Source: an uncultured Chitinophagaceae bacterium (GTDB taxonomy: Bacteria > Bacteroidota > Bacteroidia > Chitinophagales > Chitinophagaceae). Taken from it: a stretch of 64,000 nucleotides of DNA. The notes under the pieces were generated by a model, which was given only the letters and a program-made list of their open reading frames with translations, was not told the DNA's origin and searched no databases. Position numbers and translations under genes: made by a program. The stretch's first letter is position 1; the number at the start of each line of letters is the position of its first letter. The stretch lies in assembly GCA_963811285.1 (NCBI GenBank), contig CAWEQV010000014.1, positions 92,879 through 156,878 on the forward strand, given 5' to 3'. Below, one piece after another: positions 1-64,000 of the stretch.

Positions 1-636
1 AACCTTTTCTCCGGGTTTTATCAAAATGAGATCGTTGGCTTGAAGCGATTCCAATTTTACATCTTCAACCTGTCCATCAGCTTTTACCCTGTGGGCTTCG
101 GAAGGCATCATGCTCACCAGTAATTGTAATGCTTTTGATGCACCTAAAACGGATTTCATTTCCAGCCAGTGGCCCAATAACATAATGTCGATCAAAGTGG
201 CAAGCTCCCAGAAAAAATCCACTCCTTTTAAACCAAAAACTGTGGCAGTGCTATAAAAATAAGCGACAGAAATCGCCATTGCTATTAAAGTCATCATGCC
301 CGGTCCCTTCGCTTTTATTTCATCCCGAAATCCTTTTAGAAAAGGCCAGCCACCCCAGAAATAAACGACAGATGAAAGTCCAAACAGAATATACCGGTTA
401 CCCGGTAGTTGCCATTTATAATGAAAAAACATTTGGATCATCGGTGAGAAAACGAGGATCGGAATGGTGATGGCAACGCAAACCCAAAAACGTTTTTTAA
501 AATCCGCTATCATCATTTTGTGATGATCATGACCTGCCATTCCCATAGGCATATCGCCATGTTCAGCGTGATTCATTTTACTATTATCCATTTTTGGGTG
601 ATCCATTTTTGAATGTTGTATCCTGGAATGATTCAT
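1..636 (-). CDS. copB: Copper-translocating P1B-type ATPase, CopB-like; N-terminal part only, runs off window start
   Basis: Manual translation, not in ORF track: MNHSRIQHSKMDHPKMDNSKMNHAEHGDMPMGMAGHDHHKMMIADFKKRFW...GPGMMTLIAMAISVAYFYS...DFFWELATLIDIMLLGHWLEMKS...LIKPGEKV. His/Met-rich N-terminus and FFWELATLI/LLGHW motif are typical of P1B-3 ATPases. Confidence 0.88.
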   Translation of the reverse strand, partial: MNHSRIQHSKMDHPKMDNSKMNHAEHGDMPMGMAGHDHHKMMIADFKKRFWVCVAITIPILVFSPMIQMFFHYKWQLPGNRYILFGLSSVVYFWGGWPFLKGFRDEIKAKGPGMMTLIAMAISVAYFYSTATVFGLKGVDFFWELATLIDIMLLGHWLEMKSVLGASKALQLLVSMMPSEAHRVKADGQVEDVKLESLQANDLILIKPGEKV

Positions 637-654
637 TCAATCTAGCTTTTAAAT

Positions 655-765
655 TTACTTCCTGCCCCGGTTTCTAAAAATCAGGAAGACTATCAGAATT
701 ACGACTATGACAACTATCCACATTCCATAGCCCATTCCCCAACCCCATGAATTATTGTGCATCAT
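655..765 (-). CDS. Small 36-aa single-TM membrane protein
   Basis: Manual translation MMHNNSWGWGMGYGMWIVVIVVILIVFLIFRNRGRK*; hydrophobic helix plus basic tail; fills the gap between the Met-rich lipoprotein and copB in the same orientation. Confidence 0.7.
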   Translation of the reverse strand: MMHNNSWGWGMGYGMWIVVIVVILIVFLIFRNRGRK

Positions 766-896
766 TTGATTTATTTATTTTAATCTGTCGGTTAATTTGT
801 TGGAATAAGCAGAATAATTAACCCCTTTAAATACCTGTTGCAAGCTGCAACAAGGATAATTTCATGTCCATTTCATGTCCATTTTTTCAAGTGATA

Positions 897-1361
897 TTAC
901 TTATTCATCATACTCTTTCCACCCATCATTCCCTTTTGCTGCATCATATTCTGCATCATCTGCATTGATTTTGGATTTTGGGCCATCATATTCAACATCA
1001 TGCCCATCATGGCAGGGTTTTGCGCCATCATATTGTACATATTCTGAACTCTTGTACTGTCACCTCCTGTCATATTCATCCCCTGCATATTGCCATTCTG
1101 CATCATTTGTCCGTTTTGCATCATGTGCCCATTTTGCATCATGCTGCCGTTTTGCATCATCTGCATAGCTTGCGGATTACTCCTTATATGATCCATCATG
1201 TTAGTCATCAGTTGTGGATTATTGGAAATTTCAGTCATGATAGAGTCGCGCATGGTATTATCTTTCAATAATTCTGATGCAGAAGGAATGGACCGTTGAG
1301 CACAGGATGAGGCTGCGATTGCCAGGCCAATTACGATTAATATCGTTTTTAAATTTTTCAT
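897..1361 (-). CDS. Met/Gln/Asn-rich lipoprotein, putative copper-binding protein
   Basis: Lipobox AIAASSC at Cys20; about 36 of 154 residues are Met; NGxMMQ repeats; lies inside the copper ATPase cluster. Confidence 0.75.
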   Translation of the reverse strand: MKNLKTILIVIGLAIAASSCAQRSIPSASELLKDNTMRDSIMTEISNNPQLMTNMMDHIRSNPQAMQMMQNGSMMQNGHMMQNGQMMQNGNMQGMNMTGGDSTRVQNMYNMMAQNPAMMGMMLNMMAQNPKSMQMMQNMMQQKGMMGGKSMMNK

Positions 1362-1381
1362 TTTTGATAATTTTATGGTTA

Positions 1382-1598
1382 CTAATTTTGTTGCAAGATT
1401 TTTTTCTTTTCTTCAAACTCTTCAATACTGATTTCGCCGTTTGCTAATTTTTTCTTGAGAATTTCCATCGGGGTATCCTTCTTTCTTCGCTGACCGGGAA
1501 TATCCCAGGGAGTAACAAAAATCCAGATGATTATTATGATCCAGATGATCCACCAAAAAAAAGTGCATGCCGACGAAATAATTGTTGTAGTGATGCAT
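1382..1598 (-). CDS. SHOCT-domain small membrane protein (probable +1 homopolymer frameshift near 1560)
   Basis: Likely true N-terminus MHHYNNYFVGMHFFWWIIW..., restored by removing one T from the T8 run; C-terminal PMEILKKKLANGEISIEEFEEKKKIL is SHOCT-like. Confidence 0.8.
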
Positions 1599-1716
1599 GA
1601 TTTCAATAATTAAATTGTTGAATTTTTATTTGTTTACTGAAAACAAAGTCTGCTGACAGATTATTACACATCATAAACAGTTACACTCTTTTAATTCCTA
1701 TACATCTATAGGGATT

Positions 1717-3904
1717 TCAGGATAATTTTATCCACTTCAATCTTAAACTATTACTTACAACACTTACAGAACTTAAAGCCATTGCGGCACCGGCTATCAT
1801 TGGATTTAATAAGAAGCCTGTGAAAGGATATAATATACCTGCGGCAATAGGTATGCCAACAATATTGTAAATAAAGGCCCAGAACAGATTCTGCCGTATT
1901 ACTTTCACTGTTTGCTTCGACAATTGAATAGCTTTTGGAATATGCAAAAGATCAGATGAGATCAATGTCATTTTTGCTACATCCATCGCGATATCAGTTC
2001 CTTTTCCCATCGCAATGCTCACATCAGCAAGCGCCAGGGCATGGCTGTCATTGATACCGTCTCCAACCATAGCCACTTTTTTGCCTTGCTGTTGTAATTC
2101 TTTTAAAAAATCTGCTTTACCGGATGGCAACATCGCAGCCCTGAAATTCCTGATTCCTACTTTTTCAGAAACAGCGGCAGCCGTTCTTTCATTATCGCCG
2201 GTAAGCATATAAACTTCAATTCCCATTTGCTGTAATTCCCTTACTGCTTCTTTTGAGGAATCTTTGATTTTATCCGCGATTGCAGCAGCAGCCAATGCAT
2301 TTTTTTCATCTGCAAACCATATAACGGTGCTGGCATTGTTCAACCAATCTCCTGCCTTGGTTTTTAATTCGGCAGGAATTGCGACATGCTTTTCTTGCAT
2401 AAATTTGGAACTGCCGGCGTAATATTTTTGATGATCAATAAACGCTGAAATACCAGCACCGGTAACACTTTCAAAAGATTCAGGAGTAATTTTTTCAATA
2501 TTTTGTTGCTTAAAATATTGAGCAATGGCATCCGCCAAAGGATGTTCGGATTGAGATTCCAGGGAATAAAAAATAGAAGCGTTTAAATTTGTGTTTATGC
2601 CGTTGGCCCACAAAATATCGGTTACCTGCGGACGGCCTTCCGTGATCGTTCCTGTTTTATCAAGGATAATCGCGTTTATGTTTTTTGCCTGTTCCAAACT
2701 CTCAGCATCTTTTATTAAAATTCCATTTTCTGCACCTCTTCCGACGCCTACCATTATGGCAGTTGGCGTTGCCAAACCTAATGCACACGGACAGGCAATT
2801 ACCAACACAGTGATCATCGCCAGCAGGCCATGAGTAACCGCATTATCGCCTCCTGCAACCATCCAAATAATGAAATGACAGAATTGAAATGCCCATTACC
2901 ACCGGCACAAATATTCCAGCGATCTTGTCGACTAATTTTTGAACCGGCGCTTTACTTCCCTGGGCGTCCTTAACGGTTTTGATGATATGCGCCAAAAGTG
3001 TATCTGCTCCCACTTTCGTGGCTTCAAAAACAAAACTTCTCTTCTGATTGATGGTGCCTGCAAAAACTTTTTCACCTTTCTTTTTTTCAACCGGAACAGG
3101 CTCTCCGGAGATCATACTTTCATCGACAAATGAATTTCCGGAATATACTAATCCATCTACAGCAATTTTATCGCCCGGCTTTACGAGCACTTTGTCTGCA
3201 ACCTGCACTTCTGAAATTTTGATGGTTTTCTCCGCACCATCTTCGGTAATAACTGTTACTGTTTTAGGTTGCAGCCCTATCAATTTTTTTATGGCAGAAG
3301 AAGTATTTGATTTTGCTTTTTCTTCCATCATTTTACCGAGTAAAATAAAACTGATCACCACAGCCGCGGCTTCAAAATAAACATGCGCTTCCAGGCCTCT
3401 GTTAGTCCAGAATTCCGGGTATAAAGTATTGAAAACACTGAAGAGGTAAGCGATTCCCGTACTGAGCGCGACCAGCGTATCCATATTTGCGGAAGCATGT
3501 TTTGCCTGTTTCCAAGCGTTAATAAAAAATTGCCTTCCGAAAATCAAAACCACCGGCGTAGCCAATGCCCACATGATAAAGTCAGCATAAGGAATGTTGA
3601 TAAAAAACATTCCTATTAAAACGATCGGCACAGAAAAAATAACTGACAGGATCGTTCTTTTGCGAAGCGTATTGTAATAACTTACTTTTTGTTCATTCAC
3701 TGCTTCTTCACTTTCTTCCGATTCATCGATCACCAGATCATAGCCCGACGCTTGCACAGATTGTTTAAAATGATGCACATCAGCAACCGTTGGTACATAT
3801 TCAACAGAAGCTTCTCCATTGGCATAATTCACGGCTGCTTTTACCACACCCGGTTCTCCTTTTAAAGTCGTTTCAACGCTGGCAGCACATGAAGCACAGC
3901 TCAT
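1717..3904 (-). CDS. copA: Cu(I)-translocating P1B-1 ATPase CopA; two ORFs joined across a frameshift near 2850-2865
   Basis: HMA MSCASC, A-domain [36 protein letters not shown] and MALSS transmembrane motifs. Confidence 0.93.
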
Positions 3905-4067
3905 CCCTGTAACAGGAAACGATTTTCTTATGGTTTTTATTATCTATTTCAGCGTACCTCCATTCTTTGTCTTTTTTGAAAACAAAGTTCCCCGGCTATT
4001 ATTTTTTTATGCAGTATAGATTCTTGTGAAAAATGTGCAGATAAATGAAAGATAAAGGTGCAGTAAA

Positions 4068-4646
4068 TCAACTTTTTTTATCAATTCCTACTTTATCAAT
4101 CGTTTTCCGGAGGGAAGTTCCGAGAGATTTAAATGCGGTAGGTGTCATTCCGGTAAGTTTTTTAAACTGGCTTGAAAGATGCTGAGTGCTGCTGTAGCCA
4201 AGGTTTAGAGCGATTTCACCCAGGGAAAGTTCATTGTAGGTAAGCCATTCCTTTGTCTTTTCGATTTTTTGCAGAATAAAAAAATGCTCAATCGTAATTC
4301 CTTCTACTTCTGAAAAAAGTTTACTGAGAGAAGAATAGTCTTTCAATATTTTTTGGCGTACAAATTTTTGAATACTGAAATGTTCTTCAATATCACCTTG
4401 CTGCACTTTTTCAATAAGCAATGTTTTTATTTTCTCAATTATCCTCGTTTTCTGATCATCCAACAATTCAAATCCCACTTTTTCAAGATCAGCTGAAAGC
4501 TTTTGCAATTGGGCATTTGAGACATCCTTCACCAGCTCTACTTCGCCCAGTTGTACAAACTTTGTCTGCAGTTTATTTTCTTTTAAAATTTGTTCCACGC
4601 TCGTTATGCAGCGTGGGCAAACCATATTTTTTATAAAGAGTTTCAT
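4068..4646 (-). CDS. AraC-family regulator with N-terminal HMA-like CxxC domain
   Basis: NMVCPRC at N-terminus; C-terminal IALNLGYSSTQHLSSQFKKLTGMTPTAFK AraC HTH; directly upstream of copA. Confidence 0.9.
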   Translation of the reverse strand: MKLFIKNMVCPRCITSVEQILKENKLQTKFVQLGEVELVKDVSNAQLQKLSADLEKVGFELLDDQKTRIIEKIKTLLIEKVQQGDIEEHFSIQKFVRQKILKDYSSLSKLFSEVEGITIEHFFILQKIEKTKEWLTYNELSLGEIALNLGYSSTQHLSSQFKKLTGMTPTAFKSLGTSLRKTIDKVGIDKKS

Positions 4647-4913
4647 TTGTTCTTAAAAAGTAAAAATAGGTTCATTTCTTTGCTTATAACTATTTCTACA
4701 AATATCGATAAGAGATAAGGAAGGATACTACCGTCAGGCAACAAAATCTTATCAATAGTAACAATTGTCCTATTATTGATGGAATTTCTAAAACCAAGGG
4801 TGAATTTGTTTCTTTTATCAATTTAAAACCGGCTTACATAAATTAATTTTTTTAGCTTCGTTTTGTCTTTATTATCGAAATTGCTTTTAATGCTAATTCA
4901 AAACAAAATCCAC

Positions 4914-6431
4914 ATGCAATTAAAATTTCTAAAACCTTTTTTATTCACCATTATTTTCAGCGCATTTTTATTCTTTTTATCATCGGCACAGTCGCAAGCT
5001 AAGGAAGAAGCGCCTTTTAAACCTAACAAGGAATCGCTGCATCAATACAAATATCCAGAATGGTTTCGCGATGCCAAATTTGGATTCTGGGCACACTGGG
5101 GGCCACAAGCTGTTCCGCGACAGGGCGATTGGTACGCAAGAAAAATGTACCAGCAAGGGAGCGATGATTATAATTATCACGTAGCGCATTATGGCCATCC
5201 GTCTAAGTTTGGCTACAAGGATATTATTCCTTTATGGAAAGCGCAGCGATGGAATCCTGAAAAACTGATGGCACTTTATAAGAAAGCCGGCGCAAAATAT
5301 TTTGTAAGCATGGGCACGCATCACGATGATTTTTTTCTTTGGAATTCAAAAATTCATAAGTGGAATTCAGTGAACTATGGGCCTAAAAAAGATGTGGTAG
5401 GAATATGGCAGGCAGCGGCAAAAAAAGAAGGATTGAAGTTTGGCGTATCTGAACATTTGGGCGCAAGCTTTACCTGGTTTCAGCCCAGCCATGGCGCAGA
5501 TACTTCCGGGCCGATGAAAGGTGTTCCTTATGATGGCGCTAATCCTATGTACCAGGATTTGTATCATGCCAAAGCAGATTCCAATGATCATGGATGGTTA
5601 AGCATCAATAAAGAATGGCAAAGAGAGTGGCTTTTCAGCGTTAAAGAATTAATAGACAATTATCATCCAGACCTGCTTTATTCCGACAGTCAGTTGCCTT
5701 TTGGAGAATATGGTGAAAATATGCTGGCTCATTTTTATAATCAAAACATGGCCGAAAATGGTGGAAAATTAGAAGCGGTTTACACATGTAAACAACCTTC
5801 GGATGGCATGTGGGTGCAGGACCTGGAACGCGGCGTGCACGATTCGATCAGCCCTTTTCCCTGGCAGACAGATACCTCCATCGGAGATTGGTTTTACCGT
5901 ACCGGACAAAAATATAAGACCGCCACAGAAGTAATTCAAATGTTAGTAGACATAGTAAGCAAGAATGGGAACCTGTTAATTAATATTGTTCAAACACCTG
6001 AAGGTGATTTGGAACCTGATGTGATCAATATTGTAAACGAGATAGGCATGTGGACTTCCGTAAATGGCGACGGAATTTATGGAACGCGCCCATGGAAAAT
6101 ATATGGAGAAAAACCTGCTACGGAAACTGTTGTAAAAAGTGGAAATTTTAATGAAGGTAAACTAAAATACAGTGCACAGGATATTCGCTTCACCACAAAA
6201 GGAAATGACTTGTATGCATTTTGTTTAGGTCAACCAACAACAGATATTACTATTAATTCTCTCGGAAAAGATTCAAAAAATCTTGATAAGAAAATAGCCT
6301 CTGTCACTTTGCTGGGAGGCAATACAAAAATTCATTGGAAACAGAAGGGCAATGCACTAATTATCAAAAAGGATTTTAAAATGCCGGTAGAAAAAGTTCC
6401 GGTTCTTGGTTTCAAAATCGAATTAAAATAA
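4914..6431 (+). CDS. Alpha-L-fucosidase, GH29
   Basis: WFRDAKFGFWAHWGPQ, HHDDFFLW, QMLVDIVSKNGNLLIN motifs; signal peptide ending AQSQ; start moved to MQLKF. Confidence 0.9.
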   Translation: MQLKFLKPFLFTIIFSAFLFFLSSAQSQAKEEAPFKPNKESLHQYKYPEWFRDAKFGFWAHWGPQAVPRQGDWYARKMYQQGSDDYNYHVAHYGHPSKFGYKDIIPLWKAQRWNPEKLMALYKKAGAKYFVSMGTHHDDFFLWNSKIHKWNSVNYGPKKDVVGIWQAAAKKEGLKFGVSEHLGASFTWFQPSHGADTSGPMKGVPYDGANPMYQDLYHAKADSNDHGWLSINKEWQREWLFSVKELIDNYHPDLLYSDSQLPFGEYGENMLAHFYNQNMAENGGKLEAVYTCKQPSDGMWVQDLERGVHDSISPFPWQTDTSIGDWFYRTGQKYKTATEVIQMLVDIVSKNGNLLINIVQTPEGDLEPDVINIVNEIGMWTSVNGDGIYGTRPWKIYGEKPATETVVKSGNFNEGKLKYSAQDIRFTTKGNDLYAFCLGQPTTDITINSLGKDSKNLDKKIASVTLLGGNTKIHWKQKGNALIIKKDFKMPVEKVPVLGFKIELK

Positions 6432-6649
6432 AAAAATGATGTACTCTTAGCCTTGGTTTCCGGAACACAACACAATTGTATAAAGTGTGTTCCTCGTTGG
6501 TCTCTGCCAGTCGGTTCTACCTGTAGCAAACAAATGACGGATATATCCGCCTGTATTTTCTTGGTATCCCCTGGCTAACTTTCCTAAGTGGTTTCGTTTT
6601 ACTGTCTGCAGCTACATTAAATAAATATGGATTGATTAATTTTGCACGC

Positions 6650-7921
6650 ATGCAAAATGGAAGAACCGTTGCCCTGCATACGTTAGGCTGCAAATTAAAT
6701 TATTCGGAAACTTCAGCAGTTGAAAGATTGCTGGAAGAAGATGGATTTGTAAAAAAAGAATTTACAGATAAGGCTGATGTATATGTGATCAACACATGTT
6801 CTGTTACTGAAAATGCAGATAAAGAATGCCGGCAATTAGTAAGGCGCGTTCAAAGAAAAGCGCCGGAAGCGATGGTGGTTATAATGGGCTGTTATGCGCA
6901 ATTAAAACCAAAGGAAATTGCGGAAATTCCGGGAGTAGATTTGGTTTTGGGTGCTGCCGAAAAATTTAATATTACCTCTCATTTAAAAGAACTCACTCAT
7001 GGCAATAGCGCCAAAATCTGCAGTTGTGACATTGAAGATGTGGAAGGTTTTCATTCTTCTTTTTCCATAAACGACAGGACAAGAACTTTTTTAAAAGTGC
7101 AGGACGGCTGCGATTATAACTGTTCCTTCTGTACGATTCCAATGGCCCGCGGAAAAAGCAGGAGCAATTCAATAGAAAATGTTTTATCTGAAATACAAAA
7201 AATTAAATCCGCCGGAGTAAAAGAAATTGTACTCACAGGAATTAATCTCGGCGATTTTGGTAAAGATGGAAGTGGAAATAAAACCGGAGACAATTTCTAT
7301 TCATTATTGAAAGCGATTGAAGAATTTGACGGAGTGGATCGTTATCGGATTTCGTCAATAGAACCGAATTTATTATCAGAAGAAATAATTCGTTTTGTTG
7401 CTGGAAGCAAAAAAATAATGCCCCATTTTCATATTCCTCTTCAAAGCGGAAGTAACAAAATCCTCAGAATGATGCGCCGGCGCTATAAAAGGGAATTATA
7501 TGGAGAAAAAGTCGGGCTGATAAAAAAATTAATTCCTGATTGTTGCATTGGCGTGGATGTGATTACAGGTTTCCCCGGCGAATCAGAAACTGACTTTAAA
7601 GAAACCGTTGACTTTTTGCTTTCGCTTGATATTTCTTACCTGCATGTGTTCACTTATTCTGAAAGGGCCAATACCCATGCGTTAACTATTGAACCGGCGG
7701 TTCCGATTCATACCCGTCATGAGCGCACAAAGATTCTTCGTTCGTTATCTTATAAAAAGATGCAGCAATTTCTTGCTTGTAATAGCGGCGAAACAAGAAA
7801 AGTTTTGTTTGAAAGTAAAAATAAAAACCGCATGATGGAAGGTTATACGGATAACTATATTAAAATAACCACACCTTACAAAGAAGAGTGGACCAATGAA
7901 ATAATAGACTGGAAAATTTAA
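6650..7921 (+). CDS. mtaB: tRNA t6A37 methylthiotransferase MtaB
   Basis: HTLGCKLNYSE, INTCSVT, radical-SAM QDGCDYNCSFC, HFHIPLQSGS; TAATTTTG -7 element just upstream of the ATG at 6650. Confidence 0.92.
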   Translation: MQNGRTVALHTLGCKLNYSETSAVERLLEEDGFVKKEFTDKADVYVINTCSVTENADKECRQLVRRVQRKAPEAMVVIMGCYAQLKPKEIAEIPGVDLVLGAAEKFNITSHLKELTHGNSAKICSCDIEDVEGFHSSFSINDRTRTFLKVQDGCDYNCSFCTIPMARGKSRSNSIENVLSEIQKIKSAGVKEIVLTGINLGDFGKDGSGNKTGDNFYSLLKAIEEFDGVDRYRISSIEPNLLSEEIIRFVAGSKKIMPHFHIPLQSGSNKILRMMRRRYKRELYGEKVGLIKKLIPDCCIGVDVITGFPGESETDFKETVDFLLSLDISYLHVFTYSERANTHALTIEPAVPIHTRHERTKILRSLSYKKMQQFLACNSGETRKVLFESKNKNRMMEGYTDNYIKITTPYKEEWTNEIIDWKI

Positions 7922-7986
7922 TTGGTTTGTTATTTGCTAACTATAATTTTTTTCAGAAATTTTAATTCACTTAGTAAAATTACAAA

Positions 7987-8109
7987 ATGAATAAATTGGT
8001 AAGGGCGCTAATAGCTGGTTGGGGCGCTAAAAAATTAGGAGGCGGCTGCCTCGGAACGATTGTGGTTTTCTTTATCATTTATATGTTATTGGGTCATGTA
8101 CATTGTTGA
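7987..8109 (+). CDS. Small 40-aa membrane protein (GGGCLGT motif)
   Basis: Manual translation MNKLVRALIAGWGAKKLGGGCLGTIVVFFIIYMLLGHVHC*; A-rich translation-initiation region upstream; terminator hairpin downstream. Confidence 0.65.
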   Translation: MNKLVRALIAGWGAKKLGGGCLGTIVVFFIIYMLLGHVHC

Positions 8110-8126
8110 GATCATGGCAAAAAATA

Positions 8127-8157
8127 ACGGGTTCTTACTCCATAGTAAAAAACCCGT
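8127..8157. terminator. Hairpin between convergent genes, probably a bidirectional intrinsic terminator
   Basis: acgggtt-c-ttact-ccat-agtaa-aa-aacccgt. Confidence 0.6.
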
Positions 8158-8185
8158 CTTACCAGTTTATAAAAAATACTGATCC

Positions 8186-8710
8186 TTAAGCGTGTTCAGC
8201 TTCCATGGCTTCTTCATTCACTGTTGATTCAGCCACTTGGGTGAGTTTATCATCTGCGTCTCTTTCTTCAGTTAATGTCTGCTCCAAAAGTTGAGCAATT
8301 TCATTCTTGCCCAAAGTTTTTGCAAATGCATGTAACGTGCCATAGGAAGCAATTTCATAATGTTCCACTTTTTGAGCAGCGGAAATAATTCCCGCATCTC
8401 TCACAACACCATCTTCGGTGTTATCCATTATTTCCTCAGCTTCTTTTATCAGCCCTTCCATCGCCTCGCATTTTTTTGCCCTCGCGGGTTTGCCCATCAT
8501 GTCAAAAATCTTTTCACACCTGTCCACATGCCCTTTGGTTACTTCCAGATGTCCCTGCAAACCCTTTATCAGATCCTGTGAAGTGGAGTTTTTGATCATT
8601 TTCGAAAGCGCTTTCGTCTCTGCTTTCTCTGCCCAATAAATGTCTCTTAGTTCATCTATGAATAAATCACGAAGTCCTTCTGCTGTTTTTGATTTACCGT
8701 TCGTTTTCAT
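8186..8710 (-). CDS. Ferritin-like DUF892 (YciE/YciF family) stress protein
   Basis: LRDIYWAEK, HLEVTKGHVDR, KKCEAMEGLIKE, AAQKVEHYEIASYGTL, TLTEERDAD motifs. Confidence 0.92.
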   Translation of the reverse strand: MKTNGKSKTAEGLRDLFIDELRDIYWAEKAETKALSKMIKNSTSQDLIKGLQGHLEVTKGHVDRCEKIFDMMGKPARAKKCEAMEGLIKEAEEIMDNTEDGVVRDAGIISAAQKVEHYEIASYGTLHAFAKTLGKNEIAQLLEQTLTEERDADDKLTQVAESTVNEEAMEAEHA

Positions 8711-8973
8711 GGTTAAAAGTTTAAAAGTTGATGAATAAATTCTGATTACAAATGATGGAAAAACATGCCAGAATTTGTAAGAGTATTGATTTTTTTATTC
8801 ATCCATATAAAATGCTATTGAACGATAAATGAATGGCTACCTTAAATCTTAAAAGAAAATTTTCAGACTTACGGTAGCTGACTGTCATCTTTCAAGCGCT
8901 ATTAAAAAATTCTACACTTTACAGTTGGGTTTGAGGATTTTGTTACTCAGGCGGAAAAAATACCAGATAATTT

Positions 8974-9647
8974 TTGCTCCTTTTACTGGATGCTTCTGTA
9001 ACATCCCGCATTCCTACACGCAACAATCGTGATAACCGTTATTTCACTGATTCATACCAGGCGATTCCTTTGCATGGATATACAAGGATGTTTGAAAAAA
9101 TGCTGGAAAGCCCGAATATAAAAGTGTTTTTAAATACTGATTATAAAGAAATACTGAATGCAGTTTCTTTTAAAAAAATGATTTACACCGGACCGATCGA
9201 TTATTACTATGACTATTGTTATGGAAAACTTCCCTACCGTTCGCTGGAATTTAAATTTGAAACACTGGAACAAAAAGTTTATCAACCTACAGGACAGTAA
9301 ACTATCCTAACGAGCAACCTTATACCCGGATAACCGAATTTAAATATTTAACCGGTCAAAAACATCCTAAAACCTCCATCGTATATGAATATCCAAAAGA
9401 TGAAGGTGACCCCTATTACCCTGTACCCCGGCAGGAAAATGCAGCGTTGTACAAGAGGTACCAACTTCTCGCCTCAGGTGAAAAAAATGTATACTTTGCC
9501 GGAAGGCTGGCCACTTATAAATACTACAACATGGACCAAGTAGTGTATGAACCTTACGTAAAAATAAAAACGAAAGTGCTTTCAAACTCGGATGCAGCTT
9601 TGCTTTTGGCCAACCAATATGTAGAAATTATTCCCGAAATAAATTAA
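8974..9647 (+). pseudogene. glf: UDP-galactopyranose mutase, C-terminal remnant
   Basis: LDASVTSRIPTR, RYFTDSYQAIP, YTRITEF, PYYP, GRLATYKYYNMDQVV present; N-terminal FAD-binding region absent; frameshift at about 9297; unrelated tail after DQVV. Confidence 0.8.
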
Positions 9648-9816
9648 ATTTCAACACTTCTACATCCAGAACCCGTTTTCATATCCTCGCAACTTTTATC
9701 TTTTCAAACTTAAACAGTAGTTGAAAGAGGAATGGTAAAAAAAATTAAAGCGTAATGGCACAATCTTTTATTATTTCTATGTAAGATATTTTGAACACCC
9801 TATAAAAACTTGAATT

Positions 9817-10389
9817 ATGAAAAAAACAATTCTCTTTGTTGTATCAGCCCTGTTTTCTTTTGCTATCAAATCGCAAAATGTAGTCGTTGGCGCTGATAAT
9901 TCTTTCACAACTTCCCTTAATAATTACTCAACTTACGCATGGTCAAAAAATATTGACCGGATTCCTTCAGACCAGATTTATGTAAGCCCCAGCGGTGTTT
10001 ATGTATTTAATAATGAGTCAGTAAGGAGCAAAATCAAGAACGCGATTGAATTTGAATTAAGTGCAAAAGGATATAAAAAAGACCAAAGCAATCCTGATTT
10101 GCTGGTACTCTTTACAGTAACGGAAAGACCGGGAAATTTGAGAACCTACAATGGTTTTCAAATGGTGTATAATGGCCTCGATTCAGTAAGGACTCCTCAA
10201 AATGTACAAACTACAAAAATAGATGCCGGAACAATCATCATTAATATTCTTGATGCTAAATCCGGAAAAGTGGCATGGCAGGGTTATGCTTCAGGAATTT
10301 TAAAACCGCAAATGATTAATGATGAATCCCAGGTAAGGCAAGCAGTAGCTTCCATCTTTAAGAAATTCAGCTTCAAAGCAAAACAATAG
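9817..10389 (+). CDS. DUF4136-like secreted protein
   Basis: Signal peptide; IKNAIEFELSAKGY, PDLLV, GTIIINILDAKSGKVAWQGYA pattern. Confidence 0.75.
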   Translation: MKKTILFVVSALFSFAIKSQNVVVGADNSFTTSLNNYSTYAWSKNIDRIPSDQIYVSPSGVYVFNNESVRSKIKNAIEFELSAKGYKKDQSNPDLLVLFTVTERPGNLRTYNGFQMVYNGLDSVRTPQNVQTTKIDAGTIIINILDAKSGKVAWQGYASGILKPQMINDESQVRQAVASIFKKFSFKAKQ

Positions 10390-10490
10390 TAAACAATTGC
10401 AGCTTTCACAGGCTTGTGGCAACAAAATTGCAACAAGAAAAAACGGATCTATTGGTCCTCTCTCAGAATTTGAGAATAAAAAAAAATACA

Positions 10491-10745
10491 ATGAAGTATT
10501 TTCGCCCCCTTTCCGAATCTATGATTCAAAAATTAAAACAATGCCGCCAGGTTGAACTGGATGCAAAAAATGAGAAGCCTTATACGATGGAAGATATGAG
10601 CTATGCTGTGGCGCCATTATTTAAAAGAGGGTTGATAGAAGTAAGAAAACAACTGGTAGATAGTAAAGTTTTACATTGTATTCATCTTACAAAGGATGGC
10701 ATTGAATATTTGGAAAAATTAAAGCCGATGGAAAAACATTCTTAG
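10491..10745 (+). CDS. Small hypothetical protein, possible winged-helix
   Basis: LFKRGLIEVRK...IHLTKDGIEYL resembles the MarR-like wing. Confidence 0.55.
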   Translation: MKYFRPLSESMIQKLKQCRQVELDAKNEKPYTMEDMSYAVAPLFKRGLIEVRKQLVDSKVLHCIHLTKDGIEYLEKLKPMEKHS

Positions 10746-10798
10746 GTATTCAAAAAGTTTTGCCCAAAAGACCTAAAGCGGATTTAAAAACGGTTTAG

Positions 10799-12628
10799 TT
10801 ATTGCTCCGCACTCACTTCAGGAAGTGAAAAATGAAAAACAGATCCCTTTCCCAATTTACTTTCGGCCCAAATTTTACCTCCATGGCTTTTAATTATTTC
10901 TGAAGAAATAAATAAGCCTACTCCTGAACCCGAAAAAGAACTGGCTGATCCGCTTACCCGAAAAAAACGCTGGAAGATATTCTCAATATCTTTTTTAGGA
11001 ATTCCTATTCCTTTGTCTGCCACATTTACTGTGATGGTTCGCTTTTTAATAGATGCATCCAGAATAATATCGCCCGGCAAACGGCTGTATTTGATGGCGT
11101 TGGAAATAATATTAATGAGCACCTGTTCAATCTTTCCCCTGTCAGCATACACCATCAATTTCGCTCCTCTACTATTATAAATTATTTTGTGGCTTTTGGT
11201 TGTATGCTGCAGATTATTTCTCACTTCGTCAAGTAATTCATCCAAATCAAAATTGGTTCGATTCAAAGCCAACTTGCCAGCCTGTATTTTGGAAACATCA
11301 AGAAGATTCCCGACAAGTTCTGATAATTTATCTACCTGCCTTACAGCTTTTTCAATAAAAATTGCATTCTGATCATCCTTCATTAATTCCTGTAATAACT
11401 GCAGGTTGGCCATTATCACAGTAAGGGGTGTTTTTAATTCATGGCTTGCCATTACCATAAATTCATCCTTATACTTATTTAATTCCTGCAATCGTTCTGT
11501 ATACAAAGCCTGCTGCCTTTCAGCCTCTATTCTTAAAGAAATATCCCGCGCTACTTTTGAAGCGCCGATAATTTTCCCGCGTGTGTTTTTTATTGGTGAT
11601 ACAGTTATAGAAAGATGCCTGTTGGTTCCGTCTTTTGCTACCCTTACTGTTTCAAAATGATCTATTTTTTCTCCACGCCTGATAGCTCCAATGATCCTTG
11701 TTTCTTCATCCAGACGGTCTTTCGGGATGATGAGTGAAATATGTTTCCCGATAGCTTCTTTCTCGGTATATCCAAACATCTTGTGCGCGGATTCGTTCCA
11801 ACTGGTAATAATACCTTGTAATGTTTTACTTATAATTGCATCGTCTGACGAACTTACAATCGCAGCCAACCGTGCCTGCTTTTCCTCGTCATGCTCGTTG
11901 AAAGAAATATCTCTTGCTATTTTGGAAGCCCCAATCACTTCGCCATTTTTATTTTTTATAGGTGAAATTGTTAAAGATACAAATTTCTCAGTTCCATCTT
12001 TTGCGATCCTGACCGTTTCGAAATGTTCAATTTTCTGGCCTTTATGCAGATTCTCAATAATAAGATCTTCTTCCACCAGGCAATCTTTTGGTATTATCAA
12101 CGAAATATGTTGACCGATCGCCTCTTCTTCTGTATAACCAAACAATTTGGTGGCTGCGGGGTTCCAACTGGTAATAATGCCACTAAGCGTTTTACTGATG
12201 ATAGCATCGTCTGTTGAATCAACAATGGCAGCAAGCCTCGCCTGCTTTTCGTCTACTTCCTTTTGCAGAGAAATATCATAGGCAATTTTTGAAATGCCAA
12301 TCACACTGCCGGTATTATCAAACATGGGGAAGTCGAAAAAAGAAATAAATATTTGTTTTCCAGCTTTTGTCTTACATGGAATTTCATAATGCTCAGTATT
12401 TCCGGCTTTTACTTTTTCCAAAAATTCAGTTTCTTTTTTGAAATTCTGTTTCGAAAAAAGGAAAGAAATATTTTGACCAACTGCTTCAATAGCGGGATAG
12501 CCAAAAATATTTTCAGCAACATTATTCCAGACAAATATGGTTCCGTCAGATTTAAGACCGATAGTTACATCATTTGAATAAGAATTGTTCTCCTTGTCTG
12601 TGAAATCCCCGGATCTTTCAAGTTTCAT
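10799..12628 (-). CDS. Triple-PAS cytoplasmic sensor histidine kinase
   Basis: PAS repeats (LAAIV.S.DDAIISKTL.GIITSWN twice), H-box MASHELKTPL, NAIKYS, DKGIGI, GSGVGL. Confidence 0.93.
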   Translation of the reverse strand: MKLERSGDFTDKENNSYSNDVTIGLKSDGTIFVWNNVAENIFGYPAIEAVGQNISFLFSKQNFKKETEFLEKVKAGNTEHYEIPCKTKAGKQIFISFFDFPMFDNTGSVIGISKIAYDISLQKEVDEKQARLAAIVDSTDDAIISKTLSGIITSWNPAATKLFGYTEEEAIGQHISLIIPKDCLVEEDLIIENLHKGQKIEHFETVRIAKDGTEKFVSLTISPIKNKNGEVIGASKIARDISFNEHDEEKQARLAAIVSSSDDAIISKTLQGIITSWNESAHKMFGYTEKEAIGKHISLIIPKDRLDEETRIIGAIRRGEKIDHFETVRVAKDGTNRHLSITVSPIKNTRGKIIGASKVARDISLRIEAERQQALYTERLQELNKYKDEFMVMASHELKTPLTVIMANLQLLQELMKDDQNAIFIEKAVRQVDKLSELVGNLLDVSKIQAGKLALNRTNFDLDELLDEVRNNLQHTTKSHKIIYNSRGAKLMVYADRGKIEQVLINIISNAIKYSRLPGDIILDASIKKRTITVNVADKGIGIPKKDIENIFQRFFRVSGSASSFSGSGVGLFISSEIIKSHGGKIWAESKLGKGSVFHFSLPEVSAEQ

Positions 12629-12771
12629 GCGTTAAATTTATATATTTATAAAGTAAACAAAAAACGGACTTGTTAAAGTTTGTCATAATGCCCGCGTTAT
12701 ACAAGAAAGAAATATGCCATTAATAACCAGGCAATCGATAAAATTCAAATTTTTTTCTTCCAAATTGAAAA

Positions 12772-13919
12772 GCTGTGTTCAAGTGATAAGTGCAACAGTG
12801 CTACCTTTAAGTTGTGAAAATACTTCATTAGCAGATAAGTATTTAAATTTTCTAATTGGCCGGTTATTTATTTCATCTTCAACGCGTTTAACTTCTCGAA
12901 CAGTGACAGAATTAAAGTCGGTTTTTTTAGGAAAGAATCTTCGTATAACTCCATTTCTATTTTCAATGGTTCCTTTATCCTGAGAAGTATAAGGTTTTGT
13001 AAAATAAGTATCGGCCTTAAGTTCCTTAGCTATAAGTTGATGTAAAGAAAAGGCGGGGTCATTATCAAAAGTGATGGTTTTTATGGGGAGTCCCCTGAAC
13101 CTGCTGATGATTGTATGAGCTATCACGCCTGGATTTTTTCCTACAAGTTTATCAATAGTAGTTTTTAAGGTAGCGCGGTCAACGGTGACCAGGAGCGCTG
13201 ATTTGTGCGCCTTTCCCATGATAAGGTCTACTTCAAGGTCACCAAATCGCTTTCGTTGTTCTACAATTTTAGGTCGTTGATCAATGGGCACCCGGTTAGG
13301 CAATCAGGCCTCGTGAATCTTTATAGTTTCCCCGCTTTCGCCGACGCTTCCGGTGTTTGAGCAGCTTATGAAGATTTTTAAACGGTTTGTTCTTTCGTTT
13401 TTGACTGTGCTTGCGATTCCCAGATAAATTTGTAGATCGTTTCATAGCTGACTCCTTTGGTTTGATTTTTTACCCATTGAGCGGCCACCAATTCAGGGCT
13501 ATAGCATTTAACTGTCATCCAGTGTTTTGCTTGCAGTTTAAGTTCATCGGTAAAACGAACTTCTTTAAACTTTGCTTTATGCCGTTGCCTGGTTTTTTCA
13601 TCTGCCTTGCCGGGCAACATATCGAAAGGCATTGATGCCGCTGTTGCAAATATTTCGTTTGAATTCTCTGCTAATAGTACTGCGGTGAACACCAATAGCT
13701 GAAGCGATTTGGATTTGAGTCATTCCGGTATTTTTAAGCGCTTCAATCTTGTACCTTTGCTCCAGGGAGAGCTGATTATATTTCTTTGTCATGTTGTAAT
13801 AACAAAGGTAGTTTTTCGGCTCTACCCGTTCGGGGCTTCGTTACGCTTCGGCTACGCCTTCGCTTCACTTCGCCCCGAACGGGTAATATCTCCTGTTGCA
13901 CTTATGAGTTGAACTTACA
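12772..13919 (-). mobile_element. IS30-family insertion sequence, IS4351-like, about 1.15 kb
   Basis: Terminal IR cores GTTCAAGTGATAAGTGCAACAG (12777-12798) and the reverse complement of 13893-13914, GTTCAACTCATAAGTGCAACAG, match at 19/22. AAA on both flanks is a possible 3-bp target duplication. Exact outer ends are uncertain by a few bases. Confidence 0.85.
12779..13792 (-). pseudogene. IS30-family transposase with three or more frameshifts
   Basis: N-terminal HTH (YNQLSLEQRYKI...HRSTISREFKRN), SPELVA, VSYETIY, FGDLEVDLIMG, TITFDND, KGTIENRNGVIRRFFPK, NNRPIRK. Confidence 0.88.
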
Positions 13920-14215
13920 AAATAAGAATCCTGCTTATTTCTTTGTTTACCTGATAATGCAATTTTCATATTTATCCTTTATTCTCTTTGCCTTTTCTTT
14001 TTCTCTTTTACGTTCTTCGATCTCAGATTCTGAAACACGACCGGTTTCATCTTCTGTTCTTTCAAAATCACGATTTGACGGATTATAATTTTTCAGTCCT
14101 TTATCTGTTGGTTTCCTGTCTTTATTGTTTCCATAATAATATTTTTTTTACACCAATTTCAATTATCGTAGCATTGAAAACAATTTTTGACTGCCCCAAG
14201 TAAAATTCAGATGAA

Positions 14216-15324
14216 TTATTTTTCTTCTCCCTTTTTTATAGTTTTGCTTCTAAACAAATGTTTGAATTTAAGAAAGATATTTTCTTTTGTATGTGAGTGC
14301 CGTCCCAGTAAATAACCATAAGGGCGTAATTCTTCAACATTGTCAAATACGATTTTAGCCATCCCGGTAAGGGGAATGGCGATTACCATTCCTCCCAGTC
14401 CCCAAATCATTTCCCCAAGAATCAACACAACGATAGCTATTAACGGATTAATATCTACTTCTCCACCCAACAATGAAGGCTGTATAACATAAAACTGGGT
14501 AAATTGGATGATTACATAAACAATAAGAACGGTTAATATCATTGCGCCGCTTCCACCTTGTGATATCACCATTAAAACCGTAAGCGTAATACCTGTAATA
14601 CTTCCAACAAATGGTATCACTTCCAGTAAACCACAAAGGCTGGCAAAAAAAACGGGATTTTTTACCCCAATAATTGAAAAGGAAATACTGTATAAAACCC
14701 ATAATAAAGTTACCAGCAATCCAAATCCAAAAAGATAATGTTGTGTGGCTTTACTTGATGCTGAAATAATATTTTCAGTTTTTTCTTTCTGATCATCAGG
14801 GATAAGTTTCAGGATAAAAATCTTTAAGTGCCTTCTTGAATAAAAGCAACATAAAAATATAAACCAGCATGATGATAAAATTGGTCAATAAAGAAAATAA
14901 GAGAGCCCATAAAGAACTGATCATGCTGCTCAAACCGTCGGAGTTTTTTCCCTTTATAATTTCTTCCTGGCTGGATGGAGTAATGCCAAACGATTGGTAA
15001 AGAAACATTTCCAATTGATGGAGCTTACACATTACATTTCGTTGAATGGCCGATACATCCTGTGTTATGGCATTGATTTGCCAGATAAAAAAATAAATAA
15101 CCGCAGTCAGAATCGCGATTAAAAGGAGTACACAAAGGAGCGAGGCAAGTGCCCGGCCAATACCTTTTCTTTCAAACCACCTGCTTATCGGCATAAAAAG
15201 CATCGCCAAAAGCCCGGCAAGTGTAAGCGGAAGCAAGAGCGACTTTTGCATAAATTAAAATGCTGAAAGATAAAAAAATGAGCAACAGGACAAGCACCCA
15301 TTTCCCCAACAATGTTTTTTGCAT
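14216..15324 (-). CDS. AI-2E (PerM-like) family transporter, frameshifted
   Basis: LLLPLTLAGLLAMLF.P, FFASLCGLLEVIPFVG, GEMIWGLGGMVIAIPL; N-terminus MQKTLLGKWVLVLLLIF in another frame. Confidence 0.85.
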
Positions 15325-15630
15325 ACGATCAGAAGTAGAAAAATTATGCCATAAAATTATAATGTTTATTTCATTGGATTCAAAACTTTGTAAGCAAGTG
15401 AACGATAATAAGGAGAAGAATAATGACGGGTTGGTATTTTTTATTTTAATGAAAATATCCCAACTTCCATTTTCTGCTTTGCAAAAACGCTTTCATCGCA
15501 CTTTCCCAACAAATTCTTTACAATTTCTTTGTTTACTGTAAAGAATGACCGGCTTTTTTGTTAACTTACTTTGGTTCAATTGTTGTTACTGATAAAAAAA
15601 ATTTAATTCATTTTTAAAACTTTTTAAAAA

Positions 15631-15945
15631 ATGGGATTCAATCAATATCATGAACCTGCAAATGAACTTTCAGAAGAAACAAGAACACTTGCCAGCATGT
15701 TTGCATCATTAACAGAAGAAACCGAAGCGATCAACTGGTATCAGCAACGCATTTCAGTGGAGAAAGATCCGGACGCAATTGCCATAATGAAAGATGCGCA
15801 ACAGGAAGAGTTTAAACATTTTGGTATGGACCTTGAATTCCTGCTTCGAAAATTGCCCAAATGGCAAACTGTTCTCGAACCCATTTTATTTACAAGTGGA
15901 GATATTGTAAAAGAAGGGAAGAAAGGCGAAAAAGCCGCTGAATAA
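15631..15945 (+). CDS. Encapsulated-ferritin-like (EncFtn/Flp) four-helix protein
   Basis: YHEPANELSEET, EETEAINWYQQR, EEFKHFGMDLEFLLR, LFTSGDI match the EncFtn pattern (EExEAxxWYxQR / EExxH); no C-terminal LxIGSL-type targeting peptide. Confidence 0.8.
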   Translation: MGFNQYHEPANELSEETRTLASMFASLTEETEAINWYQQRISVEKDPDAIAIMKDAQQEEFKHFGMDLEFLLRKLPKWQTVLEPILFTSGDIVKEGKKGEKAAE

Positions 15946-16082
15946 ATATTTAACGAACATCTTCAGCGTTTTCATTAATAAAAAAGGTAATTACAACTGG
16001 CTTACTATTTTTAATTTAGAAAAAGGCTATCCTTTTTCAAATGTAACCAAATCACAAATGATTATTTATCTCAGACTTCAAC

Positions 16083-16111
16083 AAAAAAGCGGCCCAAAAA
16101 TGAAGCCGCTT
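16083..16111 (-). terminator. Intrinsic terminator after ssb
   Basis: Minus strand AAGCGGC-TTCATTTTTGG-GCCGCTT followed by a T run. Confidence 0.7.
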
Positions 16112-16132
16112 AACAAGTACAACGCAAATTTA

Positions 16133-16565
16133 TTAAAAGGGAAGATCGTCTGCCGGTTCTTCCATTTCTGCGGGCTGGCTAACTTTTGCATTTCCTGCTG
16201 GATGATTGATAATTACTATTTGATTGGGATCCTCCATCCTGGTTGTCACTTCTGCCTCCTAATAACTGTACTCTAAAAACATTCATTTTTAATGAGGCGG
16301 CATTCTGGTTGTCTTTATTAAGATAACCTTCCGCTTCCGGAGAACCTTCTGCATAAACCAATTGCCCTTTTTTAAGATATTGGGCAATCGCTGTTCTGTC
16401 AGTCCAATAAGCGCATTTTACCCATGTTGTTTTTTCTACGAGGTTTCCCTGTGAATCTTTATATTTTTCTGAATGGGCAACAGGGAAATTAATTACTGTT
16501 CTTCCGTTTACTTCATTGGTGGTACAATCTGTTCCCAGGTGCCCGATAATTTGTAATTTGATCAT
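16133..16565 (-). CDS. ssb: Single-stranded DNA-binding protein; frameshift near 16190
   Basis: MIKLQIIGHLG, TTWVKCAYW, YLKKGQLVYAEG; the canonical tail ...EEPADDLPF* is found in the shifted frame ending at 16133. Confidence 0.93.
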
Positions 16566-16670
16566 GATTTAAAAGTTTGTTGGTGAATGGATATGTTGTC
16601 TGCTATTTAAATTATCATACAATTCGCATGATACCAATTAATTCGAATAATTACAAACATAAACCAATTC

Positions 16671-17426
16671 CTAATTCATTTTTTTCTTTAAAGAACTTAC
16701 CTGATCCTGCAAGTTGCTTACCAAATTCACCAGTGAATCAACATCCCATCTTTGCTGTTGCGTCACCTTGTTGATGATTGCCTGTGCCTGCCACATTTCC
16801 AACACGTCAGCCGCATGAACCTGGTACGGCTGAAATGCCGGATTGTCGCTTACAAGGGTTAATTTGTTCTTATTCTTATTATTTTTCACAACACGTTTAT
16901 AAACAATTCCTTCATTTCTGCTTACTACAATATAAGCAGCATTATTTTTAATATTGTCAAGATTTTCGATTTTTTCACCTACGATAACACTACCGCTTGG
17001 AGTGGGCAACATACTGTCACCAATTATTTCAAATGCACGATAACTACCACCGGTAAGCATCGGTAATGTAAATGTATTCAGTTCATCAATGAACTCACTA
17101 TCTGCATAACCCGCAAGATAACCGGCGGCCGCTTTCACCGGAACGAAATGAATGAGATTTCTGTCGGCGCTCATCATTTTCAGTTGTCTTCTTTTGGCGA
17201 GATAGCTGCTGCCTTTTGATTCACTGAGATCCTGTAACAAAAGTTCATCCAATGAAACTTTAAAAATTTCACTTACACTTTCTAAAACATCCAGTCTTGG
17301 ATCGGCCCTTTCTTCCTCATAAGCGCCGAGAAGCGAACGTTTAATTCCTAATTTAGTGGAGAATTCTTCTTGTGTCCATCCGCGTAGTTTGCGGAGATAT
17401 TTTAGATTTTGTCCTGCTTGTGACAT
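16671..17426 (-). CDS. XRE-HTH plus S24 peptidase repressor (LexA/CI-like)
   Basis: HTH LRKLRGWTQEEFSTKLGIKRSLLGAYEEERADP; Ala-Gly cleavage site KAAAGY; catalytic GDSM Ser and VYKR Lys. Confidence 0.88.
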   Translation of the reverse strand: MSQAGQNLKYLRKLRGWTQEEFSTKLGIKRSLLGAYEEERADPRLDVLESVSEIFKVSLDELLLQDLSESKGSSYLAKRRQLKMMSADRNLIHFVPVKAAAGYLAGYADSEFIDELNTFTLPMLTGGSYRAFEIIGDSMLPTPSGSVIVGEKIENLDNIKNNAAYIVVSRNEGIVYKRVVKNNKNKNKLTLVSDNPAFQPYQVHAADVLEMWQAQAIINKVTQQQRWDVDSLVNLVSNLQDQVSSLKKKMN

Positions 17427-17432
17427 ATGGAA

Positions 17433-17468
17433 CTAATTTAATTAGGTCAAAAATACTAATTAATTTAG
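17433..17468. promoter_or_regulatory. Two CTAA-N5-TTAG operator boxes upstream of the LexA-like gene
   Basis: CTAATTTAATTAG (17433-17445) and CTAATTAATTTAG (17456-17468), inside a 17-bp inverted repeat with 16/17 match (17429-17472). Confidence 0.75.
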
Positions 17469-17560
17469 TTCCGCCAAATATTATTTTTTTTATTACTAAA
17501 GATTTTTTTTAAGAAGGGCAAAGAAATTCTCAGTAGCATTAAAACATGAGGTTTAAACGA

Positions 17561-17914
17561 TTAAATCCATTTTTCTACTACACTCAATAAATCTTTTATC
17601 TGAAAGGGTTTTTCAATAAAATCATCCGCCCCGGCTTCCCGCGCCATTTTTCCAATTCCTGGCGTAGCAGATACAATTATTACAGGTATATGACTGGTTG
17701 AATTCTGGCTTTTTAAAAATTTGCAAACTTTCAATCCATCCTGGCCACTCAACTGCCTGTCAAGTACAAACAAATCAGGAGATGTGTAATTATTTTCAAG
17801 AATAGAAGCCGCCTCACCATATACCTGGACTTCGTAACCGGCACGTTCGAATATTAATTTAAAAATATCCTGAACCCCTTCATCATCATCAGTAATAAGA
17901 ATCTTTTTCTTCAT
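17561..17914 (-). CDS. Stand-alone response-regulator receiver protein
   Basis: ILITDDD, PDLFVLD, VIIVSA, FIEKPF. Confidence 0.92.
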   Translation of the reverse strand: MKKKILITDDDEGVQDIFKLIFERAGYEVQVYGEAASILENNYTSPDLFVLDRQLSGQDGLKVCKFLKSQNSTSHIPVIIVSATPGIGKMAREAGADDFIEKPFQIKDLLSVVEKWI

Positions 17915-18178
17915 AAATCAAAATAACTTTATTTATAATATAATAAATGCAAAGAGCGTACCGTATTGGTTTTTATATTATTTTGAATCAAGACACGTTT
18001 TGGTGTGCCGGTAATTTTGGTTAAAGAATGCGTAATATTAGCGATAACTTCTGAATTGAGGAAACCTAATTTAATGCGGCTGATGCAGTAAACTAATAAA
18101 TAATCCGGATTCTTATTTGGTGAATGATACGATAATGATTAACGAACTTTTTAAATGTATAAAATACTGTGAAGGAAA

Positions 18179-21100
18179 TTACTTTAATTGATAAGGCAAA
18201 TAAAAACAAAATGTTGAACCCTTATTTGGGGCACTTTCTACCCAAATGCGTCCTTTTTGCTTTCTTACAATCTCTGTCGCAATAAATAAACCGAGTCCAA
18301 GGCCAGGGAAAGTGCTCGTTGTTTCATCTGTAACCCTGAAAAACCGTTTAAAAAGGTTTTTCTGCATTTCTTTTGAAATGCCGATACCGAAATCCTGTAC
18401 ACACACGGTAACGCCTTCTTCTGAACCTGACGTCCGGATGATAATTTTATCGGCTGAAGGAGAATATTTTATAGCGTTGGAAAGCAGGTTTACTATTACC
18501 TGCGCCGTTCTTTCTTTGTCGCCCGTAATCGGTTTTACTTCGCCTAATTCTTTCACTATCGTATGTTTCCTTGTAGTCATTTGTAAATCTTCAGCCACTT
18601 CGGTAATCAATTGATTCAAATCGTATTCCTCGTGTTTTAATATCAATTGCCCTTCGGTAATTTTAGTAACATCGAGCAAATCTTTTATCAACGATGTCAA
18701 ACGGTCGATCTGGTGATCCATCCTCAACAGCAAATCTGCAGATACATTGTCTTTCTTTTCCAGTAAAGTATCGTGCAATATCTGGGCGTACGCTTTTATG
18801 CTGGTAACAGGTGTTTTTAGTTCGTGGCTTGCAACACCGATAAACTCTTCCTTCTGCTTTTCTATCGCCCGCCGCTCGGTTATGTCACGATAATTTTTGA
18901 TGATGCCGTGGATGCTGGAATTCTGAAGAAGGTTAATGCAACCCACTTCCATTATCCGGAAAGTTCCGTCCTTGTGTTTCATGCGTAATTCGCCCTGCAC
19001 ATATTGGTAAGGTTGTTCAATACACTTTTCAAACAATTTTCTTTCAATTTCACGGTCTTCCGGATGGACAAGGGTGTCATCAAAAAGATTTTGCCCCAGC
19101 CTTTCTTTCGCAGCATATCCTAAAACCCTTTTTATAGAATCACTTTGATAAGTGATGGTTCCGTCATAATTAAAAACGGTAATCACATCAAATGAATTTT
19201 GCACCAGCGCTTTAAAACGTTCTTCATTCTCGCGCACGAGTTGCTCCTGGATTTTTCTTTCGCTGATGTCGATGTTAACTCCGGACATTTCAACCGGATT
19301 CCCTTCCCTGTCATACGTGGTGCTTGCACGGGAAAGTATCCAGTGCAACGAGTTGTCGGGCCAGTAAATCCGAAATTCTGTCGACAGTTCCTTTCGGCTT
19401 TCAATAGCTTTTTCAATGGCTTTTCTTGTTTCTGCCACATCATCCGGATGAATAAACGCCAACCAGTCTTCAAGCGTTCCTTTGAATGAGAATTCCTTAA
19501 TACCATACAATGATTCCTGCACCTTTGTCCAGTGAATTTTATTCATCCTGAAATCCCAAAGATAAGTTCCCACCGAGCCGGCAGCGAGTGCATAGTTCAA
19601 CTGTTGCCTGGTTTTCAACAACGTTTCCTGTATCATTTTTTTGCTGGTGATATCCTGTTTCGTTCCCCAGATGCTTACTACTTTATTGTTGTGTGTAATA
19701 CCGACAAGGCTGCTGAGAAAATAAAAAGTATGCCCGTCTTTTTCATAGGTCGATTCCGAATCGGTAATGCGGTAACCTGATTCTATAAAAGTGGCAAACG
19801 AAATATCATTGCGGTCATTTTGTTGCAATACCTCTTTAAGGCTTGCGCCTTCCAGTTCTTTGGCTTTTTTAAATCCATATATTTTAGCCATGGCATCGTT
19901 GCATTCTGCCACATATGCGTTTTCAAAAAAGTCTTTTATTTGTTGGTTCACTGGTTTGGTTGTAGAAACAGGTTCTTTCATTTCGAACCGCCAAATGCCT
20001 TCTGACGATTGCGAAATAAATAATTCGTACCGCTTCTTGCTTTCTTCCAAAAGTTCCTGTGCTCTTTTTTGTTCGGTAACGCGGCTGCCATAAATTGAAA
20101 GTGCGTCAGTCATGCAGGATATAGCCTGAAATGATACCATTCTTTTTCTCTTTCATCATAATACTCAAACTGGGTAAAAGTTTTCGTTTTCATTGCAGAT
20201 ATCAGGTTTTTATGGAAATCACTGTCAAGATAATTGATGAGCACTTCCCACAAATTTTTCCCAATAATATCTTTTGATTTTTTGCCCGAAAAGCTTTCTC
20301 CTTTCGGATTAATAAAACTGATATCCCATTTGTTGTCTACCGAAATAAAAATATCGCTGATGGTGTTGAGAATAGCGGTGTTTTGCTTTACCGATTCGAG
20401 CAACTTGTCTTCAGCTTGCCGCCGCTTGGTAATATCGTCAATCACCAGCAGCAGCCGGTCTTGTTGATTTTTGTTGTAACGCATCCTGAGCGCACTAAAG
20501 AGCACTACCCGTTCACCAATCACCGGAAAATCATGCTTTACCTCAAAGTTTTCAAAACTTTTATCTTTTGAAATGATGTCGAGAAGTTGGTCTTTCAGCC
20601 CGGAAATATTCCATTTTCCGTTCTTCATCTCATAGATAAAAAAACCTTCCGTTTCGGCAGGTTTTTGATGAAAGTGGTTATAAAAGGCTTTGTTGGCAGA
20701 GTTTACCCGCAAATCCGGCGTTAGCACAATTAGCGGTTCCCTGATGGTTTCCACGATGGCTTCGCGGTATTCAAAAGCTTCTTTTAATTCGCTATTACGT
20801 ATTTGTAATTCTTCATTAATGGTAGAAAGTTCTTCGTTGGTAGATTGCAATTCTTCTTTTGAAGTTTCCAGTTCTTCATTAATGCTTTGCAATTCTTCGT
20901 TGGAAGAAAGTACTTCTTCATTAGCGCTTTGCAGTTCTTCGCGCGTGGCTTCAAACTCCTCACTCATGTTGTTTACCTGCTCTTTAAACCCGCGAAGTTC
21001 AACTTCCAACATTTTTATGCGTTCGCTTTCCTGCTCTTTCTTTTTTGCAGGTGATTTGTCATCCGTTTTTATAGCCGGCAGGTTTTTCAGGTCCACCCTT

Positions 21101-23020
21101 AAATAAAATGAGAAAATAAGGTTCAGCGGATGCGGCAAGGAGCGGTATTACTTCAAGGTTTACAGTTTCCGCATGATTGTTGGTATGTACCTCGATGCCA
21201 TTTTTTTCAGCAGAAACTTTTTCTTTTTTTGCTTTATAAATAAGAGACCTCAGTTCCAGGACCAGGTCTTCACGCAGCATTTTCAAAACATTCAGGCTTG
21301 CTTTGCCCTGGGCAGGTTCAAGAAAACGTGACGTGGCTCCGTGAAAGCGTTGAATCATCAACTCTGAATTAACGACCACACTCGCCGGCACATACTGTGT
21401 CAGCAAAATATTGTCGCTGAGTTTTTGGATATCGACTTCACTGGTTTTTTCTTTATTTAATATTACGGTGTCTGCATTTTTCTGATGATAATTGCGTGTA
21501 TTTGGATAAGAAAAATCAAGATCAAAATGGCCGCCTCCATTCTTTTTAGTATACACTTTCAATTCCTTATCGGGGTGTGCAAAAAGATCGGTATTGCTGC
21601 CAATGGTTTCTGACTTGCCCAATAAGAGGAAGCCATTGGGATTTAAGGCGTAATGAAAAGTTTTGAGCACCTTTTGCTGAAGGTTCGGTTCAAAATAGAT
21701 CATTACATTCTGGCAACTTACGATATCCATTCTTGAAAAAGGCGGATCAGAAAGCATATTGTGTGTGGCAAATACGCATACATCCCTTATCGACTTTATC
21801 ACCTGAAAATTGCCTTCTGTTGGCAAAAAATACTTTTTTAACAACTCAGGCGAAACATTTTCAACAGAGCCGGGCGAATAAATGCCGGTGCGCGCTTTTG
21901 CAATCGCTAACGGATTAAGATCGGTTGCAAAAACCTGGAAAGGAACAGAAATCGCATTTTTGGTAGTGTATTCAAAAATGGTGATTGCAAAAGAATAAGC
22001 TTCTTCGCCGCTGGCACAGCCGGAAACCCAGATGCGCACGGTTTCGCCGGCTTTACGTTCTTTAAACACCTGCGGCAATACTTTTTTCCGCAACGCCAAA
22101 AAAACCAACGGATCCCTGAAGAAATTGGTAACGTTAATCAACAGGTCCTGGTAAAGCTGTTCCACTTCTTTGTCCTCTTCGCGAAGTGTTTGTATATAGT
22201 CCTGCAGGTTTTTTTTATGGTTAAGCGCCATCCTTCTTAATATCCGGCGGTTGACCGTGGTTTGTTTGTATAACGAAAAATCAATTCCTTTTTTATTGAG
22301 CAAAATAACAAGGATTCTTCTTAACTCTTTTTCGTCTGCGGTTTGCAGGTCGGCCTCTGAAAGTGAAGTGTAAGGATGGCGGATAATATCGTTTAGTTCG
22401 GCTGCGATTTTATCTACCGGCAAAATAAAATCTACAAAACCGGAATCTACCGCGCTCCTTGGCATCCCGGTAAAAGCTGCTGTTTCGTCCTGCGCAAAGG
22501 TAATTCCGCCTTCGGCTTTAATATCTTTAAATCCCTGCGTGCCGTCAGACCCGGTGCCGGATAATAAAATGCCTATGGCCTTGTTGCAGTATAATTTCGC
22601 GAGCTTTTTAAAAAAATAATCAATCGGCAAAAAAATACCTCGCTTGCTTTCGCGCGGAAACAAAGTAAGATGCCCGTCCACAATATCCATATAAGTATCA
22701 GGCGGAATTACGAAAATTTCATTGGGCTTTAGCGGAATTTTGTCCTCCACTTTATGCACCTTCATCCTGGTTTCTTTCTCAAGCAGCTTCGGCAAAATGC
22801 TTTCAAAATGCGGTGCCAGGTGTTGAACAATCACATAGGCAATGCCCGTGTTATCAGGTAGATGTCGCAGCAACAGTTTGATTGCTTCCAATCCGCCGGC
22901 AGACGCACCAATGCCTGCCACAGGAAATGGCGCCGCGGTTTTTTTACTCTTTTTAGTAGAAACGTTTGACGTTTCTGTTTTCTTTACAGATGAATTTTTC
23001 TTTTTCTGATCCGATTGCAT
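18179..23020 (-). CDS. CheB methylesterase-CheR methyltransferase-coiled coil-multi-PAS-histidine kinase fusion; three ORFs joined across frameshifts near 21100 and 20120
   Basis: GIGASAGG, VQHL, LSGTGSDG (CheB); INVTNFFRD, WVSGCASGEEAYS, DIVSCQNVMIYF (CheR); EELQSANEE/EELETSKEELQS coil; PAS domains; ASHELKTP, NAIKYS, DFGIGI, GLGLGL. Start placed at MQSDQ (23020). Confidence 0.85.
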
Positions 23021-23431
23021 GTCTTTCCCGCGGTTAAAAAATTTGAGAAAAAAAGGAAAGTTAAATTTATTTGATGAGAATATAACCAAAAAATGGGGAG
23101 ATTTTAAATTTATTTTCCAAACACAAAGGGCAATAGCCGGTAACACCTTCACATTTTTTACAAGAGAAAAATCTGAAGAATTTGTTCGTTTACCGGTTAC
23201 CGTTATTTGGTAGTAACCCGGATGGAAGGTGTCAGGCCACTGCCAGTGGCCAGACACCTGAATATTTCGCTGGTCGATACAGTTTCAAACGAGGACAAAG
23301 GTTTGCGTCGCAGGAGTGATCAAAATGGCTGATGAAGAATAAGACAGACTTAAAAAAAATTTGGTTTCGCGTTACAATGCAAAATGAACAGCGATACTTA
23401 ATAAGTTCTTTATACAATAAACCGGTAGAAA

Positions 23432-23821
23432 TTACAAAATAAATTTCCTGACCGTTTCGCGCAATTCATCAATGCTGAAAGGCTTTTTTATCATCGCGGA
23501 GGCGTTCACCCGGATGCTAACTTTTTCAATATCATTTACTGCAGAAAAAATAACTACCGGGATATTCTTTGTTTCATCATTTCCCCTAAGTAATTCAATT
23601 GCATGTTCGCCGCCAATGTGTGGCATCCAAAGATCCATTAAGATAATGTCTGGCTTTACCCTATCAATATCTTCAAACAGGTTTTCACAACTGGGATATG
23701 TTTCTACATGCTGATAGTCATTAGCAAGTATCAGTTTTGAAATTCTAAGGATTTCAAAATCGTCATCATATATTAGCACACATTTCTCTTGCATTAGTTC
23801 GGAAGGGGGTTTATAATGCAA
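23432..23821 (-). CDS. Stand-alone response-regulator receiver protein
   Basis: LIYDDD, PDIILMD, VVIFSA, IKKPF. Confidence 0.9.
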   Translation of the reverse strand: MHYKPPSELMQEKCVLIYDDDFEILRISKLILANDYQHVETYPSCENLFEDIDRVKPDIILMDLWMPHIGGEHAIELLRGNDETKNIPVVIFSAVNDIEKVSIRVNASAMIKKPFSIDELRETVRKFIL

Positions 23822-24028
23822 GATAGAAAAAAAACCGATTCACTAATAAAGTTCTATACTTTTTACACACTGATACTTTTAAAGGACACGGGTTTATTTA
23901 TGCTTAATTTTTTAAATATTGATTTCAGCATTTGAAAACAATAATAACTTGTTAATTAGCCTGCAGGAAAATATCTTTTTTTTAGTTTCGAAAACCAGAT
24001 TTGTTATTAACCCTCTCAATTCGTGACT

Positions 24029-24730
24029 ATGAAACTCACCCTGGTATCGCTTCTCTTTATATCAATTACCACTAATGCCCAGCGCTCCGGAAATTTTGTT
24101 GAATCAAATAATTATCTCTTTGCAGCAGCGCCTTACGAGCAGGCTTCTTTACTCAATGGCCACCATAAATTGTTCCAGCGCAATATGGGAATGATCATTG
24201 GCTTGCAGCGTGGAAAATATACTTCGCTGGAACTGGGTGGCGAAGCACATTGGAGAAAAATAAGCCTGCTCAAGCCCCACATTATCGGCGCCACTGCTAA
24301 TCTCTCTTATAACCCCGGAAAGAATGTGCTTGGCTATCATGTCGGTATTTGGATGAAACGCGGCCATATCAATCTTACCTACGGCGCTGACATCAATTAT
24401 TTTACCGACTTCAATAAACGGCAGGCTATTGCCATCGGTCCTTCCATTGGTTTCCGTCTTTTTGGTTTGCATTTGGTAAATGGTTTCAATCTTGTTGCTG
24501 CAAACAGCAGCAAGAGCATGGCAGAACCTTTACCTGTAAATACATTTTATATGTCGCTTCGCTATTATATTCCTGTGAAAAATGAATTTACCTGGGACAG
24601 GCAAACAATGAAAAAGAAGCGTGCGCGAAAGAAAGCAAGGATGAAAAGAATCCGCGAAAGGCAAAAAGAAAATAACAAAAGCACGAAAAAGAAATGGAAT
24701 TTCCGTCTTCCATTTTCAAAATCCAGGTAA
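24029..24730 (+). CDS. Hypothetical secreted/outer-membrane protein with a highly basic C-terminal tail
   Basis: Signal peptide ending TNA-Q; alternating beta-strand pattern; tail KKKRARKKARMKRIRERQK. Confidence 0.65.
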   Translation: MKLTLVSLLFISITTNAQRSGNFVESNNYLFAAAPYEQASLLNGHHKLFQRNMGMIIGLQRGKYTSLELGGEAHWRKISLLKPHIIGATANLSYNPGKNVLGYHVGIWMKRGHINLTYGADINYFTDFNKRQAIAIGPSIGFRLFGLHLVNGFNLVAANSSKSMAEPLPVNTFYMSLRYYIPVKNEFTWDRQTMKKKRARKKARMKRIRERQKENNKSTKKKWNFRLPFSKSR

Positions 24731-24805
24731 ACAAGTCAACCTCCAGCAAACAAACTAATATTGACGATTTTTATTTTCCTTTTTTCTGAATCCGCTTGAC
24801 CGTTC

Positions 24806-25201
24806 TTATTTCGTCAAAGTAATTGTTTCTTCATAAAGATTTGCACCCTGCATTTCTCTGGTATATAATACAAATAGACTGGAAGTGAGCGTTTGTATAT
24901 TAAGCGTATCAGTTCCATTGATGATTAATTTTGTATCACCTGACAAAGAGTAAGCAGATGTATCTTTTTGACCGTTAAAATTTGAGTAAGCTTTGCTATC
25001 ACTCCTGAATTCAATAGTGGCTCCCATTCCGTAAGTAGTGTCTGAGTAATCTACTCCACTCACATTTTGATGATAAATATCGGTTTGCATTTGCCATGTG
25101 CCAAGAACCTTTTCAGCAGTAGTTGTTTCTTTCTTTTTACAGGCAATAAAAGTGAGAGTAAGTGAACCAATCAGCAGAAATGATTTGATGTTTTTATTCA
25201 T
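24806..25201 (-). CDS. Lipocalin-like lipoprotein
   Basis: Lipobox FIAC-KK; KVLGTWQ motif; beta-rich. Confidence 0.7.
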   Translation of the reverse strand: MNKNIKSFLLIGSLTLTFIACKKKETTTAEKVLGTWQMQTDIYHQNVSGVDYSDTTYGMGATIEFRSDSKAYSNFNGQKDTSAYSLSGDTKLIINGTDTLNIQTLTSSLFVLYTREMQGANLYEETITLTK

Positions 25202-25559
25202 AACGTTTTTTTGAGGGTTGAATTAAATTAATACATGATTTAAAACCTTAATAGATTTTATCCCCTGATAACGCCTTTAAAGTTATAAAATTGTTTGAGG
25301 CGGATTCTGTGTGAAGGTCTATTCCCAAACCATAAGTCTCTTTGGTATGTTATAGGTAATTAAAAAGACAAAATATGCAATTCCAAAACTTTTGCTTCTG
25401 CTAAATAATTTTCCAGATAAAAATTAATTGAAAAATGAAAAGATTAAACTTTCACAAAAATTATTCTCTATTATCAAATGTGGTAGTACTTCAAACAAAA
25501 TAAACACTCCTTTAATCTGTTTTAAATAGTTTTGCAATAATTGAACAAAACTATATATT

Positions 25560-26126
25560 TTGAATTTATTTGACTTTCTGCGCCAGCCATGGCCCTGGTA
25601 CGTTGCAGGCCCTCTTATCGGTTTAACCGTTCCGCTGCTTTTACTTGCCGGAAATAAAATGTTGGGTATCTCGAGTAGCCTGCGGCATATTTGCGCAGCT
25701 TGCTTTCCCGGCCAGATAGCTTTCCTCAAATACAGGTGGAAAGATCAATTGTGGAATTTGTTTTTTGCTGCCGGACTGTTGATTGGCGGATTTATCGGCG
25801 GTGTAATTTTAAAACCTGCCACGCCAATGCCTCTTTCAGACGCCACCAAAAACGCTTTAGGTTCGTATGGTATTACAGATGTGCATCGTCTTTTACCGGC
25901 AGAAATTTTTAGCTGGGCTCATTTGTTAACGTGGCAACATTTCTTGATTATTATTGGCGGAGGATTTTTGGTAGGCTTTGGAACGCGCTATGGCCATGGA
26001 TGCACAAGCGGCCATGGAATTTTTGGGCTGTCTACTTTCCAATGGCCTTCACTTATAGCTGTGATCTTATTTTTTGCCAGCGGCATTTTTACGACTCATT
26101 TTATTTTACCCTTACTTCTTAAATAA
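25560..26126 (+). CDS. YeeE/YedE (TsuA-like) sulfur-compound transporter, subunit 1
   Basis: [34 protein letters not shown]. Confidence 0.9.
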
Positions 26127-26542
26127 TGAAAAAGAAAAACTTTTTATTCCTTTTGTTGGGAATTATTTTCGGTACCACACTTATAAAAGCAGATGCTGTT
26201 TCATGGTTTCGGATGCAGGAAATGTTTCGTTTCCAGGGTTTTCAGATGTATGGAATTTTTATGACAGCGATTCCTACCGCAGCTATTTCTGTTTTTCTTA
26301 TTCGTAAATTCAATATTAAAACCTTGGACGGCGAGCCGGTTAAAATCATTGAAAAGAAATTTAATTGGGGAATTGTTTATGGTTCAATTTTGTTCGGAAT
26401 AGGTTGGGCTTTGACCGGCACTTGTCCCGGTCCGATTTATGTACAAATTGGTAGCGGCCTCACGATTGCAATTCTTACTCTCCTAAGCGCACTTGCCGGG
26501 ACATGGGTTTATAGTTATTTAAAACCGAAGCTTCCTCATTAG
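26126..26542 (+). CDS. YeeE/YedE family transporter, subunit 2
   Basis: FRMQEMFRFQ.F.MYG, FGIGWALTGTCPGP; overlaps the stop codon of subunit 1. Confidence 0.88.
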   Translation: MKKKNFLFLLLGIIFGTTLIKADAVSWFRMQEMFRFQGFQMYGIFMTAIPTAAISVFLIRKFNIKTLDGEPVKIIEKKFNWGIVYGSILFGIGWALTGTCPGPIYVQIGSGLTIAILTLLSALAGTWVYSYLKPKLPH

Positions 26543-26566
26543 TAAACCAATAAATTCCGCGAATTT

Positions 26567-27871
26567 TTATTTTTTTCTGAAGAAGATCCTGACAGGCACC
26601 CCGGTCAAATCAAAATTTTCACGCAACTGGTTTTCCAAATAATTCTTATAAGGCGTTTTGATATCATTGGGATAATTACAGAAAAAGGCAAATGAAGGAA
26701 CAGCAGTTGGCAACTGGGTAACAAATTTAATTTTTACCGCATGGCCGCGAACTACGGGCGCATGGTAAGATTCCATCGCTTTTTGCATTACCTCATTTAG
26801 TTTGGAAGTTGCGATTTTCTGCATCCTGTTATCATATACTTTCAACGCGGTTTCCATAGCCTGGAAAATCCGTAATTTCTCAGTAGCGGAAATGAAAAGT
26901 ATCGGCACATCATTAAATGGCGCCAGTTTTTGTTTCAGCGATTTTTCATAATCGCGTGCTGTGTTGGTTTCTTTTTTTACAATGTCCCATTTATTTACCA
27001 ACACCACAATTCCTTTTCCTTTTTTTGCGGCTAATGAAAAAATATTCAGATCCTGCGCCGTGATGCCTTTCTCCGCATCCAATAATAAAATACAAACGTC
27101 CGCTTCGTCAACAGCACTTATCGCACGAATGACAGAATAAAACTCCAGGTCTTCACTTACCTTTTTCTTACGCCTGATTCCGGCTGTATCAATTAAAATA
27201 AATTCCTTATTGAATAAATTATAAGTAGTATGAACTGCATCTCTTGTAGTTCCTGCAATTTCGCTTACAATCGTACGCTCCTGCCCTGTCAAAGCATTCA
27301 GCAAAGAAGATTTACCCACATTTGGCTGGCCAATAATGGCAAATTTTGGAATCGTAGTTGGCTCTTCAATTTTTTCTGCAGGAATCCTTGAACAGATTTC
27401 GTCCAGCAATTCCCCGGTTCCTGATCCGCTTATAGAAGAGAGAAAAAATATTTTTTCAAAACCGAGGCTATAAAACTCGGCTGCCTCCAGTTCACGATTA
27501 TAGTTGTCGACTTTGTTCACTACCAGGTAAACAGGCTTTGGTGATCTGCGCAGCATTTCAGCCATGTCCTGATCCAGATTGGTAACTCCGGTAGTAACAT
27601 CCACCATAAAAATAATCGCATTAGATTCTGCAACGGCAATTTGAACCTGCTTGCGGATCTCACGCTCAAAAATATCATTACTATCAGCGACAAAGCCGCC
27701 GGTGTCAATCACATTGAAACTCTTTCCAGCCCATTCTGCCACTCCATATTGCCTGTCCCGGGTTACGCCGCTAAAATCATCAACAATAGACTTGCGTTGT
27801 TCGAGCATCCGGTTAAAAAAAGTGCTTTTACCCACATTTGGGCGGCCGGTAACTGCTACTGTGTAAGACAT
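26567..27871 (-). CDS. der: Ribosome biogenesis GTPase Der (EngA)
   Basis: Two G domains: GRPNVGKS/DTGG/NKVD and GQPNVGKS/DTAG/NKWD. Confidence 0.97.
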   Translation of the reverse strand: MSYTVAVTGRPNVGKSTFFNRMLEQRKSIVDDFSGVTRDRQYGVAEWAGKSFNVIDTGGFVADSNDIFEREIRKQVQIAVAESNAIIFMVDVTTGVTNLDQDMAEMLRRSPKPVYLVVNKVDNYNRELEAAEFYSLGFEKIFFLSSISGSGTGELLDEICSRIPAEKIEEPTTIPKFAIIGQPNVGKSSLLNALTGQERTIVSEIAGTTRDAVHTTYNLFNKEFILIDTAGIRRKKKVSEDLEFYSVIRAISAVDEADVCILLLDAEKGITAQDLNIFSLAAKKGKGIVVLVNKWDIVKKETNTARDYEKSLKQKLAPFNDVPILFISATEKLRIFQAMETALKVYDNRMQKIATSKLNEVMQKAMESYHAPVVRGHAVKIKFVTQLPTAVPSFAFFCNYPNDIKTPYKNYLENQLRENFDLTGVPVRIFFRKK

Positions 27872-28015
27872 TTATATTTACAGTTGAGGATTTAAAATAC
27901 CAATTTCTTTTGGCGCTGCAAAGAACGGAAAGTATTTGCAAATAGCATCAATAGCGCAATCGCTAAAAATTTTTAAAGTAAAATAAAAAAGAACCCAATA
28001 TGTTTGTTTACTGTT

Positions 28016-29320
28016 TCAGACAATATTTTTATTTTTAATATCCGCTGAACCTGTTTTGATTGATTTCAAATCCTTATAAAAATCCGGGTAAGATTTTTTT
28101 ACTGCTTCTGATTGCTGAATCACTGTATTCCCTTTAGCCGCCAAAGCTGCAACAGCCGTTGCCATGGCAATCCGGTGATCATTGTGTGAAGAAACAGTCG
28201 CCCCTTTTACTTCTCTGCTTCCTTTTATATTCATCAGGTCGCCATTCAATTCAATCTCAACATTCATTTTTTTAAACTCATCTCTTAAAGCGATTGCCCT
28301 GTTGCTTTCTTTATGTAAAAGCCGGTTCACACCTTTGATAATGGTAGTTCCTTTGCAATAAGAAGCAAGCGCCACGAGCGGAGGAAACAAATCCGGGCAA
28401 TGGGTTGCATCGAATTCAAATGCGGATAATTTATTTTTCTTTACTGTAATTTCTTTTTTAGTGACCATAACATCTGCGCCACAATCGTACAACGCTTCCA
28501 TAATATTTTTATCGCCCTGGCATGAATTAAGATCAGCACCTGTAAGCGTGATGTGACCTGCAACAGCACCGGCAACCAGCAAAAAAGCAGCATTGCTCCA
28601 ATCTCCCTCCACTGTATATTTTATACTATGCGCCTGCAATGGCTCACGAGGGAAAATGTTGAAAACTTCGTAATTCTGATTTTCAATTTTAAAACCAAAA
28701 TGTTTTAAAACGGCAATAGTAAGATCAATATAAGGCCTGCTTGAAAGATCCTTTACAGTAATACTAACGGGACGGGTACATGCTTTTGCAAAAGCGAATA
28801 ATAACCCCGTCAAAAATTGAGAGCTTAAAGAACCATCCACTTTAATATTTTTAGGATGAAGAGGGCCACGTAAAGTAACTGGCAATTTTCCATCATTTGA
28901 GTTTACTTCCACATCAAGCAAAGGAAGGATTTCATCAAAAAAATTCATTGGCCTTTTTAAAATACTTCCTTCACCAGTAAAAATAATATCATAATTAAAC
29001 AGGCCGGCAATCGGTGCAAACATTCGCATTGATAAACCACTTTCTCCAACATTCAAAATCACATTTTTTTCAGGAAACTGTGAACGAAAAATAAAATCAT
29101 GGGAAGTGATAGCCAATTTATTGCTTGTCTTATTAATAGTGGCGCCCAATTTTGCTATTATATCGAGAGCCGCTTTTTCATCGTTGCTGTTGCCAAAATT
29201 ATCAATAACCGTTGTGCCTGGCGTAATCAGCGCAGCAGCGCAAGCGCGCTGCATTGAACTTTTTGATGGCGGCACTTTTATTTTTCCTGATATGGAAGAG
29301 GGCGTAATTGTTATATCCAC
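28016..29320 (-). CDS. aroA: EPSP synthase
   Basis: PPSKS, GESGLSMR, SSQFLTGLL, KESNR, NDHRIAM. Confidence 0.95.
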   Translation of the reverse strand: MDITITPSSISGKIKVPPSKSSMQRACAAALITPGTTVIDNFGNSNDEKAALDIIAKLGATINKTSNKLAITSHDFIFRSQFPEKNVILNVGESGLSMRMFAPIAGLFNYDIIFTGEGSILKRPMNFFDEILPLLDVEVNSNDGKLPVTLRGPLHPKNIKVDGSLSSQFLTGLLFAFAKACTRPVSITVKDLSSRPYIDLTIAVLKHFGFKIENQNYEVFNIFPREPLQAHSIKYTVEGDWSNAAFLLVAGAVAGHITLTGADLNSCQGDKNIMEALYDCGADVMVTKKEITVKKNKLSAFEFDATHCPDLFPPLVALASYCKGTTIIKGVNRLLHKESNRAIALRDEFKKMNVEIELNGDLMNIKGSREVKGATVSSHNDHRIAMATAVAALAAKGNTVIQQSEAVKKSYPDFYKDLKSIKTGSADIKNKNIV

Positions 29321-29332
29321 TTAATGCTTAAA

Positions 29333-30379
29333 TTATGAATTGAATGAAAAAAATATCTTGTGCAATTCCCGAATTGGAATTTTCTGTATACAGGCTTTAC
29401 CGATTTTTTCCAGCACAATAAAATGCATGTCTTTGCCGGATTTTTTTTTATCGTGCAATAAAATGTCCCACGTTTTTTGTTTGTCAAATTCGAAAGAAAC
29501 GGGAAGATGATATTTAGAAAGTAATTGCCTAACCTTTTCCGTACCGGTTTTGGGAAAACCAGTTATTTGTTCTGAAATAATGCAAGCGGCCACCATACCG
29601 ATACTTATCGCACTTCCATGTGGAAGTTTCCCTGTATTTTCAATTGCATGGCCGATTGTATGGCCAAAATTGAGCAACCTTCTCTCCCCTGTTTCACGCT
29701 CATCATTTACTACAACATTGTATTTTAATTCCACGTTCTGCTGAATTAATTTTCCAATATTCTCCAAGGAAGAATGAAAATAATCGAAGGGTTTTTCCTG
29801 TAGTAACCTGAACATGTTTTCATCCCTGATGCAGGCATGTTTTATTATTTCTGCAAAACCATTGATCCACTCCGCCTCAGGAAGTGTTTCTAAAAAAGAA
29901 TAATCATAAAATAAAAATTCAGGCTGATTGATAACGCCGACCAGGTTTTTATAAACTCCAACATCAACGCCGTTCTTCCCCCCGATACTTGCATCTACCA
30001 TAGCCAAAATACTTGTCGGTACAAAACCGAACCTCACGCCACGCATATAAATTGAAGCCGCATAACCTGTAATATCAGTAACAACACCACCTCCAACACC
30101 GATGAGAAATGTTTGCCTGTCTGCATTCAATTCAATCAACCCCTTAATTATTTTATCAACCGCTTCTTGATTTTTGTGTTGCTCTCCTGCTTTTATTACT
30201 ATTGTTTTCCAGCCTGAAAACTTTTCGGATTGCTTTGCAAAAACATTTTCGTCCGTAATCAGAATCGAATTTTCTTTATCAACATGCTCCTGCAATTGGG
30301 AAAAATCAGCGTTAAAATATACGCTTACCGCCTTCTCTGAAAAGACATAATTTTTGTCCACCATTTCTTTATTCTTCAT
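29333..30379 (-). CDS. aroB: 3-dehydroquinate synthase
   Basis: GGGVVTDITG, VDASIGGKNG, LNFGHTIGHA, HDKK. Confidence 0.95.
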   Translation of the reverse strand: MKNKEMVDKNYVFSEKAVSVYFNADFSQLQEHVDKENSILITDENVFAKQSEKFSGWKTIVIKAGEQHKNQEAVDKIIKGLIELNADRQTFLIGVGGGVVTDITGYAASIYMRGVRFGFVPTSILAMVDASIGGKNGVDVGVYKNLVGVINQPEFLFYDYSFLETLPEAEWINGFAEIIKHACIRDENMFRLLQEKPFDYFHSSLENIGKLIQQNVELKYNVVVNDERETGERRLLNFGHTIGHAIENTGKLPHGSAISIGMVAACIISEQITGFPKTGTEKVRQLLSKYHLPVSFEFDKQKTWDILLHDKKKSGKDMHFIVLEKIGKACIQKIPIRELHKIFFSFNS

Positions 30380-31460
30380 TCATGATTTTATTTTGATGGT
30401 TGATACTTTCCATGTGAACCGCATCAAAATATTTGGTAATAAAATCTTTACTGAGATCCAGTTTTTCACCCTTTACAAAAGCCTTGGCCAAAATTTCATT
30501 CCAGCGATTGGTTTGTAAGATCGTGATATTGTTTTCTCTTTTATATTCACCGATTTTATTGGAAATCTTCATGCGTTGACCGAGGAGCGCCATTAGTTCA
30601 TCATCTACATGGTTGATCTGTTCACGCAATTTCGCAAGCGCCGTTACAAATTCTTTTTCATTTGAGTTTTCATGACGCCATTTCAGGTTACCGAGCATTT
30701 CAGATAATTTTTCCGGGGTAATTTGTTGCTTTGAGTCACTCCATGCCTTATCAGGATCAATATGAGTTTCGATCATTAAACCATCAAAATCGAGGTCGAT
30801 ACTTTTTTGAGCTACATCCTGCAGGCCGGTTCTGTTACCGCAAATGTGAGAAGGATCACAAATGATAAGCATATCAGGAAATCTTCTTTTCATTTCTATT
30901 GGCAGATGCCACATCGGCGCGTTCCGGAATTCGGTATTTCCGTAATTGGAAAAACCGCGATGGATCATTCCGATATCTTTCACTCCAACTTTTTGCAAAC
31001 GCTCAATGCCTCCGCTCCAAAGTTCCAGGTCAGGATTGATAGGATTTTTAATTAAGACAGGAATGTCAACGCCGCGCAAAGCATCACAAACTTCCTGCAC
31101 GCTAAAGGGATTCACAGTAGTGCGTGCGCCAACCCAAACCAGGTCAACATCAAATTGCAATGCCATCTCTACATGTTTTGCAGTAGCGACTTCTACGGCA
31201 ATAGGAAGGCCGGAAATTTTCTTTGCCTGTGCAAGCCACGGCAAACCTTTTACACCAATGCCTTCAAACATACCGGGCTTGGTCCTTGGTTTCCAAATTC
31301 CGGCGCGAAGCAAATCAACCTTTCCTGTTTTTGCAAGCCTTGTAGCGGTTTCCACTACCTGTTCTTCTGTTTCGGCGCTGCATGGGCCGCTGATGATCAA
31401 TGGACGCTTATTCCATTTTTCTTTTATTTCCTCTTTCATAGTTTTTGTTTCAGTTTGCAT
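30369..31460 (-). CDS. DAHP synthase (class I-beta) fused to a C-terminal AroQ chorismate mutase
   Basis: SGPCSAE, RAGIWKPRT, GARTT, ICDPSH, IETH; C-terminal LREQINHVDDELMALLGQR. Confidence 0.92.
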   Translation of the reverse strand: MQTETKTMKEEIKEKWNKRPLIISGPCSAETEEQVVETATRLAKTGKVDLLRAGIWKPRTKPGMFEGIGVKGLPWLAQAKKISGLPIAVEVATAKHVEMALQFDVDLVWVGARTTVNPFSVQEVCDALRGVDIPVLIKNPINPDLELWSGGIERLQKVGVKDIGMIHRGFSNYGNTEFRNAPMWHLPIEMKRRFPDMLIICDPSHICGNRTGLQDVAQKSIDLDFDGLMIETHIDPDKAWSDSKQQITPEKLSEMLGNLKWRHENSNEKEFVTALAKLREQINHVDDELMALLGQRMKISNKIGEYKRENNITILQTNRWNEILAKAFVKGEKLDLSKDFITKYFDAVHMESINHQNKIMNEE

Positions 31461-31507
31461 TGTAAAATTAATTTTTAAAATTTATAGTTATTTGTTCGTT
31501 TACTGTC

Positions 31508-32357
31508 TTACTTAATAATTCTTGAAATTTTATTGGCGTTTTCCATCAGTTCTTTCAGGTATTCATAATTTTCCTTTTCAAGACAGCTTTTAAATTTTCG
31601 TAATTGCGAAATGTGTTCATTCAAAACATCTAAAACATTTTCCCTGTTCTGCATAAAAATCGGCGCCCACATAGAAGGATTACTTTTTGCCAGACGAACG
31701 GTGCTTTCAAAACCACCGCCTGCCAGTTCAAAAATCGCGTCTTCTTCTTTTTCTTTTTCCAAAACCGTATTTGCTAATGCAAAAGAAGTGATGTGGGAAA
31801 TATGACTTACATACGCGGCATGAATATCATGGTTTTCCGCATCCATATACGTAAGATGCATTCCCAATTCTTTGTAAATCTTTTCAACCGTTTTAACTGC
31901 TTCTTCATCACTCTTTTCTTTTTCACAAATGACACATGATCTGCCGCTGAAAGCTTCTCTCACGGCAGCTTCCGGGCCGCTGTATTCTGTTCCCCACATC
32001 GGATGCGTTGCTACAAACCTTTTTCTTTTCGGATGATTTTCCAAGTGCTTTACACAAGGCATATTTCGTAGAACCAGCGTCTGCAACGATTTGTTTGTCG
32101 GTAACCAAATCCATAATTTTTTCCATAACAGGAATGGTTACGTCAACAGGAATCGCGACATAAATGAAATCACTTTTTTTCACCGCTTCTTCCAGGGGCA
32201 ACGCTTCATCAATAATTCCAAGCTCTTTCGCTTTATCTAAACTTGCCTGTGTTCTGCTGACACCAATTATATTTTTTGCGAAGCCTTTTTCTTTTAAAGC
32301 GAGCGCAAAAGAGCCACTAATTAAACCAACACCTACTATCGTTACGTTTTCAAACAT
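31508..32357 (-). CDS. tyrA: Prephenate dehydrogenase; frameshift near 32045
   Basis: GVGLISGS Rossmann motif, DAGSTK, ATHPMWGTE, HDIHAAYVSHISH. Confidence 0.92.
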
Positions 32358-32365
32358 ATCATTTA

Positions 32366-33550
32366 TTAATTCTGCGTCTTTTTAATTCTGTCAATCGCTT
32401 CATCCAGTTTTTCTTCCGGCGTGCACAAACTAACGCGAACATAATTATTTCCGGCATTTCCAAAAATTCCGCCTGGTGTGATAAATACGTTTGCTTCTTC
32501 TAATACTTTATCACTCAATTCATATCCATCTTTATAATTTGCAGGAATAGAAGCCCAGACAAAAAGGCCAGCCTGGTTTTTATTGTAGGAACAATTTAAA
32601 AGATCAAGCAGATTAAATACTTTCTCACGTCTTTTTTTATAGACTGCATTTACAGAATCATACCAATCCTGGTCAAGTTCCAAAGCCGTTGCGGCAGCGA
32701 GTTGCAGCGGCAAAAACATTCCACTGTCCATATTGCTTTTGAAGCGCAGCACTTCTGCAATTCTTTCTTTTGCACCCGAAAGCATTCCCACGCGCCAGCC
32801 AGCCATGTTATGGCTTTTGCTGAACGAATTCAATTCAATTACAACTTCCATCGCTCCTTCTACACTTAACAAACTCATTGGATGATCATTGAGAATGAAG
32901 CTGTATGGGTTATCGTGAACAACTAATATTTGATGCTTTTTTGCAAAAGAAATTAGTTCCTTAAACATTTCGTTTGTGGGTAACTGTCCGGTTGGCATTT
33001 GCGGATAATTCACAAACATCAGTTTCACTTTCTGCAAATCCAGTTTTTCCAATTCATTAAAATCAGGACACCAGTTATTTTCTTCTTTAAGCGTGTAAGC
33101 ATAAACGTTAGCGCCTGCAATTGTCGCGGCACTTTTATAAGTCGGATAACCGGGATTCGGAATTAAAACCATATCACCGGGATTGATATACGTCATGCAA
33201 ATGTGCATGATACCTTCCTTGCTCCCAATCAAAGGCAAAATTTCTGTATCAGGATTGAGATCAACGTTATACCATTTTTTATACCATTTTGAAATTGCGT
33301 TTCTCAGGACAGGGCTTCCTTTATAGCTCTGATAACCATGTTGATTCGGTTTTTCAGCTTCTTCTGCCAATGTCTTAATCACATCCGGATGAGGCGGAAG
33401 ATCAGGGCTGCCGATTCCGAGGTTTATCACATTTTTCCCTTCCTTATTCATTTGATCAATTTGCCTCAGCTTGGTCGAAAAATAATATTCTTCAATACCT
33501 GAAAGGCGATCAGCTACTTTGCCCATTTTATTGTTCAGTGTATCGTTCAT
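32366..33550 (-). CDS. Class I/II PLP aminotransferase, probably the aromatic-branch transaminase
   Basis: GIGSPD, GSKEG, DNPY, SFSKSHNMAGWRVG. Confidence 0.9.
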   Translation of the reverse strand: MNDTLNNKMGKVADRLSGIEEYYFSTKLRQIDQMNKEGKNVINLGIGSPDLPPHPDVIKTLAEEAEKPNQHGYQSYKGSPVLRNAISKWYKKWYNVDLNPDTEILPLIGSKEGIMHICMTYINPGDMVLIPNPGYPTYKSAATIAGANVYAYTLKEENNWCPDFNELEKLDLQKVKLMFVNYPQMPTGQLPTNEMFKELISFAKKHQILVVHDNPYSFILNDHPMSLLSVEGAMEVVIELNSFSKSHNMAGWRVGMLSGAKERIAEVLRFKSNMDSGMFLPLQLAAATALELDQDWYDSVNAVYKKRREKVFNLLDLLNCSYNKNQAGLFVWASIPANYKDGYELSDKVLEEANVFITPGGIFGNAGNNYVRVSLCTPEEKLDEAIDRIKKTQN

Positions 33551-33569
33551 CGCATTTTTTATTTAAAAA

Positions 33570-34403
33570 TTAACCCGCATTTTTCCCGTTTTTATAAACA
33601 CCATATACTTTAACATTAGCGGTTAAAGGCGCTATACTTTTTAATACCTCATTCAGTTGTTCAAGATGAGTGAATTCACAATCCACATGAAAGGAATAGC
33701 GCCAGTCGCTGCCGGGAATCGGCATTGATTGAAGCTTACTTAAATTTACATCCGCTTCTGAAATTTTTGTCAGCACCTTCGCAAGGCTTCCTTTTGAATG
33801 ATCTGTCTGAAAGATCAAAGAAGCTTTATTGGCATCATTGATTTCTTTTACCGAAGTTTCGTTTTCCAAAACCCAAAAGCGTGTATAATTATTTTTTTGT
33901 GTGTGAATGTTTGGCGCTATAATTTCCAACCCGAAAAGTTCAGCAGCCAGGTCGCCTGCAATCGCGGCAATGTGTTTACTCCTGTGTTGGTGTACATGCT
34001 GAGCGCTAAGCGCAGTATCTTCCGTTTCAATTAACTTCCAATTGTACTTTTCTAAAAAATCAGAACATTGAAGCAATGCCATTGGATGAGAATGAACTTC
34101 GCGAATATCTTCAAGCGTAATGCCGGGGTTAACCATCAAATGCTGGTTTACCTGCAGGTAAATTTCTCCTACAATTTTCAATTTACTTTTTTGCAATAGA
34201 TTGTAATTGGGCAAAATGCTTCCGGCAATTGAATTTTCGATGGCCATAAGGCCACCATCGCTGCTGGTTTTGTCATCGGCAATCTTTATTACTTCACGGA
34301 AAGTGGAGCAACAAATCACTTCCACTTCGTTTCCAAAAAACTGGCGGGCAGCAGCCTGGTGAAAGCTCCCTTCAAAACCCTGTATGGCTATTTTCTTTTG
34401 CAT
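33570..34403 (-). CDS. pheA: Prephenate dehydratase with ACT domain
   Basis: AIENSIAG, SHPMALLQC, NYTRF, NLSKLQSMP. Confidence 0.94.
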   Translation of the reverse strand: MQKKIAIQGFEGSFHQAAARQFFGNEVEVICCSTFREVIKIADDKTSSDGGLMAIENSIAGSILPNYNLLQKSKLKIVGEIYLQVNQHLMVNPGITLEDIREVHSHPMALLQCSDFLEKYNWKLIETEDTALSAQHVHQHRSKHIAAIAGDLAAELFGLEIIAPNIHTQKNNYTRFWVLENETSVKEINDANKASLIFQTDHSKGSLAKVLTKISEADVNLSKLQSMPIPGSDWRYSFHVDCEFTHLEQLNEVLKSIAPLTANVKVYGVYKNGKNAG

Positions 34404-34438
34404 AAAACAAAAATCCCGGCGATTTGTGCCGGGATTTT
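34404..34438 (-). terminator. Attenuator terminator hairpin immediately before the pheA start codon
   Basis: Minus strand AAAATCCCGGC-ACAAATC-GCCGGGATTTT then TGTTTT-ATG. Confidence 0.85.
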
Positions 34439-34463
34439 CTATTGTTAATTTGTTATTTCCGTT

Positions 34464-34541
34464 TTAACAAGCCGATCCCGGACTATTTCTAAAATAGTAG
34501 CTAAAATAAAAGAAGCCGGTATTTGCTTTTCTGATTATCAT
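34464..34541 (-). CDS. Phe/Tyr-rich attenuator leader peptide (25 aa)
   Basis: MIIRKANTGFFYFSYYFRNSPGSAC*; 7 of 8 consecutive codons encode Phe or Tyr; lies between the promoter and the terminator. Confidence 0.85.
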   Translation of the reverse strand: MIIRKANTGFFYFSYYFRNSPGSAC

Positions 34542-34548
34542 TGCATCG

Positions 34549-34556
34549 CAAATGTA
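34549..34556 (-). promoter_or_regulatory. Bacteroidota sigma -7 element of the aromatic operon
   Basis: TACATTTG (TAnnTTTG) ends 7 nt before the leader ATG. Confidence 0.7.
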
Positions 34557-34749
34557 AGTGCTAAATTGAAATCAACAAATTAATTTTTTATTTTTTACCA
34601 AAAAATTTCAAAACAAATGACGCTTTTGGCGAAATTATTCTAATGTATTAAGAACAATTGCAAATACGGTGAAATAAAAATCGGAAGAATTTGTTGTTTT
34701 ACTAACTATTAAAATTTCACATCGAACCTTGGTGTTTCGTAGTCACAAC

Positions 34750-34790
34750 AAAAAACCTCCATGCACCGCTATTAACGGTGGCACAGAGGT
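34750..34790 (-). terminator. Intrinsic terminator after the rubrerythrin gene
   Basis: Minus strand ACCTC...GCCACCG-TTAATAG-CGGTGCA...GAGGT followed by a T run. Confidence 0.55.
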
Positions 34791-34837
34791 AAACACCAAA
34801 CCTTACAGTAAGTATGCCTTGTTTGCAGTTTTGTAGT

Positions 34838-35581
34838 TTATAGGGTTGTTATCTTTATGAACCTGTCTGATTTAGTCATTGAAATTCCGCAACGAGCCGG
34901 AGCTGTGGTTTGATAAGTGTTGCCACAGGTTGAACATACATAGTAAACCGACGGCAGATTATTCGCAGTATTATTCTGCAAAGCTGCCAGCGCTGTTTGG
35001 TACATCACCTGGTGCTTTTTTTCTGTTTTGTAAGCATAATTCAGGCTTATCATTGCCAGCTGATCACCGGCCACGTTAGCTACTTTGAGAAATTCAGGAT
35101 ACATGGTGGTTGCCTCATAAGTTTCTCCTTTAATGGCGTCTTCAAGATTTTCCTTAGTTGATAACACAGTGTATTCAGGTGTTATCGCCGGAACAGAAAC
35201 GCCTGATTCCTGTAAAACTGCTTTGTGATTATTTGCATGAACATTTTCTGCTGTGGAAGCTGCTTTAAAAAGCAAAGCGATTTGATGAAAGCCTTCCTTT
35301 TCTGCTTTTTGAGCGTAGGCTGCATATTTGGCACTCGCGGTTGTTTCACCTTTAAAGGCTGCCTGCAAATTCTCAATGGTTTTGGATTTTGCATCTGCAT
35401 TTGTCATGCTCACCGTCTTTGCGATGGGATTTGTTTCTTCGTTTTCCTGTTGATTAGCAATGGCAGTATTTATTGCTTTTGGTGATTTAAGTGAAGTGTC
35501 GGCATCATTGCTTTTGCATGAAACCATAAATAAGCTGCCTGTTGCTAACAATAGTGCCGGAATAATTAATGTCTTTTTCAT
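34838..35581 (-). CDS. Lipoprotein rubrerythrin-like di-iron protein with a variant rubredoxin-like C-terminus
   Basis: Lipobox LFMVSC; GETTASAKY, ENVHA, GETYEATTMY, EKKH di-iron motifs; C-terminal CSTC-x11-CGIS. Confidence 0.85.
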   Translation of the reverse strand: MKKTLIIPALLLATGSLFMVSCKSNDADTSLKSPKAINTAIANQQENEETNPIAKTVSMTNADAKSKTIENLQAAFKGETTASAKYAAYAQKAEKEGFHQIALLFKAASTAENVHANNHKAVLQESGVSVPAITPEYTVLSTKENLEDAIKGETYEATTMYPEFLKVANVAGDQLAMISLNYAYKTEKKHQVMYQTALAALQNNTANNLPSVYYVCSTCGNTYQTTAPARCGISMTKSDRFIKITTL

Positions 35582-35659
35582 TCTTATTTGTTTTTATTTT
35601 TTTGATAAATTGATATAGCAAAGGTGCCCCTGCCTTCATTCAGGGTTTCTTTGTACATG

Positions 35660-35676
35660 CTTAAGATCAGCTTAAG
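35660..35676. promoter_or_regulatory. OmpR/PmrA-type tandem box CTTAAG-N5-CTTAAG upstream of the rubrerythrin gene
   Basis: CTTAAGATCAGCTTAAG, overlapping the kinase stop codon; starts 34 nt from the CACCTTTG -7-like element (35619-35626). Confidence 0.75.
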
Positions 35677-37045
35677 ATTTTTCAGGAAATTGTAGCAGGA
35701 AGGTGGTAATACCATCGCCGCTTTTCACGGTAATAGCAATGCGCTGCAAATCGCATAATTGCTTTACAATCGCCAACCCCAAACCACTTCCGGGAATGTG
35801 GGAACTGCGTGAATTGTCTGTGCGGTAAAACCGGTTGAAGAGAAAAGGTATTTGTTCTGCGGCGATCGCCGGGCCTTCATTGGAGATAGAAAATATTTTC
35901 TTGCTTTCGTTCCAGTCACAGGTTATCTTACTATCGATTACACCATATTTAATGGCGTTGCTAATAAGGTTATCGGTCACGATTGACATCAGGAAATAAT
36001 CGGCATATACACAACTGCTTGGTGGGAAGGCAATATTTAATTGGATGCCTTTTTCAGTCATTTGCTTTTCCCATTTTTTTGCCGTTTCATTCACGAGCAG
36101 GCGAAGAGAAACGATTTCCTTTTTTTCCGACCCCGATTCCATGCGTGCCAGTTGCAGTAACTGTTCCAGTAAAAGATTCAACCTATCCGTTTGCGCGATC
36201 GCATCCCGGATTTTTTCCTCGTATTGTTCAGGTTCTCTCTTTTTTCTTAGTAAAATTTCCAGTGTCCCTCTTATGGCAGCAAGTGGCGTTCTTATTTCGT
36301 GCGACGCATCGGCAGTAAATTGTTTTTGTTGCTTAATACTGTTTTCTATGCGGTTAAGCAATTCATTGATCGTGGTGGCCAGTTGAAATATTTCATCTTC
36401 ATTTGCGGGTAAGGGTAACCGTGTGTTGATGTTGGAATCTGTTATGCCTGACGCTGTTCGTATCAGGTGTTGCACCGGAGCAATAGCTCTTGAGGCAGAA
36501 AGGTAGATAACAACGTACATCACCAGCAACACAATGGGAAATATAATACAAAGGGTAAGGAGCAAATTGTTTAAAACATAGTAAGATTCCTGCTGAGAGA
36601 TTCCAATGTTTAAATAGCCGATGATTTTTCCATGGTCGTTCTTAATAGGAAATTGCCCGATCCTTAATCTTTGGTCACCAATCTTCGTGTTGTAAAAATT
36701 TTGTTGTTTATTATTTGGTTTGTATAGAAAGTGGTTCGCCTGCAGGTTCGCGGATTTAAAAACGAGTTTTTCTTCACTGTCAACGATTTGAATAAAGGTT
36801 GGATTTACTTCTACTTTCCTGTGTTCAGACTCTTCCCACTCGGACATCTTATTAACGATAATACTGTCGTCATTCCAATCCAGCGAATTAATAATCTCCG
36901 TCTTCTCCTGGGTAATATCGCCATCGAGATGGCGGAAAGAACTGAATCGGGCAACGGCATAGATAACCGTGAACACAATAGCTGTGGTGATGGCGACTGC
37001 CAGCGTATTAAAAAGAGCGATACGTTTTTTAAAACTAAGTTTCAT
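35672..37045 (-). CDS. Membrane sensor histidine kinase (HAMP-HisKA-HATPase)
   Basis: Two TM helices, FTADASHEIRTPL, NLISNAIKY, RFYR, GSGLGL. Confidence 0.94.
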   Translation of the reverse strand: MKLSFKKRIALFNTLAVAITTAIVFTVIYAVARFSSFRHLDGDITQEKTEIINSLDWNDDSIIVNKMSEWEESEHRKVEVNPTFIQIVDSEEKLVFKSANLQANHFLYKPNNKQQNFYNTKIGDQRLRIGQFPIKNDHGKIIGYLNIGISQQESYYVLNNLLLTLCIIFPIVLLVMYVVIYLSASRAIAPVQHLIRTASGITDSNINTRLPLPANEDEIFQLATTINELLNRIENSIKQQKQFTADASHEIRTPLAAIRGTLEILLRKKREPEQYEEKIRDAIAQTDRLNLLLEQLLQLARMESGSEKKEIVSLRLLVNETAKKWEKQMTEKGIQLNIAFPPSSCVYADYFLMSIVTDNLISNAIKYGVIDSKITCDWNESKKIFSISNEGPAIAAEQIPFLFNRFYRTDNSRSSHIPGSGLGLAIVKQLCDLQRIAITVKSGDGITTFLLQFPEKS

Positions 37046-37720
37046 TAATTGTCATTTACCCGGTAACCTACTCCCCGTATGGTTTGAACGAAAGATTCCT
37101 TGCCGGGACTGTCCAGTTTTTTGCGGAGAGAATTAATAAAAACATCGATTACAGAAGTGTCTTTATCAAAATGAATATCCCAGATTTTTTCGATGATACG
37201 GGTGCGCCTGCATACTTTACCCTTATTACGTAAAAGGTATTCGAGTAAGGCAAATTCTTTTTGAGTCAGTTCTACAGGCAGTCCTTCTTTGGTGACCTGG
37301 TGTGCTTCCGTATCGAGACTAATTTCATCCTTCTCAAAGATATTTTGTGCTCCCTCTTTGTTGCGCAGCAGCACCCTGATACGAGCCAGCAATTCTTCGA
37401 AAGCGAAGGGTTTTTTCAGGTAATCGTTCGCACCGGATTCCAAGTGCGAAAACAGTATCATCCACTGTATCTTTTGCAGTTAAAAATATAATCGGTACTG
37501 TTTTATTTTCCTTGCGGATACTTCTGCATATTTCAATGCCACTGATCCCGGGTAACATCCAGTCGAGTAAATAAAGATCATATTCATCGATATAGTCAAG
37601 CGCCATTTCCAAAGCCTGCCGGCCGTTACCGGCCACATCTACTGCAAATCCTTCCTCTTCAAGTCCTTCCTTTATGAAGCCCGCAATAGCTGATTCATCC
37701 TCTGCTATTAAAATTCTCAT
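37045..37720 (-). CDS. OmpR-family response regulator; frameshift near 37450
   Basis: ILIAEDE, LLDWMLPG, FLTAK, GANDYLKKPF, winged helix ELTQKEFALLEYL...VIDVFINSLRKKL...TIRGVGY. Confidence 0.92.
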
Positions 37721-37756
37721 TGTGTTAAATTAGCACAAAAGACGAAGATAATCCGT

Positions 37757-38236
37757 TTATTTTTCTTCCGTGCCTGTGCTGCTATTTGAGAAATCCGGCA
37801 ATGCCAGTTGAACACCCGCGCCGTGTTTGTACACCAACTGTCCTCCTAAATACCCGGTACGTGCAATGCCGCCAATTACAGCAGCAAAAAGAAGAACACT
37901 GACAATTTTTACCCAACGTTGCCTGTATTTAAAAATAAAGATGGTCAGATACAATACGGCAGTGATGATAGTAAGCCACAGGGTAATTGTTGCAGCTTGT
38001 TCGTGGAGTTCCATTACGTCTTTCAGCGGGCCTTCTTCAATGCCTTCACCTGCGGCATTGCCGCTGAGATAGGAGGCTATGGTGCCCAACGAACCTAAAA
38101 TAAGGAGGTAAAATCCGCCTCTTTTGAAGAATTCCTTTTTTGAAAATAATGAAATCACTTCTGAAAGAAACCCTACAATGAGGAGGGCAATCGGGAAGTG
38201 AATAAACATAGCGTGGAGATGGGTTGCAGTAAACAT
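37757..38236 (-). CDS. DUF2231-family membrane protein
   Basis: HLHAMFIHFPIALL, MELHEQAA, GYLGGQLVYKHGAGV; about 4 TM helices. Confidence 0.85.
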   Translation of the reverse strand: MFTATHLHAMFIHFPIALLIVGFLSEVISLFSKKEFFKRGGFYLLILGSLGTIASYLSGNAAGEGIEEGPLKDVMELHEQAATITLWLTIITAVLYLTIFIFKYRQRWVKIVSVLLFAAVIGGIARTGYLGGQLVYKHGAGVQLALPDFSNSSTGTEEK

Positions 38237-38291
38237 GATTTTTTTTTCATCAAAGGTGAGATGGTAAGAGTTTAAAACAGGTTAGTGCATT

Positions 38292-38308
38292 CTTAAGATC
38301 AGCTTAAG
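38292..38308. promoter_or_regulatory. Second identical CTTAAGATCAGCTTAAG box upstream of the DUF2231 gene
   Basis: 17/17 identical to 35660-35676 and again 34 nt from a CACCTTTG element (38251-38258). Confidence 0.75.
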
Positions 38309-38674
38309 AAATCGAATTAAAGTCTTTCTTCTTTGCAGTTTTCTTATTTGTCACTTTACCTTAACAGGAAATTGTTTGCAACTGCTGCAAAGAAGGACTG
38401 GAAGAAACAAAATAAAAATCTGAAGAATTTATTAGTTTACTGAAATAGTTATGATTCCGGAAGGCTTGCTAAAAAACAATTACCGCGGGCGCCAATTAAA
38501 TAGACTATCTTTAAATGCTTTCAGATCCCCAGGGTAAGTTCCTTCTTTTATTTCTCTGATTACAAACCGCCTTTATCTCTGCTGTTTAGCAATTGCAAAA
38601 ATCCGTACGTATGCTTAATGTGAGAGTATGACTTGAATGATTTTATTAGTAATATAATTTATAATACAAACCCT

Positions 38675-39887
38675 ATGTCAACAACTATCGTTACAACAAA
38701 AATTCTTTTTCTAAGTACCTATCCTCCAAAAAAATGTGGTATTGCCAGCTTTACCAATGACCTGATAAATGCAATCAACCAGGAAATTTCAGGAGAGACA
38801 GCGATAAGCATTTGTGCGTTGGAAAAAAAACTCAACAGGGAACTGTATGAAGATAAAGTATGCTTATTTATGGACAGTTTCCAATTGATTCCTGCATGGA
38901 AACTGCCATGCAATCAACAACGATCCGCTGATAAAACTCATTTGCATTGAGCATGAATTTGGCTTATATGGCGGAGAATCGGGAGATTACCTGCTCGGGT
39001 TTTTATCATTAATCGAAAAGCCGTTTATCGTCCGTTTCCACACCGTAATTCCTCCACCTACAGCGAAAATGTTGAGAGTAGTACAATCAATCGCATTGCT
39101 TGCCGATAAGCTGATAGTTATGACGGAAAATTCAGCCAGTATATTGAAAGAAGATTATAAACTGGATGCTGATAAACTTAGGATAATTCCCCATGGAACT
39201 CATGCATTCAGCACGATTAATGTGAATCAATTAAAATCCAAATACCATCTTGAAAACAGAAAGGTGCTTACGACTTTCGGTTTATTAAGCCCAAATAAAG
39301 GCATTGAGAAAGGTATTTTGGCAATGAAGGAAATAAGCAAAACCCTGCCTGATTCTATCTATCTCGTGATAGGACAAACGCATCCTAATTTGATAGAAAA
39401 AGAGGGAGAAAGTTATAGGGATTATCTGAAACAATTGATTGCCGATAACGGGTTGCAGGAAAACGTACAATTAATTAATGAATACGTGCCAACGCACAAC
39501 CTGATGGAATACCTGGCCTTAACCGATGTTTACCTTTTCACTTCCAAAGACCCTCACCAGGCGGTGAGCGGTACTTTTCTTTATGCAATGGGTTCCGGTT
39601 GTCCTATTATTTCTAACTCATTTGTATTAGCCAAGGAAATGCTGGACGATAGCAGTGGTGTGATTCTCAAAACAAATAGTCCCGACGAACTTGCTGAAAA
39701 TGCAATAAATATTTTACAAAATCACGGATTGCAACAGGAAATGAGTGCCAATGCACGGGCCAAAACAAGAAATACTACCTGGGAGAAGGTAGGTAAGAAA
39801 CATGTACAATTATTCAGTAGCATTTTAGGAATGAATTTGTCACCAATGGATGCGTCACCCCAATACGATATTCAAAACAGCCTTTAA
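38675..39887 (+). CDS. GT4-family glycosyltransferase; frameshift near 38890
   Basis: STYPPKKCGIASFT, HEFGLYGG, TFGLLSPNKGIE, VSGTFLYAMG. Confidence 0.85.
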
Positions 39888-39895
39888 AAAAAATT

Positions 39896-40981
39896 ATGTC
39901 AACAGCCCAATTAACAAAACCTGTATCAAGAGTCAATTTTGATAAAGGTAAAATGCCTGCAATTAATTTTGCGCATATCCGGAATTTAACTGATGATACT
40001 GGTATCATTCAGCATGCCATTTTTAGCATTCCCAACAGGAAAGAAGGTTATTGCATAGATGATAATTCGCGTGCTTTATTATTATCTGTGTTTGCTCTTA
40101 AAGCGGATCTGCCAAAAGCAGATTTACCCAACCTACTGGTTTACCTGAGCTATGTTCATTACATGCAAACAAAAAGCGGCGAGTTTAAAAATTTTATGGA
40201 TTACACCAAGGTTGCCATTGAGGATCGGGGTTCAGAAGATTCATTTGGAAGAACGATTATGGCACTTGGCTTTCTTATTAATGAGGGGCCTACAAGTTTA
40301 TTGGTAAAAACAGGAATCGGTATTTTTAATAAAGCACTACCACATATTGATACACTGGTTTCTATCCGTGGTATTGCTGATTCTATTGTCGGCGTTTGCC
40401 AGTTTGTTAAGTTTAATTATCCTGATGACACGAAAACCAATCTTGTCGCAATGCTTGCCAATAAGATGATGCAGATGTATAAAGAAAATAAAAGACAGAA
40501 CTGGCATTGGTTTGAACCGATACTAACTTACGATAACGCTATATTACCACTTGCTTTATTAAACGCTTATGAAATTACGGGTAACGAGGATTATTTATCT
40601 GTTGGTTTGGAATCTATGCTTTTTTTAGAATCGAAAGTTTTTCATGATAATATAGTCAGCCCGATAGGAAATGACGGATGGTTTCCACGGCGTGGATTGG
40701 CTGCCAGGTTTGATCAGCAAGGAATTGATATAATGGCTATGGTATTAATGTATCAACAGGCTTTTCGCTTAACACGCGATACGAAATATCAAACGAGTAT
40801 GTATCGAAGCTTCCAATGGTTTCTCGGTAAAAATGACCTTGGCGTTCCATTATATGATCCGTCAACGGGAGGTTGTGCCGACGGTTTGCATAGCGAGGGA
40901 ATTAACCAAAACCAGGGAGCAGAAAGCACCATCGCTTATTGGATTTCACACCTTATTGTATCCGAAACGCTGAAAAAATGA
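39896..40981 (+). CDS. (alpha/alpha)6-barrel glycosidase-like protein, usually the C-terminal partner of the GT4
   Basis: LTDDTGIIQHA, GYCIDDNSRALL, SEDSFGR, WFEPILTYDNA, FDQQ, GGCADGL, NQGAESTIAY. Confidence 0.75.
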   Translation: MSTAQLTKPVSRVNFDKGKMPAINFAHIRNLTDDTGIIQHAIFSIPNRKEGYCIDDNSRALLLSVFALKADLPKADLPNLLVYLSYVHYMQTKSGEFKNFMDYTKVAIEDRGSEDSFGRTIMALGFLINEGPTSLLVKTGIGIFNKALPHIDTLVSIRGIADSIVGVCQFVKFNYPDDTKTNLVAMLANKMMQMYKENKRQNWHWFEPILTYDNAILPLALLNAYEITGNEDYLSVGLESMLFLESKVFHDNIVSPIGNDGWFPRRGLAARFDQQGIDIMAMVLMYQQAFRLTRDTKYQTSMYRSFQWFLGKNDLGVPLYDPSTGGCADGLHSEGINQNQGAESTIAYWISHLIVSETLKK

Positions 40982-42069
40982 AAGTTGCTATTTTATCCCC
41001 GGTAACCTGGAGAACGCCACCACGAAACTATGGACCATGGGAACAAGTGGCTTCTGTACTTGCTGAAGCGCTTGTAAAAGAGGGAATAGAAGTTACGTTG
41101 TTTGCCACTGGTGATTCAATTACCAGTGCAACCCTTGATGCTGTTATTGATAAACCAACCGGTGAATATCCCGCTGACGCAAAAGTTGCCGAATGCCTGC
41201 ACATAGCTAATTTGATGGAAAAAGCTTCTTCATTTGATATCATCCATAACAATTTTGATTTTCTGCCGCTCACTTATAGCAAGTTGATAAACACTCCCGT
41301 GATAACCACGATACACGGTTTTTCATCAGAGCTGATAGTGCCTGTATATAAAAAGTACAATGAGCATTGTTATTATGTTTCTATCAGTAACAGTGACCGG
41401 CATACGGAGCTTACTTATCTTGATACAGTGTATAACGGATTAAACGAGCAACAGTTTTCATTTGGTGCAGGGGAAGGAGATTATCTCTTATATTTTGGAA
41501 GAATACATCCGCACAAAGGTGCTGCTGAGGCCATACAAATAGCATTGCATTCAAAGAAAAAATTGATTATTTGCGGCCTTATCCAGGACCAGCAATATTT
41601 TGACGAGAAGATTTTACCCTTTATTAATTCAACTTCCATTGTTTATTTCGGCAATGCCGGCCCGCAGCAGCGAAATGAATTGTTAGGCAATGCATCAGCT
41701 CTTTTACATCCGATAAGTTTTGAGGAACCCTTTGGCTTAAGCGTTGCAGAAGCTATAATGTGTGGCACACCGGTGATTGCATTCAACCGTGGCGCTATGA
41801 AAGAATTAATTGTTGATTCAAAAACAGGCTTTTTAGTTGACAATATTGGCGAGGCTGTTGATGCTGTGAGCAACATTAAAAACATAGACAGAAACGCTTG
41901 TCGTAAACATGCCTTGAAAAACTTTGGCAGTCGCCAGATGGCACTCCACTATATTAAATTGTATCATAAAATTATTGATAATGCGGCTGCCAAGGCACGT
42001 GGTTATTCTATTTCGAGTATCTCGTCTAGTAAATCCTTTAATGGAAGCGTAGCAAAAGAAGAAGCATAA
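40978..42069 (+). CDS. GT4-family glycosyltransferase
   Basis: WRTPPRNYGPWEQV, FGRIHPHKG, EEPFGLSVAEAIMCGTPV; ATGA overlap with the upstream gene. Confidence 0.9.
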   Translation: MKVAILSPVTWRTPPRNYGPWEQVASVLAEALVKEGIEVTLFATGDSITSATLDAVIDKPTGEYPADAKVAECLHIANLMEKASSFDIIHNNFDFLPLTYSKLINTPVITTIHGFSSELIVPVYKKYNEHCYYVSISNSDRHTELTYLDTVYNGLNEQQFSFGAGEGDYLLYFGRIHPHKGAAEAIQIALHSKKKLIICGLIQDQQYFDEKILPFINSTSIVYFGNAGPQQRNELLGNASALLHPISFEEPFGLSVAEAIMCGTPVIAFNRGAMKELIVDSKTGFLVDNIGEAVDAVSNIKNIDRNACRKHALKNFGSRQMALHYIKLYHKIIDNAAAKARGYSISSISSSKSFNGSVAKEEA

Positions 42070-43530
42070 TCCGAAACGGCGTAAGGAACCAGCAATTTAT
42101 CGCCATGAATAATAGATCCGCATGAATACACTACATTTGGCACATAGCCATCTCTTTCATCTTCATTGGGAACAAGGAATGGCTCCTTTAAACGACCGAG
42201 TTCTATGGATGGATCATTTATGTCGAAAAGCTTGCGCCAAGGCAATATTTGCGCATAGCACCTACGCCGTGCGTTATAGCCAGCCAACCCTTATCTGTTT
42301 CAATAGGTGAACCGGCGTTGCCTATTTGTATAAATTCCCAGGGGTATTTTGGTTCCTGCAGCAAAATCGCTTCTTCCCAAACAAACAAATCATCAGAATA
42401 CATGAGGTAGTTATTAATACCATCAATGCGGGATAACATGGCATAACGGCCCTTTATCTTCCGGGGAAATAATGCCAGGTTTTTGTTGACCGCTGCCTTA
42501 CCATTCAAAGAAGCTATTTTAAAATTTATGAAATCAGTAGTTAAGATTAATTGCGGCACAATGGAACTGCCATTGTAAGCTGTGTAAGTGGCAATATAGC
42601 TAAAGGTGCCGTCGTCTTCTGTAAACTTTACCCATCGCGCGTCTTCTATTCCATTTTTTTCAATAGCCGTTACGGGAAAAATGACGCGTTCTGAAATCAA
42701 TGAGTCGGGTGCAAAATGCAGCTCATAACTGCTATTCACCATATCGAGAATATTATACTTTATTCTTTTCTGCCTCGATGGCAATTTAATAGCGGATAAT
42801 GCATTTTTTAAAACAACTTCCATTTCTTTATACGAAAAAAAATCTTTAAGCTGGTCCAGTATCGAAGAACTCACTTTTGGCGGCAATTCCATTTGATCCA
42901 GCAAGGTGCGAAAAGTCAATTTGTTATCCTTTTCCTCCTGCGTTACTTCACCTTCACTTAAAAATTTACCGGGCGGCTCCAGGGTTATCATTGCGTTTTC
43001 ATCCAATACGCCCCGCCTGAACACCATCGATGAAATATGGCTTTCGCCCGTGGCCCTTAAACTTATAATCACTTTTTTTTGTCCTGTTGCTACACCGGTC
43101 TGATCCGGATCGGCAACGATGGAAGGATTAAAAAGCGCAGCCGCTTCTATTGAGTATTCCATAGTAAAATGAGCACCTAATAACAATTTTCTTTCTTCCG
43201 ATAAATCCTCAGATTCAACATCGGCTAAGCAAGTATTTTATTAAACCAAAATGTTGAAGAAATATCGTCCTGATGTCCTTATATCTACCGGTCAAAATCT
43301 GTCAAAATATCTGCCAGCAGTACTTCTGCTTCAGGAGGTTTCAACTGTAATACCTTTTGTATAATGAGCAATGAACGGGCGTCTCCCGTGTTTAAGAACC
43401 GAGCAATTACTTTTTTATGATCCGGGTTAACCCTTACGTTTGTACGGGAGACTATTAATGACATCGAATAGTATTCAAGAGGACAAGGTAGGCTAATAAA
43501 AATTGTAGAATAAAACATTATGCAGTTATC
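42003..43530 (-). CDS. GH130-like five-bladed beta-propeller glycoside phosphorylase/hydrolase with N-terminal extension; three ORFs joined, start approximate
   Basis: EAAALFNPSI, ISLRATGE.HISS, NGIEDARWV, KNLALFPRKI, GNAGSPI, HGVG.MR.Y, EDERDGYVPNVVYSCG. Confidence 0.8.
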
Positions 43531-43611
43531 GGCAGAAAAAGCAGGTTTGAGAAAATAAAAGCTCTCACGTTTTTCAGATCTATGTGAAGTCCTTGCAAAC
43601 ATTTCCCAAAA

Positions 43612-44043
43612 TCAAAATTGTTTTCGTTTAAGGATAACTGTTATGATGAACAAGACAAGAATCCCCTGTATTTGTTTGTTTACTATCATCCTGCCAAATC
43701 TTTTTCTTTCTTTAATATCATAGCCGCATAAACGATAGGAACTATTATAGCTTAAGATATAAGTATAATTTGCCGGATCCGACCCTGTAATTATTTGGTC
43801 GGCTGCAATTATTTTTTTATTGATGGTGTCGTAATAAAAATACTCAGAGATTGAATCAATTTCATTACCAGGGCTATCAGTGTAAATGTATGTAAGGCTT
43901 TTTATCAATTTTGTAGAATCAAATCCAAAAATTTTTACAGAATCAACTTGCTGAGGAGTAAGAGGTTTGTCATTTGTCTTATTACATGATAAAATAAAGA
44001 AAAAGGATGTAGCAGTTATTGCAGAAAACAGTAATCGTTTCAT
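43612..44043 (-). CDS. Hypothetical lipoprotein, 3' end probably frameshifted or truncated
   Basis: Lipobox ILSC-NK; sequence character changes abruptly after residue about 110. Confidence 0.55.
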   Translation of the reverse strand: MKRLLFSAITATSFFFILSCNKTNDKPLTPQQVDSVKIFGFDSTKLIKSLTYIYTDSPGNEIDSISEYFYYDTINKKIIAADQIITGSDPANYTYILSYNSSYRLCGYDIKERKRFGRMIVNKQIQGILVLFIITVILKRKQF

Positions 44044-44363
44044 ATAGCTTGGTTAATAATGAGAATAGTTTTGATATACTAAAGCTAATACTTAACAGCG
44101 AAGTTTAAAAAAGATTCTCCCGTTAGCATAATAGGCAGCATGGTTTTCATATCCGGTGAATCTGTGCGATTAAAGTTCCCCATTGTGCTGTTGCTTAAAT
44201 CAGTAAAATAATAATTACTTTTTTTTGTTGGTTTACTGTCCACATTTACGCTCAATCTTTCATTAAGGAACTTTCACCGGAAGGAAAACAATAGCCTGAC
44301 TCTCCCCGTACCGAATCGTTATCTTTGAACAGTATATCAAAATGCTCGTTTTACAAGCGATTT

Positions 44364-45236
44364 ATGAAAAAGAGGTTTTATTTATATGGATTCCTTATAA
44401 TCGTTGCTGCTCTTTCTTCCGGATGCTCAAAAAAGTCAAAGACGCAAACCCCGGGACCTTCAGAAGAAGTATTGCTTCCATTGCCCGACCATGTGATATT
44501 TGTATGGTTTGAGAACAAAAGCGTTGATAGTGTAATACACAACAGCAATGCTCCCTTTATCAATAGTCTTATTGCAAAAGGAACTTTGTTTACCAACATG
44601 CACGCCATTACACATCCCAGTTATCCAAACTATATGGATTTTTTTGCAGGCCAGTCTAACGACGTTACAGATGATGCGTGTATTCTAACTCCCTTTATGA
44701 CTGACAACCTTTACACCATCCTGAAAAAAGCCGGGAAATCCTTCGCCTGGTATAGTGAAGACCTTCCGTTTACGGGCAGCGATACCTGCTTTAGCGGCGG
44801 GTACGTGGCAAAGCACAATCCTACATCAGTTTTTACAAATGTTCCTTCTTCGCAAAATAAAACGTTTTCCTCTTTCCCTTCAGATTATACCCAGCTTGAA
44901 AATGTAGTCTGTATCTCACCTAACCTGGAGAATGATATGCATGATGGCAAAGTTAGCACAGGTGATAAGTGGCTTCAAACGAATCTCTCGTCCTTAACGG
45001 AATGGTGCTTAACGCACAACAGCATTTTTTTGGTGTACTTTGATGAGGATGATGGTAGCCAGCTTAATTTAATTCCTGCTATCGCCATTGGTGAACACGT
45101 TAAGGCCGGCTACAGTTCGTCACAATCGTATAACCATTATAGCTGGACTAAAACTGTATGCGAAATATTCCATGCAGACAGCACATGGACTACCAACCTG
45201 GCAGCAGCAACTGCTGTAAAGAATTGCTGGAAATAA
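44364..45236 (+). CDS. Phosphoesterase/acid phosphatase lipoprotein
   Basis: Lipobox SSGC; DHVIFVWFENK, HPSYPNY, YVAKHNP, NDMHDG, FDEDD, YNHYS. Confidence 0.88.
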   Translation: MKKRFYLYGFLIIVAALSSGCSKKSKTQTPGPSEEVLLPLPDHVIFVWFENKSVDSVIHNSNAPFINSLIAKGTLFTNMHAITHPSYPNYMDFFAGQSNDVTDDACILTPFMTDNLYTILKKAGKSFAWYSEDLPFTGSDTCFSGGYVAKHNPTSVFTNVPSSQNKTFSSFPSDYTQLENVVCISPNLENDMHDGKVSTGDKWLQTNLSSLTEWCLTHNSIFLVYFDEDDGSQLNLIPAIAIGEHVKAGYSSSQSYNHYSWTKTVCEIFHADSTWTTNLAAATAVKNCWK

Positions 45237-45505
45237 ATTTATCTGGTGAAATTTATTTCGGCGATTGCGCAAAACAGGGATTGTTCTTTTCCCTGGTTTA
45301 CTCAGGAAAATTTCATAGTTACCATTTCCTATATCAAAACAGAAATTGAATGAATTTATTGGTTTACTCTACACGCTCATGAATTGACACTCCCTGTGAG
45401 CCGAAAGCTATTAAGAGAACTAACAAAAGTCATAATATAATTTGTGAAAAAGAATGCAAATAATCTGCGTACATTGTAGGTAGTTATTACTTTAATAAAA
45501 ATAAA

Positions 45506-46408
45506 ATGGCCTCTAAAAATGATCTTGACTACACTTATACCACTATCGATGAGATATTCAGGTTAAGCGTTGGTGAAATGGGTGATTATAGCGGCGCAAT
45601 GTTTAATGCCGATTTTTCAATGACAATCGAAGAGGCTCAAAAACAGAAGCACGCCTTTATTGCCGACAGCCTCAATATAAAAAATGGCAGCAAGGTACTC
45701 GACATGGCCTGTGGCTGGGGCCCCTTTCTTCAATACATTAAAGGGCGCGGCGCTAAAGGCACAGGAGTTACTTTATCTACCGGCCAGGCCGCTGCCTGCG
45801 TAAAAAATGGCCTTGATGTCCATGTTATGGATTGCAGGTATATTAAACCGGAAGATTTCGGAACTTTTGATGCGGTCACCTGTATTGGAGGTCTTGAGCA
45901 TTTTTGTTCTATAGAAGAATATAAGGCTGGCAAACAGGATGAGGTGTATCACAACTTTTTTGAAGGCCTGAAAGATCTTTTACCAACCGGGGGAAGATTT
46001 TATATGCAAACAATGGTTTTTGATAAGAATATGATGCCGCTTGAAGAAGTAAGTGTGGATGCCGATAAAAACTCACCTTCTTATGCAATGGCTTTAATGG
46101 TTAAGCAATTCCCAGGTTCTTGGTTACCCTACGGTAATGAACAAGTAATCCGAAATACAGCCCCATATTTTAAATTAATTTCTAAAAGCAGCGGCAGGTA
46201 TGATTATATCGAAACCATTAAAAGATGGAGAAAGAAATTCCGGAAATTTAATTTGAAAAAATATTCTTTGTATGCCTCTCTTCTCCCGAATTATCTTTTT
46301 GATAAAGAGTTCCGCCACCTGGTAGAAGTGTTCAAAATAAGCCCAAACAAAATTTGTTTTGAAAACGAAACAATGGATCATTTCCGCCTTGTGTTTGAAA
46401 AGATATAA
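45506..46408 (+). CDS. Cyclopropane-fatty-acid synthase-like SAM methyltransferase
   Basis: IEEAQKQK, KVLDMACGWG, TGVTLS.GQ, GGLEHF, Y.ETIKRW. Confidence 0.8.
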   Translation: MASKNDLDYTYTTIDEIFRLSVGEMGDYSGAMFNADFSMTIEEAQKQKHAFIADSLNIKNGSKVLDMACGWGPFLQYIKGRGAKGTGVTLSTGQAAACVKNGLDVHVMDCRYIKPEDFGTFDAVTCIGGLEHFCSIEEYKAGKQDEVYHNFFEGLKDLLPTGGRFYMQTMVFDKNMMPLEEVSVDADKNSPSYAMALMVKQFPGSWLPYGNEQVIRNTAPYFKLISKSSGRYDYIETIKRWRKKFRKFNLKKYSLYASLLPNYLFDKEFRHLVEVFKISPNKICFENETMDHFRLVFEKI

Positions 46409-46453
46409 TGGATCTTTTTCGGTTATCTTGTTTCTTTTCAAAGCAGTTATTTC

Positions 46454-47549
46454 TTATGCCAATGCGCTTGTTTCCTTTTTCCCTAACTTTTTAAGAAACC
46501 TGATATGAGAAAGGATCGCCCCCGCGAAAGTAGGATTGGCATTGTATCTCAAGCTATATTCTTCTGCAGTTTGTTTAACGATCACTGAAAGATGTTTATA
46601 ATGTACATGACAAATACGCGGAAATAAATGATGCTCGACCTGGAAGTTTAAACCGCCGCAAAAAAAACTTAGTAAATTGTTTTCCCTGCCAAAATCTGCC
46701 GTGGTATATAATTGATGAACCGCCCATGAGTTGCGGATATTTCCTCTTTCATCAGGCAGCGGGAATTGTGTTTCTTCTACTTCGTGGGCCAGCATAAAAA
46801 CGATTGCCATTGTAATCCCTTCGAAAAAATGCAATACAAAAAAACCCAGTAAAACCTGCCACCATAAAGCATTTATAAAGATCAAGGGCAACACCAAAAA
46901 AATAAAGTAATAAACTAATTTGAAAAAAAACAAATTGAAGTATTCAATGCGGGGATGCTTTTTATTATCGTAGTTGCCGATTTTCTTTTTAAAAAACTTT
47001 ACATAATCTTTTACAAATACCCAGGAAAGCGAACCAAAACCATAAAACAAAAATGCATACCAATATTGATGTTTATGAATTTTCCTGAGTTTTTGATGAG
47101 GCGACATTCTCAATAAAGGCACTGAGGCAATGTCTTCATCATGCCCTTCAATATTCGTGTATGTATGATGAACAATATTGTGCATAATCCCCCACAGGTA
47201 AGCGTTGGCGCCAATAATATTAAAAGTGTAGCTCAAAAATTTATTCATTTTTTTATGGCGTGATAAGGAACCATGGATTGCATCATGCGAAATATTAACG
47301 CCCGATAAAAGCGGTAAAAAATCCGAGAACCATCCATAACATAAACTGAAGCCAAAGCGGGTTGGAATTTAAAATTAAAAGAAGGTAAGCCCCAATAAAA
47401 ACCGACAGATAAAAAAAAGTTTTAAATACCATCAAAGGATTTGCATTCTTTGATAAATTGTTATTGGTAAAATATTGTTCTACGCGTTCATTAACAGTTG
47501 TATAAAAATCATTATTGTTTGCCTTTGCAAACTTTATTTTAATTGACAT
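46454..47549 (-). CDS. Membrane fatty-acid (acyl-CoA) desaturase; frameshift near 47295
   Basis: His boxes HDAIH, HNIVHH, QVEHH; WAVHQLYTT. Confidence 0.88.
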
Positions 47550-48086
47550 TGTGTAAAAAAGTTTTTTGTATTAAATTTTTTAGAGCAGCAGTTGTTATCA
47601 AATCGCACAGACGCGGCTGTTATATTCGCGTTGCAAAATTTTTAATCTAATAGTTTTGAAAATAATGAGATGCTTTGCTTTACAAAAAGCCACGTGAGAA
47701 TAATAGCTTTACATTGATTTTCCGCAGAATTAAACTAAATCATCTGTAAATTACAGTTAATTATTGATAAAAGTTTTTGTTGTTTTTATATTTAACTTAT
47801 AACGAAAATAATATAATCCCTACCGGTGAAGGCCGACGGCTACCAGTTACTTTATTCGATACTAAAGCTGTCCTCGTTTGAAACCTAACGTGTACCTACA
47901 TCTTTAGCTATCATCCATACTTCATACATGAGATAAAATTTTTCTAACCAGGATTATTTAAAGTATGGATGAAAGGCTAATGCAATAGCCTTCTTATTGC
48001 CCATGCGTGTTCTACCCGGAAATTTTTTGTATTCCTATTTAAAGTAAATCAATTAGGTTTTCAATTTAATCCGGCAATCTGCATCA

Positions 48087-50207
48087 TCAATTTTTAACAG
48101 ATGATGTATTTACAACTGCAGAGCCGTTATAAATACCTGCAAAATCAATAAATTTTTTTGCTTCCTCCAGGTATGTTTTTGCAAAGTGTTTGGTTGGTTC
48201 GTTTTGATTTATTTGTAAAACCAGTTCTTTAAAACTTGTATGATCAGTATATAAACCTTTTGCTGTAAAGTGTGTATCGAAGTCTTTTAAGATCCCCGCC
48301 TGTGTATTGCATTGAACCTGGTGATTCAACAACAAGGCTTTTGCCGCATTAATAAACGCAGAATAGGAATGGTAGATGCCATCTGCAAATGCATGATTGG
48401 ATATGCTTTCTTCTGCAAGATTTATTTTTTCATCTGCTTCCAAAATTAAAATAGACACTAAATCGATCATTACCCCGGCGCATTCACCCACACCGATAGC
48501 TGTTGCAAATTTTTCTTCATGCCCCCAATCAATATAATCTTCATCAATCAGCGTTTCAGTATCCGCTAACGGTTTTAATAAATTATAAAAAAATCTTTCA
48601 CCTTTGTTGAAGGTGTATTCAAGGAATGATTCATTCTGCTTATTCGCTTTAAAATCATTTAATAATACCCGAATCGCCTCAGGTGCCCGCTTACTGGGAA
48701 GTTTAATTACTTTGTTGGCCACCCTTCCTTCCCCACCTTCTAAATTGCCGCCGCCGATCAATACCTGGACAGCAGGAACAACTTTTCCGTTAACTTTCAT
48801 AGAACTTCCATGAAAACCTATAGTTCCTATGCCGTGCTGGCCACAGGAATTCATACATCCGCTAATACGGATGGCCACCTCTTCATTCAATAAAAATTCA
48901 GGAAATTCATCTTCAATTAATTGTGCAAGAACGGTACTTAACTCTGTACTATTTGAAATTCCCAGATTACAGGTGTCAGTTCCGGGACAGGCAACAATAT
49001 CTCCTGCACTTCCATAGCCGGGTGCAGCAAGGTTTTCAGCTTCAAGCACACTATATACATATTGAAGATGCTCCGGTTTTATAAAACGGAATTGTAAATT
49101 CTGATTGATGGTAACACGAATATCATCTGCAATTACCGGCTCCAATTTTTCAATTAACCTTCTGCTGACATCTGAACTGATATTACCGTTAGGCACTTTT
49201 ACATAAACAACATGATAACCTTCTTGTTTTTGATTTTTAACATTGGTTTTCTTCCAGGTTTCAAAATTCAACAGGTTTTTGATTTCAATTTTTTCGTCAG
49301 GCAATATTCCAGTAGGTAATACAATGTTATCAAAGCGTCCCGAATTTATCACAACTGATTGATCAGTTAATGCTTTATGTTCAGCGGCTACCAATTCATT
49401 AAAGGCATCCATTCCGATCTGTTGAATTAAAAATTTAATGCGCGCTTTATGCCTGCTGTTGCGTTCTCCGTAACGGTCAAATACACGCAACACGGATTCA
49501 ATATAAGGGATCAACAGATCTTCTTCCAAAAATTCGTGCGTGGCAATTGCAAGATGAGGTTGTGCACCTAATCCTCCGCCTACAACCACTTTAAATCCTC
49601 TTTTACTATTCCCTTCAATTTCTTTGATACGGGGAATTACACCGAGGTCATGCATAAAAATTAAAGCTGTATCTTTTTCACTGCTTGAAAGGGCGATTTT
49701 AAATTTGCGCCCCATTTCCTGGCAGACGGGCTTGCGCAAAAAATATTCGAAGATAGCATGAGCATAAGGCGTTACGTCAAAAGGTTCGTCGACATCAATG
49801 CCGGCAATATCGGAAGCAGTTACGTTTCTAACAGTATTGCCGCAGGCTTCACGAATGGTAATGTTGTCTTGCTCTAACAAACTCCATAATTCCGGTGTGC
49901 GGTCAAGGCTTACAAAATGAATTTGAATATCTTGTCTCGTCGTCAGGTGTAAGTTCCCCGTTGAAAACTCATCAGACACATCCGCTATTCTTTTCCATTG
50001 AGCTAATGTCATTTTTCCATACGGTAATTTGATGCGCACCATTTGCACACCTTGCTGCCGTTGCCCATAAACACCCCTGGCTAACCGGAGACTACGGAAT
50101 TTTTCTTCCGGGATAGTGCCCTGTTTAAAAGCCCGGATTTTTTTTTCCAGCTCAATAATATCCTTTTCCACCAGAGGGTTTTCTAATTCTGTTCGGAAAG
50201 ACTGCAT
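48087..50207 (-). CDS. Siroheme sulfite/nitrite reductase with C-terminal HEPN-like domain
   Basis: LTTRQDIQ, EACGNTVRN, ACPGTDTCNLG, ISGCMNSCGQH; C-terminal DGIYHSYSAFINAAKALL. Confidence 0.88.
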   Translation of the reverse strand: MQSFRTELENPLVEKDIIELEKKIRAFKQGTIPEEKFRSLRLARGVYGQRQQGVQMVRIKLPYGKMTLAQWKRIADVSDEFSTGNLHLTTRQDIQIHFVSLDRTPELWSLLEQDNITIREACGNTVRNVTASDIAGIDVDEPFDVTPYAHAIFEYFLRKPVCQEMGRKFKIALSSSEKDTALIFMHDLGVIPRIKEIEGNSKRGFKVVVGGGLGAQPHLAIATHEFLEEDLLIPYIESVLRVFDRYGERNSRHKARIKFLIQQIGMDAFNELVAAEHKALTDQSVVINSGRFDNIVLPTGILPDEKIEIKNLLNFETWKKTNVKNQKQEGYHVVYVKVPNGNISSDVSRRLIEKLEPVIADDIRVTINQNLQFRFIKPEHLQYVYSVLEAENLAAPGYGSAGDIVACPGTDTCNLGISNSTELSTVLAQLIEDEFPEFLLNEEVAIRISGCMNSCGQHGIGTIGFHGSSMKVNGKVVPAVQVLIGGGNLEGGEGRVANKVIKLPSKRAPEAIRVLLNDFKANKQNESFLEYTFNKGERFFYNLLKPLADTETLIDEDYIDWGHEEKFATAIGVGECAGVMIDLVSILILEADEKINLAEESISNHAFADGIYHSYSAFINAAKALLLNHQVQCNTQAGILKDFDTHFTAKGLYTDHTSFKELVLQINQNEPTKHFAKTYLEEAKKFIDFAGIYNGSAVVNTSSVKN

Positions 50208-50239
50208 TTTATTGTATTAATAAGTTTAAGTAAATATGT

Positions 50240-50264
50240 ATACCCTACCAGTTAAGTATACTAT
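50240..50264. promoter_or_regulatory. Putative Rrf2-type operator next to the reductase -7 element
   Basis: Imperfect 25-bp palindrome ATA-CCC-TAC-N7-GTA-TAC-TAT immediately downstream of TACATTTG (50266-50273, minus strand). Confidence 0.45.
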
Positions 50265-50433
50265 GCAAATGTATGCTTTGAAAAATGATAATCAAATTTT
50301 TTTATTGCTACTATCTCTGCAAGGGTAATCCAGCAAGTCGGAGAAACTGCAATGATTTAGGTGAAGCACATTCTTACCCGCCCAACAAAGGACTCACTAT
50401 TGAGAAGAGCAACAGGAGGAAAAAGGGAAAATG

Positions 50434-50466
50434 AAAGAGGCTGTCCCCGGCAGGAACAGCCTCTTT
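50434..50466 (-). terminator. Intrinsic terminator after the T9SS repeat gene
   Basis: 11-bp stem AAAGAGGCTGT/ACAGCCTCTTT; T-rich tail on the minus strand. Confidence 0.8.
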
Positions 50467-50489
50467 TGTAAGATTACCAATTACCCTGC

Positions 50490-53400
50490 TTATTTTATCC
50501 GCACTATCTTACCTGTAACTTTCTTATTACCAATCATGAAGGTATAAATTAACGTACCTCTGAATGCCGAAGGCACATTGTAGCCAATGATTTGTTTGCC
50601 CGCTGGCATGTATCCCTGGTAAACATTCGTCAACCTAACACCCATCACATTGTACAGATCCAGGCTCGCCTTCCCTGACACTTTTGTCTTAATGGTAAAG
50701 TTTACGTTGTTATCTACGGGGTTTGGATTAGTGGTAACTGTTACGTCATCACTAACTGTTTCTTTCACCAAACTGGTAGTAGTGGCAATTGGTTTTAAGA
50801 GCGTACTACTGCATGATTGCGGTGTTGCAAAATATCCAAGACTGTAACGTCCCTCATCAAAAGAATTGTTTATTACATCCACCGCATTACTGATATCACT
50901 GTAGCTTACACCGTTCGGCAAGGTTCCTCCAAGGGCGTCACTGGCCATCTGCAAGAGTTCAGCAACTGTCTTTCCATCCAGCAGCGCCATCAGAGTATGG
51001 TTGCTGGTAATCTTCATGCTGCTCATTGAACCTCCATTTGCGCAGGTGGCTGCCTGACCATCGCATGCTGACCCTAATACGTTCATTGTTGTCAGGTATC
51101 CGTCTTTCAGTTCAAAAGTAGAAAGACCATTGCCAGGAATATTCATATTCAACGCCAGGGTTATCGTTTGTGAAAGAAGAACGTTATTGATCCTTCCTTT
51201 CTTCAACGGTGGGTAGTTTCCTGAAGGATTTAAGTTATAATTACCGCCTAATTTGGTTGCTTTTCCACCACCCGGCAAAATATTCTGTAGCGAAGAAGCC
51301 TGTGCATAAGTTACGGTGAAGGAAGCATGTGAGGTACCCAAATGCAATTGTCCGGCATTATTACCAGGAATTCCATCCATGTTGTTCAACGACAACTGCA
51401 TCACCTGAAGTGCAGACAATGAACCGTTATTCGGAGTACAGCCTTTACCTGTTCCATGGTAAAATCCCTGGGTATAGGTGAAGATAATTCCTCCACAAGG
51501 AGGTGCCGGGTCAACGGTAACCGAAGCATTATCCGATACACATCCTGCTGCGTTTTGCGCGGTTATTGTATGATTACCTGTAGTTGTTGTACTGTAGCCT
51601 GCTGAAGGATAGTCTGCGTAACCTTTTCCGTCGAAGCTGAACTTAAGACCTGTTGTGGGCGAGATTACTGTGATTGTTGCCGTTGCATCTGAACAGGTTG
51701 GTTGGGTTATTGACAATGTTGGTGCAACTTGTACCTGCTCTGTAACCGTAACAGTTGATGTTGCATCTTCTGTACATGGTGTTGTCGCTGCAACGGTATA
51801 AGTATAAGTGCCTGCTCCTGCCAAAGCTGGTGACCAGGTTCCTCCCGCATCATGGGTTCCGATAACTGCATATAACTGCGCTTCTGTTACTGTACTTCCT
51901 GTGCATATTGATAACGCACCACTTGTGCCCGCATTTGGTTTTGCCGCCTCTGTTACCGTAACAGTTGATGTTGCATCTTCTGTACATGGTGCTGTCGCTG
52001 CAACGGTATAAGTATAAGTGCCTGCTCCTGCCAAAGCTGGTGACCAGGTTCCTCCCGCATCATGGGTTCCGATAACTGCATATAACTGCGCTTCTGTTAC
52101 TGTACTTCCTGTGCATATTGATAACGCACCACTTGTGCCCGCATTTGGTTTTGCCGCCTCTGTTACCGTAACAGTTGATGTTGCATCTTCTGTACATGGT
52201 GCTGTCGCTGCAACGGTATAAGTATAAGTGCCTGCTCCTGCCAAAGCTGGTGACCAGGTTCCTCCCGCATCATGGGTTCCGATAACTGCATATAACTGCG
52301 CTTCTGTTACTGTACTTCCTGTGCATATTGATAACGCACCACTTGTGCCCGCATTTGGTTTTGCCGCCTCTGTTACCGTAACAGTTGATGTTGCATCTTC
52401 TGTACATGGTGCTGTCGCTGCAACGGTATAAGTATAAGTGCCTGCTCCTGCCAAAGCTGGTGACCAGGTTCCTCCCGCATCATGGGTTCCGATAACTGCA
52501 TATAACTGCGCTTCTGTTACTGTACTTCCTGTGCATATTGATAACGCACCACTTGTGCCCGCATTTGGTTTTGCCGCCTCTGTTACCGTAACAGTTGATG
52601 TTGCATCTTCTGTACATGGTGCTGTCGCTGCAACGGTATAAGTATAAGTGCCTGCTCCTGCCAAAGCTGGTGACCAGGTTCCTCCCGCATCATGGGTTCC
52701 GATAACTGCATATAACTGCGCTTCTGTTACTGTACTTCCTGTGCATATTGATAACGCACCACTTGTGCCCGCATTTGGTTTTGCCGCCTCTGTTACCGTA
52801 ACAGTTGATGTTGCATCTTCTGTACATGGTGCTGTCGCTGCAACGGTATAAGTATAAGTGCCTGCTCCTGCCAAAGCTGGTGACCAGGTTCCTCCCGCAT
52901 CATGGGTTCCGATAACTGCATATAACTGCGCTTCTGTTACTGTACTTCCTGTGCATATTGATAACGCACCACTTGTGCCCGCATTTGGTTTTGCCGCCTC
53001 TGTTACCGTAACAGTTGATGTTGCATCTTCTGTACATGGTGCTGTCGCTGCAACGGTATAAGTATAAGTGCCTGCTCCTGCCAAAGCTGGTGACCAGGTT
53101 CCTCCCGCATCATGGGTTCCGATAACTGCATATAACTGCGCTTCTGTTACTGTACTTCCTGTGCATATTGATAACGCACCACTTGTGCCCGCATTTGGTT
53201 TTGCCGCCTCTGTTACCGTAACAGTTGATGTTGCATCTTCTGTACATGGTGCTGTCGCTGCAACGGTATAAGTATAAGTGCCTGCTCCTGCCAAAGCTGG
53301 TGACCAGGTTCCTCCCGCATCATGGGTTCCGATAACTGCATATAACTGCGCTTCTGTTACTGTACTTCCTGTGCATATTGATAACGCACCACTTGTGCCC

Positions 53401-56246
53401 GCATTTGGTTTTGCCGCCTCTGTTACCGTAACAGTTGATGTTGCATCTTCTGTACATGGTGCTGTCGCTGCAACGGTATAAGTATAAGTGCCTGCTCCTG
53501 CCAAAGCTGGTGACCAGGTTCCTCCCGCATCATGGGTTCCGATAACTGCATATAACTGCGCTTCTGTTACTGTACTTCCTGTGCATATTGATAACGCACC
53601 ACTTGTGCCCGCATTTGGTTTTGCCGCCTCTGTTACCGTAACAGTTGATGTTGCATCTTCTGTACATGGTGCTGTCGCTGCAACGGTATAAGTATAAGTG
53701 CCTGCTCCTGCCAAAGCTGGTGACCAGGTTCCTCCCGCATCATGGGTTCCGATAACTGCATATAACTGCGCTTCTGTTACTGTACTTCCTGTGCATATTG
53801 ATAACGCACCACTTGTGCCCGCATTTGGTTTTGCCGCCTCTGTTACCGTAACAGTTGATGTTGCATCTTCTGTACATGGTGCTGTCGCTGCAACGGTATA
53901 AGTATAAGTGCCTGCTCCTGCCAAAGCTGGTGACCAGGTTCCTCCCGCATCATGGGTTCCGATAACTGCATATAACTGCGCTTCTGTTACTGTACTTCCT
54001 GTGCATATTGATAACGCACCACTTGTGCCCGCATTTGGTTTTGCCGCCTCTGTTACCGTAACAGTTGATGTTGCATCTTCTGTACATGGTGCTGTCGCTG
54101 CAACGGTATAAGTATAAGTGCCTGCTCCTGCCAAAGCTGGTGACCAGGTTCCTCCCGCATCATGGGTTCCGATAACTGCATATAACTGCGCTTCTGTTAC
54201 TGTACTTCCTGTGCATATTGATAACGCACCACTTGTGCCCGCATTTGGTTTTGCCGCCTCTGTTACCGTAACAGTTGATGTTGCATCTTCTGTACATGGT
54301 GCTGTCGCTGCAACGGTATAAGTATAAGTGCCTGCTCCTGCCAAAGCTGGTGACCAGGTTCCTCCCGCATCATGGGTTCCGATAACTGCATATAACTGCG
54401 CTTCTGTTACTGTACTTCCTGTGCATATTGATAACGCACCACTTGTGCCCGCATTTGGTTTTGCCGCCTCTGTTACCGTAACAGTTGATGTTGCATCTTC
54501 TGTACATGGTGCTGTCGCTGCAACGGTATAAGTATAAGTGCCTGCTCCTGCCAAAGCTGGTGACCAGGTTCCTCCCGCATCATGGGTTCCGATAACTGCA
54601 TATAACTGCGCTTCTGTTACTGTACTTCCTGTGCATATTGATAACGCACCACTTGTGCCCGCATTTGGTTTTGCCGCCTCTGTTACCGTAACAGTTGATG
54701 TTGCATCTTCTGTACATGGTGCTGTCGCTGCAACGGTATAAGTATAAGTGCCTGCTCCTGCCAAAGCTGGTGACCAGGTTCCTCCCGCATCATGGGTTCC
54801 GATAACTGCATATAACTGCGCTTCTGTTACTGTACTTCCTGTGCATATTGATAACGCACCACTTGTGCCCGCATTTGGTTTTGCCGCCTCTGTTACCGTA
54901 ACAGTTGATGTTGCATCTTCTGTACATGGTGCTGTCGCTGCAACGGTATAAGTATAAGTGCCTGCTCCTGCCAAAGCTGGTGACCAGGTTCCTCCCGCAT
55001 CATGGGTTCCGATAACTGCATATAACTGCGCTTCTGTTACTGTACTTCCTGTGCATATTGATAACGCACCACTTGTGCCCGCATTTGGTTTTGCCGCCTC
55101 TGTTACCGTAACAGTTGATGTTGCTGTATTCGAGCATGGCGCTGCAGCTGTAACAGTATACGTATACACTCCAGTAACAGGTCCACTCCATGTTCCGCCT
55201 GTAGAAGGCGTACCTCCCAATGCTGCAAATAACTGTGCTTCCGTTGGTGTTGTTCCTGTACATACGCTTAGTGTCCCGTCTGTTCCTGCATCGAGTGGTG
55301 GACAACATGAAATAACAGTAATATCTTTAGATATAGTACTGGTTACGGCCGGAGAAGCCCCATCTGTTACTGTTAATGTAACTGTATACACACCTGGACC
55401 AGCACCAGCTTGGGCAAAATCAAAAGATGGATTTGAGCCGGTCATCGTACCCACTTGTAAACTTGTGTTCTTATTTACAATTGTCCAACTGAATGATGAA
55501 TATGGCAGAGTTCCTCCGGTTGTTCCGTCTGTTGCATCAAGCGCATCAAATGAATAAGTTTGTGCAGGTTTAGCTATAGCACATGAACCGGTTGCGGTAA
55601 AATCAGCGCTCAGCGGAGTAACAATCACGATCGGTGGGCCTCCGGGAGTTAATGGTAATTGCTCACAATGGGGACTTGCAGCACAAATAATTGGGGAATT
55701 AGGAGCGGGGCATACATTGCTGCCAGCGCTGTTTCCCCATCCAATGAATAGATCTTGTAACTCAAGTTTGGTTCCACAAGTATAAGTTATCGGAAAATCA
55801 CTTATATACTTTACAAAAGTCCCGCTGTTCGTTTCAGCAGGGTCGCAATAAGTAAATGTTTGCGAAAAAACACCATCTACCAAAATGTTACCAGCCAAAC
55901 TGATTCCATAACGGGTAGTTGCATTTTGGGTGAAGGTTATCTTTAAATAACCGGTGATAGTTGTTGAGCCACTGCAGGTGGTTGGCAAGTCTATGAATTG
56001 CGGTTTGCCACTACCAGGCGTGTAATCAGGGTTTAATTGTACCAGCACAACAGACTCAACGTGATCATCATTAGCCACACATCCCGTGCAAGGCTGAAAC
56101 GGAGTTTGGCCATACAAGGTACTTGTCTGAATAAAAAACGTAAATAGAAACGAAACGACTGTAGCAATAAAGGAGAACTTAAATTTATGGATTTGACTGT
56201 TCAATAAGTTTCTTCTTCGGTTAGGTAAATGTGTAAGTGGTAACAT
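50490..56246 (-). CDS. 1918-aa secreted repeat protein (putative adhesin) with a T9SS type A C-terminal sorting domain
   Basis: Signal peptide ending YG-Q; Cys-rich N-terminal domain; tandem Thr-rich 70-aa repeats; CTD TNPNPVDNNVNF...LYNVMG...GKIVRIK. Confidence 0.9.
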   Translation of the reverse strand: MLPLTHLPNRRRNLLNSQIHKFKFSFIATVVSFLFTFFIQTSTLYGQTPFQPCTGCVANDDHVESVVLVQLNPDYTPGSGKPQFIDLPTTCSGSTTITGYLKITFTQNATTRYGISLAGNILVDGVFSQTFTYCDPAETNSGTFVKYISDFPITYTCGTKLELQDLFIGWGNSAGSNVCPAPNSPIICAASPHCEQLPLTPGGPPIVIVTPLSADFTATGSCAIAKPAQTYSFDALDATDGTTGGTLPYSSFSWTIVNKNTSLQVGTMTGSNPSFDFAQAGAGPGVYTVTLTVTDGASPAVTSTISKDITVISCCPPLDAGTDGTLSVCTGTTPTEAQLFAALGGTPSTGGTWSGPVTGVYTYTVTAAAPCSNTATSTVTVTEAAKPNAGTSGALSICTGSTVTEAQLYAVIGTHDAGGTWSPALAGAGTYTYTVAATAPCTEDATSTVTVTEAAKPNAGTSGALSICTGSTVTEAQLYAVIGTHDAGGTWSPALAGAGTYTYTVAATAPCTEDATSTVTVTEAAKPNAGTSGALSICTGSTVTEAQLYAVIGTHDAGGTWSPALAGAGTYTYTVAATAPCTEDATSTVTVTEAAKPNAGTSGALSICTGSTVTEAQLYAVIGTHDAGGTWSPALAGAGTYTYTVAATAPCTEDATSTVTVTEAAKPNAGTSGALSICTGSTVTEAQLYAVIGTHDAGGTWSPALAGAGTYTYTVAATAPCTEDATSTVTVTEAAKPNAGTSGALSICTGSTVTEAQLYAVIGTHDAGGTWSPALAGAGTYTYTVAATAPCTEDATSTVTVTEAAKPNAGTSGALSICTGSTVTEAQLYAVIGTHDAGGTWSPALAGAGTYTYTVAATAPCTEDATSTVTVTEAAKPNAGTSGALSICTGSTVTEAQLYAVIGTHDAGGTWSPALAGAGTYTYTVAATAPCTEDATSTVTVTEAAKPNAGTSGALSICTGSTVTEAQLYAVIGTHDAGGTWSPALAGAGTYTYTVAATAPCTEDATSTVTVTEAAKPNAGTSGALSICTGSTVTEAQLYAVIGTHDAGGTWSPALAGAGTYTYTVAATAPCTEDATSTVTVTEAAKPNAGTSGALSICTGSTVTEAQLYAVIGTHDAGGTWSPALAGAGTYTYTVAATAPCTEDATSTVTVTEAAKPNAGTSGALSICTGSTVTEAQLYAVIGTHDAGGTWSPALAGAGTYTYTVAATAPCTEDATSTVTVTEAAKPNAGTSGALSICTGSTVTEAQLYAVIGTHDAGGTWSPALAGAGTYTYTVAATAPCTEDATSTVTVTEAAKPNAGTSGALSICTGSTVTEAQLYAVIGTHDAGGTWSPALAGAGTYTYTVAATAPCTEDATSTVTVTEAAKPNAGTSGALSICTGSTVTEAQLYAVIGTHDAGGTWSPALAGAGTYTYTVAATAPCTEDATSTVTVTEAAKPNAGTSGALSICTGSTVTEAQLYAVIGTHDAGGTWSPALAGAGTYTYTVAATTPCTEDATSTVTVTEQVQVAPTLSITQPTCSDATATITVISPTTGLKFSFDGKGYADYPSAGYSTTTTGNHTITAQNAAGCVSDNASVTVDPAPPCGGIIFTYTQGFYHGTGKGCTPNNGSLSALQVMQLSLNNMDGIPGNNAGQLHLGTSHASFTVTYAQASSLQNILPGGGKATKLGGNYNLNPSGNYPPLKKGRINNVLLSQTITLALNMNIPGNGLSTFELKDGYLTTMNVLGSACDGQAATCANGGSMSSMKITSNHTLMALLDGKTVAELLQMASDALGGTLPNGVSYSDISNAVDVINNSFDEGRYSLGYFATPQSCSSTLLKPIATTTSLVKETVSDDVTVTTNPNPVDNNVNFTIKTKVSGKASLDLYNVMGVRLTNVYQGYMPAGKQIIGYNVPSAFRGTLIYTFMIGNKKVTGKIVRIK
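51745..55124. repeat. Tandem array of 16 x 210-bp units (70 aa each)
   Basis: Antisense ORFs recur every 210 bp from 51808 to 54958; copies look nucleotide-identical except a GTT/GCT change in the 3'-most coding copy. Confidence 0.95.
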
Positions 56247-56712
56247 CCTTTAGATTTTTAGATGAAAAATTTTTTGGAATATTCGATTTTTGGCAATGCA
56301 GTTTTGGTATCACCGTTTCAGTAATCTAAAGGATGGATTAAAATCAAAAGAAATTTGAAAAAACTTTGTGAATCAGGGAAAGCTAATTTTGGTTAATGGA
56401 ATTGGAAATCTAAATAAAAAAAGAAATGGTTTTTTGGATTGGACTGTAAACTTAATAATTAAATTTTGATTAACAAATTTTTTTTAATGTTTTTTTTATT
56501 TCAGTCACTTGCATCTTATGAATGCATGCCAAAAAGTAAAAAGTCAGAAATACAATAGTAATTAATAAATTTATAGTCTTCAGAAAAATCTATTGACGGC
56601 ACGAGCTGAGCCAAGCCCCTTGCCATGACGAATGAAACTATTGAGAAGTGCAACAAGGAGGAAAAATTTAACTCATGAGGTGCTTGGAAAAGATGACCGC
56701 CTGCTGCACTGA

Positions 56713-57894
56713 TTACAATGAAAAAGGCCCATGTTGAACAAACGACCCGAGATAGGTACTCCACTTAATGGCACCTGTCGCAGGGTCCAGGTTGTAGAGT
56801 TTCTTATCAGAGCCGCCGACATACAAATTTCCATCAACAATTGTAATAGGTCTGTTGGATACAGTAGCTAAATCAATATTCCAGACAAGATTGCCGCTGG
56901 CAGCATCTAATGCATAAATTTTCCCGCCACGGTTTCGCACATACACATTACCGTTATAAAAAGTAGGAATAACATCTAAATAGTCGTTGGTAGCGTACTT
57001 CCATTTAAGCGATCCCGAAGCAGCATCCAGGCAATAGAGCGTGTGATTGAGGCCATTTATATAAACCGATCCGTTTACAGCCATCGCCATATAAAAATAT
57101 ACGGAGTCTCCGTCGCTATAAGTCCAGCGTGTGGCACCCGTAGCAAGGTCTAATGCATAAAAGTGTCCATCGGTAGAAGCGGTGCATACGGCATTATCAA
57201 TTAATAACGGATCACAAATTATGGAGTCCGGATTATTGAACGTCCACTTTAACGATCCCGTTACCGAATCGACCGCATAAAATTTGTGATCGAAAGTTTG
57301 TACAAATACTTCGCCACTGCCAACGGCAAATGACCGCGGTATTTTATTAACAGGGCCGGAATAATATTTCCATAACAGGTTTCCATTTGTTACGTCGTAA
57401 GCATAAAAATTATCATCGTTACTGCTCGCAAGAAGCATTTTGCCCGCAGGATAAATAAAAGCAAAAGGTCCGGCTGAATCTTTCCACATTTGTTTTCCGG
57501 TTACAGCATCCAGGGCAAACAGGCTCCCGTTAAAATCTGTTACCATCAATTTATTGTCCTGCAGTAAAGTGTTATCAATTTGATTCGGGGCCTTAAATGA
57601 CCAAACAACTTTTCCAGTTGAATCATCAAATGCATACGCAGTATCCCAGCTACCGGTATAAAACATAGTGCCGGCCGCGGATAACCCCTTATTGTAGGCA
57701 TCCAGGGAGTCGGCCCAAAGTACTTCGCCGGTAGCTTCATCAATGGCAAAAAAATCACTTGATGTCCCCACAATAATAGAAGGCCCTGTAATAGGTTTAA
57801 TAGTAGTATTATCGCGGGAATCGTTATGTGGCTTGTTACAGGAAAATAATAACAGGAACAAGACGAGAGGGCTTAAGTTTTTTAATAATGCCAT
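56713..57894 (-). CDS. PQQ-like beta-propeller repeat lipoprotein (BamB-like fold)
   Basis: Lipobox LFSC-NK; repeated YALDAxTGxLxW motifs. Confidence 0.88.
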   Translation of the reverse strand: MALLKNLSPLVLFLLLFSCNKPHNDSRDNTTIKPITGPSIIVGTSSDFFAIDEATGEVLWADSLDAYNKGLSAAGTMFYTGSWDTAYAFDDSTGKVVWSFKAPNQIDNTLLQDNKLMVTDFNGSLFALDAVTGKQMWKDSAGPFAFIYPAGKMLLASSNDDNFYAYDVTNGNLLWKYYSGPVNKIPRSFAVGSGEVFVQTFDHKFYAVDSVTGSLKWTFNNPDSIICDPLLIDNAVCTASTDGHFYALDLATGATRWTYSDGDSVYFYMAMAVNGSVYINGLNHTLYCLDAASGSLKWKYATNDYLDVIPTFYNGNVYVRNRGGKIYALDAASGNLVWNIDLATVSNRPITIVDGNLYVGGSDKKLYNLDPATGAIKWSTYLGSFVQHGPFSL

Positions 57895-58240
57895 GAGTAA
57901 TTTTTCCTGACAACGAATTTATGACTTTACTTCGTGTAATTTATTCCGGGATAAAACCAAAAATTAAATTTGCGGTGTTCGTTCGGGGATAAAGAATGTT
58001 TCATGGCGTAAGTATGAGGTTAGCATAGCCTGGTTCCCTTGCTTCCCCTTGTTTAATCCTACCTGTATAAACTGGAATAGAAATCGGGTGAATTTGTTGG
58101 TTTACTGTTGGCAAACTATAAAGTAGCTGCTTCAGAAATTTATTTTCCTGATCCTCATCGGCTGGCTGGCAATAAAGTCTTTTGTGCCGCATTATTACTC
58201 GGATAGAAAGGCATGCCGGGATAGTAACCTCTTTCGGCGC

Positions 58241-58890
58241 TCATGCTTCCGGAGATGGAAAAGGTTTTGGCATCGTTAATATGCCGAAATAATCCTGTAA
58301 ATACATGGCGTGGCAAGCCAAATAATATTTCCCTTTAAATTTGAACAGGTGAGTGTGGTTGTTCGTCAAAGGGCCCACGTTATATTCGCCGGCATTCTTA
58401 AAGTAATTATCGCGATACTTCCAACTATCCGGATTTAAGGGTGTTTTACTTGTCATATAACCACTGCATTGGGTTGGTTTATCAACATTACTAAAGGCCA
58501 TTCAGTGCGTTGTGGATGTCGAAGCTCCATTCGATCCCGGAGACCTCCAGTTGACCATATCATCGGAGGACATCATAACCAGTGTACGGATATACTCGTA
58601 TGAATTTTTCCCATCCTTTCCTACATGCTCATACTATTGATGATCATTGGTAGCATACGCATAAATTCTTCCATTGTATTCTACAGCCGTCGGGTCAGCC
58701 GTAAACATAAAATCTAATAGTGGATTCGCATCATTGGAGGTAAGTTTCGGCGAAACATTTGCGAATTTTTCTGCCAGGTTTTCTTTAACCACTTTCAGTT
58801 TATGTGCATTAGTCTGCGCCTCTGCGTTTTTTTTATATGCCAAAAAGAGATAGCAAAGATTGTACTTAATAATACTTCTTTTCTAAACAT
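58241..58890 (-). pseudogene. GH43 remnant with nonsense codon, internal deletion and truncation
   Basis: FTADPTAVEYNGRIYAYATND, then TAG, then DDMVNW; jumps directly to NNHTHLFKFKGKYY; ends prematurely. Confidence 0.8.
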
Positions 58891-59012
58891 GCTTTTTTAT
58901 TATCTAAAAAACGAATACCCAACCATAATCCTGCATATTAAGTTTATCCCAAATAATTACCAGTAAGCTTCTTTGCTTATAAATTGAGCTCAGGTTAAGA
59001 GATCTTATCCTG

Positions 59013-61049
59013 CTATTTAACCGGCGTAAATTTATACAGAATCACTCCATGCACCGGAACCTTCACCGAAAGAGCCTCTTTGTCTGCATGGATTGTTGTA
59101 ATATCTTTCTGACGCCAAAGATTACGCACCTTTTGCTTTCCTGAAATACCAAGCTTTTTCAGATCCTTATAAGAGATATCCACTTTCTCCAGACCGAAAT
59201 TGCAAAAGCCTGCTACACGACTGCCATCCTCAAGTTCTTTTACATAAATGCGCAGATCTCCGATAGTCTGAACACAGGTAGCCTGTATGCCAAGAGCGTC
59301 CTGATCAACAGCAATCACTTCATCGTTTGTCAATAAATTCAGGGTAAAGGCATCCAGCTTTTCCATATCGCAACCAAGTAGCAGAGGTGCAGAGAAAAGG
59401 CACCAAAGGCTGAAGTGAAGATACTGCTCATCTGGTTTAAGCCTGGTCGGATGCGGGCTACCCCAGCCTACTGTTCCTACAACCAGCATGTCCGGATCGT
59501 TCCAGTTACCGGGTTTAGCCCAGGCCGCAGACTGATCCTGAGCTAATGCAATACTTTTAACGTTGGACCACGTGTCCAATATATCATTCGTTGTACGCCA
59601 GGTGTTTCCACCTACCGAATCGCCCCATTTCCAAACATCCGACATTCCGTACTGACACAAGCTGAAAACAATGTCGCGGGGTTGCTGACGGATATAATCT
59701 CCCATTATTTTGTATGGTTTGACGGCGGTAGACAATTGATAACCTCCATTGTAAGATATGGAGATTACTTTGTTTGGGTCGTTATCGGGTATTCCATTTA
59801 GCACTCCTCCATAGCTGCACCAATCGTATTTCAGATAATCGAAACCCCATTTGGCATAACTTTCGGCATCTTGCCTCTCATAACCATAGCTACCGGCACC
59901 GCCGCCACAGGTCCAGGGACCAGGACTGGAATAGATGCCGATCTTCAAACCGAGACCATGCACATAATCTGTCAGGGATTTCATATCTCCAAACCTTTTA
60001 TTAGGAACTATATTACCAGCCTCGTCCCGCAGTTTACCTTGCAGGGAAGGATCTTTCGAATCGCGGTTATTTTGCCAATAGTCGTCAATATTTACATAAT
60101 TCCATCCGTAATTTATAAGTCCGGTTTTCACCATTTCTTCCGCAGCGCGCTTAACTTTTTCACCAGAAACTTCTTGAGCGAAACAATTCCAACTATTCCA
60201 ACCCATTGGCGGGGTAAGTGCAATTTTATCACCACAGATAATGCGTAAACTTTTTTCGGCTATACCTTTTGCATTCTTTGCCTTCAATTGAATAACGTAA
60301 GCGCCGGCTTTTACAAGCTTACCAGTGATAAGCCCTGTTTTTTGATCCAGCTTTAGCCCCTGAGGCAAGCCTGTAACTATAAAGGTCATTGGTCGGTCTC
60401 CGGTGGCAGGTATCCTAAACTGAAATGGCGAGCCAGGGCGGACACCGAAAACGCTTGCGCTATTAATCTTCGGTTTTGCCGATGGCTTAGGGGTAAGAAT
60501 GTAAGGCTCACTTGGGACAGGATAATAAGTAGCAAAACTTTCTACACCAGCCGTCTCAAATTTTGCATCTGCCCAGTCGGCATGATCGCTGTTGTCACCG
60601 TTTCCTCCGTCTGTTACCAGCATCTCAAGTTTTTTCACACCCAAAAGTTTCACATTACAAAGCCGGGCAGTATCACCGTCATGCATTACACCGCTCGACC
60701 AAAGCTTCGCTCCATCGCCGTATACAATAAACTCTACGGCGGGCTGACGCCCTTTCACCTCATCATCAATGCCAACCTTCGCGGTAAACGAATTTGCCTT
60801 ACCATCGAGCTGAATAAAAAGAGAGCTTTCTGCGTGTGTGCCGAAGCCACGCTGAAAGGTTTTGCCTGCGATGGTCATAATGTTGCCATCAACAGTCTTG
60901 TTTTTTTGGGGTATGCCCCAGCCCTGTGTAGCTGCGCTGAGATCCAGTTGATCTAACCAAACAGTTTGTGCGGAAAGTGTACTTATGCTTACTAAGCTGA
61001 AGATAATAGCGAAGACAAGAGTAAATATGCTTTTACTTGTTGTATACAT
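59013..61049 (-). CDS. GH27 alpha-galactosidase with NPCBM/NEW2 and Ig-like domains
   Basis: NPCBM RGFGTHAES...DHADWADAK; TPPMGWNSWN, NIDDYWQ, DYLKYDWC, WRTTND, WNDPDMLVVG; start placed at MYTTS. Confidence 0.92.
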   Translation of the reverse strand: MYTTSKSIFTLVFAIIFSLVSISTLSAQTVWLDQLDLSAATQGWGIPQKNKTVDGNIMTIAGKTFQRGFGTHAESSLFIQLDGKANSFTAKVGIDDEVKGRQPAVEFIVYGDGAKLWSSGVMHDGDTARLCNVKLLGVKKLEMLVTDGGNGDNSDHADWADAKFETAGVESFATYYPVPSEPYILTPKPSAKPKINSASVFGVRPGSPFQFRIPATGDRPMTFIVTGLPQGLKLDQKTGLITGKLVKAGAYVIQLKAKNAKGIAEKSLRIICGDKIALTPPMGWNSWNCFAQEVSGEKVKRAAEEMVKTGLINYGWNYVNIDDYWQNNRDSKDPSLQGKLRDEAGNIVPNKRFGDMKSLTDYVHGLGLKIGIYSSPGPWTCGGGAGSYGYERQDAESYAKWGFDYLKYDWCSYGGVLNGIPDNDPNKVISISYNGGYQLSTAVKPYKIMGDYIRQQPRDIVFSLCQYGMSDVWKWGDSVGGNTWRTTNDILDTWSNVKSIALAQDQSAAWAKPGNWNDPDMLVVGTVGWGSPHPTRLKPDEQYLHFSLWCLFSAPLLLGCDMEKLDAFTLNLLTNDEVIAVDQDALGIQATCVQTIGDLRIYVKELEDGSRVAGFCNFGLEKVDISYKDLKKLGISGKQKVRNLWRQKDITTIHADKEALSVKVPVHGVILYKFTPVK

Positions 61050-61093
61050 TTTTAATTTATAATTGAAGGGATTAATATTTTTTTTGCAAGACC

Positions 61094-61243
61094 TCATTTT
61101 TCGAACTTCCACCAGTTGAAATTGAACAGATCGCCTTGATTGCCTTTAAAAACAAAGTACAGATCGTGAACGCCCTTTATCTTATTTACTTTAATTGAAA
61201 CCGTGGTCCAACTTTGCAAGCCTCCTGTGCCAGGCGTTGTAAC
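61094..61243 (-). pseudogene. Orphan C-terminal half of a CBM6-like module
   Basis: VTTPGTGGLQSWTTVSIKVNKIKGVHDLYFVFKGNQGDLFNFNWWKFEK*, in frame after the GH43 stop (TGA TAG). Confidence 0.8.
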
Positions 61244-61246
61244 CTA

Positions 61247-62821
61247 TCATTCAATCGTATCCGTAATATGAAAGAAATCAAAAGCGGCGGCACCACCGGT
61301 TATTTTGGTGGCGTAGTTAAACAACGCAAAACGATAGCCCATGAAATGTGGAAAAGTGTAAGTCATTTTAAGGGTAGCCCCTAATGCTTTCCAGGTTTTT
61401 CCATCAAGGCTATAAAAGAAATTTGCTTCATCTTTTTTGTTGGTGAAATCGCATTCTGCTTTAAAGAAGATGGTGTTTTGAGTAAGTGGTATCGGTTGTA
61501 CCTCTTCCGGATTTCCGGTACTGGCATTGATCATCACAATTGACTTACTATCGCCTTCAACTCTTACACCAATCAGTCCGAAGTTCTTTTGCAAAAGCCC
61601 GAGGCCTGCAAAATCACCGTCTTTCATTTTCGATACATCCAACGAAACAGAACCGCTGCAAACCGGGCCAATGGTGCGCTGGGTCAGCGTGTTTCTTGCA
61701 AGCAGGAAACTGGTATCAATCCTTCCTGTTTTAAGCGTTAAATAGCCTTTGCGTTCTGTAACTGACCATAAACTATTATCGGGATTATGGTTCCACTGCC
61801 AAACCGGTGGCAGGGCGGGCTCTCCTTTTTTGCGCTCAAATTCATCTGAATTAACAATGCCGGGAATAAGACCTTTGCTGGCAGGCAGATCAAGGGTTTT
61901 CGGAACTTTTCCATCTATTCCCAGCACTGGCCAGCCATCTTTCCATGTAACGGGAACTAAGTAAGGGATACGACCCACCGCTCCATAATCGCGGAACAAA
62001 TAAGCGAACCATCTACCATCGGGCATATCAACTAAACCACCTTGTGCAATACCTGAATCCTGTAATGCTACTCGTCCTTCCCACGGACCCGTAATTTTAT
62101 CGGCACGATGAATGACTACCGTGCGCATGCCTCCCGGAGGCCAGGTGATATTAAACAGGTAATACTTGCCCTTTACTTTAAACAACTGCGAACCTTCTGC
62201 ACCAAGGCCGCCTTCTTTTCCTTCAACCTGGCTCGGGGCGCTGGCATTTTCAATAGCTACCTGGTTGATGCCACCTTCCTTCACACCGGTTACATTTTCA
62301 TTTAATTCCAGGAGGTTTAGTTTGCCACCGCCGTAAATCAGATACACTTTTCCATCGTCATCAAAAAATAGGGAATGATCACCAACACATGGTGAAAATG
62401 AAACGGACTTCCATGGGCCTTTCTCAATATTTTTTGTAGTGTAGATATGCGTTTTACCAGTTGTTGCGGAAAAAGTTGAAACATAATAGATGCCATTGTG
62501 ATAACGAATGCAGCTGGCCCACGACCCACGCCCATAGGCAGATTTTCCATTCTCCAAATTCATTTCATCATTATTGATCAAAGTGTCGTAAGCATAATTT
62601 ATCAACTGCCAGTTTACGAGATCATTAGATTTCATAATCGGCACTCCGGGGCTCATATGCATAGTTGTACTGCTCATGTAGTAAGTATCGCCCACACGAA
62701 CCATCGACATATCGGGAACATCAGCAAAAATGATTGGATTTGTTGCTTGTTGTGCATGAATATTATTTGAAAAAAATATACAACTCAAAAGCGCAACGCA
62801 GGATAAAAAAATTTTGATCAT
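61247..62821 (-). CDS. GH43 beta-xylosidase/arabinofuranosidase with C-terminal beta-sandwich
   Basis: NPIIFADVPD, GSWASCIRYH, DHSLFFDD, AEGSQL, WQWNHNP, FMGYRF. Confidence 0.92.
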   Translation of the reverse strand: MIKIFLSCVALLSCIFFSNNIHAQQATNPIIFADVPDMSMVRVGDTYYMSSTTMHMSPGVPIMKSNDLVNWQLINYAYDTLINNDEMNLENGKSAYGRGSWASCIRYHNGIYYVSTFSATTGKTHIYTTKNIEKGPWKSVSFSPCVGDHSLFFDDDGKVYLIYGGGKLNLLELNENVTGVKEGGINQVAIENASAPSQVEGKEGGLGAEGSQLFKVKGKYYLFNITWPPGGMRTVVIHRADKITGPWEGRVALQDSGIAQGGLVDMPDGRWFAYLFRDYGAVGRIPYLVPVTWKDGWPVLGIDGKVPKTLDLPASKGLIPGIVNSDEFERKKGEPALPPVWQWNHNPDNSLWSVTERKGYLTLKTGRIDTSFLLARNTLTQRTIGPVCSGSVSLDVSKMKDGDFAGLGLLQKNFGLIGVRVEGDSKSIVMINASTGNPEEVQPIPLTQNTIFFKAECDFTNKKDEANFFYSLDGKTWKALGATLKMTYTFPHFMGYRFALFNYATKITGGAAAFDFFHITDTIE

Positions 62822-62913
62822 TATTTAAAAATGGATGTTTATGATTACTGTTATTCTATAATGCGTTTGCCCTGACCGCTATTCCGGAAAAAGCTTTAAT
62901 CCAACATTACTTT

Positions 62914-64000
62914 TTACTTATATCCAGCCACAATGGCATTATACATACGCTGATCTATTACCACATTATTAGCCCTGTCTAACATATTCCCTACCTCCCA
63001 CCAGAATGGCAGAAGACCATCCGCTTTAGCCGTTTTGGTCACAAAAGTTGCCCAGTGATCCACAGACCTATTGTGCATCAACGTATCCTTTGGAAGAGGC
63101 TTGTTGGGGTCATTCCTCCTCGCGACTGAATATTCACCCAGCACCACAGGGATACCTTTGTCAACAAAATTCTGTTTCACCGCCTGGAATTCAGCAGTGA
63201 TCGCATCCTCTTCTCCATAGGTGGCGTTGCGCTCTGGTTCAATAGTAGAATGATTCCCCGCCCCCCAGTAGTAAATCATGTTGCCCCAGCTTGCATCTCC
63301 ATCCGTTAGTATCGTAAATGCAGCAGGCGTGTAATCATGCACCTCAACTATCAACTTGTCAGGTACCGGGTCGTGAGGAAGAGTAGTCATCAAAGTAGAA
63401 GTTTTAGTAGGATCAGTGTGAGGCCCCTGAACAACCAGCACCCGGTAACTGTTCCTGCCTCCGGTAGAGCGAACTGCATTGATGAATGTTTCGTGATAAC
63501 CATTGAGTATCGACATCTGCCCGGCATTATCAGCCTTAGGTTCATTCGTGCCGGCAAATATAAGGTGCTCATCAAAATCACGCAAGGTTGTAGCAATCTG
63601 CTCCCAAATCGCCTTTTGCATTGCATTAACGGAATCTTTCTTTAACGCATTGACATTATCTTCCAGCCAGCCAAGATCCGCGTGAGCATTTATTATTACA
63701 TACATATCATTAGCCACACAATATCCAACCACTTCTTTCACCCGCGCAAGCCATACAGGGTCAATTGTTGCCTTTTTCCGATCGCTTAAATGAGTCCAAA
63801 CCCAGTTACAGGGAATCCGTACAGCATTGAAACCTAAACTTTTTACAAATTTCACCTGCGCGTCGGTAATTTTACCAGACACCCAATCACCGTCGTTTGG
63901 GGAGTCCATGGTATTGCCAAAATTTAGTCCCATTCCCGTTCCCATTTTTGCAGCCAGTTGTACGGCATTACTGGTCATTCCGGTCATGTCGGGCGCTATG
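62914..64000 (-). CDS. GH5 endoglycanase (GH5_4-like); 5' end lies beyond the window
   Basis: GLNFGNTMD, AVRIPCNW, FAGTNEP (acid/base), VEVHDY, VVLGEY (nucleophile). Confidence 0.9.
   Translation of the reverse strand, partial: IAPDMTGMTSNAVQLAAKMGTGMGLNFGNTMDSPNDGDWVSGKITDAQVKFVKSLGFNAVRIPCNWVWTHLSDRKKATIDPVWLARVKEVVGYCVANDMYVIINAHADLGWLEDNVNALKKDSVNAMQKAIWEQIATTLRDFDEHLIFAGTNEPKADNAGQMSILNGYHETFINAVRSTGGRNSYRVLVVQGPHTDPTKTSTLMTTLPHDPVPDKLIVEVHDYTPAAFTILTDGDASWGNMIYYWGAGNHSTIEPERNATYGEEDAITAEFQAVKQNFVDKGIPVVLGEYSVARRNDPNKPLPKDTLMHNRSVDHWATFVTKTAKADGLLPFWWEVGNMLDRANNVVIDQRMYNAIVAGYK

Follow-up and report, generated by a model that had tools for sequence, protein, structure and literature searches.

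A conserved leader peptide rich in phenylalanine and tyrosine codons probably controls an aromatic amino-acid operon of Chitinophagaceae by transcription attenuation

What is the role of a 25-codon open reading frame on the minus strand that has a Bacteroidota-type promoter ahead of it and a strong intrinsic terminator behind it? The question is raised by a locus within a 64-kb stretch of DNA, referred to as the window, from a soil Chitinophagaceae bacterium in which a six-gene aromatic amino-acid operon follows this leader (Table 1). We consider it probable (about 0.85) that the element at the head of the operon is a transcription attenuator of the trpL/pheL type, operated by the ribosome that translates a leader peptide. 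The core of this interpretation, a stalling leader with phenylalanine (F) and tyrosine (Y) control codons, an antiterminator and an aromatic operon, had been put forward in a previous sequence-only reading and is supported here by conservation, covariation and predicted folds.

Table 1. Features of the leader region and the operon (positions within the window)
Feature	Position	Strand	Remarks
Bacteroidota sigma-A type promoter	34549..34579	-	-33 TTTG 34579-34576, 19-nt spacer, -7 box TACATTTG 34556-34549
Leader ORF	34464..34541	-	25 codons + stop, MIIRKANTGFFYFSYYFRNSPGSAC*; ATG at 34541, TAA 34466-34464
Candidate region 1, CCGGC, codons 8-9	34515..34519	-	minimum-energy fold of full-length RNA pairs it with region 2 (G-CCGG)
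Control codons 10-17, F F Y F S Y Y F	34491..34514	-	UUC UUU UAU UUU AGC UAC UAU UUU
Small A/U hairpin ACUAUUU-UAG-AAAUAGU over last control codons	34482..34498	-	weak, not established
Region 2, antiterminator 5' arm CCGGGAU	34475..34481	-	9 nt past last control codon, 8 nt before stop codon
Region 3, terminator 5' arm GAAAAUCCCGGC	34428..34439	-	AUCCCGG 34435-34429 common to antiterminator
Region 4, terminator 3' arm GCCGGGAUUUUU (34420-34409) and U-tract	34404..34420	-	U-tract adjoins pheA AUG
pheA, monofunctional prephenate dehydratase with ACT domain	33570..34403	-	NF008865, E = 2e-61
Class-I PLP aminotransferase	32366..33550	-	starts 19 nt past pheA
tyrA, prephenate dehydrogenase	31508..32357	-	two ORFs here; extra G near 32042-32045
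DAHP synthase (type I-beta) with C-terminal AroQ chorismate mutase	30369..31460	-	residues 17-263 and 273-358
aroB, 3-dehydroquinate synthase	29333..30379	-	TIGR01357, 333 bits, above cut-off; 11-nt overlap with preceding gene
aroA, EPSP synthase, last gene of the cluster	28016..29320	-	TIGR01356, 335 bits, above cut-off

The claimed leader ORF with its FFYFSYYF stretch is indeed present on the minus strand, where these residues correspond to codons 10-17 (34514-34491), the proposed site of ribosome stalling when Phe-tRNA or Tyr-tRNA is scarce. No other stretch in the six frames of the whole window contains at least seven F or Y in eight residues. Related leaders share this property: both codon types occur in all 79 leaders of the genome loci, with two to seven F and one to five Y codons per run (median 4 F and 3 Y), and TTT, TTC, TAT and TAC account for 576 of the 621 codons of the runs. 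Variation within the run is synonymous or from F to Y; positions of F and Y shift among clades while the numbers of each are kept, and the rare interrupting residue is mostly serine. The ATG is almost invariant, and 78 of 79 genome loci have 18-31 open codons in a frame in which the F/Y run is always read, from which we infer that the leader is translated.

Transcription is predicted to start at about 34544, which leaves a 5' UTR of approximately 3 nt, within a predicted range of 0-6 nt. The Bacteroidota -7 box covers -12 to -5 (PMC9723704). Of the 79 loci examined, 69 bear such a box, and in 63 of these an exact TAnnTTTG stands 4-10 nt upstream of the leader ATG. The leader is transcribed in environmental RNA: RNA contigs of related strains from four metatranscriptomes cover it, none of them reaching upstream of about 34533 at the leader start, and one crosses the terminator into pheA (34074-34530).

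The identities proposed earlier for the downstream genes were confirmed by NCBIfam profile matches. Homologs of pheA are named prephenate dehydratase, and a chorismate mutase (CM) domain is absent from PheA; the class-I enzyme encoded next is likely an aromatic or prephenate aminotransferase (AT). In the window, tyrA is broken by a +1 frameshift due to one extra G, which is absent from contigs of related strains; at locus L001, whose PheA is 99% identical, tyrA is intact (282 amino acids). Gaps between the operon genes range from -11 to 47 nt, and the order pheA-AT-tyrA-DAHPS/CM(-aroB) is conserved in relatives. When the operon region was scanned for TTG-N17-21-TAnnTTTG upstream of an ORF, the leader promoter was the only match, with no second canonical promoter before any operon gene. 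All six genes thus appear to depend on this single promoter, and weak internal promoters may exist within the operon.

The terminator, GAAAATCCCGGC-ACAAATC-GCCGGGATTTTT (34439-34409), is followed by GTTTT, and it abuts pheA as had been claimed, with the U-tract ending at 34404 and the ATG at 34403. Its stem of 12 pairs, six of them G-C, has an energy of -18.7 kcal/mol (z = -5.4) and represents the top terminator-like site between 27.5 and 35.5 kb. CCGGGAT (34481-34475) within the leader has a second copy at the core of GCCGGGAT (34420-34413) in the terminator 3' arm; ATCCCGG (34435-34429) is its complement. The CCGGGAT arm of the leader scored a p_shuffle of 0.0, and the leader as a whole folds better than all of 200 shuffled versions (z = -3.8). 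The antiterminator which the sequence-only reading had derived from these two motifs is borne out by their complementarity, by covariation with the terminator and by folding under ribosome masks.

Conservation of the F/Y codons and covariation upstream of pheA, which the earlier reading had named among the checks to be made, are both present in the Chitinophagaceae loci. An F/Y leader plus terminator was found at 78 of 79 genome loci with PheA identities of 64-99%, at 68 of 80 metagenome loci of Chitinophagaceae-like relatives, and at 63 of the 66 metagenome loci having 350 nt of upstream sequence. Across relatives, 94.8% of the terminator pairing is retained with six compensatory pairs, and none of 500 shuffles was as good. 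The antiterminator helix is paired in 90.2% of the cells of alignment A1 with compensatory changes at four pairs, and between zero and seven of 500 shuffles equalled the real value on five summary measures. A stretch that can pair with the terminator 5' arm follows the last F/Y codon at a distance of 5-13 nt; in 68 of the 79 loci it outperforms no fewer than 98% of shuffles, and it changes in concert with the terminator (AGGGAA/TTCCCT in L035, CGGAGG/CCTCCG in L057, GGGACT/AGTCCC in L080, and CAGG/CCTGG in L065, L070 and L076). The CCGGG nucleotides are kept although their reading differs by clade (S-P-G, K-P-G or S-R-V); thus, the constraint acts on the RNA. Judged by these comparisons, the element is real and conserved at about 150 related loci.

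Based on this arrangement we propose the following model. Transcription would start at the sigma-A promoter a few nucleotides upstream of the leader AUG, and a ribosome would read the 25-codon leader while RNA polymerase advances. When charged tRNA-Phe or tRNA-Tyr runs short, the ribosome would stall within FFYFSYYF and leave CCGGGAU, 9 nt downstream, free to pair with AUCCCGG once the latter is transcribed. With its 5' arm occupied the terminator would not form, and polymerase would go on to transcribe pheA and the five genes behind it. When both tRNAs are charged, the ribosome would reach the stop codon 8 nt beyond the arm and cover it, whereupon the hairpin of the terminator, at -18 kcal/mol and with the U-tract behind it, would form and transcription would stop just before the pheA AUG.

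Folding under ribosome masks supports the model in that the predicted behaviour matches what it requires. At all 79 loci the nascent RNA had the 2:3 helix in its minimum-energy fold, whichever F/Y codon was occupied by a ribosome; in the window this structure (-13.4 kcal/mol) forms with the ribosome stalled at codons 10-16. A ribosome at the stop codon blocks the helix in 52 of the 79 loci, the window's own included, and a static ribosome at that position leaves arm 2 uncovered in the other 27. Nascent RNA that is not translated favours the antiterminator in 66 of 79 loci already, and the default state may therefore differ from that of trpL. Two further helices fared less well. The CTATTT-TAG-AAATAG "pause hairpin" of the sequence-only reading exists on paper, at about -2.3 kcal/mol, and is not better than shuffles (p about 0.1; z = -0.07 for the local fold over the last control codons). 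The window's 1:2 helix was paired in 72.8% of cells among relatives with covariation not beyond shuffles, and a classical 1:2 anti-antiterminator or pause helix is thus not supported.

Does the attenuator respond to both amino acids? We lean towards stalling at Phe as well as Tyr codons, solely from the co-occurrence of F and Y codons in every leader and from the operon content. A less probable but serious alternative is that the same attenuator senses phenylalanine only and that the Tyr codons are passive, UAU and UAC being retained to break U-runs, which might cause slippage or premature termination, or to pair in local structure. The last Tyr codons are in fact part of the weak local hairpin, and the published Flavobacterium element is annotated as "phenylalanine biosynthesis". 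Moreover, expression controlled by the Phe-Tyr-Phe leader aroR of Corynebacterium glutamicum, the single mixed leader put to experiment, moved with Phe limitation and not with Tyr availability, according to the summary in PMC11802643; the Tyr codons here therefore need not be sensors. Against this stand the retention of at least one Tyr codon in every leader, the shifting of F and Y positions among clades at constant numbers with serine as the usual interrupter, and the fact that the operon, via tyrA, also makes tyrosine. In E. coli pheL, the Phe runs are interrupted by Ala and Thr and not by Tyr.

It is unlikely, though compatible with attenuation as an addition to it, that translation of pheA is regulated by the terminator hairpin as well as, or in place of, transcription. 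In Bacteroidota, which lack Shine-Dalgarno sequences, initiation requires a start region free of structure; it would be prevented by the hairpin and permitted by the antiterminator. Between the hairpin and the pheA AUG, which the U-tract adjoins, there are 5 nt, and most of the 79 genome loci have their pheA start 4-13 nt past the terminator. In about 20 of them, however, the terminator is 46-135 nt away from the called start, which indicates that close contact between terminator and AUG is not conserved, and a G+C-rich stem of 12 bp that leads into a U-tract is what an intrinsic terminator normally looks like.

We regard it as very improbable that the short ORF is untranslated and that the leader RNA, as a riboswitch or when bound by a protein as in the TRAP or T-box systems, selects between terminator and antiterminator. 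The element has no Rfam family, which speaks for this alternative; the Rfam search did not yield a T-box or any other match either, and Phe_leader (RF01859) scored 18.4 bits versus a gathering score of 55. The RNAalifold consensus of the relatives contains one helix only, the terminator, and no conserved structured aptamer, and the near-invariant ATG, the 18-31-codon frame and the restriction of changes in the run to synonymous or F-to-Y replacements argue against an untranslated ORF. Finally, a chance ORF beside a constitutive terminator or insulator separating the rubrerythrin gene from pheA is close to refuted by the comparative data: the genome is A+T-rich and T-rich codons are hence common, but the upstream rubrerythrin gene carries its own terminator, from which the leader is separated by the promoter, the window has no second F/Y run of this kind, and about 150 loci show conservation and covariation of the ORF, arm 2 and terminator.

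The favoured attenuator is of a known kind, reported for Flavobacterium psychrophilum (2021) and Corynebacterium aroR and listed as putative for Bacteroides thetaiotaomicron (2005), and the description of a mixed Phe/Tyr leader over such an operon as unusual was overstated, given the F. psychrophilum and B. thetaiotaomicron cases. The Phe/Tyr/Trp-rich pheA leader of F. psychrophilum (THC0290_N_0195; Guerin et al. 2021, ISME Commun, PMC9723704, Table S7, SI D9) is a homologous element of the same geometry from another Bacteroidota family. There, a short ORF with tandem aromatic codons, MNTNNTFYSNNSFYFYWNIGRDCYMVI, precedes pheA and an aminotransferase gene, and the 5' arm of the terminator, ACAATCCC, has its complement in an arm, GGGATTGT, that lies 10 nt downstream of the final aromatic codon, with 12 nt left to the stop codon; this leader likewise has no Rfam family. 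Its transcription start was mapped, read-through depends on conditions, the element is kept in other Flavobacteriaceae genera, and the operon is expressed most in nutrient-poor medium (PMC9723704). It differs by a 5' UTR of 20 nt, as against the near-leaderless start predicted here, by a single Trp codon, by F/Y codons that are split into two clusters, and by low sequence similarity beyond the ATCCC/GGGAT core. Furthermore, the regulated mRNA comprises pheA-aspC3, with a separate mapped promoter before the next gene, encoding DAHP synthase (PMC9723704), whereas the Chitinophagaceae locus has six genes without a second canonical promoter.

In B. thetaiotaomicron, a putative attenuator taken from Merino's attenuator database is listed upstream of pheA, hisHb, aroA(I-beta)-aroQ and tyrA, in this order (Song et al. 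2005, PMC1173090, Table 7). This is the same phylum and the same set of prephenate dehydratase, aminotransferase, DAHPS-CM and tyrA behind a predicted terminator/antiterminator, with the differences that tyrA is last and that aroB and aroA are not listed; the table entry describes neither a leader peptide nor a sensed signal. The aroR leader of C. glutamicum (Neshat et al. 2014, as summarised in PMC11802643) is another mixed Phe/Tyr leader (F-Y-F), located upstream of aroF, and stalling on it controls a DAHP synthase operon. It belongs to another phylum, is unrelated in sequence, has three aromatic codons compared with seven here, and, within the scope of that summary, responded to Phe and not to Tyr; the operon described here includes both pheA and tyrA.

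With enterobacterial pheL-pheA (RF01859) and trpL the element shares a leader ORF containing tandem codons for the end-product amino acid, and with pheL-pheA a terminator just upstream of pheA and an antiterminator that uses the terminator 5' arm. It is not a sequence or structure homolog of pheL, as reflected by its Rfam score, and, in contrast to pheL and trpL, lacks a Shine-Dalgarno sequence and a supported 1:2 helix. What may be new is the absence of a robust anti-antiterminator together with a conserved, near-leaderless leader ORF. While pheL of E. coli carries Phe codons only and regulates pheA alone, the mixed Phe and Tyr codons of the Chitinophagaceae leader would govern the common steps of the shikimate pathway along with both branches.

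Our analysis indicates that the element ahead of pheA is a real, strongly conserved leader-peptide transcription attenuator, a reading to which we assign a probability of about 0.85 to 0.9. It displays the hallmarks of the trpL/pheL/hisL class, namely a Phe/Tyr-rich ORF preceding a Phe/Tyr operon, an intrinsic terminator, and a mutually exclusive antiterminator. The control run of the leader comprises seven Phe or Tyr codons within eight, and FFYFSYYF is the only stretch of eight residues with at least seven Phe or Tyr in all six frames of the 64-kb window. The folding energy of the whole leader is better than that of all 200 shuffles (z = -3.8). Rereading of the minus strand, which for the leader anatomy covered positions 34200-34900, reproduced each coordinate of the sequence-only reading, and the set of six genes which it had placed behind the leader agrees with the NCBIfam assignments listed in the table.

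Features of the leader, the aromatic operon and the upstream neighbour
Feature	Position	Strand	Source
Bacteroidota-type promoter	TTTG 34579-34576, 19-nt spacer, -7 box TACATTTG 34556-34549	minus	sequence
Leader ORF, 25 codons, MIIRKANTGFFYFSYYFRNSPGSAC	34464-34541 (ATG at 34541, TAA at 34466-34464)	minus	ORF reading
Arm 2 heptamer CCGGGAT	34481-34475	minus	sequence
Terminator hairpin GAAAATCCCGGC-ACAAATC-GCCGGGATTTTT	34439-34409, then GTTTT, pheA ATG at 34403	minus	terminator scan
Monofunctional prephenate dehydratase (pheA)	34403-33570	minus	NCBIfam
Class-I aminotransferase	33550-32366	minus	NCBIfam
Prephenate dehydrogenase (tyrA)	32357-31508	minus	NCBIfam
DAHP synthase with C-terminal chorismate mutase	31460-30369	minus	NCBIfam
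aroB	30379-29333	minus	NCBIfam
aroA	29320-28016	minus	NCBIfam
Rubrerythrin-like gene, upstream neighbour	35581-34838	minus	annotation

The leader is widespread among relatives. A genome scan with PheA yielded 80 loci (64-99% identity), 79 of which contain the pheA start. In 78 of these, an ORF that starts with ATG, comprises 18-31 codons and contains a dense Phe/Tyr run, followed by a hairpin and a T-tract, is located at most 400 nt upstream; in the exception, L060, just 92 nt of upstream sequence are present. Leader peptides of relatives are exemplified by MKQTIANTFFYFYFYFYFKNSSRVVFAKA, MTNKSNNTWFYFYFYFNSRPGSFC and MNTTKAFTFFTFFFYYFSKG. Among the nearest PheA proteins and loci, all of which stem from metagenome-assembled genomes, the labels are Chitinophagaceae, Ginsengibacter, Hanamia and similar. 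A second scan, of metagenomes, added 80 further loci which belong to the same broad group because all of them are 59-81% identical to the PheA of the window; the leader is present in 68 of the 80, and in 63 of those 66 whose upstream sequence extends to 350 nt. The order pheA-aminotransferase-tyrA-DAHP synthase/chorismate mutase(-aroB) is conserved wherever the contig extends far enough.

The 79 leaders analyzed in detail (78 genome loci and the window) all mix Phe codons (two to seven) with Tyr codons (one to five), the medians being four and three, respectively, and TTT, TTC, TAT and TAC make up 576 of the 621 codons within the runs. The leader ATG and open frame are conserved, and variation within the run is synonymous or from Phe to Tyr. 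A Trp codon lies inside or beside the run in 10 of the 79 leaders. As a single codon directly before or in the run it occurs in several clades, namely in the genome loci L032, L044-L046, L050-L053, L055 and L067 and in many of the metagenome loci L081-L160 (e.g., NTWFYFYFYF and YRWFYFYYFF), and the Flavobacterium leader likewise has one (FYFYW). Through such a codon, Trp may serve as a further input to an operon in which the common shikimate steps are included.

The terminator hairpin, whose stem has 6 G-C pairs among its 12, ranks first in a scan of 27.5-35.5 kb and reaches -18.7 kcal/mol when folded alone (z = -5.4). In the antiterminator of the window, CCGGGAU (arm 2), which starts 9 nt past the Phe/Tyr run and ends 8 nt ahead of the stop codon, is paired with AUCCCGG of the terminator 5' arm. 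In each locus, the terminator 5' arm was matched against the sequence that separates it from the Phe/Tyr run, and the best helix without gaps was taken. The arm 2 so found in the 79 loci is 5-9 nt long, lies 5-13 nt (usually 7-10 nt) after the last control codon, and is better than at least 98% of shuffles in 68 of them. Clade-specific changes in the terminator are matched by changes in arm 2, as documented by the co-varying pairs (arm 2/terminator 5' arm) AGGGAA/TTCCCT in L035, CGGAGG/CCTCCG in L057, GGGACT/AGTCCC in L080, AGACCGGG/CCCGGTCT in L042, and CAGG/CCTGG in L065, L070 and L076. The nucleotides CCGGG are retained while being read as Ser-Pro-Gly, Lys-Pro-Gly or Ser-Arg-Val depending on the clade, which identifies the RNA, and not the tail of the peptide, as what is constrained.

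In the alignment of the 79 leaders (A1), 94.8% of cells in the terminator are paired, with compensatory changes at six pairs; none of 500 shuffles was as good, and every slid control was clearly worse. The helix between arm 2 and the terminator 5' arm (2:3 helix) has 90.2% of cells paired and four compensatory pairs, and by five summary measures 0 to 7 of 500 shuffles were as good. RNAalifold returned a single consensus for A1, which is the terminator. The comparison of pheA upstream regions that the sequence-only reading had proposed as a check, across Chitinophagaceae and Flavobacteriaceae, came out in its favour for Chitinophagaceae-like relatives, both for the conservation of Phe/Tyr codons (78/79 and 68/80 loci) and for covariation of the terminator and the 2:3 helix.

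To model translation of the leader we used ViennaRNA and allowed no pairing within a ribosome footprint, which reached from 15 nt upstream of the A-site codon to 10 nt downstream of it. When the A site is placed on codons 10-16, nascent RNA of the window extending through the terminator 5' arm is predicted to adopt the 2:3 structure, at -13.4 kcal/mol with an inner hairpin counted in. Moving the ribosome to the stop codon abolishes this structure altogether, whereas free RNA of full length folds into the terminator. Across the 79 loci, a stalled ribosome permits the 2:3 helix in all 79, the terminator forms in free full-length RNA in 73, and a ribosome at the stop codon blocks the 2:3 helix in 52, the window among them. 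In the remaining loci arm 2 sits 16-26 nt ahead of the stop codon, a distance at which only a moving ribosome would cover it. Based on these masked folds of stalled and completed translation, the switch would act as the trpL model demands. Untranslated nascent RNA favours the 2:3 helix in 66 of the 79 loci, and in these models the default without translation may be read-through, unlike in trpL. Translation of the leader, with read-through rising when cognate charged tRNA is scarce, is putative; it is suggested by the conserved ATG and frame, by the Phe/Tyr-preserving variation, and by RNA contigs of related strains.

Two further structures fared less well. The helix that classically serves as pause or anti-antiterminator structure (1:2 helix), keeping ribosome and polymerase in step and imposing termination when the leader is untranslated, is part of the minimum-energy fold of the full-length window leader (CCGGCU/AG-CCGG plus UUUUA/UAGAA). 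Since only 72.8% of its cells are paired in A1 and its covariation is no better than that of shuffles, it was dropped as a conserved feature. The sequence-only reading had moreover proposed a small pause hairpin over the control codons (ACUAUUU-UAG-AAAUAGU, 34498-34482), and this is not established: its energy is -2.3 kcal/mol (p ~0.1 against shuffles of its 3' half), and the local fold around it has a z of -0.07. Of 47 distinct sequences, 15 have a comparably weak hairpin that is better than 95% of shuffles, a fraction which is above chance yet not convincing.

Given the universal mix of Phe and Tyr codons and the presence of both pheA and tyrA in the operon, we lean towards the view that both amino acids are sensed. 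The one experimental precedent, aroR, argues for caution in this respect: this Phe-Tyr-Phe leader, which precedes the DAHP synthase operon of Corynebacterium glutamicum, showed a response to Phe and none to Tyr (PMC11802643). Leaders ahead of pheA operons devoid of tyrA, sought as a contrast for dual sensing, were not found in a representative search and the metagenome scan, which together gave only loci with the same operon and 59-81% identity to the PheA of the window. In two metagenome contigs (L139 and L146), neither a Phe/Tyr leader ahead of pheA nor an aminotransferase or tyrA match behind it was found; in a third locus, L121, the operon is present and the leader was not detected. The leader may travel with the operon rather than with pheA itself.

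Control by a T-box, a riboswitch or a protein is disfavoured by the lack of a conserved aptamer-like structure and of an Rfam match. At gathering thresholds, no Rfam family was matched anywhere in the window. When the leader was searched permissively, all matches were below threshold and driven by the terminator; Phe_leader (RF01859) scored 18.4 bits (E = 1) against a gathering threshold of 55 bits, and the element was therefore not assigned to that family. By shared architecture and context rather than by a model score, we class it as the Bacteroidota pheA aromatic leader. The pheA leader of Flavobacterium psychrophilum has a mapped transcription start site and is read through under some conditions (Guerin et al., PMC9723704). 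According to the same study, the operon is expressed highest in nutrient-poor medium and the leader is conserved in other Flavobacteriaceae genera. When we measured the published leader, GGGATTGT was found to follow the last aromatic codon at a distance of 10 nt and to precede the stop codon by 12 nt; it is complementary to the terminator arm ACAATCCC. Compared with the window and the 79 loci, the published leader has the same architecture as the window: a GGGAT-type arm follows the run at about 10 nt, and the terminator 5' arm is of the ATCCC type. A putative attenuator was also listed ahead of pheA > hisHb > aroA-aroQ > tyrA in Bacteroides thetaiotaomicron (Song et al. 2005, PMC1173090, Table 7).

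That the leader hairpin serves as terminator of the upstream rubrerythrin-like gene was ruled out because this gene has one of its own (34750-34790, minus strand), a hairpin of -22.1 kcal/mol followed by a U-tract (UUUUUUGUUG). On the operon strand, TTG-N17-21-TAnnTTTG is found in full ahead of a gene only at the leader promoter. With this sole full promoter match and a self-terminated upstream gene, the leader opens a new transcription unit. The gaps between the six operon genes range from -11 to 47 nt, and all six are likely to be driven from the leader promoter. Unusually for a rubrerythrin, the rubrerythrin-like protein has a signal or lipoprotein-like segment at its N terminus.

In four metatranscriptomes of root or soil, the leader is covered by assembled RNA contigs of related strains, and one contig (34074-34530) runs from the leader through the terminator into pheA. 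These contigs show that the leader is transcribed and read through in related strains under unspecified conditions. None of these contigs, whose ends are inexact, reaches upstream of about 34533; the contig ends are consistent with the predicted promoter and fit a transcription start at the leader.

The sigma-A -7 box TAnnTTTG of F. psychrophilum spans -12 to -5 (PMC9723704). In 69 of the 79 loci an exact TAnnTTTG lies no more than 70 nt from the leader ATG, and its last G is separated from the ATG by 7 nt in 34 loci, by 8 nt in 11, and by 4-10 nt in 63. From this spacing we predict a 5' UTR of 0-6 nt (3 nt in the window, where transcription would start near 34544), and the leader ORF would be read from a leaderless or near-leaderless mRNA. 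The UTR of the F. psychrophilum leader differs in this respect, being 20 nt long. Such mRNAs are rare in Bacteroidota: they account for 5.5% of the mRNAs of F. psychrophilum (PMC9723704), and UTRs shorter than 10 nt are found in 3.7% of those of B. thetaiotaomicron.

The tyrA gene of the window is split into two ORFs by a +1 frameshift. The extra G is located near 32042-32045 (minus strand, within 32030-32050) in CTTGGAAAA, where the close relative L001 (PheA 99% identical) reads GTT-GAAAA and has an intact tyrA of 282 aa; contigs of related strains are also without the extra base. The frameshift reflects either an indel in the assembly or a loss of Tyr synthesis that is specific to the strain. 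A second frameshifted conserved gene within 6 kb encodes an OmpR-type response regulator whose receiver domain (37720-37334) and Trans_reg_C domain (37461-37045, minus strand) are on overlapping ORFs, adjoining a histidine kinase gene (37045-35672). Two frameshifted conserved genes within 6 kb suggest indel errors in the assembly.

Elsewhere in the window, a 154-aa ORF (897-1361, minus strand) is very rich in Met over one stretch (MMGMMLNMMAQNPKSMQMMQNMMQQKGMMGGKSMMNK), matches no Pfam family, and resembles Met-rich metal-binding proteins. A 1918-aa ORF (50490-56246, minus strand) with weak, repeated PKD-like, BNR/Asp-box, K1-lyase 'Rider' and DUF6174 matches probably encodes a large secreted or surface protein. 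Two neighbouring small membrane proteins (25560-26542, plus strand), each corresponding to one half of the Sulf_transp (YeeE/YedE-like) family, represent the split form of a sulphur-compound transporter.

Possibly new traits of the attenuator are its conserved near-leaderless leader ORF, the unsupported anti-antiterminator, and the breadth of the regulated pathway. It is a tentative and rather doubtful proposition that the near-leaderless leader, the missing anti-antiterminator and the multi-tRNA run jointly define a distinct variant of attenuation for a phylum devoid of Shine-Dalgarno sequences. If so, translation of the leader ORF would take place on a conserved mRNA that is essentially leaderless, its 5' UTR measuring 0-6 nt, and untranslated RNA, lacking an anti-antiterminator, would default to read-through. 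Termination would then require a ribosome actively passing over arm 2. The mixed Phe/Tyr run, together with Trp in some clades, would integrate the charging of two to three aromatic tRNAs, and a single switch would serve the common shikimate steps as well as the Phe and Tyr branches.

With a textbook mechanism and a published homologue, our finding refines rather than changes what is known. It raises the questions of whether one leader can signal that two amino acids are short at once, or three in leaders with a Trp codon, and of how ribosome and polymerase are coupled on a nearly leaderless leader mRNA without a Shine-Dalgarno sequence. As Rfam holds no family for the element, the approximately 150 aligned, covarying examples would suffice as the seed of an RNA-family model. 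For a large, mostly uncultured family of soil bacteria, our study provides a well-supported annotation of a previously unannotated regulatory element and its small ORF.

Follow-up and report, generated by a model that had tools for sequence, protein, structure and literature searches.

A conserved Bacteroidota gene cassette combining an exported rubrerythrin, a DUF2231 membrane protein and a two-component system as a candidate envelope-stress regulon

The locus described here lies in a 64-kb stretch of DNA that is referred to below as the window. It comprises a DUF2231-regulator-kinase operon and a rubrerythrin gene, whose features are collected in Table 1. All four genes are co-oriented, as stated in the original prediction made from the letters of the window. 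An MbfA-like gene occupies the position of the terminator in close relatives, and a search of Rfam returned no match within positions 33500-39500.

Table 1. Features of the locus, in window coordinates
Feature	Position	Strand	Basis or remark
DUF2231-regulator-kinase operon and rubrerythrin gene		-	all four genes on the minus strand
Hairpin terminator, strong, bidirectional, 12 pairs	34409..34439	.	ends the rubrerythrin transcript ~400 nt past the stop codon
Exported rubrerythrin lipoprotein (predicted), 247 aa	34838..35581 (35581..34838)	-	PF02915, 83.5 bits vs cutoff 22.8
-7 element CACCTTTG of the rubrerythrin gene	35619..35626	-	ATG 37 nt downstream
Rubrerythrin operator	35638..35676	-	box at 35676..35660
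Sensor histidine kinase, 457 aa	35672..37045	-	HAMP-HisKA-HATPase_c
OmpR/PhoB-family response regulator, REC and winged helix	37045..37720	-	Trans_reg_C
DUF2231 membrane protein, 159 aa, 4 TM	37757..38236	-	PF09990, 67.8 bits vs cutoff 26.4
-7 element CACCTTTG of the DUF2231 gene	38251..38258	-	..cAtcTTTG conserved; ATG 14 nt downstream
DUF2231-operon operator	38270..38308	-	CTTAAGCTGATCTTAAG at 38308..38292; exact box and conservation

The comparison set consisted of the best 80 relatives, retrieved from one-genome-per-species contigs and all belonging to the Bacteroidota. These loci span six classes of the phylum, namely Chitinophagia, Sphingobacteriia, Saprospiria, Flavobacteriia, Bacteroidia and Cytophagia. 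The order DUF2231-RR-HK-Rbr is identical at every one of them that offers sufficient flank, and the co-occurrence of an exported rubrerythrin, DUF2231 and a two-component system, which had been proposed as a check, is therefore observed wherever the upstream DNA sufficed. Distant relatives of the window were found in two soil DNA runs only, and a search of RNA runs for a Chitinophaga locus found none.

The window rubrerythrin displays a signal peptide with a lipobox (...LFMVSC22), an Asn/Glu/Lys-rich linker and a four-helix di-iron domain. It matches the P. furiosus rubrerythrin 1nnq at full length, over its residues 68-242 (E 6e-24). The ligand pattern E, ExxH, ExxE, ExxH is found on the four-helix bundle, and the corresponding residues (E79, E112, H115, E153, E156, E187 and H190) show no variation among the aligned members (20/20), and neither does the Ser-Cys of the lipobox. 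Every cassette rubrerythrin possesses a signal peptide. The lipobox Cys is present in 70/82, and in 11 cases, mostly from Prolixibacteraceae, it is replaced by Phe, which leaves an ordinary signal peptide. The prediction of a lipoprotein consequently stands for all members as far as the signal peptide is concerned and for most of them as regards the anchoring Cys. Judged from its sequences, the cassette rubrerythrin is extracytoplasmic in every member, and the presence of a signal peptide throughout appears to set it apart from a cytoplasmic peroxidase fed by NAD(P)H/rubredoxin. The C-terminus of the window protein forms a rubredoxin-like knuckle, CxxC...CGIS, made of three Cys plus Ser. The fourth rubredoxin Cys is missing in 82/82 (CGIS in 78, CMTG in 4), and no Fe(Cys)4 site of the CxxC...CxxC type was found among these 82 cassette proteins.

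The DUF2231 protein carries both family motifs, HPxxVHFPIAL and HE, and its four TM helices are also apparent as four helices in the AF2 model (pLDDT 78.6). Based on the charge distribution of the loops, an N-out/C-out topology is predicted, which would put the conserved H6, H8, H13, H78 and H138, together with the acidic GEGIEEG loop, on the periplasmic side. Across 108 diverse members of the family, H8, H13, P15, H78, G131 and G132 show >93% conservation.

The regulator and kinase display the domains of an OmpR/PhoB-type two-component system (REC and Trans_reg_C for the former; HisKA, HATPase_c, HAMP and two TM segments for the latter). The heavy-metal models TIGR01386/TIGR01387 (CusRS, HprRS) are the best matches, yet remain sub-threshold (205.8 vs 292.55 for the kinase, 230.4 vs 279.2 for the regulator). 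The best NCBIfam matches of the regulator belong to the CusR/HprR group, and it is 44% identical to E. coli HprR. The TM segments of the kinase surround a periplasmic domain of ~130 aa in which HLDxDIxxEKEE and EWEEAEHxxVEVNPTF are conserved and whose profile found no match in the PDB. Invariant Glu and Asp are abundant in this sensor domain, Cys and Met are absent, and the invariant residues include E40, E43, E45, H46, D12, E18 and E21 (sensor-domain numbering). In the window, the regulator gene is interrupted: a single additional base within CACTTGGAA (37438-37446) leaves it as a pair of ORFs, 37720..37334 and 37461..37045. The orthologs are intact, with 224 aa and a frame unbroken in 76 of them, and the base is absent from related contigs. 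The extra base is probably an assembly artefact, and a real pseudogene was judged less likely. The original prediction was silent on this split gene, as well as on the missing rubredoxin Cys and on the VIT1/MbfA genes described below.

The 17-mer CTTAAGATCAGCTTAAG occurs as two exact copies in the 64 kb (35660-35676 and 38292-38308). No further copy was found in the window even when up to 3 mismatches were allowed; 0.11 were expected, and the count of two was reached in 0/100 shuffles. On the coding strand both boxes read CTTAAGCTGATCTTAAG, followed by 33 nt and then CACCTTTG. The claim of an identical box and an identical -7 element at both effector genes is thus confirmed, the spacing of 34 originally given being the same 33 nt counted inclusively. 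Additional half-sites follow each box at a phase of ~11 bp: the degenerate CTAAC then TAAAC in the DUF2231 operator, ACAAAG and GAATG in the rubrerythrin operator, whose box overlaps the kinase stop codon. The box is conserved 5' of DUF2231 in 76 loci, with the promoter consensus tTcTTAAGC.AATcTTAAGAAt...cTAA...taAAt, and the rubrerythrin promoters of 80 loci, with identical spacing in all, yield TcTTaAGCcaATcTTAAGaat...caAAGgaa...t.AA. A distance of 37 nt separates box and TTTG in 80/80 rubrerythrin promoters and in 71/76 DUF2231 promoters, and the third and fourth half-sites are conserved across promoters. The operator core common to ~80 genomes is YTTWAG-N5-YTTAAG at a near-invariant spacing from the -7 TTTG, and just ~5 stray matches, all weak, are present across 955 kb of flanks. 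Compared with the -7/-33 promoter consensus of Bacteroidota, the CACCTTTG of the DUF2231 gene is of the Bacteroidota type (TAnnTTTG-like) and is not accompanied by a -33 TTG; the promoter is therefore presumed to be activator-dependent. A sigma-70 promoter scan gave no excess over shuffles, as expected for Bacteroidota. The regulatory box that was predicted from two copies thus appears to be a conserved operator, standing before both genes in ~80 genomes of six classes. Its description as a PmrA-type repeat also proved correct, the format being that of the Salmonella PmrA box, CTTAAG-N5-xTTAAT (PMC3973317).

Three lines of evidence agree with the proposal that DUF2231 is a genuine partner of the rubrerythrin: the synteny of the cassette, a second DUF2231 paralog located 10-25 nt after the rubrerythrin gene in 39 loci, and a natural fusion seen on 11 contigs (P0337, with DUF2231 at 7-143 and rubrerythrin at 161-288). 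The predicted location of all conserved His of DUF2231 on the periplasmic face is a further tie to the rubrerythrin. Given the N-out/C-out topology, the rubrerythrin part of the fusion would be periplasmic. Its AF2 model shows confident domains (pLDDT 88.5) with a pTM of 0.59, so that no defined interface between the two can be claimed. The fusion, which retains a full Cys4 rubredoxin knuckle, has no two-component system nearby. Both the covalent link away from such a system and the second paralog argue against a role of DUF2231 mainly as an accessory of the kinase, a membrane co-sensor binding metal by its periplasmic His/Glu cluster and leaving the rubrerythrin as sole effector. The DUF2231 family (>5,800 representative clusters) is moreover widespread away from kinases. 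We consider such a co-sensor improbable, even though DUF2231 opens the autoregulated regulator-kinase operon at every locus, two signalling genes stand between it and the rubrerythrin, and its conserved His and Glu cluster towards the periplasm, along with an ExxE-like loop. A wider homolog search using an alignment of both paralogs returned close orthologs only; four distant DUF2231 genes occur in heterogeneous, unrelated contexts that were uninformative, and other long DUF2231 fusions of ~350 aa end in a C-terminal domain without Pfam match.

The nature of DUF2231 was also addressed by structural and profile comparisons. Probabilities obtained with hhalign were 0.7% for E. coli CybB and 0.2% for MsrQ, Foldseek against the PDB gave nothing significant (best E-value 0.55), and the profile found nothing below E 1.4 among PDB sequences. 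No kinship of DUF2231 with known cytochromes b (CybB/Ni_hydr_CYTB; MsrQ/ferric-reductase) was thus detected. Pairs of His on both leaflets, typical of a membrane cytochrome b, were not found, all conserved His being predicted on the periplasmic side. The haem b originally proposed for DUF2231 is not supported by these comparisons. They bear on a second explanation, the original proposal in its strict form, according to which the system would respond to an oxidant instead of a metal, and DUF2231 would be a quinol-linked protein with haem b (or another redox metal) supplying a periplasmic rubrerythrin peroxidase, at its rubredoxin-like centre, with electrons from the membrane. Such an arrangement would be a functional analogue of HprSR-MsrPQ, in which HprSR controls a periplasmic redox enzyme and its membrane flavocytochrome (10.1101/2021.09.09.459708, PMC9302797). 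It is consistent with the resemblance of the regulator to HprR and the CusR/HprR group, with the Cys4 knuckle placed beside DUF2231 in the fusion, with the cytochrome c genes of some cassettes, with the near-universal H8, H13 and H78, and with a weak Foldseek likeness to the haem domain of STEAP4 (TMq 0.61, E 1.2). However, in addition to the hhalign values below 1%, the conserved His all lie on one face, so that two haems reaching across the bilayer could not be housed in one protein; in the cassette rubrerythrins, the site of electron entry has lost its fourth Cys; the sensor, rich in invariant Glu/Asp and without Cys or Met, has more the look of a cation-binding site than of a sensor for oxidants; and a VIT1 gene has its own box in one locus. 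This explanation is accordingly regarded as rather unlikely, while deserving more credit than the co-sensor.

The genes found downstream of the cassette point towards iron. A VIT1 or erythrin-VIT1 (MbfA-like) gene is located within 2.5 kb in 38/82 loci, and in ~33 loci the cassette is followed by a 369-aa protein combining a rubrerythrin-like part with VIT1. In a Lutibacter locus (L055), an extra perfect box at position 2127 directly precedes a stand-alone VIT1 gene. Taken together, the 38 loci and this separate box point to iron/peroxide stress. The VIT1 gene is absent from the window and from its closest relative (L004), and iron export is therefore accessory rather than core. In four loci (L061, L063, L037, L031), genes for a cytochrome c with 10 haems and for a TM protein rich in His are located downstream. 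Anaerobes (Bacteroidales, Prolixibacteraceae) that have just the four core genes make up many of the carriers, and for them peroxide/O2 defence fits as well as an iron response. Iron acquisition, with the exported di-iron protein oxidising Fe2+ for uptake in the manner of EfeUOB or Fet3-Ftr1 and DUF2231 acting as permease or reductase, appears highly unlikely. Rubrerythrins do show ferroxidase activity in vitro and DUF2231 possesses clustered His as well as an acidic loop of the ExxE type, but what the cassette has recruited are genes for exporters (VIT1/MbfA) and not importers, DUF2231 with its 159 aa and 4 TM would make a small permease, and no TonB, Feo or siderophore genes were found in the flanks of the loci.

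The interpretation that we favor, and to which we grant about an even chance, is a Bacteroidota-wide envelope-stress regulon in which a two-component system, most likely iron-sensing, drives an exported rubrerythrin and DUF2231. The cassette probably protects the cell envelope against damage by iron and peroxide. Counting against this reading are the lack of VIT1 in the window and in L004, the many anaerobic carriers with the core genes alone, the lack of detected kinship between DUF2231 and cytochromes b, the unrelated contexts of distant DUF2231 genes, the missing confident interface in the modelled fusion and the frameshift in the regulator gene as assembled. The genes and their order, the layout of operators and promoters, the export signal, the di-iron ligands, the tie between DUF2231 and rubrerythrin and the proximity of VIT1 are observed; the signal, the reaction and the cofactor and role of DUF2231 are inferred as follows. 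The kinase would read a periplasmic signal through its acidic, His-containing sensor domain, most likely a hard metal cation and iron above all. The phosphorylated regulator would bind the array of 11-bp-phased half-sites, two strong (YTTAAG) and two weaker, which would substitute for the -33 promoter element. It would thereby activate its own operon, DUF2231-regulator-kinase, by positive autoregulation, along with the rubrerythrin gene and any genes behind it, be they for a second DUF2231, for an MbfA/VIT1 exporter or for cytochromes c. Sec would export the rubrerythrin, which would be kept at the periplasmic face by its lipid anchor, its di-iron centre removing peroxide and/or oxidising Fe2+. 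It may work physically with the 4-TM DUF2231, whose conserved His/Glu cluster facing the periplasm could feed electrons or hand over metal. The net result would be to stop Fenton chemistry in the envelope during iron excess or iron export. A more specific version is put forward tentatively: DUF2231 may represent a new small membrane redox/metal-handling protein whose periplasm-facing His3/Glu site binds one haem or a non-haem metal as its cofactor and which docks the exported rubrerythrin. The pair might then constitute a periplasmic peroxide/Fe2+ oxidoreductase that is independent of c-type cytochromes, obeys an iron-sensing kinase and, where MbfA/VIT1 is co-regulated, is linked to iron export much as in the ferroportin-hephaestin pair.

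No description of the four-gene cassette was found in the searched literature, in which exported, lipoprotein, periplasmic or Bacteroidetes/VIT1/TCS-linked rubrerythrins likewise led to nothing on it and DUF2231 is mentioned once, in an unrelated database paper. The original claim of an undescribed system is upheld in this respect, its accompanying interpretation being only partly supported. The usual view of rubrerythrins is that of peroxidases located in the cytoplasm of anaerobes. An exported form that is conserved, regulated and provided with its own membrane partner would mean a new compartment for this class of enzymes and a new route of electron or metal supply, and would give the first functional handle on the DUF2231 family. 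The strong conservation of the operator should make the regulon predictable in any Bacteroidota genome, whether gut, oral or environmental, and thereby open iron/oxidant sensing in the phylum to direct tests with cultured strains.

Among known systems, PmrA/PmrB (BasRS) of Salmonella, Klebsiella and E. coli is likewise an OmpR-family two-component system acting through two hexamers 5 bp apart, and the cassette box, CTTAAG-N5-CTTAAG, contains two YTTAAK hexamers in this very format. PmrB senses periplasmic Fe3+ via acidic ExxE motifs, to which the invariant E-x-x-E-x-E-H patch of the cassette kinase can be likened. The two systems are nevertheless not orthologous (168 bits vs 330 for the PmrA model, 125 vs 314 for PmrB). 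The recognition helix differs, the cassette operator has four phased half-sites in place of the Bacteroidota -33 element, and the target is a rubrerythrin instead of LPS-modifying enzymes. HprSR (YedVW)-MsrPQ also places a periplasmic redox enzyme and a dedicated small membrane partner under a CusRS-like system. Its sensor domain is however unrelated to that of the cassette kinase, the transmitter half alone being alignable (27%), its enzyme is a molybdoenzyme and not a di-iron rubrerythrin, and DUF2231 is unrelated to MsrQ. The cytoplasmic rubrerythrins and nigerythrin (1nnq; D. vulgaris 1ryt, 1yuz) share the two-domain build and all di-iron ligands, whereas the cassette protein has an export signal, lacks the fourth rubredoxin Cys, is extended by 13 inserted residues between its helices B and C and scores far under the NCBIfam equivalog cutoffs (99.5 vs 200 for NF045767; 105 vs 340). 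Finally, MbfA (erythrin-VIT1) of Bradyrhizobium and Agrobacterium, although absent from the window and placed in rhizobia under Irr instead of a two-component system, exports iron, and mutants without it are more sensitive to iron and H2O2, a phenotype that fits the role proposed for the cassette (PMC4902296).

The four genes of the cassette, which encode a DUF2231 protein, an OmpR-family response regulator, a sensor kinase and a rubrerythrin, all lie on the minus strand of the window (see the table). For the rubrerythrin, 2,817 relatives were found in the database, and 355 loci were recovered when one genome per species was scanned. The best 80 of these 355 belong to Bacteroidota without exception and include Chitinophagaceae, Sphingobacteriales, Saprospiraceae, Flavobacteriales, Bacteroidales/Prolixibacteraceae and Cytophagales. 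By tblastn, DUF2231, REC-winged helix regulator, kinase and rubrerythrin were recovered on one strand and in constant order in all loci with sufficient upstream DNA. Clustering of all flanking ORFs returned only these four core families, in 82, 79, 76 and 79 loci, and synteny between close relatives is confined to 38357..34740 with variable flanks. The cassette is conserved phylum-wide, and its cultured carriers include Chitinophaga sp. LS1, Arcticibacter eurypsychrophilus, Kaistella gelatinilytica and Gaetbulibacter sp. M235.

Features of the cassette, its surroundings and related loci (coordinates refer to the window or to the named locus of a relative)
Source	Feature	Coordinates	Strand	Remarks
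Window	DUF2231 gene	38236..37757	minus	159 aa, PF09990
Window	OmpR-family response regulator gene	37720..37045	minus	called as two ORFs
Window	sensor kinase gene	37045..35672	minus	HAMP, HisKA, HATPase_c
Window	rubrerythrin gene	35581..34838	minus	247 aa, PF02915
Window	CTTAAGATCAGCTTAAG, exact copy	38292-38308		
Window	CTTAAGATCAGCTTAAG, exact copy	35660-35676		overlaps kinase stop codon
Window	non-coding spacer	34404-34837		in place of VIT1 gene
Window	strong bidirectional hairpin, 12 pairs	34409-34439	both	ends spacer 3' of rubrerythrin gene
Window	CACTTGGAA copy 1	37438-37446	minus	splits response regulator
Window	CACTTGGAA copy 2	32039-32047	minus	splits prephenate dehydrogenase (ORFs 31923..32357 and 31508..32086)
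Window	GT4-type glycosyltransferase gene	38633-39887		ORFs 38633..38950 and 39069..39887; frame change near 38888
L005	MbfA-like erythrin-VIT1 gene	6902-7990		directly 3' of rubrerythrin
L061	cytochrome c and His-rich protein genes	7330-8813		
L055	Dps and LysR/OxyR-like genes	7088-8608		downstream of Lutibacter cassette
L058	~80-aa lipoprotein ORF	5653-5898		
L069	~80-aa lipoprotein ORF	5679-5918		
L084	DUF2231-rubrerythrin fusion gene (P0337)	6001-7017		DUF2231 at residues 7-143, rubrerythrin at 161-288

The DUF2231 and rubrerythrin genes are each preceded by an exact copy of the 17-mer CTTAAGATCAGCTTAAG; no further copy exists in the 64 kb with up to three mismatches allowed (0.11 expected). 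In coding-strand orientation each copy is CTTAAGCTGATCTTAAG, separated by 33 nt from CACCTTTG, which confirms the reported identical boxes at equal distance from an identical -7 element; the spacing of 34 originally reported is the same 33 nt counted inclusively. Relatives were anchored with the pattern [CTA]TT[AT]AG-N5-[CT]TT[AT]AG. The TTTG closing the -7 element was found exactly 37 nt past the box (33 nt when measured to the 8-mer) in 80/80 rubrerythrin promoters and 71/76 DUF2231 promoters, with the consensus TcTTaAGCcaATcTTAAGaat...caAAGgaa...t.AA...gcA.cTTTG. Two additional weaker half-sites follow the box in a phase of about 11 bp and extend into the position expected for the Bacteroidota -33 element. 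Other pattern matches in the 955 kb of loci are nearly all reverse-strand readings of the palindromic hexamers, with about five weak strays. Only one additional site is strong: the Lutibacter locus L055 has a perfect CTTAAGCTAATCTTAAG, at unchanged spacing to TTTG, immediately 5' of a VIT1-family gene that stands alone. The box has the appearance of an operator conserved across relatives. Bacteroidota promoters have the consensus TAnnTTTG at -7 and TTG at -33; both cassette promoters lack the -33 element, and activator dependence would therefore be expected. Transcription is predicted to begin 6-8 nt past the TTTG, near 38244 and 35612. The sequence strongly implies that the two-component system regulates itself and controls both promoters as activator-dependent targets, and we hold with high confidence that this regulatory part of the original prediction is well supported in silico.

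The reading frame of the regulator is broken into two ORFs in the window. The frameshift site reads GCACTTGGAATCC, as against GCACTTGAATCC in locus L004 of a 99%-identical relative and GCATTGGAATCC in locus L005, and two soil-metagenome contigs each carry one base fewer than the window, at 37440 or 37444. Only two coding indels separate the window from L004 (96-99% identical) over 9.5 kb aligned. Both consist of one extra window base inside the minus-strand 9-mer CACTTGGAA, which has only these two exact copies in the window. That one motif is affected on both occasions, with a biosynthetic gene among the two targets, favours a systematic error of consensus building or base calling over two genuine pseudogenes. 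The split is probably an assembly error, and the regulator is likely to be functional in the organism. The GT4-type glycosyltransferase gene is broken as well, the third such case within 8 kb, which fits an assembly prone to errors.

All seven di-iron ligands of the rubrerythrin are invariant among the aligned members, and the match to the Pyrococcus furiosus rubrerythrin 1nnq spans both domains (E 6e-24); the protein scores far under the cutoffs of the rubrerythrin and nigerythrin NCBIfam equivalogs. A 13-residue insertion between helices B and C is conserved. The rubredoxin-like knuckle reads CxxC...CGIS in 78/82 sequences and CMTG in the remaining 4, and the fourth rubredoxin Cys is missing in 82/82. 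The protein had been predicted to be an exported lipoprotein. Export stands, as every member carries an N-terminal signal peptide, while lipidation holds for part of the family: a Ser/Ala-Cys lipobox is present in 70/82, and in 11, mostly from Prolixibacteraceae, Phe replaces the Cys to leave an ordinary signal peptide. Export rather than lipidation is the conserved trait. A twin-arginine motif is missing from the signal; the protein would therefore be translocated unfolded and acquire its iron outside the cytoplasm. In seven loci (L058, L069, L034, L038, L063, L079 and L083) the rubrerythrin promoter and gene are separated by an ORF for a small lipoprotein (about 80 aa). This lipoprotein, whose tail is rich in Lys, Glu and Asn, resembles the rubrerythrin signal peptide and linker without the enzyme domain.

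DUF2231 was modelled by AF2 as a four-helix membrane bundle (pLDDT 78.6). Lys+Arg amount to 2.3-2.6 in loops 1 and 3, Asp+Glu to about 5 in loop 2, and the N-terminus has none, which by the positive-inside rule predicts an N-out/C-out topology. H8, H13, P15, H78, E79, G131 and G132 are near-universal in 108 diverse members, cassette proteins additionally conserve H6, H138 and a GEGxEEG loop, and all these residues fall at the predicted periplasmic face. A recurrent class of DUF2231 proteins, about 350 aa long (P0387, P0402, P0407, P0432, P0433, P0442, P0443 and P0446), has at its C-terminus a domain of about 200 aa with no Pfam match and with the conserved motifs LVHH...FDYF...THxRGYLxD...VVHGHG.

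The proposed partnership of DUF2231 with the rubrerythrin gains from three independent observations that tie the two proteins together: the invariant synteny, a second paralog and a natural fusion. The paralog, divergent (about 28% identity) and retaining the invariant His, lies 10-25 nt past the rubrerythrin in 39 loci. The fusion P0337, found on 11 metagenome contigs in a Bacteroidota-like context, possesses a complete Cys4 rubredoxin knuckle; its gene starts 20 nt past a Peptidase_S46 gene, and no two-component system is found nearby. A role of DUF2231 as co-sensor is quite improbable. From the C-out topology the fused rubrerythrin would be periplasmic; the AF2 model of P0337 gives no confident interdomain arrangement (pTM 0.59). 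The sequence evidence strongly implies an exported di-iron effector acting with DUF2231 at the periplasmic face. The one-sided His3/Glu cluster of DUF2231 fits a candidate single-haem or non-haem metal site, and neither sequence nor fold comparison detected a relation to known cytochromes b. A strict haem relay with oxidant sensing, on the model of HprSR-MsrPQ, is a tentative and rather unlikely reading.

Conservation throughout the phylum extends to the kinase's periplasmic domain, which has the motifs HLDxDIxxEKEE and EWEEAEHxxVEVNPTF and for which no sequence relative was found in the PDB. Its numerous invariant acidic residues and two His, with zero Cys/Met, look like a putative hard-cation site. 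Links to iron and redox are suggested by the accessory genes. An erythrin-VIT1 (MbfA-like, 369 aa) or VIT1 gene is present in 38 loci, and in close relatives (L005, L001, L006, L007 and L008) the MbfA-like gene directly follows the rubrerythrin; in L001 it is called in three pieces. MbfA is an iron exporter, and mutation of mbfA causes sensitivity to iron and to H2O2 (PMC4902296). The reading of the cassette as iron uptake is very improbable. The VIT1 gene, lost or never present, is missing from the window and L004, where a spacer of about 400-430 nt takes its place. Four loci (L061, L063, L037 and L031), from some Flavobacteriia and unclassified Bacteroidota, carry two further genes 3' of the rubrerythrin and second DUF2231, one for a ten-CxxCH (10-haem) cytochrome c and one for a His-rich membrane protein of 190 aa that lacks any Pfam match. 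In L055, a Dps gene and a divergently transcribed LysR/OxyR-like regulator gene adjoin the cassette.

The preferred model combines the autoregulated two-component system and the exported di-iron protein acting with DUF2231. The signal would be periplasmic iron, possibly plus an oxidant; the rubrerythrin would consume H2O2 and/or oxidize Fe2+, and DUF2231 would supply electrons or metal. We give this combination about an even chance of being correct. No description of an exported rubrerythrin, of the cassette or of a DUF2231 function was found in the literature searched; the components all belong to known families. The box matches the format of the experimentally defined Salmonella PmrA box, CTTAAG-N5-xTTAAT (PMC3973317), whereas the regulator itself scores 168 bits against the PmrA cutoff of 330. 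Its sequence places it nearer the CusR/HprR group (230 bits, short of the cutoff of 279), with 44% identity to HprR. In its logic, the cassette resembles both HprSR-MsrPQ, the E. coli two-component system with a periplasmic redox enzyme and membrane partner, and PmrAB.
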